A stretch of DNA of 63,897 nucleotides, the filler included, from Salisapilia sapeloensis CBS 127946 (taxonomy: Eukaryota > Protista > Oomycota): the NCBI GenBank assembly GCA_023334545.1. It is 6 parts of 6 records of this genome, joined end to end, with 100 filler letters (N's around TTAATTAATTAA, not from the genome) between each part and the next. Parts side by side here need not be neighbours in the genome. Positions count along the whole stretch, not along the records: positions 1 to 21,440 come from JAADVB010000282.1; 5 more parts are not named here. One strand, written 5' to 3'. The notes under the pieces were generated by a model. That model did not search any database. It was not told the origin of the DNA and was given only the letters and a program-made list of their open reading frames with translations. Position 1 is the stretch's first letter; every line of letters starts with the position of its first letter. Shown here one piece after another: positions 1 through 63,897 of the stretch. Made by a program: the position numbers and the translations under genes.

Positions 1-1
1 G

Positions 2-535
2 CTACATGTCGCCTCCGTCGCCGCCAAAGTCTCCTCCGTCGTCTCCACCTCCGCCAGCCTCCATGTCTCCCGGATTGTCGTTATCTAGAGCTTCGCCCAG
101 AAGCATACCGCCGAGCAGTCCACCTCCGACGCCTGCTGCCACGCCACCCATGCCACCGCCTCTTCGTCCGCCTCCGTAGCCTCCGTAGCCCGGACGTCCG
201 TTACCGTAGTAGCCTTGGTTCATCGGCTGGGCGTACACTGGCCTCGCCTGGGGATACGCATTCTGAGCATTGTATGCGTGGTAGTTGCCTTGGTAGCCGT
301 GCTGCTGGCCCACAGGCTGGCCGACCATGGGACTCGGCATCTGCATCTGCTGTCGTTGCATGAGCATGCGTTTCCGTCTCCGTCGGACCATATACAAGAC
401 AAGGAGCATGATCAAGAATAGACCGAGTGTGTACGTCCACCAGTAGCCCGAGTTTGCACCATAGATATACGCGTTGGTCGGCTGGATGGTAACCACCACC
501 AAACCGATAGCGAGCGCCAGAGAAGCTTGAACCAT
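2..535 (-). CDS. Single-pass membrane protein: signal peptide, one TM, Gln/Tyr/Pro-rich tail, glycine-zipper and Gly/Asp-rich end
   Basis: Complete ATG-TAG ORF of 177 aa. Hydrophobic N-terminus, TM (WWTYTLGLFLIMLLVLYMV) followed by RRRRKR, then GGMGGVAAGVGGGLLGGMLLG and DDGGDFGGDGGDM. Confidence 0.8.
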   Translation of the reverse strand: MVQASLALAIGLVVVTIQPTNAYIYGANSGYWWTYTLGLFLIMLLVLYMVRRRRKRMLMQRQQMQMPSPMVGQPVGQQHGYQGNYHAYNAQNAYPQARPVYAQPMNQGYYGNGRPGYGGYGGGRRGGGMGGVAAGVGGGLLGGMLLGEALDNDNPGDMEAGGGGDDGGDFGGDGGDM

Positions 536-775
536 CGTGCTTGCTACGATCCAATTCGTATTATGACATTCTCTTCTTGCCGAATTAAAAAATTACCACA
601 ACGATTCCGAAGCCATCCGTACGGCGTGGGACAGATAGTTCCTGAGACAACGCCCGGTTCGTTTGGTTTCTTATCTTTTTCGTTTGTAGGTTATTTATAG
701 ATACGATATAGGTACAAAATTAAATAGTAAAGGTACTTGTGACTCAGGAGCTTTTTATTTTCTTGCTTAGTCGAC

Positions 776-3701
776 CTAGACAGCAGGTCCGAGACGCTCG
801 AGCACAGACTTCTTCTTCGGAGGAGTGTCCTTGGCGTCTCCACTCCCTCCGCCTCTTTTCCTGCCTCGGCGTCGGCGCTTTCCATCTTTTTCCTTTTCTT
901 TCTCCTTCTCCTTCTCGTTGTCCTTTTCCTTTTCCTTGTCTTCATCTTCACGACGTTCCACTCGACGTCTCGGCTCTTCACTCTTGTCCTTTCGCTTCTC
1001 TTCGTCACGACGCTTTCCATCTCGTTTCTTCTCTTCGTTCTGCTTTTCAGCATCACGCACTCGACGACTCACTTCACGCCGTTCACGATCTGGGCCACGA
1101 CTACGCTCATGCTCTTGTCTCGACCGACTCGACCGATCTTCTCTCCTCTCCTCTCTCCGTCCTCTGTCCTTACTCTCCCTCTCCTCTCGACGTCCAGACT
1201 CCTTACTCGCTCTTTCCTCCCGACGATTTCGATCTTTACTCTCTCTCTCCTCCCGACGACTCGAGTCTCTACTGCTTCTCTCGTCCCGACGGCTTCGGTC
1301 TCGGCTCGTTCTCTCGTCTCTCCCCCTCTCTCTGCTCTTTCTCTCCTCACGACGACCGCGATCTCGACTCGTTCTCTCCTCCCGACCTCGGTCTCTGCTC
1401 ATTCGCTCCTCCCGTCGTCCACTCTCTCTGCTCTTACTCTTCCTTCCTTCCTCCCGACGACTACGCCCCGGACTCTTACTCTTCTCCCGACCCTCCGGCT
1501 CCTTACTCTTCTCCCGACGCTCAGGCTCCTTACTCTTCTCCCGACGCTCAGGCTCCTTACTTTCGCCCTTATCCTGCAAAAAGTCGAGGTCAATGGCTGG
1601 CGCAGCAATCTTCTCCACATCCACCTCCTTCTCCTCCTTGTCTCGATGACTACGCCGTTCCTTGGACTTGGATCGCTTTCTGTCTCTCGACCGATCCGAC
1701 CACTTGTCTCTCGACTTGGACCTCTTCCTGTCTCTCGATCTCGAGTTCGATCTCGACCGACGCCGGTCTCTCGACTTGGACCTCCTCCGACTCGCACTCC
1801 GGTCCTCTCGATCGTATGAACCTCTCCCTCGTCCACCGAACGAAGGCATCGGACCGTCGTACCATGGCGGAGGACCACCATAGTACTCTGGCGGAGGACC
1901 AAAGTACTCTGGATGGCCAGGGGGCGGGCCAAAGTAGCCAGGTGGAGGCATGTCGCGTCCTCTACCTCGTCCACGACCACGACCTCGTCCACCCCATGGT
2001 CCATCGAACCATGGCGGACGAGGGCCGTCGAACCAAGGCTCAGGAGGACCGTTAAAACCAGGAGGGCCACGCGGCGGCCCCCACTGCATGGGAGGCACAG
2101 CGTTCGCCGGTGGCCCTTGAACAGGAGAAGGAGACTTAGGATCGACAGACACAGGTGGTTTCACTTCCGGTTTTTGTTCAGGAGAAGTTTGGGTAATTGG
2201 CGCCGGAGCAGGCGCTTCCATCGGTTCATCGGCAAAGATATCTCCACCAAACTCATCCTCCTCTTCCTCTTTCTTGTCTTTCTTGATTTCCAGCGTCGCG
2301 TCCGCACTCTCCGCCGCTCGCCTCGAGCTCGATGCAGCTTCTTCCGCAGCCTTTTGCTTGGCTAGAGCCTTCTCCTCCGCCTCCTTCACCAGCTGATCTC
2401 GCTCCTGCTGCTCCGTCCGAGCGCGTTGGAGGAACTCATTGATGGACGCCTGGAGGACTTTGTTGGCCAAAAGACTCTCCGGCGACATGTTCGGTGTCGA
2501 GCACAACGGACACGTGAGGTCTCGGGACACAAGAGCGTCTCGCAGGCAGTGGTCACAGGCAGATTCTTGGCAGCAAGGAATGAGTACAGCGTCATCCATC
2601 AGCCGCTTGCAGATAGGGCACGCGAGATGCGCCGGGGGATTGGCAATGTACTGGTCGAACGTGGCGGAACCTCCGGACTGGGCGACCAGCTTGCCAAAGT
2701 CCTTGCTCTGAGGCTCCACAACCGCGAGACCGCCCCACGGCGCACTCACGACGGTCTTTCCGAATCCGCTTGGAATCTCACTCGTGTCACTCACAGCCTT
2801 CATGAACGACTTGGGGATCCCAGTCTTGGGCTTCACCGTATGCCGATCGTACTCTGGATCACCGTTCGTCGGACAGTTCTGGATGTAGTGTCCTGGGACG
2901 CCGCAGCGGTAGCATCGATAGTTTGGAGGAGGCGGACCGGTGACTTGCTGGCGCTGTCGGTCGCCTCGACCTCGACCGTTCATCTGCGGACTGCCAAAGG
3001 AGTTGTCTCCACGACCTCGACCTCGACCGCCACTTGTGTAGTAATTGAGGACCTTGTCGGCGTTGCTTCCCGTGGCAGACGTCCATGTCTTGTTCCCGAG
3101 ACGAGCGCTGCGCATGTCTCCAGCCTGCTCCGTGATGGACTCAATGGCCGCAAGCTCTTCTTCCATCGTCTGCGCGCCTTCTTCTTGTGCACCGGAAGCG
3201 TCTCTGTATCACAAGATGATCAATAACCATTCTGACGTAGATACAGAAATTCGTTTTTCTTTTAGCAAGTTAAATAATATCTACATAAGACAAAACGGCT
3301 TGAATAAAAAACGCAACGTACGCTTGGCCAGACTGGGGTTGCACCGGGGAAGCATTGGCTGCAGGTGGGTTGACTGGAGGTGGGGCAGACGGCGCCAAGG
3401 GAGGCGAGACGGCCGCGGCGGCAGCTGCCTCGGCCTTCATCCGCGCTAAGAGACCACTGCTGGCGTTCTGACTGGGTATGCGCTTCACTGTGACGCTCGT
3501 GTTGCGTGGTAATTGCATGTTTTCGTCGTCGTAGACCTTGCCGCTTTGAGCGTCCGTGACGACGAGGTCAAAGTCCGTGCCCTTGTACAGCTTCTTCTTG
3601 TCGACGATCGCCTTCTTGAGATCCAGGATGCGGATCATCGTTCCTGGGAACGTGACCGTGTCGAACTCCTTGGCGGCTTTGAATTTGAAATGGATCGACA
3701 T
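776..3701 (-). CDS. RBBP6: RBBP6/Mpe1 homolog (DWNN ubiquitin-like domain, CCHC zinc knuckle, RING/U-box, RS/RE-rich tail); 2 exons
   Basis: Exons 3701-3322 and 3203-776, phase-consistent GT-AG intron, 935 aa. MSIHFKFKAAKEFDTVTF (DWNN), CYRCGVPGHYIQNC, CPICKRLMDDAVLIPCC...CPLC. Confidence 0.95.
1474..1560 (-). repeat. 27-bp tandem repeat, about 3.2 copies, coding KSKEPERRE inside RBBP6
   Basis: ccttactcttctcccgacgctcaggct is exact at 1501-1527 and 1528-1554, with a variant at 1474-1500. Confidence 0.9.
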
Positions 3702-4334
3702 GGCGGATGCACAGTGGTCGAGTTCGGATAGAAGAAGATTTTATTTGTAGAATTTGCTGCTGTATCTCCTTCCAAAGGTCCCAACTAGTAGATACGGATC
3801 GACTGATCAAAGGGAGAACGATGGGGATCCTCCAAGCTGCGTATGCACTGCAAGTAGGAAGAGGGAAGCAGGCCTACTTTCTCGCTTTAGACCTCGTCTC
3901 GTTGTTCAGAGGCCAAGAATACTTGTAACCGTTACTTTCAGATCAGTTAGAAACATACTACTAACGATACCGACTACTTGCCATACCGAAAATTGCAATT
4001 AAAAGAGTAGATGACTCACCTACATACTGCGCATGCTTCTTCTTGACTAAGTGAGTCTACATGTTTACTTTATTTGAATGTGTTGTGATCTGCTATGCAA
4101 ATAACAGGGGTGCACCAACTTGATGTTGATTTCCTATACCGGACATACAATCTGTGGTATATGAGAAGGTCGGTGGCGTTAGGTGAGATTTGCCACCAAT
4201 TCAAACTTTGAATATCCGAGGCGAGAGACGCAGTCTTCCCACGGTTATTAGCTGTTTTTTGCGTATATACTGCGGTTCTACCTCTACTATTTAAGCCAGG
4301 ACGTGTTCGCATCTTCACCTATCATTTGGACCTC

Positions 4335-6504
4335 ATGGCAGAACCCTCACTTCCTCGAGGAAACAAGGAAAACGGGGGCACCAACCGATCATCACCCTCG
4401 CCATCGCCTCGAAGGCGACACCGTCTCGATAACTCTTTCTTTAGTCCTCGTCGATCTAGTGTAGCTTCATCTCCTCCCATTGGATCAAGAGCGCCTGTTC
4501 AAACCCCCGTGAAGCGGGCACAAACGAGTGCTCGACCGCCTGCCACGACTCCTCGCAGGCGTCGCATTCATCCTGTTAGTGGCAACGGCGCGAATGGAGA
4601 CAGTAAAAAGCGATTGGACATGAAACCTTTAAGCCAGCCCGATCCTGTGGACGACAGTCAAAGGCCAATGTCAGGAAAGTCTTCGGCGGAAGTACAGGAA
4701 GTAGTGTTTGAAACCGTGGTGGGTGACAACGGGCATATTACTTATATCGAGTATGCCAAAGGCAAATTTCTCGGCAAGGTATTGTGAGTTTCATTCAAGA
4801 TGGTATCTAGTTGCTCATATTGAAGATAGGGAGGGTTTGCCAGGGTCTTTGAGATGACAAGAGTAGACACTGGACAAGTGTATGCGGCAAAAGTCGTTCC
4901 GAAAGCGTCTCTCGCCAAGCCCAAAGCAAAGGAAAAGGTACTTTGGACTATCTGAGTGCTGTATAAATGATCTTTTAACATGCATTTGGTAGTTTACGAC
5001 CGAGATCAAGATCCACAAGACGCTATCCCACCCCAACGTCGTCCACTTTGATCACTTCTTTGACGATGAAGAAAATTCATATATTTTACTGGAGCTTTGT
5101 AAATGCCAGGTAGAACGATGTTGCTACTAGCACCATACGCTCGTATACTAAAGCTCTGTCTAGAGTATGGCCGACCTAATACGCCGGCGGAAACGCATCT
5201 CCGAGCCCGAGTTGCGCTATTATTTACACCAGATCCTTGTCGGCGTTCAGTACTTGCACTCTCAACTCGTCCTCCATCGAGATTTAAAGCTCGGCAACTT
5301 GTTCGTACACGACGGGATGCAGGTCAAGATAGGAGACTTTGGTCTTGCCGTGCGACTCGACAGTATCCTCGATCGAAAGACGACCATGTGTGGAACACCC
5401 AACTACATTGCGCCCGAGATCCTCGCGGGACAGAAAGGTGACGGACATAGTTTTGAAGCAGACGTCTGGTCCATCGGCGTCGTCATCTATACGCTGTTGA
5501 TCGGGAAGCCTCCGTTTGAGACGAAAGAGGTGAAGGACACGTACAAACGCATCAAGGCAGTGGACTATTCCTTTCCACACGATATTCCCATTTCAGATGA
5601 AGCAGAGCAGCTTATCCGAAGTATATTGCAAGTCGATCCGGCCAAGAGACCGACACTGGAGGACCTCTTATCCAGTGACTTTATGCACGGCACCATGCCG
5701 GCGTCCTTACCCAAGTCAGCTCTCTTATACACACCAAGCTCTTGTCGTGTGACGACGGATCGAAAGCAACCGCCTGTACAACGCCCAAAGACACCTGAAG
5801 CGCCCAAGGCGAATGTACCGGTGAAGGAGTCTCTCCTCCACGTCTGCAGGTACCTCGAGCAGGTGTACGAGTCTCGAGTAACTGCAGAAGTTGTGGACAT
5901 GGACAAGGCGACGCTATGGCTGTCGTCGTGGGTGGACTACACGACTAAGTACGGCATGGGCTATACGCTCACGAATGGTGCTGCTGGTGTTTACTTTAAT
6001 GACTCTACCAAGATGATCTCGACACCAGACATGAAAGCCTTTGAGTACATTGAACGAGGGTCTTCGGCATTGGAAGCGAAGAGATGTAGGTACCAAATGC
6101 GCGTGTACGATCCGTCGTTAACGAAGAAAGTGACGATTATGAATCACTTTCGAAATTACTTGGTCGATGGGAAAGACTCAGATGGACACGACCGACTGCG
6201 TGTGCATTTGGGTAAACGTCCGGCACCAGAGGATGAGTCACTGACGTTTGTGACCAAGTGGGTCAAGACCAAGCATGCGGTCGTCTTCTGTCTGTCGAAC
6301 GGTAGTTTCCAAACCAACTTCCATGACCACTCGCGCCTCTTGATCTTGAATGACGGGCGGACGGTCAACTTTTTAGATCGCGACGGAGACTTTATCGTGA
6401 AAGCCACGTACGATGCCGTCCACGGTGGAGACAGGAAGGACTTGATGAAGAGACTGCGGTACACGAGAGACACGTTGCAGCAGATACTCGATAGCACGCG
6501 GTGA
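4335..6504 (+). CDS. PLK1: Polo-like kinase (kinase domain plus two polo boxes); 4 exons
   Basis: Exons 4335-4778, 4830-4937, 4993-5109, 5164-6504. LGKGGFARVF, HRDLKLGN, DFGLA, RKTTMCGTPNYIAPE; polo box WVDYTTKYGMGY and KWVKTKHAVVFCLSNGSFQTNF. Confidence 0.97.
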
Positions 6505-6686
6505 CGTAGGACTGCTCAATACAAAAACTTGCTGTAGATACCTCGAGTTGTCTCGTAATAAGATTTCGTACTCACGACAGATCAGAAGGATGGAACATTA
6601 AAGGGTGAAGTCTTTCCCATCGGAAGGTTCCCATCATACACCTGTCTTTTTGTTTACATGGTCAAAGCCACATCGGACATCAAAAA

Positions 6687-7430
6687 ATGAATTCACCCGC
6701 TGTTGTAGCTGTCTGCGCTCGGCACCAACTGGATGATGGTATCACGCAAGACACGATCTGCAGTTTCCTCGATGCTCCATGGACATGGACCTTGAATGCG
6801 GCGGCTCTGAGAGGGTGCTACCACTTGGTCGTCCGACTGCACCACAGATACCCAGTGCCCTTCGATCACTGCAATTCCGATGCGATGGACACTGCCGCCG
6901 AGTTCGGACACACGCGAGTGGTTCAGTTTTTACACGAAAATCGGATAGAAGGATGTTCAAGCGACGCAATGGATTTGGCAGCAAGCAACGGCCACTTGGA
7001 CACTGTCAAGTACTTGCATGAACACCGGAGTGAGGGGTGCACGACAAACGCAATGGACATGGCGTCTGCTGGAGGACATTTACAAGTGTTAAAGTGGCTT
7101 CAAAGGCATCGAAATGAAGGCTGCACCGTCGACGCGATGGCAAGCGCAGCAGCCAATGGCCACTTGGACGTCATGAACTGGCTTTACCATGTCAAAAAGC
7201 TCCCCATCACGTCTCTCGTGCTCAAACTTGCGTCTACTCGAGGGAATACCAAAGTCGTCCATTGGGCACTGCATCGTGCCGATTTGGGCGAAATCAACGA
7301 CGCCCTCGTATACTCCTTCTATAGTAGTAAACTAGATGTCGTTCGTCTGCTGGAAAGCTACCGAGAAGAACGAATGAAGGGCTTGTACGCAGAGAGGGAG
7401 GATGTACCCAATATCTACTTGAATCTTTAA
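6687..7430 (+). CDS. Oomycete-type degenerate ankyrin-repeat protein
   Basis: Intronless 247 aa ORF with repeats of EGC(S/T)x(D/N)AMDxAAxNGHLDxVKxLH. Confidence 0.9.
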   Translation: MNSPAVVAVCARHQLDDGITQDTICSFLDAPWTWTLNAAALRGCYHLVVRLHHRYPVPFDHCNSDAMDTAAEFGHTRVVQFLHENRIEGCSSDAMDLAASNGHLDTVKYLHEHRSEGCTTNAMDMASAGGHLQVLKWLQRHRNEGCTVDAMASAAANGHLDVMNWLYHVKKLPITSLVLKLASTRGNTKVVHWALHRADLGEINDALVYSFYSSKLDVVRLLESYREERMKGLYAEREDVPNIYLNL

Positions 7431-7486
7431 GAGTCGTTGCGTATCTTTTAAGTTCAAGAATCACTTGACCAGTCGCAAAGTGAACG

Positions 7487-10158
7487 ATGCGCTGCGAGTA
7501 CTGGCTCCATATATATATCCTAGCTTGTTTAGCTGCTCTCCCATTAGTATTAGGGTGGAGAGAATGGACGTGGAAGAACTCGACGGGGCCTGGGACTCGA
7601 CGAGGTCACTCTTTAAATGTATATGGTACGCAGCTCATTGTTTTCGGTGGCCGAACGGAGGACTCGACGAAAATCCATTCGCCCAAGTCATATGAAACCT
7701 ATGAAGTGAATGGGTCGATTGAGTTTATTGCATACGAAGCAAACGCCACTGAACCGTTCGAAGTACCCGTAGCAGTTCTCTTTAACGATGTGTGGAGCTA
7801 TGATATAAGTATATGATTCGCAAATCTTTATTGTCTACTTGCCATGTATTCACAATTGTAAGCTTGTAGATTGCACAAGATATGCGGATGAAGCATGTGT
7901 TGACAAGACTTGGGTGCAACTTCGAGAAGGAGCGGACTGGGGAGGATGCAGGATTGTATTTGGAGCGCATGTTTGCTCACATCCGTCGGAGCGTTGGTAT
8001 CATCGAGCTGAGGTCTTCGATGACAATACTATGATCGTCTACGGAGGCTTCAGTCCGTCCTGCAGTGACTATTGCGACGATATGTGGTAATATCTAAACA
8101 GAATAAAAATCCAATTCCTCTCTTATCGAACGGAAACCTAGGCTCTTCGACTTTACGGATAACTCATGGACCGAGCTCATGGAAATCGGTAACTCATTCT
8201 TACAACCATCGCCAGGCAAACGTTTCAAGTTCTCCAGTGTTGTGCTGGGTCAACTCATGTACATCTTTGGTGGCTATCGACTATGGCAAGGATTTACTCA
8301 CGAGAACAGCGTGGAGAATGATTGGAGTGACTACAGTCGAAAACCACTCGGTGGATACCTAAATGATCTGTGGGAGTACAACAAGTCTAGCAACAGTTGG
8401 AGAAATTTAACAGAAACACTGGAGTGTCCAGATATTGCAGCAACAGCTACCATTGAGGACATTGAGGTCGAATGCATAGTGACATGGCCACCTGCGAGAG
8501 CAGGACATGCCTCTACCGTGTACGAAGGAGCGATTTACATTCATGGCGGCTACCGGACATTCTTTCCTTACCCAACTACCACTGGAAGAGGAGCAGGTCG
8601 AGGCACTTTGACGGAAATTGGTGCAGGATTTACGCCGTATCCAACCTATCCGTATTATCTAGATGATATGTGGAAGTACAATCTTTCGACTAGAGTGTGG
8701 GAAAAAGTGGTTCTCAACGAAGAGCGCGATACAAGGAAAGAGAAGATGCCCTTAGCACGGATGGACCATAGTCTCGTGGCAGCAAGAGAAGTGTTGATTC
8801 TATTTGGAGGGTATGTCTCCAATTTCTACTTCAGTGACACTTGGATATACAACATAAGTACGTGCCTTTATCTTGCTACACTATGCATCGCTAATATCTA
8901 ATCGCTCGTAGCAAGCAATCGATGGGTAAAGGAAAAGACTTTTGTTTATCCAATTTATCCATCGGAGTGCACTGATGACCTCGAGCACCGGAAGCTGGAG
9001 CACAGTGGTGACTACAGTGAATTCGTGCTTCCGAGTGACTTTGTTCACTATGAAGAAGACGAATTTTACTTTAGTAAAGAGCTTCATTACGGTACACTTA
9101 AGGTATGGACATCTTCCAGTCCTTCCTGAAGCCTTTTATAACAACAGTGTTAGTTTTCTGTCTACGCAGATCCTACAAGAGGTACATTCGATACGCCAAC
9201 TTTTGTCAATCAAGCCCGACGACAAGCACCGGGATGGGATGGTTGTCGTCATCGCAATGACAGCCGAGAAGATCTCGACGATGAACTCCAATGGATGAGG
9301 CCATCTCAACGAGCTGGCCACCAAGCCGTATACCATGAGGGATATGACAAGGTTTTCATCTATGGTGGCTACGGATACGATATAGAACAGAGTCGCCGTG
9401 TCGATACTACATTCTCTGCCTGCTCTCTTGGAGATCTCTGGCAACTCGATTTAGACAACTGTCCGAAAAACTGCTCTCGGCATGGGCTGTGCCACTTTGG
9501 AAACTGCAGATGCAACGACGGATACTATGGTGTCGACTGCTCTAATTCGACGTGTCCCGGTACGTACTGCTATTATGACGAGATTGAGCCAATCCAGCAC
9601 TGTGATCACTGTTGCTTTTCCGGCTTTGAGCATCTTCCAAACAATGATTCGTACGTCGAAAATCTTCAAAAGTTCCCTTGCACATCGGCCAACTTGCATT
9701 ATTCGAATGGCATATGCGATGGCTTTGGCATGTGCATCTGTAAGCCGTCTTTCGTCGGAGATGATTGTTCCATTCGGGACTGTGGTAAAAACTGCTCTGG
9801 ACATGGATATTGCTCGGAAGAGTTTCCAAACGCTCGGTGCTTGTGTGATGAAGGATGGTTTGGCCAATACTGTGAACTCCGTACGTTGCCTTCTTCAAGT
9901 GTGTATTTCAATTGGTACTAAAATGAGTTTGATCTAGAAATGTGCGTGAACAATTGCTCGTATCCGAACGGCGTTTGTCTGAATGGAAGTTGCTACTGCT
10001 CCATGGTGTACGAGCCATACAACAACACGTTGGAATATTTTCCACTCATGGGTGAGGATTGCTCTTTCTTGATACCATTTGCTGGTGTCCCGATGGCTGC
10101 CAAGCTATCCTTCGTTGTAGCGAGCATTTCCATTTTTATCACGCTCGTAGTGCTATGA
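7487..10158 (+). CDS. Secreted or surface Kelch-repeat and EGF-like (tenascin-type) protein with a C-terminal hydrophobic anchor; 6 exons
   Basis: Exons 7487-7808, 7870-8086, 8142-8857, 8912-9091, 9170-9880, 9938-10158, all phases consistent, 788 aa. Signal peptide; repeated R.GH...FGG...ND.W Kelch blades; CPKNCSRHGLCHFGNCRCNDGYYGVDCS-type EGF units. Confidence 0.9.
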
Positions 10159-10394
10159 GGATACTTCGATTCGATCATGCTCAACCGTTCTATAGTAAAG
10201 ATAAGAGTCTACCTCCATTCGTTAAGCTGCAAATAGATTGTCTTTCCCGTGTCGTTTCATCTACCGCTAAATCAACCGTCGCTAACAATTGCTATTGTCT
10301 CGTTCGCACATTTACCAGGACAAGGCGCGCACCTCACACTTACGCTCGTGCGTACTACGATAAAAAGTGTAGATTTCTACTTAAGCTGGAATCA

Positions 10395-13221
10395 ATGTTT
10401 GGCGCGAATGGTTTCTACGGTGGTGGAGCTAACAAGCAACCTCGAAACCTCCTTGTCGACGAAGAGGACGATGAAGATTTGTACGAAGGCTTCAACTTTA
10501 GCATCGACCTTGCCCCTCCACAAACAGCGTCGAATGGATACCCTCCGTCGTCTTATGGAATGCCGCAATCACGAGGAGGCTTCCAGCCTCCACGCACAGG
10601 ATTTAGGTAAGCCTGATTCATGCTATAGGAGACGAAGTTCTTGCTAATCGATTTCGTTCTACTTCATGTCATCCTTTAAATTTACAGGGCGCCTCCTTCG
10701 CAAATGGGACGACAGATCCCTGGGTCCAGACTCGGGACTGGTATGCAGCCAGCAGGCGAAGCTCGGCCGATGACATCAGTTTCTGGTGCAGGTTTCTCGG
10801 TAAGTGCTTGACTTCTGCCTAACTGCTGTCGCATAGTGGTCACTTATGTCAATTAATAGTCGAACCCACGAACAGCAGCAGGCCAGCGTATGTTTGATCC
10901 GATGGGGGACTCTCGGCGGGCATCGGCTTCCCAGGCAGTGTTAGAGAAGACAGAAAATACACCAAAAGAAGTCGCTAAGGAGCTCGAGAAGACTGTAAAT
11001 TCATTAATTGAACAGTGTGCTGAGCTGACCCAACAAGGAAAGCTTGAGGATGCCCTAGCTTTGTCAAAGGATGCTGGAAGGAAAGAGAGGGCGTTTAATA
11101 AGCACTGTGAAGCGAATGGGCTGACGGATATGCTGAACATTGACTTAACATACGCCGTTTTCTTCAACCTTGCAAATACGTATGAGCGCAATGGACTTTG
11201 GAAAGAAGCGATCCAGGCATATACTCCCATCGTAAAGAACAAGCAGTACACCCAAGGCGGACGACTTCGTGTAAATATGGGGAATATCTATTTTAGCCAA
11301 CAACAATACCCGACGGCTATTCGTATGTATCGCATGGCACTCGATCAAATCCCCAGTACTAGCAAGGAAGTTCGATTTAAGATCAAACGAAACATTGGCA
11401 TCGCGCAAATTAAGCTTGGCCATTACCAGGATGCAGCATCAACATTTGAAGACATTATGGAAAGCCAGCCAGATTTCCACTCAGGCTTCAATCTGGTCAT
11501 TTGTTATTATGCGATCGGCGAGCATGACAAAATGAGACGAGGGTTTACCAACTTGATTACCATTCCCATGGAAGGAGGGTCGACGGAAGAAGACGAAGAT
11601 GAGGAGAATGCAGACGGTGCGATATCTTTATATGAAAACGAGGGCAAGTCCGAATCGGAGCAACGACCGATGTCATCCAGCGAGCAACGCCATCTCAAGT
11701 CGCTCCAGACAGATTCACTGCGCAATGAGATTCGGGCGAGACGTAAGCAAGCAATGACATATATTCTATTAGCTGGCAAGTTGTGTGCGCCAGCACTGGA
11801 CAAGAAAGATTGGCAAGCCGGATATTCATGGGTGATCGATACGCTCAAGCAAGAATCTCACGAAGGTCTTGCAAGTGAGATGGAAATCTGTAAAGCCCAT
11901 GTGTTCCTAAAGCAAAAAGAGTTCGATCGAGCGATCGATGTATTAAAAGCTTTTGAGAAGAAGGATCCAATCTATCGAGCGATGGCAGCGACGAACCTGA
12001 GCTATCTCTATTTCATTGAAGGTGACATCAAGCAAGCAGATAAGTACGCCACCATGGCAGTTCAACACCAACGGTACAATGCAAAGGCCTTAGTGAACAA
12101 AGGAAATTGTCTGTTTGAATTGAAAGAGGGGGAACGCGCGAAAGAGCTGTTTCTGGAAGCGATCGGTGTCGAGTCAGATTGTATTGAAGCGATTTACAAC
12201 CTGGGTCTAGCAAACGTTCGATTGGGTGTACTTGATGAAGCTCTTCAGGCATTTGAAAAACTGCACACGATCGTTCCAAGTGACCCAGAGGTTTTGTATC
12301 AAATTGGAAATCTCCACGACGTCATGGGCAATTATAGGAGTGCTGCCAAGTGGTTCAACATTTTACTATCAAGCTTGGGTGGAAATAGTTCCAACGGGAA
12401 AAGAGGAAAGGATGGGGCTGGAAGCCGGTACAGTAGCTCGAAAGATGTATCCGACCCGAATGTCCTCGCTCGGTTGGGTCAGATTTTTACCAAGGAAGAT
12501 GACGAAACCCAGGCCTTTCACTATCATCTGGATAGCTACCGCTACTTTCCGGTCAATCTCGACGTCATCTCTTGGCTCGGTGTTTGGTACGTCAAAAGTG
12601 AGCTGTACGAAAAAGCGATTCAGTTCTTTGAACGTGCAAGCCAGATCCAACCAAGTGAAGTCAAATGGCGACTCATGGTCACCAGTTGCTACCGCCGTAT
12701 GGGTGCATACCACAAGGCGGTGGAGTTGTATGAGCAGATCCATCAGGACTATCCAGAGAATCTAGAGTGCTTACGATACCTCGTCGCAATCTGCAAAGAC
12801 TTGGGGCAGCGGTACGATACATATCAAACAAAGCTTGTCAAGCTCGAACGAGAGGCTGCTGCAGCCGCTCCAATACCAAGTCAGCGGACACAACGTCCGC
12901 CAGATGAAGGGGTTGGAAGTGCCCAGTACTCTAGAGAAAGCAATCAACACTCAGATCGCGGAGCTTCCATGTATCGGCAAGAGGAACAGAATGACCAATG
13001 GCAGAAACCTCGAGAAGAAGAGTACGTCACTCCGAAACCGGCAGCAATGTACGATATGCGTCCAACGACAGCAGCTCGACCACGGACGGCTGCAAAAGGC
13101 GCAGCAACGAAAAACGATGGTACGCACTCGATATTTCTAAAAGTAATTCAGGAGCTAACTTGGCAGTACAGAAGCGGACGATTGGGGCGATGCGGATGTC
13201 GGGAACTTGCTTGGTGATTAA
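10395..13221 (+). CDS. IFT88: Intraflagellar transport protein 88 (TPR protein); 4 exons
   Basis: Exons 10395-10606, 10688-10799, 10860-13119, 13172-13221. GRLRVNMGNIYF, AATNLSYLYF, YNAKALVNKGN, QAFHYHLDSYRYFPVNLDVISWLG, EVKWRLMVTSCYRR; acidic end DDWGDADVGNLLGD. Confidence 0.97.
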
Positions 13222-13299
13222 GTGCATGGAAGTCGTGAATCAAATGCATTTTCATGACCAAGTCGTTTTCAATCATTAATTTCAATTATGTTCATGCAC

Positions 13300-13988
13300 C
13301 TACAAGTTATGTGTTCCGAAAATAATCGCTAGAAGGATGCCGAATGGTACCCAAGATTTCAAGAAGCCCCAGATACTAGTGTAGCGACCAAGGATAAACA
13401 TCCAAAAGCACAGGATGACCATATTCCAACGTCGATATCCTTTGTAGTCCATCAGATTCAGGCACATGGCCACGTGCGAATGGCAATTGTCACAACTACA
13501 TGCCCACACATGTCGTTAATGACTCTTTTGTAGATGAGTATCATCCAAACGTACATTAGATTGTGTGAGTGGTTTTCGTATTCAGCTGATCCTTTCGCGA
13601 CTGCCTCATCCCACTCTTTCGCTTTGTCTTTCGGAACGTCGCATTGGACGTATCTTGTAGCGGCGCCAAAGGCAAAATCATCTCGATTAATCGCAAAGGA
13701 TCCTGCAAAGTCATAAATGACGCTATTCCCATACCATTATTCGGACTGCCTTCATATTTTAGAAACTAGCACCACGTACCCAGCTCCATTAGCGATACCC
13801 ATGTGTCCGATGAACGGGAGGAGCCATGTCAGAACTGGAATGGGACTCCACACAATGCAAAACGGGAAACGTCTTTTGTGAACATCTACAGCAGGAGGCC
13901 ATGCTTCTTCCTGTACTGGCTGTTCCTCCATCGCCGATCCAAGTAGCTCACCTTCCTCTGCCTCGCTTTTCATTTTCGTTGTTATCAT
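13300..13988 (-). CDS. TMEM222: TMEM222 / RTE1-like (DUF778) membrane protein; 3 exons
   Basis: Exons 13988-13780, 13722-13555, 13495-13300. RFPFCIVWSPIPVLTWLLPFIGHMGI, IYDFAG, HNLICDNCHSHVA. Confidence 0.93.
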
Positions 13989-14203
13989 TTATGTCCAAAA
14001 TATCTTTCGGATTGGCTAAAAAGACACGACCTGTAGCCTGCTGATTGGATCATTCTCATTTGGAAAATGTGTGTGTTTAGCATTATAACTTGGTTTTTGT
14101 ATTCGAAGGAGTACATTTAGAGGGTCAAGAATGCACGTGCATGAAGATGGGAAGAAGTGTAGATTAAAGTGTCACTTGGCAAATAGACGCCTTGGGCGGA
14201 GCG

Positions 14204-15316
14204 ATGACGGCGCGAGATTCGGACATCAGACGTGTCTCCCACGATCCTCGCTACCGTCCTTATGTGCAACATCAAGAGATACATGTTGCTCCCTCAACTC
14301 ATGCAACAGCTCCTTCGCTTGCGCAGGTGCAAGACCCCACGTATCTCTATCCGCCGCAGTCTCACTTGAACGACAGATCACTGTCCATGCCTCCTTATCC
14401 AGGCTACGAGAACCCACCCATATATTGTGTCTATCCGGATGTGCAGGACGAAGAGCCTCTTATAGCCCAGTCTCGCCTCCCTCGAGACGCCTATATTACC
14501 TCCCACCCTCGTCCAGAGCAAGACATGTCCGTTTATCCAGGCTCTGCTCCAGCGATCTCTCTTCAAAGACCTCAATATGCTGTTGAGCAACGAGAATGCC
14601 GTCAGAAACGACTGGCATTCTTACAACACGTCTGGAAGCTCATTGTGTACAACATTGGGAACAGTTTATTAGGCCTTGTAGCTGCCTCCTTACTCGGTTC
14701 TGGACTTTGCATGGGTATATCCCTCATCCCAGTCTTCCTACTTGGTCTTCTCGTATTGAAATTGGTGCATCACATTGTGTATGAATTCGCTCGACTAGAT
14801 GTCCACCTGTGCAACTACCTTCGTCCTGCTGGAGAAAAGATTCTCTTGTCAACGTCTCCTGGGCAGCCATACAAGGAGAGACTCATGCCACGACTCCGCA
14901 ACTTTTCCCCGCTTTCTCTGATGGCGCTCATCTACTTTTTAACCGTCAAGGCAGCAGTCGCTTTCGCCAGCAGCATCAGTCTGTCCATGACCATGTCCGG
15001 CCTCGGTTTCCTCCTCATCGGACTCTTCGGCCATAGCGAAGTTGCGATCGACTCCCCATTTGGCAATGGAAGCGTTGACATGGCATCCCATCCATTGCAC
15101 TACTTTAGTCTCTTGCTTGCCGGCATGGTCATCGGTGTCGCCTTACTCTATCTAACAGCAGAAGTATCATGTCGTGCGACTCGGTTCTTTTGCTGTGAAA
15201 AGCAAGAGTACCCTTCTGTCGTCGAAAGAGACTGGGAGAGAGGTCTCTACCACGTCTCGACGTCCAGGAACTATGGAGCTGTACGCAGAGCAGCCGAACG
15301 TTCGAACTTTATATAA
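14204..15316 (+). CDS. Sensor-domain-like multipass membrane protein, paralog 1
   Basis: Intronless ORF, first ATG at 14204. Pro/Tyr-rich N-terminus; core LIVYNIGNSLLG...FARLDVHLCN...LSPLS-like...YFLTVK; ends RFFCCEK. Confidence 0.85.
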   Translation: MTARDSDIRRVSHDPRYRPYVQHQEIHVAPSTHATAPSLAQVQDPTYLYPPQSHLNDRSLSMPPYPGYENPPIYCVYPDVQDEEPLIAQSRLPRDAYITSHPRPEQDMSVYPGSAPAISLQRPQYAVEQRECRQKRLAFLQHVWKLIVYNIGNSLLGLVAASLLGSGLCMGISLIPVFLLGLLVLKLVHHIVYEFARLDVHLCNYLRPAGEKILLSTSPGQPYKERLMPRLRNFSPLSLMALIYFLTVKAAVAFASSISLSMTMSGLGFLLIGLFGHSEVAIDSPFGNGSVDMASHPLHYFSLLLAGMVIGVALLYLTAEVSCRATRFFCCEKQEYPSVVERDWERGLYHVSTSRNYGAVRRAAERSNFI

Positions 15317-15345
15317 GCATACAATCAAATCCTTTGTTAATCAAT

Positions 15346-16206
15346 TTAAACGACTTGTCTTGCGTTTGTCGCGCCATACTGTCCGCTAGAGCTAGGGTGA
15401 TTGTACTGATCTTCATGCACATACCGGTAAGTCTCGAACTTTTCACAGCAAAAGTATCGAGTCGCTAGACGAGAGGCACGGACGGCTCCGTGCATGATGG
15501 CGACGCCAATGACGAAGAGTAGACTAGCGCTAATGATGAAGAGGATAGCTCTGAAGAAACCTGTGTAGGCACTGCCGACGTCTGGAGACGTCATGGCACT
15601 GACGGGAATACCGAGCGCAATGGCTAGCGCGATGGCGCTCATGCACGCATTGGCGAATTTAATGGTACAAAAGTAGACGGTAGCGCTCATGGCTTTCAAG
15701 CACGGCTGGTCCAGCGTCGGTGACAGGCGTTCGTTCATTACGTTCACGAGTCCGAGGCGGTCGGGAAGACTCGTGTAGACTTGTTCTGCCGGTGGAGAGA
15801 CAAAGTTGTAGAGACTGACGTCCAGTTCCGCGAAAAAGTTGACGATATGGAGTAGGACACGGAAGACAAGGAGACCGAGGCAGCACAGTGGGAGCATGAT
15901 CGATCCCAATGCCACGCCGTGCCATAGCACCGTAAAAGCTGTAAATCCTAAGGCAACGTTGAGCGCGTGAAAGACAAACAGTCTCAGCGTATTGTAGACA
16001 TATCCGTCTTCACGTACGTCCCACATCCGAGACGGAGGTAGATAGCTTCCAGCACCATGTGCAGGAGGTTGGTAAGCATTTTCCGTATCATATGGGCGAG
16101 CGAGTGGTACGGACTCATTCTGGTGTTGGAAAGAAGGAGCGTTGGGCTCGAACGGTGGAGCCATCTCTGGCTCCTTTTTCGACGTTCCGACGGACTCGGC
16201 TTGCAT
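15346..16206 (-). CDS. Sensor-domain-like multipass membrane protein, paralog 2
   Basis: 286 aa ORF. FVFHALNVALG...LPLCCLG...FAELDVSLYN...YFCTIKFA...RYFCCEK. Confidence 0.85.
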   Translation of the reverse strand: MQAESVGTSKKEPEMAPPFEPNAPSFQHQNESVPLARPYDTENAYQPPAHGAGSYLPPSRMWDVREDGYVYNTLRLFVFHALNVALGFTAFTVLWHGVALGSIMLPLCCLGLLVFRVLLHIVNFFAELDVSLYNFVSPPAEQVYTSLPDRLGLVNVMNERLSPTLDQPCLKAMSATVYFCTIKFANACMSAIALAIALGIPVSAMTSPDVGSAYTGFFRAILFIISASLLFVIGVAIMHGAVRASRLATRYFCCEKFETYRYVHEDQYNHPSSSGQYGATNARQVV

Positions 16207-16358
16207 TTACGGCGTATAAATCACTCTGCGATGTTCTATCTCGAGGAATTCGAATGGATATTTCGCTTTGTGATTTTTTATGGTTAGCATGGTACACTAG
16301 TGGAACGAAAAAGATACCTTTGTTGAACGTGGCTATTTTTGATATTTAATGGTGCTAC

Positions 16359-17255
16359 TCAATATCTAGCCATGCTTCCATACGACATGCGTCCGGCATG
16401 GCCTGGCAGCGTCTCCACTTCTTCACTGCAGAAGAATTTGGTGATAACAGTGGAAAGCTTTGCGACGAAGAACATGAGAGAAATGCCGATGACTAAGATG
16501 CAGGCCATGATGATAATAAATGCGAGGAAGTGGTCGTGAATATCTTGATCGGTCACTCGATACCCATTCACTTCCACGTCAAATTCGTCGTCGGACATCA
16601 TCACCTGAAACATTGCTGGCGGCAATGATAGCACTAGGAATAAGACGATGCCACTCAAGATGCCAATGGCAAATTTAACCGACGCAAAGTAGATGCTGGC
16701 CATGATCGACAGTGGCGACACTTTCGACAGGTCTGGAGCCAAGCGGTAGCCATGGAAACCTCGCATGGCGAGTTCATACGGGACGTTCAGGTAGATATAG
16801 TCTTGAGGGGGCGCAACAAAGTTGGATAAACGCACGTCTACTTCAGCCAGGAGGCCAGCCAAGTAGATCACGACTCGAAATACCACGATGCCAAAGCAGC
16901 AGAGGGGAATGAGACCAATGCCGACACTTGAGCCGATGACAATAGTCATAAAGCCCAACATGCCCAGGCCGGCGTTTAAAATGTGGAAGAAGATGAGTCG
17001 TAAAATGGTCATAAAATATCCTCTTCTAGAGCTGTTGGAACTGGAAATATTCACCGAGTAGCCATGATCATAAGGAGGTGCGGAATCTGGAGCTACATAG
17101 TGACGGTTGGCGTGATAGGGTGGACGATCCACTGGCTGCGCTTCCAGTGGGAGTTGAGCTTCGTGGAACGACGGGTACAAATGCATCTGCTCCTCACTGA
17201 GGTCGTACGGCTGATTGTTTGGATGGAAACTACTACCTTTTGTCGGCTCGTCCAT
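16359..17255 (-). CDS. Sensor-domain-like multipass membrane protein, paralog 3
   Basis: Likely start MDEPTKG at 17255 (ORF is open to 17393). IFFHILNAGLG...IPLCCFG...LAEVDVRLSN...YFASVKFA...KFFCSEE. Confidence 0.85.
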   Translation of the reverse strand: MDEPTKGSSFHPNNQPYDLSEEQMHLYPSFHEAQLPLEAQPVDRPPYHANRHYVAPDSAPPYDHGYSVNISSSNSSRRGYFMTILRLIFFHILNAGLGMLGFMTIVIGSSVGIGLIPLCCFGIVVFRVVIYLAGLLAEVDVRLSNFVAPPQDYIYLNVPYELAMRGFHGYRLAPDLSKVSPLSIMASIYFASVKFAIGILSGIVLFLVLSLPPAMFQVMMSDDEFDVEVNGYRVTDQDIHDHFLAFIIIMACILVIGISLMFFVAKLSTVITKFFCSEEVETLPGHAGRMSYGSMARY

Positions 17256-17421
17256 TGCCGTAGAAGAGATGTGTGTGGTCAAATGCCAAGTAGAAAATGT
17301 CGTGACTAGGTCGCGGTCCTGTCCAGAACGACTTGACTTAGGTATAGCATGCATTCGAACGCAAATGCAGGTCTGTGTGATGTGCACGTACATAAATAAT
17401 CCAGCGAAAACATAGAGCAGA

Positions 17422-18080
17422 ATGGAAGGGGTACGAGATTGGAGGTTTGTCTACGAGTCTCTAGGGCTGCTTTGTGCATATATGAATGAATTTGATATGT
17501 TAGAGGCCGCACAGTCACGAAGGAATCACATGATCATGGTGACGCTGGCACATTCCAGGAAAGGAAGGAAACGTATGTCAAGGATGAATTTGGTCGAGAT
17601 GTGCTAGTAGAACCCCAGGATACAGCCAAAAAGGATAAAAAGGACAAGAAGGAGAGGAGGCGAAAGAGTCGTCATCGCTCAAGGTCTCCACCGCCTCATC
17701 CGACAAGCACTCCACCTCCCGCCGATCCATTTCGGCCACAAGTACTTTGCGTTTGCTGCATCGGATCTGGATCGAAAACTAATGACCATATATAGTTGGA
17801 CGAGCGACGACATCACGCAGAGCGTCGGCGGCGACCAAGTTCTCGTAGAGGTCGGAGTCGATCAAGTAGTCGTCGACAACGATCTCGTAGTCGAAGTCCA
17901 CACAGACGACGAAGGCGTAGTCGCAGTCGTAGCCGGAAGCGAGCGTCCAATGACAAATGGACACACGATGCGTTTTACAATCGAAGTCCGAGTCCAATGC
18001 GAGAAGTCGATCCATCCTATCATCCAGAGCCTCCAAGCTGGAAGTCGGAAGCAGGCGGCGTTTATATTCCGAAGAAATAG
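17422..18080 (+). CDS. Small Lys/Arg-Ser-rich nuclear protein with a conserved-looking C-terminus; spliced, 5' end uncertain
   Basis: Phase-consistent intron 17742-17795 joins KKDKKERRRKSRHRSRSP to RSRSRS...KWTHDAFYNRSPSP...SWKSEAGGVYIPKK*. An upstream intron starts at gtatgt near 17573 with a tagtag acceptor at 17605-17610. Start codon unresolved. Confidence 0.6.
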
Positions 18081-18838
18081 ATAGAGACAAGGTGTTTCTT
18101 TGCCGTTTAAAAAGCAAATGCCCGTTCGAGTCTACATGGAACAGATCCACATGTCATCTTCATAACAGGTCATTAGTAAAAGACTATAAAGATGAGGTAT
18201 CGTGGTTACTCTTTCTGCTTATGCCAGTGGTTGCATGTGCGCTAGCAGAAAGAAAATCATGCCTACTATCCAATGAAGCGTACGATTCTGCAAAAAGCCC
18301 TAGTTTTTTCTATCTTCCACAATGGACTCTTCAGCGAGTTCACCAGTTTATGGCGTAACTCTAGATGGAGCCATGAGATAGGGTGTGGAAACTCTGGCTT
18401 GTTGACTTTTTCCGACAGTGAACTTCCTATGTAGCCAGCTCTTCCTACTGCCATTTTCACTGTCCTCCGAGTGTCGCACTTGTTCCACAAATAATTTACA
18501 AACCTGTGCATACTCGGCAATGTACTCTTAAAGGTAGCTTATCATATCCACCGCATCCGCATGCTGGCGTAGCTGCAAGTTATTTCCATTCAAAGTTTCT
18601 TTTGATATCGCAAGCACAAGAGATATAGCTGCACTCGAACCAGATAGATCATGTTCAACATGCTCCGTCTGCTGCGCTTCTTCGCTGGATAGTACCAGTA
18701 TCCGCTGTCTCATCAGAACCCTCGGACATCTTCTACATAACAAAATTCCGCATTATCCAAACAGATATGGAAACTGATTTCCACGAAAAATTCACAGATC
18801 TACCTCGAATTTGTCGTCATTTATAAATATCACTCGTG

Positions 18839-19708
18839 ATGAAGAACGCCGAGAAGGACGTCGAGTACGCAGAGCCACAGCAGGCTACTCAGACTGATGA
18901 ACATACCTACTATGGTCCATACGACAAGTACCCCAGTGGAAGGGAGAACGGACGTCGCCTCGACACCATTTCACTCCGAGTGGATGAGCCAGTAACGCCA
19001 CGCACCCCGCCTGCAGACTATCATAATTATGGACATGCGTATGAAGAACCGCAGTACGAAGACTGCGAGTATCATCGCCGATCATTGCCAGTCCGTTTTC
19101 TCTTCTCCGTATTGTATTTATTCCTGAGCTTTGCAGAGTCAGTCGTTGCTTTCTGGATGACCGTTGCAGGTGTGATCATCACCCTTTGCCTCTTGCCCAT
19201 TTGCTGTTTGGGTGCACCAGTATTCCAGTTCCTATTGCTAGCCTTCAAAGCATTCGCTACTGTCGATGTGGAATTGGCAAACAAACTCTCGTCGCAAGGC
19301 GGTAAGATATACCTTCACCCGCATGTGGACAGCGGCTTCACAAGTGAATCACCGACATCATGCATGGGTCGAACATTTTACCTAACTCCCCGATCGTTTG
19401 GATTAATTGGCTACTTTGGCTTTGTCAAGCTTTTAAACGGTGCGCTAGGAGCATTTGCAATCTTCTGTGGCATTATCAGTCCAATCTGTGCGTTGTTGAC
19501 ATGGGGTGGCTCCAGCGGTACGATCGTCACATTCGACTACGACGAACACAAAGCCTCCTACGTTGCAGTCATCGCTGTCGTTGGGATATTGGGTCTCCTA
19601 GCCATCCCGTACCTCGCGAGGTTCACGAGGAAGATTACGAGGCAGTTTTGCGGTGCAGCAAAAGACTCTACGGAAGAAGGACGACGAAACACGTCCGAGA
19701 TGAGCTAA
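18839..19708 (+). CDS. Sensor-domain-like multipass membrane protein, paralog 4
   Basis: Tyr/Pro-rich N-terminus; LPICCLG...FATVDVELAN...YFGFVKLL...RQFCG. Confidence 0.85.
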   Translation: MKNAEKDVEYAEPQQATQTDEHTYYGPYDKYPSGRENGRRLDTISLRVDEPVTPRTPPADYHNYGHAYEEPQYEDCEYHRRSLPVRFLFSVLYLFLSFAESVVAFWMTVAGVIITLCLLPICCLGAPVFQFLLLAFKAFATVDVELANKLSSQGGKIYLHPHVDSGFTSESPTSCMGRTFYLTPRSFGLIGYFGFVKLLNGALGAFAIFCGIISPICALLTWGGSSGTIVTFDYDEHKASYVAVIAVVGILGLLAIPYLARFTRKITRQFCGAAKDSTEEGRRNTSEMS

Positions 19709-19968
19709 GCTATGACAAAGAATTGCATTTTATTTTACTACTCGTCTCTTGTCTGCTCTCGTCGACAGCACATCGATGGCTATCCGATTGTGTCAATCTA
19801 CATCGATGCGTCTTAGACACGTCCAAGACCTCTAGACCAATGTCGCACGCTTTTTCTATCCGACTAAAAGTGAGAGATGGAAACCTACTTAAACCTAGCA
19901 GCTATGTCTGCAGTCTGCTCATTCTCCGATTTGCTTTCCAGCGAACGCACACGAGACCTACAAACGCC

Positions 19969-20793
19969 ATGAACTCTTCTCAGCAACCTACACAGAAGAT
20001 ACCACCATATGAAGCTTGCCCGACTCCTACAGTCATACCGAAGGAGACACCTCCCAAAGCTCACGTCACTACGTCGACCACCATTCCGCTTGATGGCATC
20101 CTGTCACTCCCAATGCCGTATGTATCGGCGGACGACTTCGATCATAAAGGCTTTGTTGCGAAAGCTATCACTCTGATCATCTTTCATATTGTCAATGTTG
20201 TCATTGGCTTTGCTGGTTTCGTCCTCGCTGTCGGAGGTGTCGTCGTGGTGCCAATTCTGTTCTGTTTCTGCTGTCTTGGAGCACCAGTCCTCCAAGCCCT
20301 TTTCTGGCTCCTGAAAAGTCTGGTCGAATTTGACATCGCTCTTGCCAACATGATCACGTCCGAGAAAGACAAAATCCAACGCCACCCACACATTGAATGT
20401 GGCTTTACAGCCGAAGGCAAGGTTACCATGTTGGAAAAGCTGTTTTACTTCTCCGGGCGCTCGTTCGCGATGGTCATCTACTTTGGTCTCGTCAAGTTCG
20501 CTGTAGCTTGCATCAGTGCCGGTATCTTGTATTATGGCCTTGCTATGTGGATCGTTGTTTTGGTCACGAACGGAAAGCCTGATATTGGAATTGGTGGTTT
20601 ATCGTTTAAGCAGTACGGTATCTGGTATGTAGTTCTTGTGGCTGGAATGTCAATTGCTGGGCTAGTACTTGTTCCACTGCACGCATGGCTATCGCGAAAG
20701 TTGACCGAGCTTTTCTGTGGTGATACAGCTAAAGCGGTAGGACGCCATGACATTACCAGCATGAAGCAGACTATCTCGGAGGCATCTGTGTGA
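19969..20793 (+). CDS. Sensor-domain-like multipass membrane protein, paralog 5
   Basis: Likely start MNSSQQP at 19969. IIFHIVNVVIG...FCCLG...LVEFDIALAN...YFGLVKFA...ELFCG. Closest in sequence to paralog 4. Confidence 0.85.
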   Translation: MNSSQQPTQKIPPYEACPTPTVIPKETPPKAHVTTSTTIPLDGILSLPMPYVSADDFDHKGFVAKAITLIIFHIVNVVIGFAGFVLAVGGVVVVPILFCFCCLGAPVLQALFWLLKSLVEFDIALANMITSEKDKIQRHPHIECGFTAEGKVTMLEKLFYFSGRSFAMVIYFGLVKFAVACISAGILYYGLAMWIVVLVTNGKPDIGIGGLSFKQYGIWYVVLVAGMSIAGLVLVPLHAWLSRKLTELFCGDTAKAVGRHDITSMKQTISEASV

Positions 20794-21440
20794 AATTGAT
20801 AAAAAGGAATGTAGCTCATTTGTTTGCTTCGATTGCTTCGTTTATTTAGCAAATCTCGACTTCATGATATTAAAGCTCGAGTGGTAAAGTTGACTCTATT
20901 GTATTTGCTGGCGTCGAGTACTTGGCTTCGACATTGGTCGGAGACTGGAGAAACAAACGCCAATTACTGTTGGGTAAAACATGGAAATCTTGGCTGAGAT
21001 CTATTCTAAATCGATTGAACAAAACGACGAGAGCTTGTACGACTTCATGTGTTTAGCTGTATAATCCACGTCTTTGGACACAAGGCATTTTACAGTTCAC
21101 TTGTGTCGGTTGTTTCTATTGTATAAGGTTATACCATTAGCTTTCGTTAGGTGGAGAAGACTTTATAACTTTACGGCGTTCACGCAATGGACTGTTCTTG
21201 TAACAAACTAGCTGGCATACAACAATGGTCACTGAAAAGAATGAACAAGCAGTAAATCCACTATAACAAAAATCGTAGATAAAGTAAAATAGATTTACTT
21301 TCGAGCGCATGGGCTTTTGCCGTTTCCAGCCTTTGAGACTTGAAGATCATCTGCAGGACCATAGATACGAGGCTCACACTCACCTCCGCTTCTTCATGGA
21401 TACGAAAGAGATCGTTATCGCCAGGAACATTAATCGCTCA

Positions 21441-21540
21441 NNNNNNNNNNNNNNNNNNNNNNNNNNNNNNNNNNNNNNNNNNNNTTAATTAATTAANNNN
21501 NNNNNNNNNNNNNNNNNNNNNNNNNNNNNNNNNNNNNNNN
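21441..21540. other. Artificial contig spacer (44 N + TTAATTAATTAA + 44 N)
   Basis: Exactly 100 nt; the linker puts stop codons in all six frames; identical at five places. Confidence 0.98.
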
Positions 21541-21599
21541 CAGGGTACTATTTGAAGGCAAAATGTCACTGTGTCAAAATGAACCCAGCAGCATCATCA

Positions 21600-22800
21600 A
21601 AAGTAAGCAAGAATAGAAATTTGTTTGCATGAATACACGATGACTGAAATATCGTTTAGTCTGTAAGCCATGCAGAACCCAGTGCATTCCTAGGCTAAAC
21701 TTAGTTGCACATTAATGTCGTGTTCGTTGAGCAGAATATCAGGGATTATGCAAGGAACTGTAGGCATTCCTAAAACACGGATGAACGATAATTGGAATCA
21801 ATGCCTACGTCTTTGCCGATTGTTTTTACTCTCACGTCGCTATATACCTTTCCATTCCTATCTACGTGTATCGTCCGTTCCTCTGTCATGTTTCAGTAGA
21901 GAAGTGTCGAGCTGATCGTGGTGTATCGCCACAAGTCATCCAAGTTGAAGTTGCATTCGATTTACTTGCGCTACTGAGCTCTTCGCCATTTCAGTGGGAC
22001 GGGTATAGTGCGAGTCGCAAATACTGCCCAATTATTCCATCCATTACTGTACTGCGCCTGTTCCGAAATAATAGCGAAGGGCTCACTAGCACAAGTAAAG
22101 CGACTGTTTCGCGCGCTTTTTCAAATGTGCACATTTCGAGCATCAGGCGTGGCTTGGAGTCTTGTCGAAGATGGTTTCCTCATGATTGCATGAAAGATGA
22201 CGACAGAGATAGACCAAGGATATAAAGTGGCATTTACATTGGCACTATCGATCACTTGCTTTCGTACTCCCTCTTTGGCGGGAAAGTTATATTGAAATGT
22301 TGGGTTGGGTTTCCAATGGTAAATGATTAAACACAATCGGCTATTCTCAGCGAACGCGAAATTGCCCGATTCGATAATCGTTAATAGAGCTACAAAATCT
22401 GAATCCCCAATTATGCTGAATTGGTATTATACGCAAACACGGTCTAAGCATTTTATCACAGCGGAAGTGTGCCACCAACCTAATAATGAATAATCTTTTC
22501 TCGATCAGCTAGAATTAGTTTGCAACGGACAACTTCCACAACTTCACCTTTGGTGAGTTGTAGGATTTGATGTATCTGTGTGTCAAGATTGATTTATGCC
22601 AAGGGCACAAATCGGTCAAGTAGCTTCGTGAAAATCACCATCAATCGGCAATGGTACCATTATGGATGGAGTCGAAAACACAAAAGTCCACCCTTTCTAC
22701 ATGCTTCTTTTCCAAGCCCAGATAGTTCATGAGTAGCACTTTGTTGGATGAAGATAATTTGTTCAAAAGTAATGTACATTGACGCTGGGCTACATATGCT
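21600..22800 (-). pseudogene. Possible decayed coding relic, unidentified
   Basis: One minus-strand frame from about 22336 to 21600 and another from about 22790 to 22450 read protein-like with scattered stops. No recognisable family. Confidence 0.2.
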
Positions 22801-24337
22801 ATCTAGCAACTGTTGTAGCATGCGCTAACCTTTATTAGCCTGCCGCTACGGCGTTTTTGTGGTCTTGCTTTTTGGAGTGTCTAAAGTCTGAGCTGAAATC
22901 CGACTGTTATGGTTTATTTGATTTCAAAATCCCGTGGACCTGGCCATGTTTTCCCAACGTACGTAAATATGATTCTACTTGGTCTTGAGTCGTAAAGGCT
23001 CATGAACAAATGCAACTTAATCAAATCGTAAATCTGGTTGTACCCAGGATACTTCCAGATTACCATCCCCACGCTCGTCGAAATTAAAAATACCTTTGAT
23101 GACTGGTTCTATATTCGACACTGTATGCAAATACATGTTATTCCTCAATCCAAAAGATCCTCCCTTGCAGCAATCAGGTCCCTTCAGCCACAATGAAGTT
23201 CATTAATCGGAAATTTGTACGTTCCCTTCTCCTGTGGACATTAATGGGCATATATGCGGAAGAACATCATTATCAACACGGATCGCAGCATATGTTGGTG
23301 ATTTTATCAACTTTGGGGAAACATAACACTCACTGTTCCCTCGCTGTAGTATTGTTTTCGGAAATACTGTTGTCCAGGATTATTTTTAACCTACGCTCTT
23401 ATTAGGAGCAGTACTAGGACAGGATTCTCCATTCAGGACTAAGCCAGGACTGGAATTGATATAAGTTTCAGAATAATTGGCATTCTAAGAGGATACCTGA
23501 CATTTAGTTCTCACAAATACATTCTCTGCATACTGAGCAAGCCAGCATGGTGGCCAATGGCGATTGCGATATAACAGCACAGGTGAGACTATAAACGAAG
23601 GTGGTGATAAGGTTACAATTCATGAAACTGGCAAATGAAGGTAGTGTTGCGAATGATGTCGCTCGTGCCAGTCAAAATCACTTGTGCAAGTCACTATCGC
23701 TAACTATCGTTGGATTGACCTATACATTAGTCTGCAGGTAAGCAGTGCTGTGTAGTTTAGCTCGATAAATAATGAATACAATCTCTTTGTGCTTGTCAAA
23801 AGGCTACGTTACTACATATTGGTTGATCATGATTGTACAAGCGTAGACATACGGCCGATATGGAAGGCCTCCACTTGGTCGAGATAAGGATAACAGCATC
23901 GAATAGACATACTTTAGTAATGCACCTTTATTTTCAGCCCACTTTTTTCTCCCTCGTGTATCGATATGAATCGTTCACATGAAGTCTTGTACCAAGAAGC
24001 ATGTACTTGGTCGATTTTCAAGACTTCTACGTACAAGTTATAAATTACCGCGATTCTTCATATATTTCAAGGCATTTTAATTGGCTCGAATAATTTATAG
24101 CTAATCATTGCAAATCCTGGGCTGATACTGAACCAATCCTGGACAGTCATGGATCCATCTTAGGCTTAGGGCTATTGTCAGTCCTGGATAACAGTACCCG
24201 CCAATTATAAAAGGTCGATTTATGCTGTGCAGAACTGTCAGTAGATTTAGTCTTACTTCAACTTCAATTCAGCAAAATAGTCAGTATGCTATTTTATTGA
24301 AGGAAGATCATCTTCATTAAAGAAAAACTCGACCAGG

Positions 24338-25942
24338 ATGATGGCTTTCGGGAACGGACAAGAGGATGACTTGAAAGAGGGATTGCTCGATAATGAAGTC
24401 GAGCATGGAGACTCCCCCTCTGCGAGAACCATACACAGTGAAGATGATTACGACGTACTTTCAGACCGGGAGACGCTCGTCTTCGAAGAACGGCAGCATC
24501 AGAAGCGATATGGGCGCTCTAGCTTTTGCCAAACACACATTTTAAGCAAGCTTCAACCAGGATCTGGTAGCCATGACATGCTTACAAGCTACAAGCTTCG
24601 TATCCCATCTGACCATTTTGTATATACTGTAGTGAAAGGATCCATGTTCACCATGACGGTGGCAATTGTCGGTGCTGGTGTCCTCGCTCTGCCCTATGCA
24701 GTTGCCCAGGTACCTTTCTAGCTCCAGCTTTCTACCTCCTTTGAAAATAATTCAGATATTTATCCCATTTGTCTATCATCAGACTGGTCTGATTCTCGGT
24801 ATCTTGCTGATTATCAAGTGTGCTGCGGCAACCAACTTTACACTACGCAATCTCCTCGTGTGCGCTAATATCTCAGATGGCAAGTCGTATATGGACTTAG
24901 CCTACCGCACTGGAGGCAAGTACCTCGCGCTTTTCACCCAATCGATTATCTGCTTGAATCTCTTTGGCACGTGCGTTGGATACCTCGTAGGAGGCGCCGA
25001 ACTCATTCAACTCGCCATGCAGGTATGTGTACTAGCATGCATCGAACTTGTCTGTACTAACACCTAGCGTAGAAATTCCTCGGAACAGCAAGCAGGAGTC
25101 TCATGGTGGATCGACAGGCGCTGATTCTGATCCTCTGCTTTGCGCTGATTCTTCCTCTATCCTTGTTCCGAACTCTAGAGCCTCTACGTTTCACATCACT
25201 CTTCTCCATCGCATGCATTGTCTTCATGACACTCGTCGTGGTCATCAAGTACTTTGTCTTTGTCCACGAAGGCTTCGCTCCTTCGTTCATTGACCAACTG
25301 CACCACATTACTCTTTTCACCTTTGATATTGTCCCTCTCCTCCGCTGCATTCCTCTCGTCATCTTTGCCTACACATGTCACCCGAACGTCCTGCCGATCT
25401 ACCAAGTGCTCAAGCGCCCATCGAATCGACGTATGTTCAAGGTCATGGACAGGAGTCTTGCATTAGGCGCAGCAGTCTACAGCCTTGTTGGCTTCTTTGT
25501 CGTCCTCACATTCGGTCGCGCGACTGACCCGAACTTCCTCAAGAACGACTACAAGGGCGACGGTGCTGTGATTCTAGGATGTCTCGGCTTCAGTGTCGCG
25601 CTCGTTCTCACTGGTCCGCTCTTCGTCCATACACTACGAGACAATCTACTGGAAGCGACAATCGGGTCCGGTCGACTCGCACTACCGATCCACCTTTTCT
25701 TATCCACTGTATTGGTCTTGGCGGTGCTGATTGTAGCTTTAACAGCGGGCAACATTGCGTCGGTGCTTGGATTCTTAGGTGCGACGACAAACCCTCTGAT
25801 CTGTTTTGTCCTTCCTGCTGCGTTCGTATGGAAGCTGACGCCAGAGAGGTTGGCGCAAAAGTACATCGCTCTGGCCTTAGCAGTGATGGCTATCCAAGTG
25901 AGCGTCGGGAGTCTCCTTCAGAAAGCAGGTTTCATTGGCTAA
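24338..25942 (+). CDS. Amino acid transporter, AAAP/SLC38 (Aa_trans) family; 4 exons
   Basis: Exons 24338-24566, 24633-24709, 24783-25022, 25073-25942. GSMFTMTVAIVGAGVLALPYA, FAYTCHPNVLPIY, about 11 hydrophobic segments. Confidence 0.93.
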
Positions 25943-26045
25943 ACATTTACTATGAAAGGCTAAGAAAAACATGCAAGTTGTTTTTTGGATCTGTTTTCAT
26001 TGGGTTTGTTAGATGGCTTTATAATAAGACAGACAACTATCGGAA

Positions 26046-26066
26046 CTCATTCATTCTTTTTCATTT
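26046..26066 (+). promoter_or_regulatory. Oomycete Inr/FPR-like core promoter candidate
   Basis: ctcattcattctttttcattt lies 10-30 nt upstream of ATG 26077 and matches YCATTYY plus a T-rich FPR. It could instead be a polypyrimidine tract of a 5'-UTR intron (ends ttgacag). Confidence 0.35.
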
Positions 26067-26076
26067 GACAGAGCTG

Positions 26077-29000
26077 ATGGTCGCGGTATCGGCTCCGCGT
26101 GGAGCTACACGTGGGTCAAATGTAGATGTACATCGCTCCAAGTCTAGAGCGGATGTGATACTACCGATGAGGAAAAGTGTGGCACCAGAGCGTTTAGTCC
26201 AGACGCTGGGGGAGGCAATTCACTTTTTCTCTTCGGCATCACGTCGAAGTAAGGGTGATTCGAGTGTAGAAGCAAGACGGAAGGATATGATGGAGTGGCT
26301 TTTACATATAAAGGATGAAGAGTTTGCGTCTTTATTGTCTGTGGTGGATACGAGTTTCGTGAAAACGATGCTGAGTATGGGTATGAGCTCCCAACGACGT
26401 CGCAAAGGAGAAAAATTGATTCAGGGTAGTACGACAGCAGAGTTTCAGATCATTCCTGATAACCATACCTTTAGTATGGAGAAAAAGAAATTCACAGGAC
26501 GACGTTTTAATGCGCAACAAGCCAAGGAAGCGCTCCCTACCACGCCAAAGGAATTTACTCGCCGGCCTTTAATGCATACAGACGATGGCGATACCTTTGG
26601 AGGGTTTCGGACCTCAGAGTATGACAGAATATGTCGCCAATGGACAGAAAGTCTACGTCTGTTAAATACGCATTGCTCCTGTGATACCATCGCTCTATCC
26701 TTGGATGCACTTCTTTCAGACAAATCGACAGGAGTATCTCATCGAGTCCGTCAGGAGGTACTAAGGACGCTAAATGTTCTTTCAAACCATCAATTTCTAT
26801 CGTCTCCCCCGTCTGAAAACGCAATCAAGTATCGTGCATGGGGAGAAACGAAATGGAAAGCATCGGAAGGGTACTCGAGTATCCCTTCCTTCATCGCCAA
26901 TGTCTTTGAACTAAATATCTGGTATCACTGGCATGAACATCAAAAGTCATCTGCATATACCATCCCGACGTCAGGTCTTCCATCCAAAAAACCACTCCGT
27001 ACAGCTTGGATGGATGCATCCGCCACACAGCGCCAAAACTCACTCAAAACCGTTAGTAGCCAAGCTCTGTCCTATCTACAAGAGCAGCGTAGTCACTCTG
27101 CCCAATCTTCACTTACTTTGCTTTCCAATCTTATCGATCACAAGTCGAGCGATTCAGACGACATGTTCAGTTGCTCCTTTCGAAAGGCACTTGAGAAACC
27201 AGAGGTTGCTGCATTCCATCTTCTCGTAGCTGAGCATCTTCAAGATCAATGCTCTATCCTCTTGTCTGATCTATTGCTAGAAGAATCCTTGTCAACAAAG
27301 CGTAATGGGAAAGCTAAAACACAAAAAAGACGGCAGAAGCGAAAGAAAAAGAAGGAGCGTCAAAAGGCACCACCATCTTCTCCAGTACAAACGCCAAGTG
27401 TCTCAAGTGAAGATGTTGTTCATAAAGTGGCAGAAGAAACGGCTTCGAACGTCCTGAACTTGTCGGTAGAAGCTGCCTCTGCACAGCTACTTGATACAGA
27501 TGACTGGGTAGAAGTTTCGCATCAAAGGCATAAAAAGATGAAAGAAAAAAGCAGTTCAACGCCATCTGAAGAGCTTCCAGCGTCCACTGAAAAAGAAGTG
27601 GAGCAGGAGGATCCTCCGCTGACGTATGAAGACCAAGCCTCGGATCAATCATCTGACAGCTCAGATCACTTCCAAAGTCTGTTTGAACGTGGGTATGATG
27701 CAGCTGGTCTGACACCAACACCGACGCCATTCGGGTACCAGTCTCTCCTATCGTCTCCTTCGTCTCCCTTCTTCCTGTCTTTCTCTTCTTCCTCCGAGTC
27801 GCCTTCGCAGGAATCAGAGGCACGTGTCCCCGAGTGGCAGTTCCCCTCCTTTCTGTCTTCTCGACCAACCTCAACAGTCTCTGGTCTCGACTGGGACTTT
27901 CACAATTGGCATCTCAAGCCAGAGCATGCTTGCAACCGATACAATCGGATGCTCCAGGCGGAAGCACCTCGACGACCATCCAAGCGACCTCGTGCGAAAG
28001 GATCTGCCTTGTCTGCGTCAGCCAAAGCCTACCAACCAGCTGCTCCAGAGCCTACTTACTACGACGAGAAGGAAATGAGTACGAAGGAATGTCAAACGGA
28101 TCTTTCATTTGGAACGACGGAAGATGAGGGAGATGAGACGAGTCTGGATTCTCGTGTCGCTCGACTCGAGAATGACGTTGCGGAACGTATAAAGAAAGTG
28201 GACGACCTGTCGGCAACGTTTGGCAATGACTTGTCGACACTAAAGCAAAGTATTTCGTTACTTAGTGATCAACTTCGATCTGTCGAGACCGAGTTATCGA
28301 CGCTGAAACTAGCGCAAGAAAGTGTCGCGTCGAGTCTATCAAACGTCCAACTGACAGCAGATCAAACTTCTCCTCCGTCCGAGTATCGATCAACGAACAC
28401 GAACTCATTGCTCGGACCATTCGTCTCCGTCCCCATGTCTGTCCTGCCTCCACGTAGTAAACTCCATTGGGACATTTGTGAATTCGTAAGTCAGCTGCAG
28501 GCTTCTAGCAGTGCGCGTGTACAAGCTCAGGTAGGTGCCTTGCGACTGTGCACAGCAACTGTCCGGTCGCTTTGGCCGAGAGCCCAAGTGCGTCCGTATG
28601 GATCCTTCGTCTCTGGTCTCATCCTTCCATCAAGTGACTTGGATCTAGTTATCTGCCTTCCAAAAGTCCGACGAGATGCACCAGCAGATGCGGCCGGTGT
28701 CTTGGAAGGCCGGAATGCTATCAAAGAGACGTGGCAGCAGAACCTCAGTCGGAAGCTCAGGCAAGAGCCGTGGGTCCTTCCTGACACTGTCCAGACTCTG
28801 CCACATGCGACCATCCCAATCATCACGTTGGTTACCGCTGCGCCGTATAACGTTCGACTAGACATTTCATTTGAAGGGCCTCGACACAATGGTCTCGAGA
28901 CGAATGACGTTGTTCTATCGCTTATGCATGAATTCCCTCCCTTGGCACCACTGATGCTGGTACTCAAGAGTCTTGCGATCGATCGAGGTTTTGCACTCAC

Positions 29001-30126
29001 GTACTCTGGCGGCCTCTCATCCTACGCTATGCTTCTCATGGTCGCTCGATATTTACAGGAACACCGAGACCAAATGCTTTCGGATTCTCCTACGACTGGC
29101 ACAGCGCAATCGTCGGCAGACTTTGGCATGATGTTGATGGGTTTTCTTGATTTCTATGGTAACCGCTTTGATCCTCGCACGACAGGCATAAGCGTCGCGT
29201 CTCGCTGCTTCCTCAATCGAGAGAGCATGATGTCCGGTACGAATGGCCGGACGCAGGACGTACCGAGTGTCAGCCCAACTTCTCAGTTTGATGGAAACGT
29301 ACCAGAGTCGAGTGTTTCGAATACTGACCTATTGTCATCCCCTGGATCGAAAAGGTATAGCAGTCGACTGTCTTTAGATGCGTACGAGATGGACCACGTC
29401 GTGGACCAAGCGCATGATCCACACAAGTTTGATCCTGTATACATTGAAGATCCGTTGCGTCCAAGTAATAATGTCGGTCGCAACTGCTTCCGTATCATGC
29501 AGATCCGACGTGCGTTCGCTACTGCCTACTCTACTCTCATGGCAGCTTCCATGTCGCCCTCTGTCCTACCTGCGAATCGAAATGCACTCGTTGCAGGTGT
29601 CCCTCTGCATCCAGAGAACCTCTTGCGGTCGTTATTTGGTAGCGTGACATTAGATAAGAGCAAAGAGAGTGAGACGCCGGCGGTGGAAACCATGTCATAC
29701 CATGGGCAGGAGGTGTATGGGTACCACGCGCCACCGAACTACCCTCCTCCACCTCCCAACTATGGCCTGCAGATGATGCCACACCAATATCCTCGATCTC
29801 ACTACAACCACCACGTCAGCTATCGAAGTGAAGCGGCTGTGCGTCGACATAGTGAGTCGGAAGGTGAAGTCATGAAAGGATTTGAAGAGCAGGAGAGGAA
29901 GCAGCCGTCGCCTACGATGCGCAAGGGTCCAGCTCGATCCTTAAGTTTTGCGGATGTGGTCGTCGGTGGCAGTCGAGGTTCTAGACGATCGACGAGTGAA
30001 GTTCGGAGGAAAGGACCTGGGTCTCCATTAGGTTTTACTAGATCTGTGGGTGGAAGGCGGTCGGAACAAAGGCATGAGGATAGTATTAATGAGCGATGGG
30101 AAACGAGAGATGACTTTTGGACGTAA
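26077..30126 (+). CDS. Large non-canonical poly(A)/terminal nucleotidyltransferase (Trf4/TENT-type catalytic core), resembling plant MEE44
   Basis: Intronless, about 1349 aa from ATG 26077. VRPYGSFVSGLILPSSDLDLVI (G-S, DxD), RLDISF, GGLSSY, PAP-associated YIEDPLRPSNNVGRNCFRI. Confidence 0.9.
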   Translation: MVAVSAPRGATRGSNVDVHRSKSRADVILPMRKSVAPERLVQTLGEAIHFFSSASRRSKGDSSVEARRKDMMEWLLHIKDEEFASLLSVVDTSFVKTMLSMGMSSQRRRKGEKLIQGSTTAEFQIIPDNHTFSMEKKKFTGRRFNAQQAKEALPTTPKEFTRRPLMHTDDGDTFGGFRTSEYDRICRQWTESLRLLNTHCSCDTIALSLDALLSDKSTGVSHRVRQEVLRTLNVLSNHQFLSSPPSENAIKYRAWGETKWKASEGYSSIPSFIANVFELNIWYHWHEHQKSSAYTIPTSGLPSKKPLRTAWMDASATQRQNSLKTVSSQALSYLQEQRSHSAQSSLTLLSNLIDHKSSDSDDMFSCSFRKALEKPEVAAFHLLVAEHLQDQCSILLSDLLLEESLSTKRNGKAKTQKRRQKRKKKKERQKAPPSSPVQTPSVSSEDVVHKVAEETASNVLNLSVEAASAQLLDTDDWVEVSHQRHKKMKEKSSSTPSEELPASTEKEVEQEDPPLTYEDQASDQSSDSSDHFQSLFERGYDAAGLTPTPTPFGYQSLLSSPSSPFFLSFSSSSESPSQESEARVPEWQFPSFLSSRPTSTVSGLDWDFHNWHLKPEHACNRYNRMLQAEAPRRPSKRPRAKGSALSASAKAYQPAAPEPTYYDEKEMSTKECQTDLSFGTTEDEGDETSLDSRVARLENDVAERIKKVDDLSATFGNDLSTLKQSISLLSDQLRSVETELSTLKLAQESVASSLSNVQLTADQTSPPSEYRSTNTNSLLGPFVSVPMSVLPPRSKLHWDICEFVSQLQASSSARVQAQVGALRLCTATVRSLWPRAQVRPYGSFVSGLILPSSDLDLVICLPKVRRDAPADAAGVLEGRNAIKETWQQNLSRKLRQEPWVLPDTVQTLPHATIPIITLVTAAPYNVRLDISFEGPRHNGLETNDVVLSLMHEFPPLAPLMLVLKSLAIDRGFALTYSGGLSSYAMLLMVARYLQEHRDQMLSDSPTTGTAQSSADFGMMLMGFLDFYGNRFDPRTTGISVASRCFLNRESMMSGTNGRTQDVPSVSPTSQFDGNVPESSVSNTDLLSSPGSKRYSSRLSLDAYEMDHVVDQAHDPHKFDPVYIEDPLRPSNNVGRNCFRIMQIRRAFATAYSTLMAASMSPSVLPANRNALVAGVPLHPENLLRSLFGSVTLDKSKESETPAVETMSYHGQEVYGYHAPPNYPPPPPNYGLQMMPHQYPRSHYNHHVSYRSEAAVRRHSESEGEVMKGFEEQERKQPSPTMRKGPARSLSFADVVVGGSRGSRRSTSEVRRKGPGSPLGFTRSVGGRRSEQRHEDSINERWETRDDFWT

Positions 30127-30138
30127 GTAAAAAATGCA

Positions 30139-30978
30139 TTAGCCGAGGAGGTTGTAGACGTAGCCTGTGTTAGAGGCAAAGGACCGTTCGACCAGGTTTA
30201 CTTTCATCAACGTCTGTAGCGTCTCCTTGCACCGAATGACTTTCATGCCGCTGTTTCTGGCCAAGTCGGCGATCGTGCTGTCGATGGACATGTGATGTTA
30301 GCTGCTTTTAGCATGAGGGATACGAGGAAACTTACACGCCAGTGTCACGGTTCTTCAAGTAGAGAATAAGCGTCTCCATCTTGTGCAATTGGTCTTTGGT
30401 CTGGTACTTTCGAGGTAGCTTTTCAATCATATCTAGATGGAGATTAGCCTTGCGGATGCTGTTGGACGGATACAAGAGCTACCTTTATCCCATTTCCAAG
30501 ATGGAGAAGCTGCCGACTGTCGTTTTGCAAATGAAACACTTTTACTACCAAGACTCTTCCTACCAATGCTCTTCCTCGTTCCAATACTCTTCCTCCCCAA
30601 GCTTTTCGTCCGTCGATTCTCCTGACTTGGTGGCGTCCGGTGCTTTGACTTGTCCTCCATGTCTTCATCTGTGTCGACTTTACCCTCCTTTTCACCGTAA
30701 TCTGACTTGCTATAAGTCTGTGGACTCTTCTGTTTCGTCGCACGCATGGACTTGGCGTATGCTGTGTCTGCCAAGGCAGATGTGCTTTTCTTTGGAGGTG
30801 GATGCTGTGGGAATCGCAAACATGATCCTTGGAGCACAATCGCTTGTAGAAAATTACCAAAAGTCGAGTTGAAAGTAGTGACAGCTTGTTGGACTCGACT
30901 CACTTCATCAAGTTGGTCTTGCAAGAGCCGAAGACCGTCCTTGAGCTCTTCCAGCCCACTTAACACCGACTCGGCCAT
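30139..30978 (-). CDS. DAM1: DASH/Dam1-complex subunit Dam1-like protein with a spliced C-terminal winged-helix domain; 3 exons
   Basis: Exons 30978-30483, 30432-30336, 30277-30139, phase-consistent, 243 aa. N-terminal AVTTFNSTFGNFLQAIVLQGSCLRFPQHP fits the Dam1 motif L..FN.sF.sfL.g...na.Cv.FP..P. Confidence 0.72.
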
Positions 30979-31337
30979 GCTTTTGTGCCTTTAGGTTTTC
31001 GCGGGATTTTTAAATTCTCAAGTACAGTCATACCCCCAACAAATAATTATCATGGTGAGCAACTTAAGCGATATTAATTATCATTTATAGCAATATAATA
31101 TGTAATAAATTGTTCAATTAAGCTATTATTTATCAAAAATATGCACTTTTTATAATTATTGCAAGAAACCAAGTTATATAAGATCAATTCCTGGAGGTGT
31201 GACGGTACGATTGAAAGATCATGAAGAGATGCATAAAGTGAAGTCTGGATCAGGTGCTGCCCTCTACTCGTCGTCCGTTTTATTTTTTATGTTTATAGGC
31301 CTTTTGTAGCCCTTTAGAGCAATTTAAGAGGTTTAAA

Positions 31338-32845
31338 ATGGTCGGAGCAGTGTTTGGAGCGGATCATGCGTATTTGCACAGTGTGATTGGAGCTCCATTG
31401 ACCGAAGCGATGGCCCAACTTGCGGTTGTACAGCCCGAGGACCCAATTGAATTTCTAGGAACTTACTTGCTAAATTATGTTGCGAATGAGGAGGATAAAA
31501 TCAAAAAAAGTGAGCGTGGAGAGGTGGAAGTGCCTCGCCATGTACTAGAATCGTTGACAGTGCAGTCGCTTCAAGAGACACCAACTGTACCGCAAGTCCA
31601 GGTTTCTCATTTTATACTCTAGTAACCAGATAAAATATTTATACCGCTTCGTAGTTTCCTGCAATACAGAATCTCCAGTCTGCTGTAAAGGAAGTGGCGG
31701 GCTTGTACGAATTGTACGAAACATTTCTGGATGTAGTGGCAGCAGCCTTAAACTGTGAGGAGGCTTATATCGGTACGACGTGCATGAATGCGGATGAAGT
31801 TCGCTGTATACATTGGATAGCAAGTTCGCGTGGGAATACATCCGTTACGATCAATAAATTCGTTGCAGAAGAGCAAGGTGTTACATTTGATGCCCTTCAA
31901 GAGGTGGAGGATCCAGAAGCTGTGGATGCAGATGGAAACCCACTGCCAGCTTCTCCTCCTGTGTACATACACATTGAAAATGTCCTTCGAGAGCCCCGAA
32001 TGAAATTCTACCATGTACCAAAGCTTGGTGCTTATGTCTGCAAGGCCGTCAAATTTAAAAAGTACCTTCATGCAGATATTATTAACGATGGTAACCCAGA
32101 GGAACCGAATGTGAAAGATGAGTGGCTTGTACTTGCCGCTGATACGATGGGCCAGGCCAGATCTTTTACCAAAGATGAGCTCCAAATCCTCGAGCAAGCC
32201 GCGCCATTGCTCCAGTCGTCGGTCGAAGAGCTTGAACGGACATTATATATGAAAGAATACGAGAACAAAAAAGGCAAGGAAGACACAATGCTGCACGAGT
32301 TCAGTGTTTCATTTGCTGCTCAATTGTCTACGCAAGAAGAGAAAATGGGGGTAGATCTGCAATCCGTATCGGATGAAGAAAAAGCTTTGAAAGAGGGCCA
32401 AGCTCGGTCTGTGTACATGACGCAATTGCTACTCGATAATGTTTCAACTCTTTCGTCTATTTCTACCAACTTGCTGCCCCTCAAGCAGAACGCATTGAAT
32501 ACATTAGCCAATGCATTCGAGCTTTTAGGCCAGCCGCGAAAAGAGATGTTGCATGCGGTGTCCAAACAGCCTTCGTGGGACCGGATTGCTCCCTTGCTAG
32601 ATGAATCGACATTAAAGGCAGCGCTGGAGAAATTTCAAAGCGATTTGGAAATACCAGCTATACCAGAGCATGTGAGGACAGATGCAGAGGAGACGACCAA
32701 AGCCGATATTGAAGCTTCTAGCATCGTCGCAGCCACTTTCTTCGTGTGGGTGCAGTCAATCGTAAGTCGTTCGACGTTGGAAGCTGCTGCTGAAGAAGAG
32801 AGAAAGCGAATGGAAGAGGAAGCTGCGGAGGCCGAGGAAAGTTAA
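31338..32845 (+). CDS. Dpy-30-motif protein with a GAF-like region, probably flagellar; 2 exons
   Basis: Exons 31338-31601 and 31655-32845. YLHSVIGAPLTEAMAQLAVVQPEDPIEFLGTYLL is a Dpy-30 dimerisation motif; VPKLGAYVCKAVKF resembles GAF-like regions of ciliary proteins. Confidence 0.8.
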
Positions 32846-32991
32846 GCAAAACTTTCAAATCTAGTCGAATCTAGTTATCATCATCATCTATCCGTTACCA
32901 TGAAACCTATACTTTATAATTAGAGTGCTTGCATTGTCCTATTAGTGTTCATTTTAAAATTGAAAAGGAAGAGCACGTAAGACTGATAAAC

Positions 32992-35095
32992 ATGAGCACT
33001 GGAGAGGAAATTCGAGGCCCGCATTTATCTGTTGAGTTGGATGAAATTTCTACTGCAACTGCCAAACAAGGCAATGACAGTCAAGCTGAGCTCTACAAAG
33101 AGCGCCGTGCCAGCCAAGCAAGGTGAACTATCTTTTAGTAACTTACACCATAGTAGAAACCTTAGCTTACAATTCGACAGAGCAAACGAAATGGCTGAAC
33201 AAGAGAAGCAACGTAGGATGGATGAACTGAAAAGTGAGGAGGTAAAGCATTATACTTGTATCCGATACATTTGTGGATGAAAAGTTTTAAATAACGGATC
33301 TCTGTCTATGCACTCAGGAGGAAGCGCAGGTAGTACGTTTGATCAATGTCGAGTACTCGAACATTGTGGCGGAAGAAGAACGAGAAAGGAGGGTTCGTGA
33401 GTCTCAAATCATGGATGTCCAAGAGCAACTAGTTCGTCTACGTCATCAGTCGGAAGCAAATGTAGTTGCCGAACAAGAAAGACAACGACGGATTGTAGAA
33501 GATCAGAACCTACCTAAAGGACATTTTCGATCTAGCTCTGTTGTCCTCCAGAGTAGCATTTCTCAGGTGATTGTGATTGCCATAAACTTCTGTCGACCGG
33601 CAAGTCAAGTATTAACGTATCCATAGCTTCCCAATGTCAGAGACCGTTCGGGTAGTGCGCCTGTGTCGAGTGACATAGCAAATTCGATGAGTGAAATTGC
33701 CCTCGTTCGCTCGTCAAAGGCGAAGATTACCGTTGACGAAAATACCGAGTGGCAGTGTTCCATTCTTTCCGATGATCCTGGCGTTGAAAAGGACAATTTA
33801 AAAGGTTTGAGTCCTCATTCTTATCTTTGTACGTACGTCTTGAATAGACCCACCGACATTGTATTCTAGCATTGCATCAAAGTCTAGAAAGTGACTTGAC
33901 ATCCGGAGTTGCTTCCAACTACCCGGATGTCGTAGGCCAAGTCCGTCTTCTGCGATTTTTGCGTGGATACAAGGATGTGAACGAGGCTGCTTTGCGTTAT
34001 CGCCGAATGTTGCAACTACGAGAGATGTACCAGCTCGATGCCATCCGTGCCAACATTGAGGACAAGAATTTGATCCCTGAAATGTTTCCTCATTACAACA
34101 AAATCAGGTACTATGAGAAGCTGTTCTGGATGTGCGTAGATTGTATTGACACTTTTGTATGTAGCAAATATCTTCCGTTCTTGTCGCTTTACGACGTCCC
34201 GGATGCTGATCCATCACTGTCATTCTATTTTGAGCTATCCGGCTATGCGGATGTCCAAGGTTTCTCAAGTGATGTAAGTGACGAAGAGTGGACGACCTTC
34301 TTTTTATACGACATGGAATATCGCTCGATGAAATTGGATCAACTAAGTCGCCAACGGGAGGTTGTCGTACAAACTGTCTTTGTCCGAGACCTCCAAGGTC
34401 TTCGCTTATCGAGCCTTCGTCCAGCGATTTTCCGTCGAATCCAAAACGTCATGTCCTTGGGAGCTGCGTGCTACCCTGAGACGATGAAGGAAACACTTTT
34501 CTTGAATGTCCCATGGGTCTTCCTTAAACCGTGGGAAGTACTAGCATCCACGCTACAAGGCACACAGGTAAGCAAGATTTCCATGGGCGATGACACTTTT
34601 GAACGCCTCGTATCGTACGTTGGATCTCGCGCTCAGCTTCCAAGGATTCTTGGGGGTAAACATCCATCTCTGAACCTGCCCCGGACTGGATTGCTTGGCA
34701 AAGACAACTACGCTATCCTCTGCGACGATGGTGCTGTTCAGTCTGAAGTCAAGGCTGGTGGTCTCCTCCAGCTTCCATTCCGAGTCTCTGCTGGTGATAC
34801 AGTCTGCTGGGAGTTTGCTTTGAAGGAACTGGACATTGACTTTAGCGTCGTAAGCCGTACGCAAGGAGAAGGTGGAGCAGTTGAGAATGTCCAGCATGGT
34901 CCCACTCGCTTCAGCAGTGGAGACACGACCCACCACTCGGTCACTGCCACAGAGGACGGCACGATTGTTCTCACTTGGGACAACACGTTCTCGTGGGCAC
35001 GAAGCAAGACTGTTGCTTATAAAGCCACTGTCGTTCGACTCGGTCACAAGAACGAGTTTTCGTACCTAGACACGAGCGATAACGACTGCGTGTAG
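32992..35095 (+). CDS. SEC14/CRAL-TRIO lipid-binding protein with a C-terminal GOLD domain; 6 exons
   Basis: Exons 32992-33122, 33181-33241, 33318-33566, 33627-33804, 33870-34107, 34165-35095. RLLRFLRG, YPETMKETLFLNVPWVF, LPRILGG; GOLD WEFALKELDIDF and LTWDNTFSWARSKTVAY. Confidence 0.9.
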
Positions 35096-35191
35096 CTCCA
35101 TATCCATTAGATATGCATTAGATACAAAAAAATAAAGATAAAGAATAGCAATGAGGAGAACGTGTCTTGTATATTCATGACGAACGTCTCT

Positions 35192-37241
35192 TTAAACGCT
35201 AATGTTTCCAAGCTGACGTAGGAAAGCTTCTGGGTTCAACACCTCCGTTCCTCCGTACCAGATCGATCGTGGCGGCTGCTCTGCTTTCGCGTACGCCATC
35301 ACGTTCTGATACTCATTGTAATTCGCGCCACCAACGATGAAGACAATGGCCTCCTTGAACGGCGTGCGTTGTCTTGGTACGTTTCCCTTTGCATTGATTT
35401 TCGGGTCCAAGTACAAGTACGTCTCGTCCTCAGTATTCGGTTTCATCTCACAAATCGCATCCGTCACTCTCGTTACGTGCAGCTTTTTATTCTCTGGTAA
35501 AAAGTTCTTGACACTCGCGGCGGCTTGGGCCAAAATGCCCTGTGCCAAACCCTTGAACCTGTTCATATTGACAGCATTGGAGCCTTGCGACGTCTCATTC
35601 CTATCTTTCATCAACGCTCCACCGACACTAGCTCGCTTTTGGAACGCAGTGTGCTTCTTAATGTACTTCCACGCTTGCGTCATCTGCTCCTCTTGATCGA
35701 TGGACGCAGCAAATTGTTGAAAAGCACTTTCGAATTCAGATATTTCAGAGCTCGAAGCGCCTGTCGTGAGGTAGTAGATCATCAATAGACGCATCTTGTC
35801 TGCTAGAGACCCCATGTCACTTTCAGACAAGAGTGGAAGCAGTTCACTCCGATCCACGTGCTGTCCGTCAATCAGTTTCTGTTCTATCATGGAATACGTC
35901 GGGATGTGTCGAGACGTGACGCCGTCAAAGGCTGCCTGGAAGATGTTCGTATGCACCTCCAGCATCTTTTTCTTTTCCACAAGTGCTGGCAACGTGTCGA
36001 CTGCAGCAGCGAGGTCTTTTGTGCCGTTAGAGAAAGTATCATTCCCTCCAGTCCGCTGTCGAATCTGTTCTTCTTTCTTCGTCACTTGTTTCATCTCCTC
36101 TTCATTCGCGTCAATCGCGTCAGGGAAGAGTGACCCAGCATGTTTTTCAAAGAACTTGTCGCTGCTAACATCTAGGTCATACGTCTTTTCGACCGTCTGA
36201 GACGACTCCGAATCTTCGCCTGATTTCACACGCACCTTGACTCGGTTTAGCTCAATGGACAGAATGTCGTCCACAAGTGCCTGGTACGTTGACGGGTGAT
36301 GGAGACTGGCAGCTAGATCTTCATTACGATCTAAAATGATGAGGACAGGTCGATGGTAGCTACTGCTGTGCTCCATGAACGCTCCTTTTCTGGCTGCAAG
36401 ATGCTCTCGAATGGACGCATTCAGCTGCTCTGCAACCATACGCGACGGTCCGTCATTGTTCGGACACCGAATCACAGGTACACGGCCGATAGTCGCTAGA
36501 ACGGACATGAGGCCGTTGACGACGGATCTGATGAACCCTTCGATCTGGTCATCAGCGATGGCAGGGTCGTTATACGCGCGATAGCTTTCAGGTAGACGAA
36601 GGGAGAAGAGATTGGGTTCGAGCGACACAAAGTTCGTGTACTGGTCATAGACTTTCGAGATCATACTGGTGCATCCAGCTTCGACGGATAGTCGAGCAAG
36701 TAGCTCCATGCCACCCTCGTCCAAAGGAGAGGAGAAATTCAGATGAGCGCTACTGTAAAGCTGTTTCGCACAATCGTCGACGATACGTTGGATGTTATCA
36801 GGCGTTGGCTGGACAAAGTAAATTGCTGGAACGTCTGGAATAGCATCTCGATCGGAATCGATGAGCATGTGGAGAGTGACTCCTTTCTTACGGAGCTCAT
36901 TGAGCTTGAGGATCGGAGAGATGACGTCACGCGTAAACGTGTCGTAGATGAGCACCTTCCATTGGTCTCCCCATCCGTCACTACATAGATTATAGAGATC
37001 AATATGAGCTGCAAATAACAGATATGAGATAAATTACACGCTATCACCGCCGGTTGGGACGGAAGTGCTGCGTTCGGCATTGAAATCCAGCATACGTAGC
37101 AGCATGTCTATGCGAGTGTATGACGGTAGAGTTAGTAAATTGGTAGATCTTGGTTTTTTATAGGATTTGGGGAAGATGTGAGCAAGATTGTGTACCTTTC
37201 TGCTGTGACTGAAGCGCAGGAGCGCTGCCTAGAGCACTCAT
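35192..37241 (-). CDS. SLY1: Sec1/Munc18-family protein Sly1/SCFD1; 3 exons
   Basis: Exons 37241-37196, 37107-37038, 36980-35192. WKVLIYD...ISPILKLNELRKKGVTLH, DVPAIYFVQPT, RPVLIILDRNEDL, YDLD, IVFIVGGANYNEY. Confidence 0.96.
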
Positions 37242-37511
37242 CTGGTCTAGTAGATTCGATTCCTCTCTTCGTGTCTAAATTTGTGTCCTATACGACAAAT
37301 GTGATGTGGACATGTACATAGAATTCGGACATTTCCGAAAGACCCTGTTCAAAGGACGCGGCTTCGACACCTAGCGTCAGCTTTTGGATTTTCCTTTTCA
37401 TCCTGTTGATAAAATTAGGCTTGGTACACAGACAGATAGATGCTAAGCAAACAAAATAGCAGCTACGAAGACTTCACATGTACAACGCAGCAACAATGGA
37501 AAATCCAAATT

Positions 37512-37516
37512 AAAAA
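37512..37516 (-). terminator. Pol III terminator (T5) of tRNA-Glu copy 1
   Basis: TTTTT on the minus strand 4 nt past the tRNA 3' end. Confidence 0.7.
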
Positions 37517-37520
37517 GTTA

Positions 37521-37593
37521 TTCCCAAACCGGGACTCGAACCCGGGTCGCGTGGGTGAAAGCCACGTATCCTAACCGCCTAGACTATTTGGGA
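37521..37593 (-). tRNA. tRNA-Glu (anticodon TTC), copy 1
   Basis: Cloverleaf: acceptor TCCCAAA/TTTGGGA, anticodon stem CGTGG/CCACG around CT-TTC-AC, T-loop GGTTCGAGTCC. Confidence 0.97.
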
Positions 37594-38288
37594 TTGTTGC
37601 TTCAGTATATCTTGACAATTATATAAATTTTCAATTATAAATAGGAATCTAAATGGTTTTTTGTTAGCCAAATGACTATATTCATTGTCATAGAATAGCA
37701 TTATCTTAGTGCAATATTCAACGAACTATTCGCTGAAGTGGCTAGCTTTCTAATAGCCTCCAACTTTTACCGAATATTTATATAATCCCGTTGGCTAGGT
37801 TTCCAGATCACGAACAGTCACATAGAACAAATAAAATGAGCAGCTCAGCCTGCTCATTGATATCTTTAAACTGACTCACTATTGATGATCGCTACTTTTC
37901 AGGGCTTGAAACACCTACCTGCCTTGACTCTAAGCTTCCATTTTATTGTGACCCCTCCAGGGTGTATCTCTATAAGACAAAAAGACATGACTGCCTGCTT
38001 CGGACGACCATAGAATAGAACCGGTAGGCTTATTCCAGCCGTTTGAACAGAGATTGTAGCACTGATAAATGCAGTGAGCACATATAATAGTTCATTGCAG
38101 CCATCTGAGACATCCAGATTTATTGCATGTATAATTTTTATGGTGTAAAGCAAAGGATTATGCCATATCTGTGCTTCGAATAGAGTGTACCTCTGGCTGA
38201 GAATGCTGTAACACAAATAACATCACTAGGACCAAAGTACATTCGTAATTGCTGTTATTATAAATCTATTTGGGTAAACAATCAGCAA

Positions 38289-38361
38289 TCCCAAATAGTC
38301 TAGGCGGTTAGGATACGTGGCTTTCACCCACGCGACCCGGGTTCGAGTCCCGGTTTGGGAA
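38289..38361 (+). tRNA. tRNA-Glu (anticodon TTC), copy 2, identical to copy 1
   Basis: Same 73-nt sequence on the plus strand. Confidence 0.97.
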
Positions 38362-38365
38362 TATC

Positions 38366-38376
38366 TTTTATTTTTC
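38366..38376 (+). terminator. Pol III terminator (T4 and T6) of tRNA-Glu copy 2
   Basis: ttttatttttt starts 5 nt downstream of the tRNA. Confidence 0.7.
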
Positions 38377-40855
38377 GTACCTACGGAACAAACTACTAAC
38401 GCTTTGTACACGTCTCCCTTTTAACTGGATGATCTTCGCAGAATGGAGCAAGATAGAATCTCAACTGTCAGTCCATTAAAGGCTAAACGTGTGTAGACTC
38501 AACTGCCGGCGCTTGTTTTCTATTTTGATGAACTATTTCATAGGGCAAAATGTATTGAAACGTAAATTTAAATTGCTATTTGAAGAGCTCCTAGGTGAAG
38601 AGTTTGCTGCTGGGAAGCAGAACTATCAGCTTGGCGGTGCATACCACCTAAATACACGTACAACAAATTTGTACATCCAAAATAATGCAATTGCTAATAA
38701 AACAAGTCTTTGGTAAAAATTGTGCTGTGGCTACTGGCAGCGCATATTTTGGTGGCTTCCACTCAAATCAAAATGATAGAAACAACTTTCGAAAGTTGAT
38801 CGGTAAATTTGTGTAGAGTACGGAGTTGATTTCATTAGTCGAGCTTTTACACCTCATAGTGCATTCCGTTGTATCGAAATAATTTCTATAGCAAAGACAT
38901 CTTTGTGTTTCATTCTTTTGTTTATCAACCACATACTTTTATCAGAAGGCATTCCGTTCATTGTCTGGATCAAAGACGCAACTTTGACTTTTAATTCTCG
39001 CTATCCATATATTCTTCTATAAGTTTGTTTAGTTTTAGTGCGTGTGTCTCGGATCACCTTTCCTTTACATTAATTTTGTTGCTGCTTTGAAGGTGTATTG
39101 TAAATTTTCTCTTTAACTGATACCCACAATGAAGTATCGCTTCTCCACCCTTCACGGGCAGATCTGTCCGCACGCAAGCAAGTATTTTACTACCGAAGGA
39201 TCTTCGCCTGGAACTCTATCCTTTAATAGTGTACTCCTCGTTTGTCATCGTGAAGCTCGCTTCAACTAAATCTATTCAATTGAGAGTTCAGAGATGAAAA
39301 CCAATGCTCCAGACTTTTATGTGGTATCCCTTCCTTTGCAGTAAACCAATGTACAGTCGTAGTCTGAGTGTTTTGAAACCCCACTTTTGTAAAGCGATTT
39401 GATAAATGTACAAGAGAGGGAATATGATCTATGCAGAAGAGAAAATCTAATGCGTTTGGTTAACGAGGAGCACTTGGAAAATGAAGTTTCATGCGTCTTA
39501 CATGCGCCATGGACTGCAGCATAGCATAGAGAAAGGATCTTCACCTAAAGCATACCCATAGATATCTCGACTAATGCTTCCATAACAGTAAACGTTTAAG
39601 CTGTACCCTTCTACTCGCCCATGAGCTTAACTTCACTCGTGCGACACGCTCGTAAGAAAGATATACAAAATAGTAGCTTCAGATTGTTAAGTGTTTAACC
39701 GACAATCCTGGTCCAAGTTTCCAGTGTCAAAGCATAAAAGATCGCTGAACGATTTATGTAGTTTGTCTCTTAAGCCTTTAAAGTCAGTAGAACTGAACTT
39801 GTGCTAAGAAGCAACCAACACTGGATCAAGTATCTCATCAAATAGATTATAAAAGGAAACATAAAAGTATCCAGGAACCTGGTGGTGGCCGTTATCTACT
39901 TGAGATTGTGCTCTATGAACATAAATAGTTCGTAATTAGTCATTGTCACCACGAGGACAGGCTATGTACGAGGTGAGCGCATTACGAATTGATCAGGAAG
40001 CAAAAATATGGTCTTGGCTTTCCATTGTGACAGTGATATGATGACGAGGTGCGCGTAAGCGTATATTTGCTCCAGGGCAGACATCGTCGAGTAGATTTGT
40101 CTCTCTGCTTATTACGACGCATGCCTCGCCTGTCATTTAACGCCTCCTGTACCCATGGGTGACTGCTTACATAGACCTCTTTTTTGCATGTTTGGTAGAA
40201 GTGACTTGGGAGCAAGATCCATTCGGCTGCACATGACACACAGGTGGTATAAAGGGAGATTAATGTACCTACTTGCTTCTGACATTAAACTCTCTCCTCT
40301 ATCGATTGGATATTTTCTCCATGGTATGTTCAGACTAGTCAAATTGCGATCTCATGATCCTTTTCTCATCCTTTCGTCTCATCCCCCTCGTATCTACAGT
40401 CGTAGATGACTGTTCGATCTTCCCTTTGTAAAGATCTGCTCGCTACTCGTCGCGCTGTCGCTAATCAGCTTCAGCTCCGTAGATCATGTCATCTGCATCC
40501 GCGCACCTCACCTTGACTCGATAGATACATCGTAGTCACGATCTAGACAACGAAAGAATCGAGCAGAATATCTTGTCCTATCCTCCTCCATCCATCCAAA
40601 GAAAATGCCCAGATCCTTACCCACCAAAGTTGATCAGTAAGGAACGATGGCTAGTATAGACTCCGCGAGTACTCATCCCGACTCCTAGTTACATACACGA
40701 GAACGATAGCAACGGAAAGAAACAAATCGTAAAGCTTGAAATATACCCATTCATTCGGGTGGCATCTTTACCATGGAGTGCAATGCCATACTGGAAACGC
40801 CCAGTGCCATCTAAGTAAAATCAAAAAGTATGCACGATCCCAATGCCCGTTTGTC

Positions 40856-42025
40856 TTAACCATAAAACGCCGACGTCGCGTGGTTCAATCGCATCGATTC
40901 TTCCACGACCTGCACGCGACGGAGCGTTGTGTTCAGCAACTGCGTCACCTTGTGGTACACGTCCGGGTCCTCCGATGTACTGTTATGACTCGTGACGCTC
41001 GTTGTTTCGCCCACGTCCTTGGCGAATTTCAACTTGCACGTGCCCTTCGAGTGCTTTAAAAACCTCACAATCGTCTTGTACGGCGTTCCAGACACTGGTG
41101 TGCCGTTAATACTCACAAGTAGATCGCCTTCCGACAACGCTTCGACACCCAAGGCGCTGCTGTCGCCAGTTAACGACTTAATATACGCTCCTTTTACTGT
41201 GTCATCGTCCGCAGGAGAAAGCGACAGGCCGAGTCGGTCTGTCGGATGCCACAGCACCGTATTCACCTGTCCCGTTCCTCCGCTCGATGAATTCGACGAC
41301 ACTGAACTGCGGTAGGTCGATGCAGACGACGACGACGAGCGAATGTCTGTACTCAGTTGCTGTAGCTGTGTAAGGAGGTCCTTGAGTTGTCCGGAGATCT
41401 CCTTGGAGTCCATGTGCTGCAGCTTGTCTTCAATCGCGCGCGAGTACTCGTTGACCTCGTGCGAGTTCATGAGTGTATCCAGCGACCTCGACTTGCCCAT
41501 TTCCTTGTCCTGTTCCTCGGCGAAGCGTCGCATGTCGTCATAGGAAGCGACTCGTGACACACCTTCCGATGAAGTGGAGGATGGTGGGGCAGGCGGTGGC
41601 ATCCGAGCACGTGACTGGGCCTGACGAAGGACGTCCATGGTGTGTTTCGGCATACCCTTTTCTGTTGCAAGCTCGAGGGCGTGGAGTCCATGCTGATCCG
41701 TGCGGTAGACGGTGTCCGGAGCTGTCTTTAATAAAGAATGGATGTGGAGGCCTGGCAGGGAAGAGGCGATCGCAACGTGGATAGGAAGCATGCCGGACAT
41801 GTTTTCGCACTCGCACGCGTGTGGATGGGCGTCGACAATTGTACGGAAGGCTTCGATGGGGATGGACGGGTCGGTGCAAGCCCAGTGCAGTGGCGTCATG
41901 CCAAAGTCGTCCGTGTCTTTGGCCAGGTCCGGGTTCTCGTCCACTGCTTCGGCGGCTTCCTCCCATTCGGCTCGTTCCGTCAGGTGGAGGAGGCGTTTTC
42001 TAGACATGGTCGATCGAATGGACAT
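40856..42025 (-). CDS. Ankyrin-repeat plus PDZ-domain protein
   Basis: DDFGMTPLHWAC, GMLPIHVAI and DQHGLHALELA ankyrin repeats; PDZ RLGLSL...LSEGDLLVSINGTPV...IVRFLK. A possible upstream exon makes the start uncertain. Confidence 0.88.
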   Translation of the reverse strand: MSIRSTMSRKRLLHLTERAEWEEAAEAVDENPDLAKDTDDFGMTPLHWACTDPSIPIEAFRTIVDAHPHACECENMSGMLPIHVAIASSLPGLHIHSLLKTAPDTVYRTDQHGLHALELATEKGMPKHTMDVLRQAQSRARMPPPAPPSSTSSEGVSRVASYDDMRRFAEEQDKEMGKSRSLDTLMNSHEVNEYSRAIEDKLQHMDSKEISGQLKDLLTQLQQLSTDIRSSSSSASTYRSSVSSNSSSGGTGQVNTVLWHPTDRLGLSLSPADDDTVKGAYIKSLTGDSSALGVEALSEGDLLVSINGTPVSGTPYKTIVRFLKHSKGTCKLKFAKDVGETTSVTSHNSTSEDPDVYHKVTQLLNTTLRRVQVVEESMRLNHATSAFYG

Positions 42026-42792
42026 GTTTCGAATGTGTCCCACGCTGTATGGGAAGTAGAAAGCAAGAGTGTGGAGCTTGTGCCCGTCGCGCGCTACTTT
42101 GCTTGTGAAGCCTCCTGTTCAGCAGGAAGAAAATTTGTTTCTTACTGATAGACGGGGATTATGGCCGTTTGCATCATTTGGGAAATGTATGAGGAAGTCG
42201 AACCCAGCTGGTATCGACAGGCCTCGACACGTCGAGAGGCGGAAGCCACCGTCTCTGGTCTGAGGCGTTCCAGCGTACTTGCCGCATACGATCGGCCATA
42301 CAGACAGAGGATGATAAGGTTTTGATGTACACTGACGGCGTCGAAAGGTGTTAGAAAAAGTTTGTATCCACTGAATCGAGACATCAGATCGCAGATCTAG
42401 TCTCCGACTGGCGCTACGAAGCGGCGCCGGCGTTTCTATAGTGATCGCAAAGAACCCGGGAATTGATCATTCGGAAGGTGCAGAGAGTGGAGATAAAAAT
42501 TTGTTTCCTTACAAACGCTTTCATGAACTATCGCATTGTAACATAAAATTATTTATATATACAGGGAGCAAGGGATGAATTAACGAGCATTCGAAAACAC
42601 TGATCCCGACGATGACTTTTATTCACGGTTTAGCTGATGCTCCCTTGCATATCTAGCGCTTGCTCTAGAAAGCAGGCAATGATGGCGCTTCTATTTGACC
42701 CACAATCGGCAACGCGAAAGCCTTTCTCCTTTAAAGAGGACTGTACCGTTACGGTACCACCTCATTCACTTGGCAGAATCAGATCTTAAATC

Positions 42793-44369
42793 ATGGCGAC
42801 CGAGAGCTCTTCCCTCCTGCCGGGCCAAACGAATGCGAGTGATCCTCGGGAACGTCGTGTCTTCGTCGCCAAACTTGGCTTTCTACTCTTGCTCATTATA
42901 TTCGGCTGGTGGAGTTTCGGCCCGAACGCATCGGTGCCTTCCCCGAAATCATATCCCCCGGCGATCCGGGAAAAAGATTTTTTCTGCGGCGTTGGCCAGT
43001 ATGAGACAGGATTCATTCAGTTACCAAACAAAGTAGATGACCAGTACTTTTACTGGTACTTGGAATCGAGCAATGACCCGTCATCCGATCCTTTAGTGCT
43101 GTGGATGACGGGTGGACCAGGCGTTAGTTCGCTCTTGGCCATGATCACTGAAAACGGCCCATGTCTCGTCCACACGAACTCTTCCACCGAGTTCAATCCA
43201 TATGCCTGGACGCACTCAAGTAACCTCCTATACGTTGATCAGCCTACTGGCGTCGGATTTAGCCATTCTTCAAGACCAAAGGCTGATAAAGACTTTAATG
43301 AGCACGATGTCGGTGTCAACATGTACCACTTCCTCCAAGGATTCCTTCGAGAGCATCCAGAGCTGGAAGGAAGGGAGTTCTACGTCACTGGCGAATCCTA
43401 TGGTAAGCTTGTATATCGTATATAAAACTATTTTGTAGATGTGGTAACCTCGAGGATGATGTAGGTGGTCACTATGTACCAGCTGTGGCTCATTATATCT
43501 GGCAGCAGAATCGACACACTGCTCCAGATATGAGTGTGATCAACCTCCAAGGCATTGCAATTGGCAACGGACTGACCAACCCTGTCGTCCAGTACGCTCA
43601 TAATGTCGATATGGCAGATAACGCATACAACATCACTCTCCTATACGACGGTGAGATCACTAAGATGAAGAGTGATTCGCAATTGTGCATTGCCATGACA
43701 GAACAGTGTCAGCAGACGCCAAAGAACGGATCGATCTGTGCCGATGCACAAGAGTGCTGGACGCAACGTCTCATCGCTCCGTTCTTCCAACACAAGTCGG
43801 TGAACAACTACGACATTCGTGAAACTTGCGGTGCTGTTGCTAGTGACTCGGGTAGTCTTGAAGCCGACACACGAGGTCTTGCATGCAACGACATGAGTGG
43901 TCAGCAGCAGTACCTTGACTCGAAAATCGTTCGTCAGCACATCAACGTGAGCTTTGACGATGCCAAGCACTGGGTCGCGATGAACCAGGACGTGTACCAT
44001 ACGTTTGTGAAGGACGGAGATTGGTCCATGGCGACACATCCGCTCGTCGCAGATCTACTGAATGCAGAGCTGAAAGTCTTGATTTACGCCGGTGATGCGG
44101 ATCTCATGTGCAATTGGCAGGGAAACTATGCCTGGACTAAAGTGTTGGAGTGGGATGGAAAGGATGGATATAATGATGCCTTGGAGCGTCCGTTGATGAG
44201 CAGTGATCCGTTGGATCCAAGTGTACTACCTGTGGAAAGTGGTATGGTTCGATCATACCGCAATTTTGCCTTTGTGCGTGTATCGAATGCAGGGCACATG
44301 GTTCCCAAAGACGCACCGATGGTCTCATTGGACATGCTCAACAAGTTTTTGAATGACCAAGAATTATAG
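42793..44369 (+). CDS. Serine carboxypeptidase, family S10, with an N-terminal membrane anchor; 2 exons
   Basis: Exons 42793-43402 and 43465-44369. WMTGGPGVSS, YVDQPTGVGFS, catalytic GESYGGHY across the intron, GDADLMCN, AGHMVP. Confidence 0.96.
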
Positions 44370-45468
44370 TGAAATGAAATGTCAAGTACGAAAGCTTGAA
44401 CGGGCTCGTTATTCTTTCGTTTGTTGTTTGTTAATACTGATGGTCAGGTGCAGTCATCTTTCCTGTGTGAGTCTAGGACGCCTACATCGTTGTGATAGTC
44501 ACTGAAACACTAGCATCTACTATAGTCATGGAGATCTCGCAGCAGGAAAGATTGGGATTGGTGTTTCCCTAGTTGATCTGGTCGTTTTTTATGCTCGTGA
44601 CAGCTACCTCTCCATTCCCTTCATTCCTTGGTGACAAGGATAAGCTTATTAGATACTTTACTACGTAAATGACCACGCTGTGGCCTAATCAGGCAGTAGT
44701 TCACATTTCATAATTCAATTAGTGGATATTCTTTGTCCAAAGATTAAAGATTGCTAATAAATTCCATCGAGGAAGGAGATGGGACCTATAATCAAGATGT
44801 GACGGATACTCCGAACAATTTTAACCCAATTTTTCATTTTGATAACTTTGGCGTTCATTCTGTGGCTCAATGGCGTGCTTCATGTTTCAGTAGTTGTGGG
44901 AAACGAGAGGAGCTGGTCTTGGGACATCAGATCTACAGCATTCATGACAGGTAAGGAGAAGACTGCCGATTTCTTGAATGCGACAACAGTTAAAATGGAA
45001 ATTGCGAGTTTTTTCATATTCACGTGAATGCAGAATTTCTGGCGAATGTATCTGTATTAAGCAAAGAGAATGAAAGAGTAATATGGAAGTACGCTCTTCA
45101 CAATTGCTCTATCCAGGACGCATGATTCATGGGTATCGAATGAAATCTCATACACCAGACTCCGTATCCAGTTAACACCTCATCTTTTAAAACTATCCCC
45201 AAAGCACTCATTGAAAGTACAAACTCAACATGATTACTATCCACACAGAGAGCGACTCCGATACTTCTAATCGCATCATGATGTGAATGAACCTACTGAC
45301 TTGAAGATAAAACCTCTCATATTCGTTCGTTGACAGCTACGGTACTCCTCGACTGTGTTACTTTCAAACAAAGAACCTTTTATAATTGATCTCATTGGAC
45401 ACAAACAAATCTTTTGGCGTGTGGCGATCGCCAATAGATGCGAAGCCGCAGCTATCCACGCATTAAGC

Positions 45469-46739
45469 ATGTCGTCTTCCATACGAAACAGTGCCATGGA
45501 AGCGAATGGATACAGCACGTTTCAAAGTGTTGGCAAGGTCAAATGTGACCCACCAGTCATTGAAAATGCCTCGATTTTTGAGAAACTTTTCTTCTCGTAC
45601 ACACACCCGGTCATGCAAGTTGGAAATGCAAAGCAACTAGACACTCGCGACTTGCATCCGCTGCCTAAACAGTTCTCTACAAACGGAACTTACTTGCCCT
45701 TTAAGCTCAACTATGACAAGACAGAAAAATCGATTATCAAGGCTATTGTGTACACCTATAAATGGCCTCTTCTAGGTAGCTTAGCTGGCACCTTCTTCAC
45801 TGCTGGTGCAACTGTATTCGCTCCCGCAGTGCTGCATCATGTTGTCGATGCTTTTACTCAGCCGACTATGAATGTTGTTGACCTACTGACATGGATCGGT
45901 GCTTTCTTTGCTGTCCGATTGGCCAACGCCATCATCGCTCCACACTGTGGCTACCATCTGCAGCTCGTGTCCTTACGAGTGATGGTGGCACTACGCACCA
46001 TGCTCTTCCGTAAGTCATTGCGATGTAGTGTTGCGACTAAAAATGCTGCTGACGTCGCTGATGTGAACAATATGTACACGACCGATGTCATTAGTTTGAT
46101 GTGGGCTGCCTATCAGCTTGGGAACGTCATCGTGCTGCCTTTGCAAACTGTTGTTGTCACGATTATGTTGTATAATGTGATTGGTGTCGCAGCATTTGCT
46201 GGTGTTGCTACGATCTTAGTTGCATTGTTTTCGAGCTTTGCAATTGCAAGACTAAGTGGAAACGCCTTCGCAGACGTTATGAGTGGCAAAGACGTTCGGA
46301 ACAAAGTGGTGAAAGAAGCGTTTGGTGCAATTCAGATTGTAAAGTTGAATGCTTGGGAAAAGAAGTTTAGAAGTAAAATCATGGATGTCAGATTCACAGA
46401 GATGAAAGCGTTGGCGAGATACTTGTATTTGACAGCGCTAAACACATTTACGTTGTGGTCATCGCCTCTCTTTGTTTCTATCACGACCTTCTCCGTCTAT
46501 TCACTAGTGCTTAGAGAAACATTGACCGCAGCAAAGGTGTTTACTGCCATGGCTCTCTTCGACTCGCTACGAGAACCATTAAGAGTCTTACCAGCGGTTA
46601 TTCAGATGATGATCCAGTCCAAGGTGTCGGTGGACCGTATCAGCAAATTCCTGGCGATGGAGGAATACGATCAGAGTAACGTCGACCGTGAAGACCCGTC
46701 GCAGCCGAGTGACGTTGCAGTCTCGATTCAGGACGGAAC
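45469..46739 (+). CDS. ABC transporter subfamily C (MRP-like), 5' part (TMD1), truncated by the spacer
   Basis: EKLFFSYTHPVMQVGNAKQLDTRDL, IQIVKLNAWE, FTAMALFDSLREPL, KVSVDRISKFL; ends at VSIQDG just before NBD1. Confidence 0.92.
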
Positions 46740-46839
46740 NNNNNNNNNNNNNNNNNNNNNNNNNNNNNNNNNNNNNNNNNNNNTTAATTAATTAANNNNN
46801 NNNNNNNNNNNNNNNNNNNNNNNNNNNNNNNNNNNNNNN
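46740..46839. other. Artificial contig spacer
   Basis: 44 N + TTAATTAATTAA + 44 N. Confidence 0.98.
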
Positions 46840-46967
46840 CGGACGCCGAGCTGGCAGACCGGAAGAAGAACTGGACCGCCCCGCCGCTCAAGTCCACCAA
46901 CGGGACGCTCTACAAGTACATCAAGAACGTCTCCTCGGCATCCGAAGGCTGCGTCACGGACGAATAG
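46840..46967 (+). CDS. ILV3: Dihydroxy-acid dehydratase (IlvD/Ilv3), C-terminal 41 codons only
   Basis: [41 protein letters not shown] matches the IlvD C-terminal motif EL..R...W..P......G.L.KY...VSSAS.GAVTD. Not listed in the ORF track. Confidence 0.88.
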
Positions 46968-47257
46968 GACTATAAAGAAGGTAGCAATGGTCAAGTTGTT
47001 GTCGTCGTCGTTACTGATAAAGACCAGAATACATATAGGAGATGAAAAGCTAAGAGACAACCTAGATGTTGGATTTAAATCGGTGTTCGAATCGATCTGT
47101 CTTCGATCAAGATTCAAGCTTACAAGCGCATCTTATCTCTTGCTTTCGTTCGAGTTAAAAGCGAAGCTAAGCTAAGGACTGAGAAGGAATAAATGCATCT
47201 TTTCGGAAGGCACAGATAGGTACGAGCACGAAAGAGAGGACAGACATTGTGCCGCGC

Positions 47258-49693
47258 CTAATACTCGCCCGATGTCTGTGGTGGCGCCGGAGTCGACGTC
47301 TGCTGGCCAGTGGCGAGTTGCTGCTGCGTATGATACGACTTTAGAAGAAGCTTGCGCATGCGTTCGTGAGCTTCATAGTATGCTGCGTTGTAATCAGCTT
47401 GATACCTCATCTGTGGGGCAGATGCAGTGCTGGCGTCCATCGCTGCTAGTTGTCCAGGCATGTCATTCAGCATCTCGTAACCTCGCGCCAACATTGAGTC
47501 CGATTTGCTTAGCTCCGTGGAAGGAGCTTCAGTCGATGGACGCAGCCCGTTTCGATCAAATACCATGGACCCATTCCCGGCTTCCTGACTGATGCTATGC
47601 GTAGCACTTCGTTCCATGGTCGTGACCGCCAGCGTCGCGAGACGCTCCATTGTAAAAGCATAACTAGCCCCAAGCGAGTCGCGTTTGGCAGTATCCGCCA
47701 CGCAGACGTATCCAAGTCTCTTGCCAGCTCGAGAGTAGATCGGGCAACCAGCAAAATACCTTATCTGCGGCTGATCACGTCGTGGGAAGTAGGAGCGTAC
47801 TTCACTATCGATATTCGCGTCCAGTACGATAGTAGGAGTGCTACCCATCACTTTATCGACGAAGATGCATAGTTCTTCATCCAGTTGCGGACTTTTATCC
47901 AGCCCAGTGGCTGACCGAACACAGTCTCCAGCTGCATCCAATATGGACACAGATGCAATGGGGCAGTTGAGTGTCTGACAAGCGAGTTCGCAGAGCAAGT
48001 CGAACATATTGCTGTTGCTTCCTGCTCGTAAGGATGCAGAAGCCGGCAGCATCCGCGACTTTAACGTACGTTCATCGATAAAGTCGTTTAGTTCCGCTGG
48101 AAGAGCTCTTGCATTGGGATCCAAGTGCTCTGGATCTATCTCAGTGGTGTTGGATGAAGATGAGAAGCTGGAGGAACTATGGGTTCGTCTCGCCATGTCC
48201 TGATTTCCACTAGCTTGAATTGACGACTCGAGAGCAATTTGACTGCTGGAACTCTCGGGGTTATCCGTGTACGACGAACGGGCAAAGGAGGAGCCACCGT
48301 TTAGGTTACTGAAGCTTCGTGCACGTACAAATCGATCGAACATGTTGGATTTTTCGAGACGCTTGAGCGGCGTTGACCGAGCACGAATGCAGCAGACTTT
48401 GCAGAGGCGCAGCTTGGAATATCCAATTACAGGTAGATCGATCGTCTCCACTGTTGAGCAGTCCGAACAAATGACCTAGTCCGTACACGATAAGTTTCTA
48501 TTTGAAGATAATATGTATAAATGGTAAAGTACCTCTCCACATTTACGGCAATGATGTTTCCGGCGCAATGTGTAGAAATGCCGCATGCATAGATGGCAAT
48601 TGGTTCTCTCCGTGTCTTTGACCCAAGTCGTGCGGTGAATGTAGAGCTGGCTACTCATGCGTAGGTCCTCTACAATCCCTTGTAGACGATTTAAGCACGA
48701 GAGGAAGATGCTACTGACCATTTGGGCATGCTTTGAAGGGAAGCTACCGCACATTATGACCTCTGTCTCTTCTTCTGAAAGTCGACGCCAGAAGACACCA
48801 AACTTGGTGAGATGTGTGCGGGTAAGGCCATGTGTGTCCTTGAGCTCCATGCAGCCAACGCGTTCACCTTCCGCGGAAGTGAAGCACCATAAGTGGACAT
48901 GTTCTTGATGTTCCGTGTTCGGAACATAGGCGACGGAAAGGTAATCCACGAGACAGAGGTCGCGTTTACCAGTGGCGCCAGTGTCAAAAGCACCCCACTT
49001 GACAGTTAGCAGTTCCTCTGCTCGACCATCATCGTTATGAGCAAGCTCATGCTCGTCGAGCTGACTGCCTCCATTTCCTTTAGAGGTTTCTACGCTTCCT
49101 GTTTCGGAGCTTCGACACTCAGACCTTTCGTCACTCGCTTGGTATCTCGAAGGTTGTCTCTCTATGAGCTCCACGCTATCTTCTCCAGCCAAGTTTGAAG
49201 ATATATTCTCACTGTCGGCATGATGTGTCTTAGGGATGGTTACATCCGAACCACTGCTGCTGGCATGCTCGGACTCGTCTTCTTCTTTGGTCGCCATATT
49301 TGGAACTTGGACCGTGTGAAGGATAATGGAGTCAACATAATGCTTTCCAAAGCATTTACGCATGAACTCACGCCAACTTTCCGTCTGAGTGTTTGAGATT
49401 ACTTGATTCAGCTCGTGCTCTTGGCAGCGTAAGACTGTGGCTGCGCGCACCAATCGAAAGGAAGATGCCAAGTTACTAGTGTCCTTCCGAATCTGCGTGC
49501 CATCCTTTTCAGGAGGAATGTAGCGCCACTGATCGTTGAATGACTGATTCAAGCATGCAGTTGCATTTTTCTTTGCAAGCTTATAAAGCTTGTCGTTCTT
49601 GCGCTTGGTCAAGGGGAGACTGCGAAAGAAGTTGGTACGTAGTGGAAACCCACTAGAGTTACCATGCGCATAATTGCTCGAGTGTGATGACAT
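47258..49693 (-). CDS. START-like, FYVE zinc finger and GAF domain protein; 2 exons
   Basis: Exons 49693-48533 and 48475-47258, 792 aa. FYVE WVKD...CHLC...RRKHHCRKCGEV|ICSDC...LRLCKVC spans the intron; GAF FDLLCELACQTLNCPIASVS...IRYFAGCPI...LGYVCVAD. Confidence 0.93.
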
Positions 49694-52519
49694 GGTGCGA
49701 CTTGCTGCGCAGGGATAAGGTTGGGATGGATAAGTGGTGAAGGTAGAGGGAGAAGGCCGAGGGCAGACGAAACTCTGACTCGATGCGAGTGCGGGTTGAT
49801 TTCGTTGTGGCAGTCGAAAGCGGCTTTCTAGCCATTAATTACGTCAAGGCAACGGAAGGTTTGAGCAGCCTAGAGCACGTTCTGCAAAGCGACAGAATGA
49901 CATTACAGAAGAAAGGAAGAATATGGTCATGTTACCAATGTTGGAAGTCCCATTTGCCTACTTTCTAGCCTTGGATCAAGTGAACTTGACGGTAGCACGC
50001 TGCATTTATGATCGGCCTTTTTTCCACCCTTATCTTCTGTCTTTCGGCTAGCTTTTTCCTTCTGCATTCACCAATGCGAGGTAGGAGAATAGCGAAGTGG
50101 AAGGCCAGAAAATGTTAGAAGAAGAGAACGAGTGCTGATTTGAAAATGTAGAGAGAGGTTTGTGATGCGAAAAGGTACCAACGGAGACTTATTCATGTTC
50201 ACAAGATGTGGTGCTATGTGTAAAGGCTACGTGTAGAAAGCTAGAAGAATTATACAGCAAGATCGGGAATGCCTCCTAGTCTACCATGACGAAACTTATT
50301 ACTTGAAGCAGGCTTGGCGAACGCGCTATGGTATATATCATTTGAAGCGCAAAGCACTCATGTTGGAAGAAAAAGATCAGCACAAAAGCTTGGCTCAATC
50401 GCATTAGCGCAACTGAGCGTAAATCAAGTCCTGCGTAGCATCCGTTTGTGGTGTGCGCACACGTAAAAGAACATCAATCTTGGAATCGAAGAGGTGTCCA
50501 GAGCTAGAAGATATGGAAAAATCGATAAACTTATTCGAAACTCTTCGTTTCAGTAGTCACCTCGTTTGTGAGCTATGTAGTTGCGTATGCACGCTTGCGG
50601 AAATGAGATGGTCTCTTCTCCACTTTGCAGGCGAAAGTTTCCACGCCAATTAGCCGAAGATGGAAGCGTTCGTTTTTCGGCAACGCTGGACAAATATGTG
50701 TTGTGGTCGCATCGTAGTAAAAATACGAACAATGCAGGAGAAGACTGTGACCTGTCAGATTTATAGACTAAATGATGCGCTGTCGTGCACTTGTAAGTGT
50801 ATACAGAATACGGGTCGGAACGATGATTTGAAACTAGTTGTTCCAGCATAAACGTCGGATTCACTTTTATCTACATACGGATAGCATGGCAGTTGCCCTG
50901 ACTAATTTGTTAGATCCATTAATCTTCGGCTCCTTTTTCATAGACACTCAGTAGTCACAAGCGCCATGCTAGAATAAATTTTTTCCATGTTGCTGAGCAA
51001 TGCTAGTGACGATCTTAGGCTAGCATGAAAGCGTATGTGCGTGTGTACGTCATTTTAGGCCATGGTTGAGATACGTGCATTGCAGCGTACATCGCTGCTG
51101 TACTTACTATTTAACATATCTATCAATATGACTGGTTAGAATGCCAAGTTACCAATTTATTACTTCCTACTCATTTGTGGTCATAAATCCTCCACAAACA
51201 CTATTACAATAAAAGGAGAAGCAAGTGGGAACGTTTTGGTTTATTAGGGAGCGATTGATAATAAATAAGGGATTTTGGAGGAATTTGTCTTCTTGCTTTC
51301 ACATCATACGTGAGCCTTGAAAAAATAGCGCGCTTAACAAGTATGCAAAACATAAATTTCATGTAGTAATCTTGGAGCTACAATATACGATAGAGCAGTA
51401 CATGAGATTGCTGGAACGGCTGGAAGCACTCTCCCGCTGGTCGATGCATTGCAATGGCAACCAGTATCTTGCATGAAAATTCTCATTCGATGAACCTGTA
51501 CTTGATATTGTTGACAGCAAGTAAGGAACCGTTTCTACACGGAAGCTTTAACGCAGCTAGCAACCGATTGTAGGCATCGTTTGAACGATGATCGTCCAGT
51601 CAATAATAAAGACATGAAAACGGAAGCTACTGGGTTAATAGAAATGAAGGAGATGAAAATAACGCTAAAATTAATACTATCAACTCTGCATAAGTACTCG
51701 AGTAATACTTATAAAATTAAAATCTCGTTGCTTAAGAGCATGAGATTGTCTAATTCCCACGTACACGCTTACCTCCTATTTGTATCGAAGACAAAGCAAG
51801 TGGATTTTATGCAGAAAGCTGACGTTTTAAACTCTCATTCTATGCGGTCAGAAAACTACTCGGGTTGAATTTGCGTCAAAGAAACAGAATAGACGTCATG
51901 CGAGACTCTATATATATCTTCTCAGTTTTCTATTGTTTCCATAACAGTAGAATTATCGAAAACAATGGTTATAGAGCGCTCACAAGCACTAGCAAGAGCG
52001 CTTCTAAGGACTCAAACAAGCTCTATGTACATACTAGAAGGTCAGTGCCACTGGAAATATGCACAATTAGACTTTGTTCTTCAAAATTACTCCATACCAA
52101 GCAAGCTGTTACTATTATATTCTACTTACACTTATCGGTCTGTGAGTTTGTTCAACATCTTAACCAAATTGAATACAGAACTACGTTGCGCTTAAATTAG
52201 ATGAATACTAATCTGATAGATGTCATCTTCCAGTTAACTTTAACCACAGAACATGTATGCGTTCATATAGCTAAGACCATAACTTCGATTCATAGTGATA
52301 TCGCGAATTAAAAGAATCGCTTCCTGGTCGAAATTTAGTTATAGCTTATCATTTAAAGTAGACAATTTAAAGTAATTGGCATTCTCCTTTCCCAATGGAC
52401 TACGCGGACGACCAGCTAACCCATGTAATATAAATTTACTGGAAACGAACAAAAATCTTACAACCATTCATGGTATAGTATCAATTTCTTTCCGTCTAAG
52501 ACCATCTTATAAAGCTTGA

Positions 52520-53852
52520 TCACGACAGGAAGCGCTCTGGATGTTGAGTGCTTGCACAGAGACGATGTACCAAGTTTTTGTAGACTTCATCGAAGATAGA
52601 GGACGCAGTGGACACAGGAAGTTGAAGAGGACGGTCTTCATCAAAAGGCAAGTATGTTGACGTCGTCTGAATGAACACTCTCACATAAGATTTGTTTTCT
52701 GGGTCCTCTGGAGATGGTTCACAGAACAACCAGCTCCGGTCCGAAAGTGGTGACCAAGAACCAGACTTCTCACGCTCGCCGTATTCGCCGCTGGATGCCG
52801 TAAAGATTCCAAAACAGCGACTGTTTATTGTATTCATACGCAATGCGATGCGAGATACAACGCTCACGGGATGATCAAGTGATGTGAGGGATAGTTCCCA
52901 TCCAATTGTGTTGCTTTCCAGCATCTCGCATTTGTTCTATTCAATAAACTACGTCAATTAGCTGTACATGGAAATGATGGTGAAGTTTATACTCGGCGCA
53001 ATCCGTTGCTAACTTCTATTTGGTATCTCTGTTGACACAGAAAATGCCGATATATGCTCGCGATATCCTCAAACCGATAGGGAACTTCGAATACTTCGGT
53101 CAATTCGAGGAATTTAGCTTCATCGCCTTGCTTTTGAGAGGTGAAGTTTCGGACGCCAGGTGGAACTTGGAGTTTCTTGTAGACCATACTGGCCATAGAA
53201 TCGGAGCGATCAAGAGTTGTAAGTAGAGATCGCATAATATGATTCGGCAAGGTTGAGAAGCTGGATGTCATGGGGGGACAGTTGGCCATGACAATAGCTT
53301 GAACTTGTTCGAGTTTCTGTCGGACATTGCATTGAAATAGCTGAAGTTGCTCACCTTTCTCAGCTACTCGCTTTCGCAGCCTTTTATTTTCCGCTGCGCT
53401 TTGGTTGTGCAGCATCTTTTCCCTTCTCGCTCGCTTCTTCCATATAGATTCACTCACAGAGTTGCCTTCTTGTTCCCCAAACTTTATACGTAGACGAACA
53501 AGCTCCTTTTCCAGCTCTATTGCAGTCGCTTTCCATTTCTCTACTTCCTCTCGATGGATGGCTGAAGCACTTTTCTTAGACCGCGTAGCCGTCTTGGATG
53601 CCTTATTCATTTTGACCGCTTTGTCTGTACTGGTTGGCGAACAATATAAATTTTCATCAGACGCCAGAGATTCCAAGTCGGATAGATCATTCATTGTCTA
53701 CTAGCGGATGAGCCTTCGTCTAGCTTTTACCTAGGCGATCAGGTTACCTGGGAGTCGAACACGCTAGGAATCGCCTCATGGACAGTTTCAATGGAGGAAG
53801 TGATGAGCTGCTCCTCATCGACGGACAGCTCTAAGCCAAAGGAACTCGCCAT
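52520..53852 (-). CDS. M96 mating-specific-family-like protein (bZIP-like coiled coil plus START-like region); 3 exons
   Basis: Exons 53852-53748, 53697-53014, 52936-52520, all phase 0. IWKKRARREKMLHNQSAAENKRLRKRV fits the family W...A.RQ...R..SE.EN.RLR pattern. Confidence 0.7.
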
Positions 53853-56800
53853 GCCTGGTGTATGTGCGATTTGAATTATGCTTCGTTTGAGGTGTTGTGG
53901 TCACTTTGCCAATTGAATCATGTACAGACATACGGATGACGTAAAACAATGGTGTAATGCACACTTGTACCTGCCATTATCTTCCTCTGGCGTCGCTCTA
54001 ACCAGTACATATTTGTTCTTCTATTAAAGTCATGATAAATCAAATTGGGTGAGAAATGAATTTACCAGATACATGCTTAAAATTCGACTTGAGCTCATAC
54101 AGTTGTGCCGAGCCACATAACATTTTCGTTTGTGTTGGTCATAGTATCCCGCAAGGTGAGACATTAAGATGCTCATTCGCAGTTGATATGCTTGCGCCAC
54201 TACATTCAAGCTAAATTGGACAGAACTATTTTCCATCTGGACATGCAAGCGTGCAAGTCCGATAGTGCAAGTCTAGAATATGCTCAATAGATAGTTGATG
54301 AGCATGACGGTATGATCATGCATTTAATTAAAAATAGCCGTTTATAAACTCCTTTTCAAGTAACCCGTATCGGTAACCACGAGCGGAGAAATTTTACAGC
54401 ACATTTGCGTCGTCTCTGGACATTAAAATTAAGTAGGTATCAGCAACTCCAGCCGACGAAGAAATCAAGCACATGTCAGCTTGAAGATGAAAAAGGATAT
54501 GCATGAATGAGCAGACTAACAAAAAAATAGCATTCCATTTCGTTGAATGTTAGAAGGCATGTACTAGGAAGATGCTTTATGATAAAATGTTAAAAGGTGA
54601 TGCCAGAGCACTGTAAATGCCAGTACTAAGAATGATCGATGACTTATTGAAAGCATCAAATTAGGAAATGAAGAAATATCAAGTCGTACGATCGATCGCA
54701 AAGTTGAGCGAAACCGGAGAAGCTACTTAAGGACAATTTGAAATGAAGACCGGCATCAGCTTCAGTTGAACAACCTACGCATACCTTATCGAATCGTCTA
54801 GTGGTGACAAGCTTAAACGGTCCCAAATTGATAGAGGCGCGCGAGGTTACCACTAGATAGTAACTTTGTCCATCCTTCCCCCGCGCTCTATATCTTCATC
54901 TGCGAACCAAAAAGCATTAGATGCATTTAGAGAACGAATAAACCGTTAGACAGGTATGCATTTGACCCGTAATTGGTAGGGCCATCAGATATCGTGGGTA
55001 ATTCGACAACAATGTAATTCACTTTCAAACTACTCTAGAAACAAATCATCAGACATATAACTTTCTTTGTCAAACCAATATCTGCACAATTTTCAAAAGG
55101 ATGTGTCAAACAAGTAGAAGGGAAGACTTATGTGCTTGCTTTAAGACACCTATCATTATGGCGCTTCAGATGGAGTCATCCGCCAGCTTATGATCGACTT
55201 TTGTGCTAATGAGCTAGAGTTTAAAGTGCACTATTTAATTCTGCTATCGCTGTTGTAGTTTTCTTCAAAAAATGTTCAATTGGATGCTTTGACGATTTTG
55301 TTTTGAGCTGACACCACTTAAAAAAAGGATGCGGAAATCAATCCTCCTCATATATTTGACTAGAAGTCTCTATATGTTTACATTGAAAGAGATACAGAAC
55401 GAATAAGTCTTTCAAATTATCGTGCAAGGAAAAGCTAGCTGTAAATAGCTAGTCTAATTGCGCAAAATCTCCCACGTCCTCGACGCTTATAGGCACTACG
55501 TTTAAAACAATGATCAGCATGTATCACAAGGGTGTTAAGCAGTGGATGTGGGAATGCAGCAAAAACACTGAAAAGTGTGCGTATGGTCTATCATACACGA
55601 TACTAGAAATACAGAAAGAGAGCTAATGTAAAGGGAAGATCATAAGCTATTGAAGTTACATATATTCCTATAAAGAAAGATTTCTGCATGCTGGAGTTCA
55701 CTCTTCCGCGACTATGAATCGTTTACTTTAATAATAGAGTAAGGATGCTGTCAAGCAGTACCGACCGGACACAACGACGATGCTTCGTCGAAACAGAATA
55801 GACGTGGAACGACACGGCGAGACGCAGCGTATCGTTTTTTGTGCTCCATGGTAAGGGCTTGCTGCGAGAAGACTGGGATGTTTGAACTAACTATTAGCAT
55901 GGAAACCTAGAAGATTATATTAATTGTTTTATTCATTAAGTATTATTCATAATATTCATAAAGTTTATAGATTCTTGTTAGACGATTACTTTTATTAGTC
56001 TACACTGCGGTCATTACTTCCGGTCCCAGAAGCGCTATAATTAGAAGATTATCTTCCGTAAAATAACTCGAAATGGCAGAAGATCTTTGTATATCATGCG
56101 GAGTGACGTACTCGATTACAACATACATCCAAGCACACAACCTGACAAGCCAATAAATTTATCCATTTGTAAGCAGTAGTCTATATTCATGCAAGTACTT
56201 CCATATTTATTCCCGCTCCCTCAACATCCCAATTCCGTGCACTTTATCGTGCATGTATCAATCAACATGCTCTGATCGTAGTCGCCCAACCTAAGCGCTT
56301 ACGTGCCGAACCAGCACGCATTTCTCCATACGTCAAAGGACTAAACTGTCAATAAATTTGCTAGTGCAATTGTCCATACTATGCAAAGAAAAGCACAGAT
56401 TTACTAATTTAGAGTAGAATATCATTTACACTTCTATTTGCCAAGCGACGACCATTCTAGGCACTTAGTTCGCCCAAGCTTCTATTTTTATTCAGCGATC
56501 GAGCATCAAAGCATTTTATATTTTGCTTTATACTAATTCGCTAACTGGCACAAGATTACTGCTTATCATACCACCGTAATTTTTATTGCTCTAGTTTTCG
56601 TGTAATGTGCATTTACTCAAATAGGCTTCACAACTCAACCTGCACATCTGAATAGCCGCCAGATACTAACGGCATTAAAGATGTAATGCCCCATTCCACA
56701 TATGGACATCTCAAATCGCAACTAGACTCGAGAGAAGCCTTACTACGTACGTCGACCACCAACATGTCAATCGACAAGAAGAAACCACAAAAAGATGAGA

Positions 56801-56909
56801 CCCTGACAAAATTCTTTCTTGTTAGATTTCAAAATCAAAACGCACGCGTAGTGGACACGCAAGTGACCACACGTCCTACTGAATATGTCGAAACATTGGA
56901 CGTATGTTC

Positions 56910-57173
56910 TTAGTCACGGAGACGACGGCTCTGCTTGGGCTTGCACTCGTCAACGGGCATCTGGTCTTGCGGCGCCTCCGCCTCGTAGTTGTTTTCTCCC
57001 TGAGCCGGAGCCTGCGCCTCGTAGTTGTTTTCTCCCTGAGCCGGAGCCTGCGTCTCGTAATCGTTTCCTCCCTGAGCCTGAGCAGGAGCCTGGGCAGGAG
57101 CCTGACCCCACTGGTTGCCGCCCCACTGGTTGCCTCCTTGGGCTTCGTTCGCCACGGCAGTGTCACGGTTTCC
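56910..57173 (-). CDS. C-terminal fragment of a Gln/Ala/Gly/Asn-rich tandem-repeat protein
   Basis: Frame is open from the spacer to TAA at 56910: GGNQWGGNQWGQAPAQAPAQ...(QAPAQGENNYEA)x2...DECKPKQSRRLRD*. GC-rich and coding-like. Confidence 0.7.
   Translation of the reverse strand, partial: GNRDTAVANEAQGGNQWGGNQWGQAPAQAPAQAQGGNDYETQAPAQGENNYEAQAPAQGENNYEAEAPQDQMPVDECKPKQSRRLRD
56980..57075 (-). repeat. 36-bp coding tandem repeat, two exact copies plus one degenerate
   Basis: gcctcgtagttgttttctccctgagccggagcctgc at 56980-57015 and 57016-57051. Confidence 0.9.
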
Positions 57174-57273
57174 NNNNNNNNNNNNNNNNNNNNNNNNNNN
57201 NNNNNNNNNNNNNNNNNTTAATTAATTAANNNNNNNNNNNNNNNNNNNNNNNNNNNNNNNNNNNNNNNNNNNN
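57174..57273. other. Artificial contig spacer
   Basis: 44 N + TTAATTAATTAA + 44 N. Confidence 0.98.
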
Positions 57274-58174
57274 ATTTACACTTCTTTGAGCGATCGACTG
57301 TCGTAAGACGCCCTGTACAGTCTCTTGATTGCCACTTTCGATGGCTTTCGTTAAACTCGTGAATGGTTCCAAACGAGACACCATTATGTCCGCATTCTCA
57401 CCTTTTTTGGCATAAGACATAGCACTTTTGCCGAAATAGTTTCTTCTAACTGGGTTCGCTCCCCACTTGGCCAGCGTATTTGCTGTTTCTACGTGTCCAT
57501 TATCAACAGTCATATAAAGCGGAGTCCAGCCATATCCTTCGTGCTTGTTCACATCTCCACCATTGCGTACTAGCACCTCCACCACCTCCACGTGTCCTTT
57601 CTGAGCAGCGATATGAAGCGGAGTCCAGCCATCTTCCTCCTGCTTGTTCACTTCTCCACCCTTACAAATCATCTTGAGAACGCGTTCTACGTCTCCTGCA
57701 GCAGCGTACTCCCACAGTTTCTCGCTTGTACTGTCAAGCGTAGACATTGGCAGTCCTTGTAGCACGACTCGATGTTGCGTCGAATGGAAACTTGGGCTTG
57801 GAAGGTCAAAATGAAAAATGAACCTGTTGCTGAATACGGACTTGCAGGAGACAAGACCGGTCCAGTAGATATATCCAGAGAATATTCAATTGGAGCCGAC
57901 GAGATACAACGGCACAATCCGAAGAAATCAACCCATTTGGCTTAGTCGAGACTTTTAAATCAGCATGACCTACGTAGAGAGTCGAAGAGTATCCCATAAA
58001 TTCTAATTTACAAGCATCGTATTTATTATCGTCTTCAGCGCTATAGATGGCCAAATTGCATCCATTCATAAGCACCGACGCATGATTGCCACATCCGAAG
58101 TGTATTCTCCCACGACTTAACCATATGGACTCTTCTGAACCCAGCCCACCCTTTTGGTTCACTTGCGACTGCAC
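57274..58174 (-). pseudogene. Ankyrin-repeat gene, 3'-truncated by the spacer, with an upstream unknown domain joined across a 1-nt frameshift (pseudogene or assembly error)
   Basis: Canonical ankyrins DGWTPLHIAAQKGHVEVVEVLV and YGWTPLY from ATG 57747. That frame is open back to 57885; the 58174 ORF reaches TTG at 57889-57887, with one extra A at 57886 between them. Confidence 0.6.
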
Positions 58175-59721
58175 CTACAAGAGCATCCTTTGCACGTTGC
58201 CTATACTTCTAGTCGGTCAAGTTTGCTTCCTTCTATCAACTACTTTCTAAGGAATTGTTTCTATCTTTTGCACAAAAGTTATAGCTGAGATCTAAAATCT
58301 CTTTGACGTGTACTGCCTAATTTGTTTGACGAGCTCTCATGACTTTCAAGGATGGCAGTGAGCGAGGATAGTAAGAAATGAAACCTGTATTAAATTCTAG
58401 GCCTTTGTTTCGATAGATTTAATATAGCCATTACTAGAGCCAAGTCGCAAGTGTCTCTTTCCACTGGATTGTTCAGCTACAAAAGTGGCAGGCTAGAAGA
58501 TGATGCAACAACGCAAGGTCTCACTAACATAGAAAATACCAAAGCGTGGAAGGTAGTATCGACTGGGTCATGCTATGGCACTTCGTCCGCACTCTCTTAG
58601 ATGCTTACAGTATTGTGGTGAGATCCAGGTATCGTCGGAGTTTTTTAGTCCAAGCCAAGAGTGTTTCGTACACAGAAGGCTATGGTTTTTCTACCGACAT
58701 GGATATTTAGAAATGGAAGGTAGAACTAGGTTACTATATGATTGTTCTGGATTTCGGGCGTATCCAGAGGAAATCTAGCGTGTGATTGAGGAAGCAAGGA
58801 AGTTTGTGTATCGACGCTGGTGTTTTCGAAGTCCCCTGACTCTATATACTTTCTTTTTACTCTGTCTAGACTTTCACTGCTGGAGACGAGGCTTCCTGCG
58901 TGCATCTGATTACAAGAGACGGGATGTCAGGATTCAAGAAGATGTCAAGCAGGAAGCACGCCAGAAGAGCGTAGCAAAGAAGCGCAGGAAGAGCTAGACA
59001 GAGACGTTAAGTTTTTCAATTTCATCCACACTTTACCAAGTAAGCGATAAGCGACTTCATTTACCTCTAGTGACGACTAGGTTGATAGAGCGACGTCTAT
59101 CATCGGCAAAAAGGACTAGAATGTAGATCAATGGTAGCCGGTATAGAGAAACCCATATGTCCCTATCGAAGTGGATACACGAAGGGATCTCGCATGGAAG
59201 TTCTCACTTCTTAATCTGCTACACGGTGAACACTTGGCCTCTGATCAAGGGACCAAGGATAAACAACAACTAAGGACTATCAAAGAAGACTCGTATCAAC
59301 CAACTTTCATTTGCATCTCTTACTCTCTAATTGACCCACCTCTTGAGCACGAAATACAGCTTGTCTAAAGAGAGGACACAGCTAGTAGAGATCCAGCTTA
59401 AATTGAGGCTTTGCATATATTTACTTGTACGCATAACTCTCGCTTAGCCCCAATCTAGATTCAAGCTAGATGTAGGAGTGGCTTAAAATAATGATGGGCA
59501 AAGAAACGACCTTTCGAACGGCAGCTTGCTCACTGTTTCAACATCAAACACAGAAGGATGGAGCCAAGTCTGCTCATTTCCTAACTTTGAATGGATTGGA
59601 AAATGATGTTCGATCTCGCTTAGAGTTGGAGCGATCGCCTGGCTAATAGCCAACGTCCATACTTCAATTCTGCTCCCTATAAGATATAAATATGTGACGA
59701 TACCATATGCGTAATATTTTA

Positions 59722-59821
59722 NNNNNNNNNNNNNNNNNNNNNNNNNNNNNNNNNNNNNNNNNNNNTTAATTAATTAANNNNNNNNNNNNNNNNNNNNNNN
59801 NNNNNNNNNNNNNNNNNNNNN
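59722..59821. other. Artificial contig spacer
   Basis: 44 N + TTAATTAATTAA + 44 N. Confidence 0.98.
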
Positions 59822-60090
59822 CGGGGCATTTGCCACCCAGCACTGCCGGTGTATGAGTCTTTCACCACGCGCCGAGATGGGTGTCGCTCACGATATATGG
59901 TCACATTGTTGGAGGACTTGATCGGCTTCCAACGCTTACTATCCATTTCCCGAGGTACTGAGCGATCAAACTTCTGGTAGTGTCGAAGTGCTTCATGTAC
60001 AAGTATCATTGCGATGCGCTTACAATCAGCCTTCTTCGCCTCCGAGAGGTGAAAGCCTTCATACGCGGCTGCTGTCAACTGCGTCGTCAT
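59822..60090 (-). CDS. 5' fragment of an oomycete START-like (often FYVE-associated) family gene, paralog A
   Basis: First ATG at 60090: MTTQLTAAAYEGFHLSEAKKADCKRIA...DSKRWKPIKSSNNVTIYRER. The W..(I/V)K....V.(I/V)Y.ER motif is typical of this family. Runs into the spacer. Confidence 0.7.
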
Positions 60091-60204
60091 GAGCTTTGAT
60101 GCAGTGTCAACGTGCAAATCGATGAATGTCACCAAAAGGAACTTTCAATTCTCTGGGTGGAGACGAGAAGGTGGGAAATATGTCTGACGTGCTTAATGTA
60201 CTTC
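59964..60204 (-). repeat. Left arm of a 241-bp inverted duplication
   Basis: Reverse complement aligns without gaps to 61786-62026. Confidence 0.95.
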
Positions 60205-61785
60205 CCTTCGTCGTGTGTAATTTGCGTTGTCCTTGGTTGGGTAACGTAGCTTAAAAGAGAAAAAGCCGTATAATTTACAAGGCCAATCTTTAGCTTATTC
60301 TGTTTTCACTCAAACAGCACGCGGACGAACAATGCAGAAATGGCGCTATGGGGTACTAAGGATGATCACACGAGATAACGAGGACATAAAAGTCCATCAT
60401 GCCGGTTGCTTAATACTTTTCTCTTCTTGAATTGCCGTCGTCTTGGTATCATCCGAGGGAATAGGATCAAATATCACTCTTCTCAAGCTCCCGATAGCGG
60501 ATGAGTGTGTTGTTGGAGTGCTCAAAATTGTCTGACGCTTCTACAATGCTGAAGCTGAAAATGGTATAAAGGTAATTAAGCGCAAGTACAAAACGATATT
60601 ATAAGTAAGAGCATCTTTGGCTGACGGACTTTTCTTCCTAGCAACTAAATAAAGGTGAATCATTTTACAGTGATTGTGATTGCCAGCTCACTAGACCAGA
60701 CCTCGCATCAGGGTGTAATAACGTGGTGATGTCCGGGCTAACGGAGTACAAGTGATACTCAGTCCACAGGATCAAACGCATTACTTTATTAAAAACAGCT
60801 AGTTATTCCTTCCACATTTTTAGGAGAATAGTATAGTTTATATCTATTAAGCTCTTTAGAGTTCTACTGGACCCGCCCGCTAGTGCGGTTTTAATGAGTA
60901 TGTATATCACTCATGGGTGATCCTATTCTTTCCTTCGCATGCAGATTGTCGTTGTGTCCTCAAGCAGTAAGTATGTCGAATATCGTGCCATGTCTACCTG
61001 TAGATCGTTGATACCATAGGCTTTTTACCTTGCGCTTCAAGGATGATCTAGCCTCAATCTTCCTGTCGTTCCCTGATATACTGTTAGCAGATACTGTCCT
61101 AATCCACGATACTATGAGTGTTTTAAATGCCCTGGCTTTAGGTTTCCACTGCGCCCGAAGGAACTGGATTACCAGTAGTCTAGATTTAGATATCACTCAT
61201 TACTCCTATTTTGTCATTTAGCCTTGACTTCATTTCTCTCCGAAGTTACAAAGATGGTCGTAGTCGTAGAAGAGGAGAGCGCGCAGTGACCGGCATGATG
61301 TATATTGTTTACTCGAAGTATGGGTCAACTATTATCAGCAGTCACTACAAGGAAGACGAGAAGCGTTTTTACTAACCTCGAAAGCTGCAAGGGTGCCCGC
61401 AATCAGAGAGCAAGAGGGCACCAAGTGGTCTGCATGGTAGGACGTGGTTTGCTCGTCACCTAGTGCAATCATATATCGCACCTTTTATCTTACTATTCCT
61501 CCATTTCACCACGGTTACTTTCATATTCTTTTAAGCAGTTGAACTCAGTTTTGGTAGATCTTGAAGATAGAAGTAAAGTAGGATAGACAGTTCAAACAAG
61601 GCTATCTTGATATGAAAAAGAATAGACATCGCTTACCCAAGCGCTCATTCAGCAGATACAGAAATAGATTGCGATTGATCCCTAGCTAGTCTACGAAATT
61701 CAGCTACATTGACCACTTTTCTCCTCGAGCTATGGTACACAATCTAGCACAAGTTTAGCCAAACGCCACAACAAAGACGGTGCAT

Positions 61786-62026
61786 GAAGTACATTAAGCA
61801 CGTCAGACATATTTCCCACCCTCTCGTCTCCACCCAGAGAATTGAAAGTTCCTTTTGGTGACATTCATCGATTTGCACGTTGACACTGCATCAAAGCTCA
61901 TGACGACGCAATGGACAGCAGCCGCGTATGAAGGCTTCTCCCTGTCAGACGAAAAGAAGGCGGATTGCAAGCGCATCGCAATGATACTTGTCCACGAAGC
62001 TCTCAGACATTACAAAAAGTTCGATC
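61786..62026 (+). repeat. Right arm of the 241-bp inverted duplication (cut by the spacer)
   Basis: 22 mismatches against the left arm: 1 in the 114-nt leader and 21 in the 127 coding nt. Confidence 0.95.
61900..62026 (+). CDS. 5' fragment of START-like family gene, paralog B
   Basis: MTTQWTAAAYEGFSLSDEKKADCKRIAMILVHEALRHYKKFD; mostly synonymous differences from paralog A. Confidence 0.7.
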
Positions 62027-62126
62027 NNNNNNNNNNNNNNNNNNNNNNNNNNNNNNNNNNNNNNNNNNNNTTAATTAATTAANNNNNNNNNNNNNNNNNN
62101 NNNNNNNNNNNNNNNNNNNNNNNNNN
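62027..62126. other. Artificial contig spacer
   Basis: 44 N + TTAATTAATTAA + 44 N. Confidence 0.98.
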
Positions 62127-63897
62127 GATCTCCGCCTGCGAGGGTTCTCGTCCGAGCCCCATGGCAATGTTCTCTGCGATCGTGCCGATGAAGAGCGTCG
62201 GCTCCTGCCCGACGAGACCGATCTGAGAACGCAGCCACTGGAGGTTGAGCTCCTTGATGTTCTTCCCATCCAGCAAGACCTGGCCTCGGACGGGGTCGTA
62301 GAAGCGCTCGATGAGGCTCACGCAAGTGCTCTTGCCGCCTCCGCTCGGTCCGCAGAAAGCTACCGTCTGGCCAGGCTCGATGGTGAGACTGAAGCGCTTT
62401 AGAACCGTAATGTCCGATCGACTCGGGTAACGGAAGGAAATGTCCTGGAATTCAATCTGACCGTCCACTTTACTGGGTTTCTCTCCACTTTCTTCGAAGC
62501 TGTCGATTGGCACCTTGCGGTGCACTACCGACATAATAGTGGAGCCGGCGTGAAGTGCAGTATTAAAATCTCCGACGTAAGAAGTTGCACCAGCAACACC
62601 GTCGATAGATAGCAGTACAGCCATAAACGTGCGGATCAATGCTTCAAATTCAATCCGCCCGTCATCCACAAGCACACCACCCAAGTAGAAAATAAAGCTG
62701 TACGTTGCCAAGAGAATAAAGGCGCAGAACCCAACCGCAATGCCGTTAATATGAGCTCCTCGAATTCCCTTTGCAAAAGGTACTTCCAATCGTGTCTTGT
62801 ACTCCTCCGTTGACTGATTCTCAACACCAAGTGCCACGACCGTACGAATGTTACTCAACCTTTCGGAAGCAATAGCACTAGCGTCGGCCAAGTCATCATT
62901 ATACGTTCCCATGTCGTTTTCAAACTTGATGCGAAAGTAGTTGCCCAAGATCAAAAGAGGGAAGATACCCATCATCACTAGCGTCAAAATCCAACTGCCA
63001 AAGATAAACGATACGATGAGGCAAGCAACAATTGTAAAGAAAGCCTCCACGATACGTGCTTGGGAGTCTCCAGATAGGACAGCAACCTTCGCCGCATCTG
63101 TCGATATACTTGCAGCCAACGCACCTGTGCCGTTATCCGTCTCATCGAAAAATCCAACGTTTTGATGCACGACGGCTCTGAATTGAGTATCACGCAGACG
63201 TTTTGCCAAGCATTCTTGCATATACTTGAATGAATATTGCTGCAGCCACACGGAGAAGAACATGATGACCATGATGACGAGGTAAATAATGCCGTACAAC
63301 TGGACATCGCTGTAGATATCATCCAAGTACGTTTTATCATCCGTCCTCTGGTAGTCAGCGTACTGTTGAGTCATGGTGGTAATCATACCTCCAACTAGCA
63401 AGGCGGATCCAGGTTTGGCAGCACCAACAATAGCAGATGCAATGCATCCGTATACAAAGCGACGCTTCTCCGGCATGCTTAACTCTACGAATTCCTTCAA
63501 GCCAAATGGTACTCGATCGTACGAATTATCTTCGACATCTGAAGTCGAAATGTTTGTTTTGTCAGACACGATGCTAGATCGATAGACTTGATCTGCAGCA
63601 TCGATGTCATCTACTGTAGCATCGACCAAAGCAACTTCCTCTTTCGTAGCATGTGTCTGCTGGATCCGGAACATACTGCGATAGATGCCATGCTCCAACT
63701 GATTTAACTCGTCGTGCGTACCGGTCTCGGCCACATGACCTTCCGACAGCACCACAATCTTGTCGGCGTTGCGGATCGTCGTCAGCCGGTGCGCGATCAC
63801 GAGCGTCGTCATCTGCGTCTTGGACATCAGGTCGTTCAGAGCCGCCTGCACCACCCGCTCGCTCTCGGCGTCCAGGGCGCTCGTGGCTTCGTCCAGC
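62127..63897 (-). CDS. ABC transporter subfamily B (MDR/P-glycoprotein type), internal fragment: end of NBD1, linker, TMD2, start of NBD2
   Basis: LDEATSALDAESE (Walker B and D-loop), IAHRL, NIRTVVAL, FSYP-like FRYPSR, GPSGGGKST (Walker A), RFYDP, VGQEPTLF. Open at both ends. Confidence 0.96.

Follow-up and report, generated by a model that had tools for sequence, protein, structure and literature searches.

The PF13796 'putative sensor' domain has been described together with HisKA_3 kinases (PMC10663231), and HAAS and PadR, as a pair, have been suggested to provide an alternative to two-component systems (PMC11237479). Bacterial copies of the module are located either N-terminal to HisKA_3/HATPase_c or C-terminal to HAAS with a PadR gene alongside. 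The second arrangement is found in Pseudoalteromonas xiamenensis, where WP_208844952.1 consists of HAAS and the sensor domain (PF13796, 91.8 bits) and is encoded by a gene overlapping the PadR gene upstream. When plasmids were searched with the bacterial domain by tblastn, two records only were obtained. The literature found on PF13796 consists of bacterial surveys, none of them an experimental study of such a domain, and 'sensor' is itself a putative label. LiaS, BceS, and DesK are intramembrane-sensing histidine kinases of other families with two to five helices. They resemble the proteins described below in concept, having minimal extracytoplasmic loops and reading membrane state or the transmembrane helices of a partner.

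The DNA analysed here, referred to as the window, is a stretch of 63,897 nt from Salisapilia sapeloensis CBS 127946. Its positions 14204 to 20793 comprise five paralogous ORFs with pairwise identities of 20-33% (Table 1), those between g1 and the other paralogs being 20-29%. Scanning positions 1 to 21440 in six frames with a family HMM, which was built with g1-g5 themselves included, recovered exactly these five genes with E values from 1e-47 to 1e-67. Together with 13 core columns that are invariant across g1-g5, the ORFs and the scan substantiate five paralogs with a shared core in the orientation +,-,-,+,+, as the original prediction had stated. The cluster is not uninterrupted, since an unrelated spliced Arg/Ser-rich gene on the + strand (17422-18080), for which a Pfam scan gave no match, separates g3 from g4. 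The genes around the array encode polo-type kinase, ankyrin, Kelch/EGF, and TPR proteins; these neighbours are unrelated. The oomycete setting follows from the types of neighbouring genes and from the homologues, which were named from oomycetes.

Table 1. Paralogous genes at the S. sapeloensis locus a
Gene	Position	Strand	Product	Evidence and remarks
g1	14204..15316	+	370 aa	Most divergent paralog; ORF and translation; family HMM E 3e-57
g2	15346..16206	-	286 aa	ORF; homologues E 1e-66 b; RNA contigs; AlphaFold model
g3	16359..17255	-	298 aa	Start at Met47 of an ORF open to 17393 c; family HMM E 4e-67
g4	18839..19708	+	289 aa	g4/g5 subfamily; ORF; uncertain 5' end
g5	19969..20793	+	274 aa	Start MNSSQQ d; ORF; RNA contigs
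a Coordinates assume eukaryotic ATG starts.
b Independent homologues of other oomycetes.
c The ATG at 17255 is favoured because the X4 RNA contig stops at 17284 and the N-terminus aligns with the starts of orthologues.
d The ORF opens at 19360 and overlaps g4 in a different frame.

Transcription was evident from the RNA contigs of runs X2 and X4, assembled from a single study, which cover positions 14800-16237/16299, 16334-17442, and 18995-20795 without splice joints. GT..AG joints occur in these contigs only at 17442/17502 and 17741/17796, that is, in the neighbouring gene, and prove that the contigs derive from RNA. For g1, coverage extends from 14800 to 15316. The contigs of g4 begin at 18995 (X2) and 19107 (X4), and no RNA contig reaches the first 156 bases of this gene (18839-18994). 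The data support that g1-g5 are transcribed and intron-free, and the predicted lack of introns holds across the covered parts of all five genes. Stage-specific expression was not seen.

For the core of g2, AlphaFold yielded a model with a pLDDT of 87 and a pTM of 0.80. In this model, about 190 residues form four long helices that pair up into two hairpins, with additional short helices in the loops. The layout of g2 comprises a tail from 1 to 62, the four-helix core at about 66-253, a juxtamembrane FCCEK motif, and a C-terminal YG motif. Both tails are below a pLDDT of 50 in the full-length model and are thus predicted to be disordered. In the oomycete proteins generally, the N-terminal tail is rich in Pro/Tyr and the C-terminal tail is short, with approximately 30-45 residues. 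Lys and Arg are enriched ahead of helix 1, in the central loop, and behind helix 4, while turn 1 carries no charge and loop 3 is acidic. From these charges, a cytosolic location is suggested for the two tails and for the central polar loop, and the parts predicted to face outward are a turn of five uncharged residues and an acidic loop of about 10-17 residues.

Among the invariant columns are those of D..L.N, YF...K, and T..FC. Other elements of the motif list given in the original prediction are not shared by all five proteins. The CC turn (replaced by IPVFLLG) and FH..N are absent from g1, which retains D, N, Y, K, T, and FC; FH..N is also absent from g4, and the Pro of the P-x-CC turn is missing in g5. 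Polar residues are nearly invariant in helix 1 (Asn), at the end of helix 2 (Asp-x4-Asn), and in helix 3 (Tyr-x4-Lys). The otherwise disordered tails hold conserved short motifs, and the C-terminal YG is invariant in the g2/g3 subfamily.

Similarity to PF13796 had been proposed for all five proteins. Individually, none of them reached the Pfam gathering cut-off of 28.2 bits. Three matched the profile over its full length at sub-threshold scores, namely g2 (E 0.2, 12.1 bits, positions 4-159 of 162), g4 (E 2.1e-4, 21.8 bits, 1-155), and g5 (E 3.5e-4, 21.1 bits, 3-152), while g1 and g3 alone gave no match in Pfam. Oomycete relatives score above the cut-off (P0153, 50.4 bits; P0057, 36.5; P0072, 36.4; P0026, 28.4). 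PF13796 was matched by five of 22 close and ten of 44 distant family members, and it was the sole family with more than one match. Some members already carry an automatic PF13796 label, and an ESM feature search revealed oomycete clusters with PF13796 in 10% of their members. Scanning the five proteins along with two relatives against NCBIfam showed nothing relevant, and a word-index search with P0153 returned only P0153 itself.

Profiles were also compared with each other by hhalign. Aligning 98 eukaryotic with 82 bacterial PF13796 sequences resulted in a probability of 95.3% and a P value of 2.2e-8 over 164 columns; with ten bacterial sequences, P was 2.5e-6 over 169 columns. Controls with reversed profiles of identical composition gave P values of 0.18-0.3. 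The signal was weak when only the 22 close sequences were used (P 0.015 and 0.003, about 100 columns), and the profile of these 22 against one bacterial sequence was not significant. The alignment to bacterial PF13796 is collinear across the whole domain. In it, the Asp that closes helix 2 is matched to an invariant Glu of the bacteria (A-L-x-E-G), and the helix-3 Tyr to an invariant bacterial Tyr.

Fold searches were consistent with these results. The top match in the ESM Atlas was a cluster of actinobacterial HisKA_3 kinases (TM 0.70, 172 of 195 residues, rmsd 3.4), 95% of which contain PF13796 and 100% HisKA_3; the second-best TM by query was 0.37. A solved structure of this fold was not found in the PDB, where Foldseek yielded nothing at E <= 0.001 and an exhaustive VIA-align search of 48,161 chains gave generic helical bundles as best hits (Z 7.5), within the background for helical models. 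Membership in PF13796 was judged by three features, of which whole-domain homology at the family level and a shared fold were found, but not individual scores at the gathering cut-off. It is well supported that the core, taken at the level of the family, is truly though remotely related to the PF13796 'putative sensor' module.

Comparisons with the bacterial proteins revealed differences outside this module. The predicted four-helix, two-hairpin fold is shared with the actinobacterial HisKA_3 kinases, but in the oomycete proteins it is not followed by HisKA_3/HATPase_c. The whole-domain profile match involves a related bacterial subgroup, the HAAS + PF13796 proteins encoded beside PadR, which are also similar in being kinase-less, in their size of about 290-300 aa, and in the C-terminal position of the module. 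Their N-terminus, however, is a folded HAAS domain coupled to PadR, whereas that of the oomycete proteins is disordered, and the LGVRMPRR of their central loop is absent from the latter. Disordered tails of eukaryotic style, the Cys-Cys of the first turn, and the juxtamembrane FCC are in turn not part of the bacterial consensus, while the acidic end of helix 2 and the helix-3 Tyr are common to both.

The absence of a kinase from all five proteins was confirmed, since no Pfam match to HisKA/HisKA_3 or HATPase_c was obtained at E values up to 10. HAAS or any other Pfam domain was likewise not found in g1-g5, and a PadR-type gene was not detected among the eight largest neighbouring ORFs scanned. 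In longer relatives, the only extra domain was an EF-hand, present in a single gene model from Aphanomyces that may have arisen by merging. The output domain is lost, or was never present, in the oomycete proteins.

The family is found throughout the oomycetes, in Pythium, Globisporangium, Phytophthora, Peronospora, Saprolegnia, Aphanomyces, Achlya, and Thraustotheca, and in view of this distribution and the automatic labels, the term 'orphan' was too strong. Pythium oligandrum harbors four tandem copies and one nearby. In a tree calculated by a quick method, in which many forks are unsupported, g1, g2/g3, and g4/g5 fall into separate groups common to other genera; g1 clusters with P. oligandrum copy 6948 and others (SH-aLRT 91), and g4 and g5 are sisters (SH-aLRT 92). 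The split of Pythium and Phytophthora seems to be younger than at least three of the subfamilies. The suggested tandem diversification did take place but is old, not recent, because the copies in the window belong to groups shared across genera, and the array probably reflects old duplications and some lineage-specific ones. Judged from the distribution, a putative horizontal origin is plausible.

From these analyses, g1-g5 are transcribed members of an oomycete-wide, PF13796-related four-helix family without output domain. The explanation that we regard as rather probable adds that such proteins would act as intramembrane transducers signalling via their cytosolic tails. As almost nothing faces outward in the predicted topology, the signal would probably be read within the membrane and could be the state of lipids or the membrane, a hydrophobic ligand, or a transmembrane helix of a partner. 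The conserved Asn, Asp-x4-Asn, and Tyr-x4-Lys probably make up the working site. Output would probably occur through partner proteins docking on the conserved short tail motifs, for which the juxtamembrane FCC-E-K, a candidate palmitoylation site, and the C-terminal YG of the g2/g3 subfamily are candidates.

Homologues of PF13796 need not be sensors in oomycetes. They could be structural, scaffolding, or trafficking proteins, or form an oligomeric ion pathway via the intramembrane Asp, Asn, Lys, and Tyr, and the absence of output domains of every kind would agree with such a role. Charged and polar residues conserved inside helices are typical of channels and transporters as well, and nothing was found in the literature on oomycete members, their locus tags, or IPR025828. 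On the other hand, the bacterial module occurs together with signalling outputs, through fusion or coupling to HisKA_3 kinases or to HAAS beside PadR, the short conserved motifs in disordered tails fit partner docking, and no solved channel or transporter rose above background in the fold searches. A function of this kind is therefore considered somewhat unlikely.

A chemosensory array for external cues, for instance in zoospore chemotaxis, with a new type of output was the function originally suggested. Kinship to a module named 'sensor', diverged tandem paralogs as in many receptor families, and expression of the genes would be in line with it. The predicted outward parts described above are so small that a ligand-binding ectodomain is absent and a classical chemoreceptor unlikely. 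With four long helices and short predicted outer loops, the proteins do not have the make-up of 7TM receptors either, and the GPCR hits of the fold searches were insignificant (E > 0.8, TM around 0.2). In addition, the paralogs are old, conserved across genera, and not rapidly expanding, and neither stage-specific expression nor a connection with flagellar or chemotaxis genes became apparent, so that this function appears quite improbable. A chance or convergent likeness, in which the PF13796 match of an oomycete-specific four-helix family merely reflects transmembrane composition, would explain the sub-threshold individual scores and the insignificant comparison with a single bacterial sequence, but it is already largely refuted by the P value of 2e-8 against the reversed-profile controls, the collinear alignment, the members above the Pfam cut-off, and an independent fold search singling out PF13796 kinases, and is very improbable indeed.

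The intramembrane transducer favoured here may be extended to its origin. Speculatively, a bacterial PF13796 module could have entered an oomycete ancestor and been re-wired into a kinase-free intramembrane signalling family with tail docking motifs as output, perceiving the state of lipids or sterols, stress on the wall or the membrane, or a hydrophobic cue from a host. Taken as a whole, signal candidates included, this scenario must be called unlikely. If true, the PF13796 sensor module would be used in a eukaryote for the first time, and a major group of plant and animal pathogens would possess a class of receptors not recognised before. For now the claim is a modest one, the kinship being solid and some members already being labelled automatically. 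Oomycetes are major pathogens of crops and fish, and their perception of the surroundings is poorly understood. A conserved, expressed, multi-copy membrane family that has common ancestry with, or descends from, a bacterial sensor module but has no known output domain offers a tangible candidate for a signalling route not yet characterised in these organisms. It could be a clear-cut instance of a eukaryote re-using a part of bacterial signalling, and the oomycete family provides a handle on PF13796 itself.

The cluster of five paralogs named in the original prediction was confirmed by the ORFs, their translations and a family HMM: one core is common to the products of all five ORFs within 14204-20793. 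A six-frame scan of 1-21440 with this HMM matched g1 to g5 and revealed no sixth copy. Identity of g2 to g5 with g1 is 20-29%, and D..L.N, YF...K and T..FC are among the columns invariant across all five. While the predicted core was found, not every motif listed for it is present in every copy. The Cys-Cys turn and FH..N are missing from g1, FH..N from g4, and the Pro of the turn from g5.

Paralogs of the cluster and the interspersed gene
Gene	Position	Strand	Product	Remark
g1	14204-15316	+	370 aa	ORF, ATG start
g2	15346-16206	-	286 aa	ORF, ATG start
g3	16359-17255	-	298 aa	ORF, ATG start
Arg/Ser-rich gene	17422-18080	+	181 aa	between g3 and g4; spliced, unrelated to g1-g5
g4	18839-19708	+	289 aa	ORF, ATG start
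g5	19969-20793	+	274 aa	ORF, ATG start

A single DNA run contains the stretch in full and may be where it came from. Four runs of one other study contain 83-85% of the sampled words, and two of the four, X2 and X4, were compared as contigs. GT..AG joints at 17442/17502 and 17741/17796 in the comparison of both runs identify the runs as RNA. Contigs span 14800-16237/16299, 16334-17442, and 18995-20795 with zero joints inside g1-g5. These genes are therefore transcribed and, as predicted, intron-free where RNA contigs reach. The initial 156 bases of g4 (18839-18994) lie outside the contigs of either run, which begin at 18995 and 19107, and its start is therefore uncertain; the next in-frame Met, at 19157, would cut into helix 1. 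The joints define the introns of the Arg/Ser-rich gene (17443-17501 and 17742-17795), whose product gave no match in a Pfam scan. Its ATG is located 166 bp from the likely g3 ATG on the opposite strand, and the two genes may have a common divergent promoter. In X4, a contig (region 17415-17741) reads through the first intron, although X2 has it spliced out; either intron retention or unspliced RNA could account for this.

The other large ORFs near the cluster are ordinary eukaryotic genes, specifying zinc-knuckle/RING, polo-type kinase, ankyrin, Kelch/EGF, and TPR proteins. The polo-type kinase ORF (5167-6504, + strand) contains Pkinase and POLO boxes; its alignment to the kinase profile begins only at position 86, so that an upstream exon is expected. 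A 796-aa ORF (776-3166, - strand), whose product has a RING/U-box-like region as well as a zinc knuckle, coincides with a stretch richer in G+C (1-3000; 0.53-0.59). Strong negative GC and AT skew was observed at 1001-2000.

The proposed relationship to PF13796, the bacterial 'putative sensor' module, was only partly apparent from single proteins. Matches of g4 (21.8 bits, E 2e-4, profile 1-155 of 162), g5 (21.1 bits), and g2 (12.1 bits) stayed below the Pfam cut-off of 28.2 bits, and g1 and g3 gave no PF13796 match in the Pfam scan. At the family level, the relationship is well supported by a wider profile search, hhalign, a fold match, and an ESM feature search. A profile built on 22 cores, run against 1.84 billion representatives, recovered 162 proteins, the named ones being oomycete without exception. 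PF13796 was the sole Pfam family matched repeatedly (5 of 22 close and 10 of 44 distant members; best E 9e-15), and members above the cut-off include P0153 (50.4 bits), P0057 (36.5), P0072 (36.4), and P0026 (28.4). With P0153, tblastn reached a Pseudoalteromonas 'sensor domain-containing protein' scoring 91.8 bits against PF13796. Bacterial alignments were made from relatives of this protein and from 80 loci selected among 448 matches confirmed in bacterial genomes. In hhalign, a eukaryotic alignment of 98 sequences matched the first with P 2.5e-6 over 169 columns and the larger one with P 2.2e-8 (probability 95%, 164 columns); a control in which one alignment was reversed, with composition unchanged, gave P 0.18-0.3. 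Limited to the 22 close sequences, the signal was weak (P 0.015 and 0.003). The ESM feature search yielded oomycete clusters with PF13796 on 10% of members.

AlphaFold models the g2 core as four long helices in two hairpins (pLDDT 87, pTM 0.80). The model's sole clear match in the ESM Atlas was an actinobacterial cluster (TM 0.70, 172 of 195 residues) carrying HisKA_3 in 100% and PF13796 in 95%; the runner-up reached a TM by query of 0.37. Among solved structures, only generic helical background was obtained. In the full-length model, residues 1-62 and 256-286 have pLDDT below 50 and a second domain is absent. The Pfam scan of g1-g5 detected no kinase, HAAS or any other Pfam domain, bearing out the predicted lack of a kinase.

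In bacteria, PF13796 is joined either to HisKA_3 kinases or to HAAS, adjoining a PadR regulator; PMC11237479 suggests the HAAS-PadR pair as an alternative to two-component systems. The kinase-less bacterial proteins (Pseudoalteromonas xiamenensis plasmid L001 and loci L006-L085) are roughly 300 aa long, and their sensor module is C-terminal. At L001 3355-4609, the gene for the HAAS and sensor protein overlaps an upstream PadR gene. The 448 matches, with the loop motif LGVRMP, come from many phyla. Among known systems, the nearest counterparts are bacterial HAAS-PF13796 proteins and the PF13796 module found in HisKA_3 kinases of actinobacteria. Fold and key residues recur in the oomycete proteins, but every known output is missing and they carry eukaryote-type disordered tails.

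Named homologues of g2, all annotated as hypothetical, come from Globisporangium, Pythium, Phytophthora, and Nothophytophthora (34-45% identity); with the eukaryotic genes around the cluster, they mark the genome as that of an oomycete. The family extends to Saprolegnia, Aphanomyces, Achlya, and Thraustotheca. In a quick tree, g1 grouped with one Pythium oligandrum copy and others, g2 joined Globisporangium, Phytophthora, and P. oligandrum in a group with good support, with g3 near, and g4 and g5 were sisters inside a third large group. From these groupings and the spread over genera, the family is old in oomycetes. P. oligandrum harbors four tandem same-strand paralogs and a fifth 7 kb off (L002 6948-10873 and 17606-18463), an array resembling that of g1-g5; the genes beside it, for a kinase, a sugar transporter, and a methyltransferase, differ from the neighbours of g1-g5. 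A distant member, P0116 (327 aa), on ENA and TARA marine metagenome scaffolds suggests that the family may reach beyond cultured oomycetes. Judged by distribution, a bacterial origin is plausible. The Aphanomyces astaci protein P0072 (670 aa) contains an EF-hand (about 238-288) upstream of its above-threshold PF13796 domain (440-634); this is either a genuine fusion with a link to calcium or the product of two gene models run together. A literature search found no paper on these oomycete proteins; automatic annotation already labels some members.

Several residues are nearly invariant: helix 1 has an Asn, the first turn Pro-x-Cys and a Gly, the end of helix 2 Asp-x4-Asn, and helix 3 Tyr-x4-Lys, while Thr-x3-Cys follows helix 4. 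The helix-2 Asp aligned to an invariant bacterial Glu, and the helix-3 Tyr to an invariant bacterial Tyr. Across 98 members, Lys and Arg are over-represented ahead of helix 1, within the central loop, and beyond helix 4; the first turn carries no charge, and the second of the short loops is acidic. By the established positive-inside rule, both tails and the central loop are predicted to be cytosolic. Only a 5-residue turn and a loop of about 10-17 residues would face outward. A chemosensory array, as originally proposed, is unsupported and becomes less likely with so tiny a predicted outer surface. In the g2/g3 subfamily, YG at the C-terminus is invariant and FCCEK is almost always kept, within variable sequence, FCC being a candidate palmitoylation site. 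The bacterial contexts support a signalling role of the module, though not any particular activity of the oomycete proteins themselves. The module may sense a signal inside the membrane, which would be handed to partners docking on the tails.
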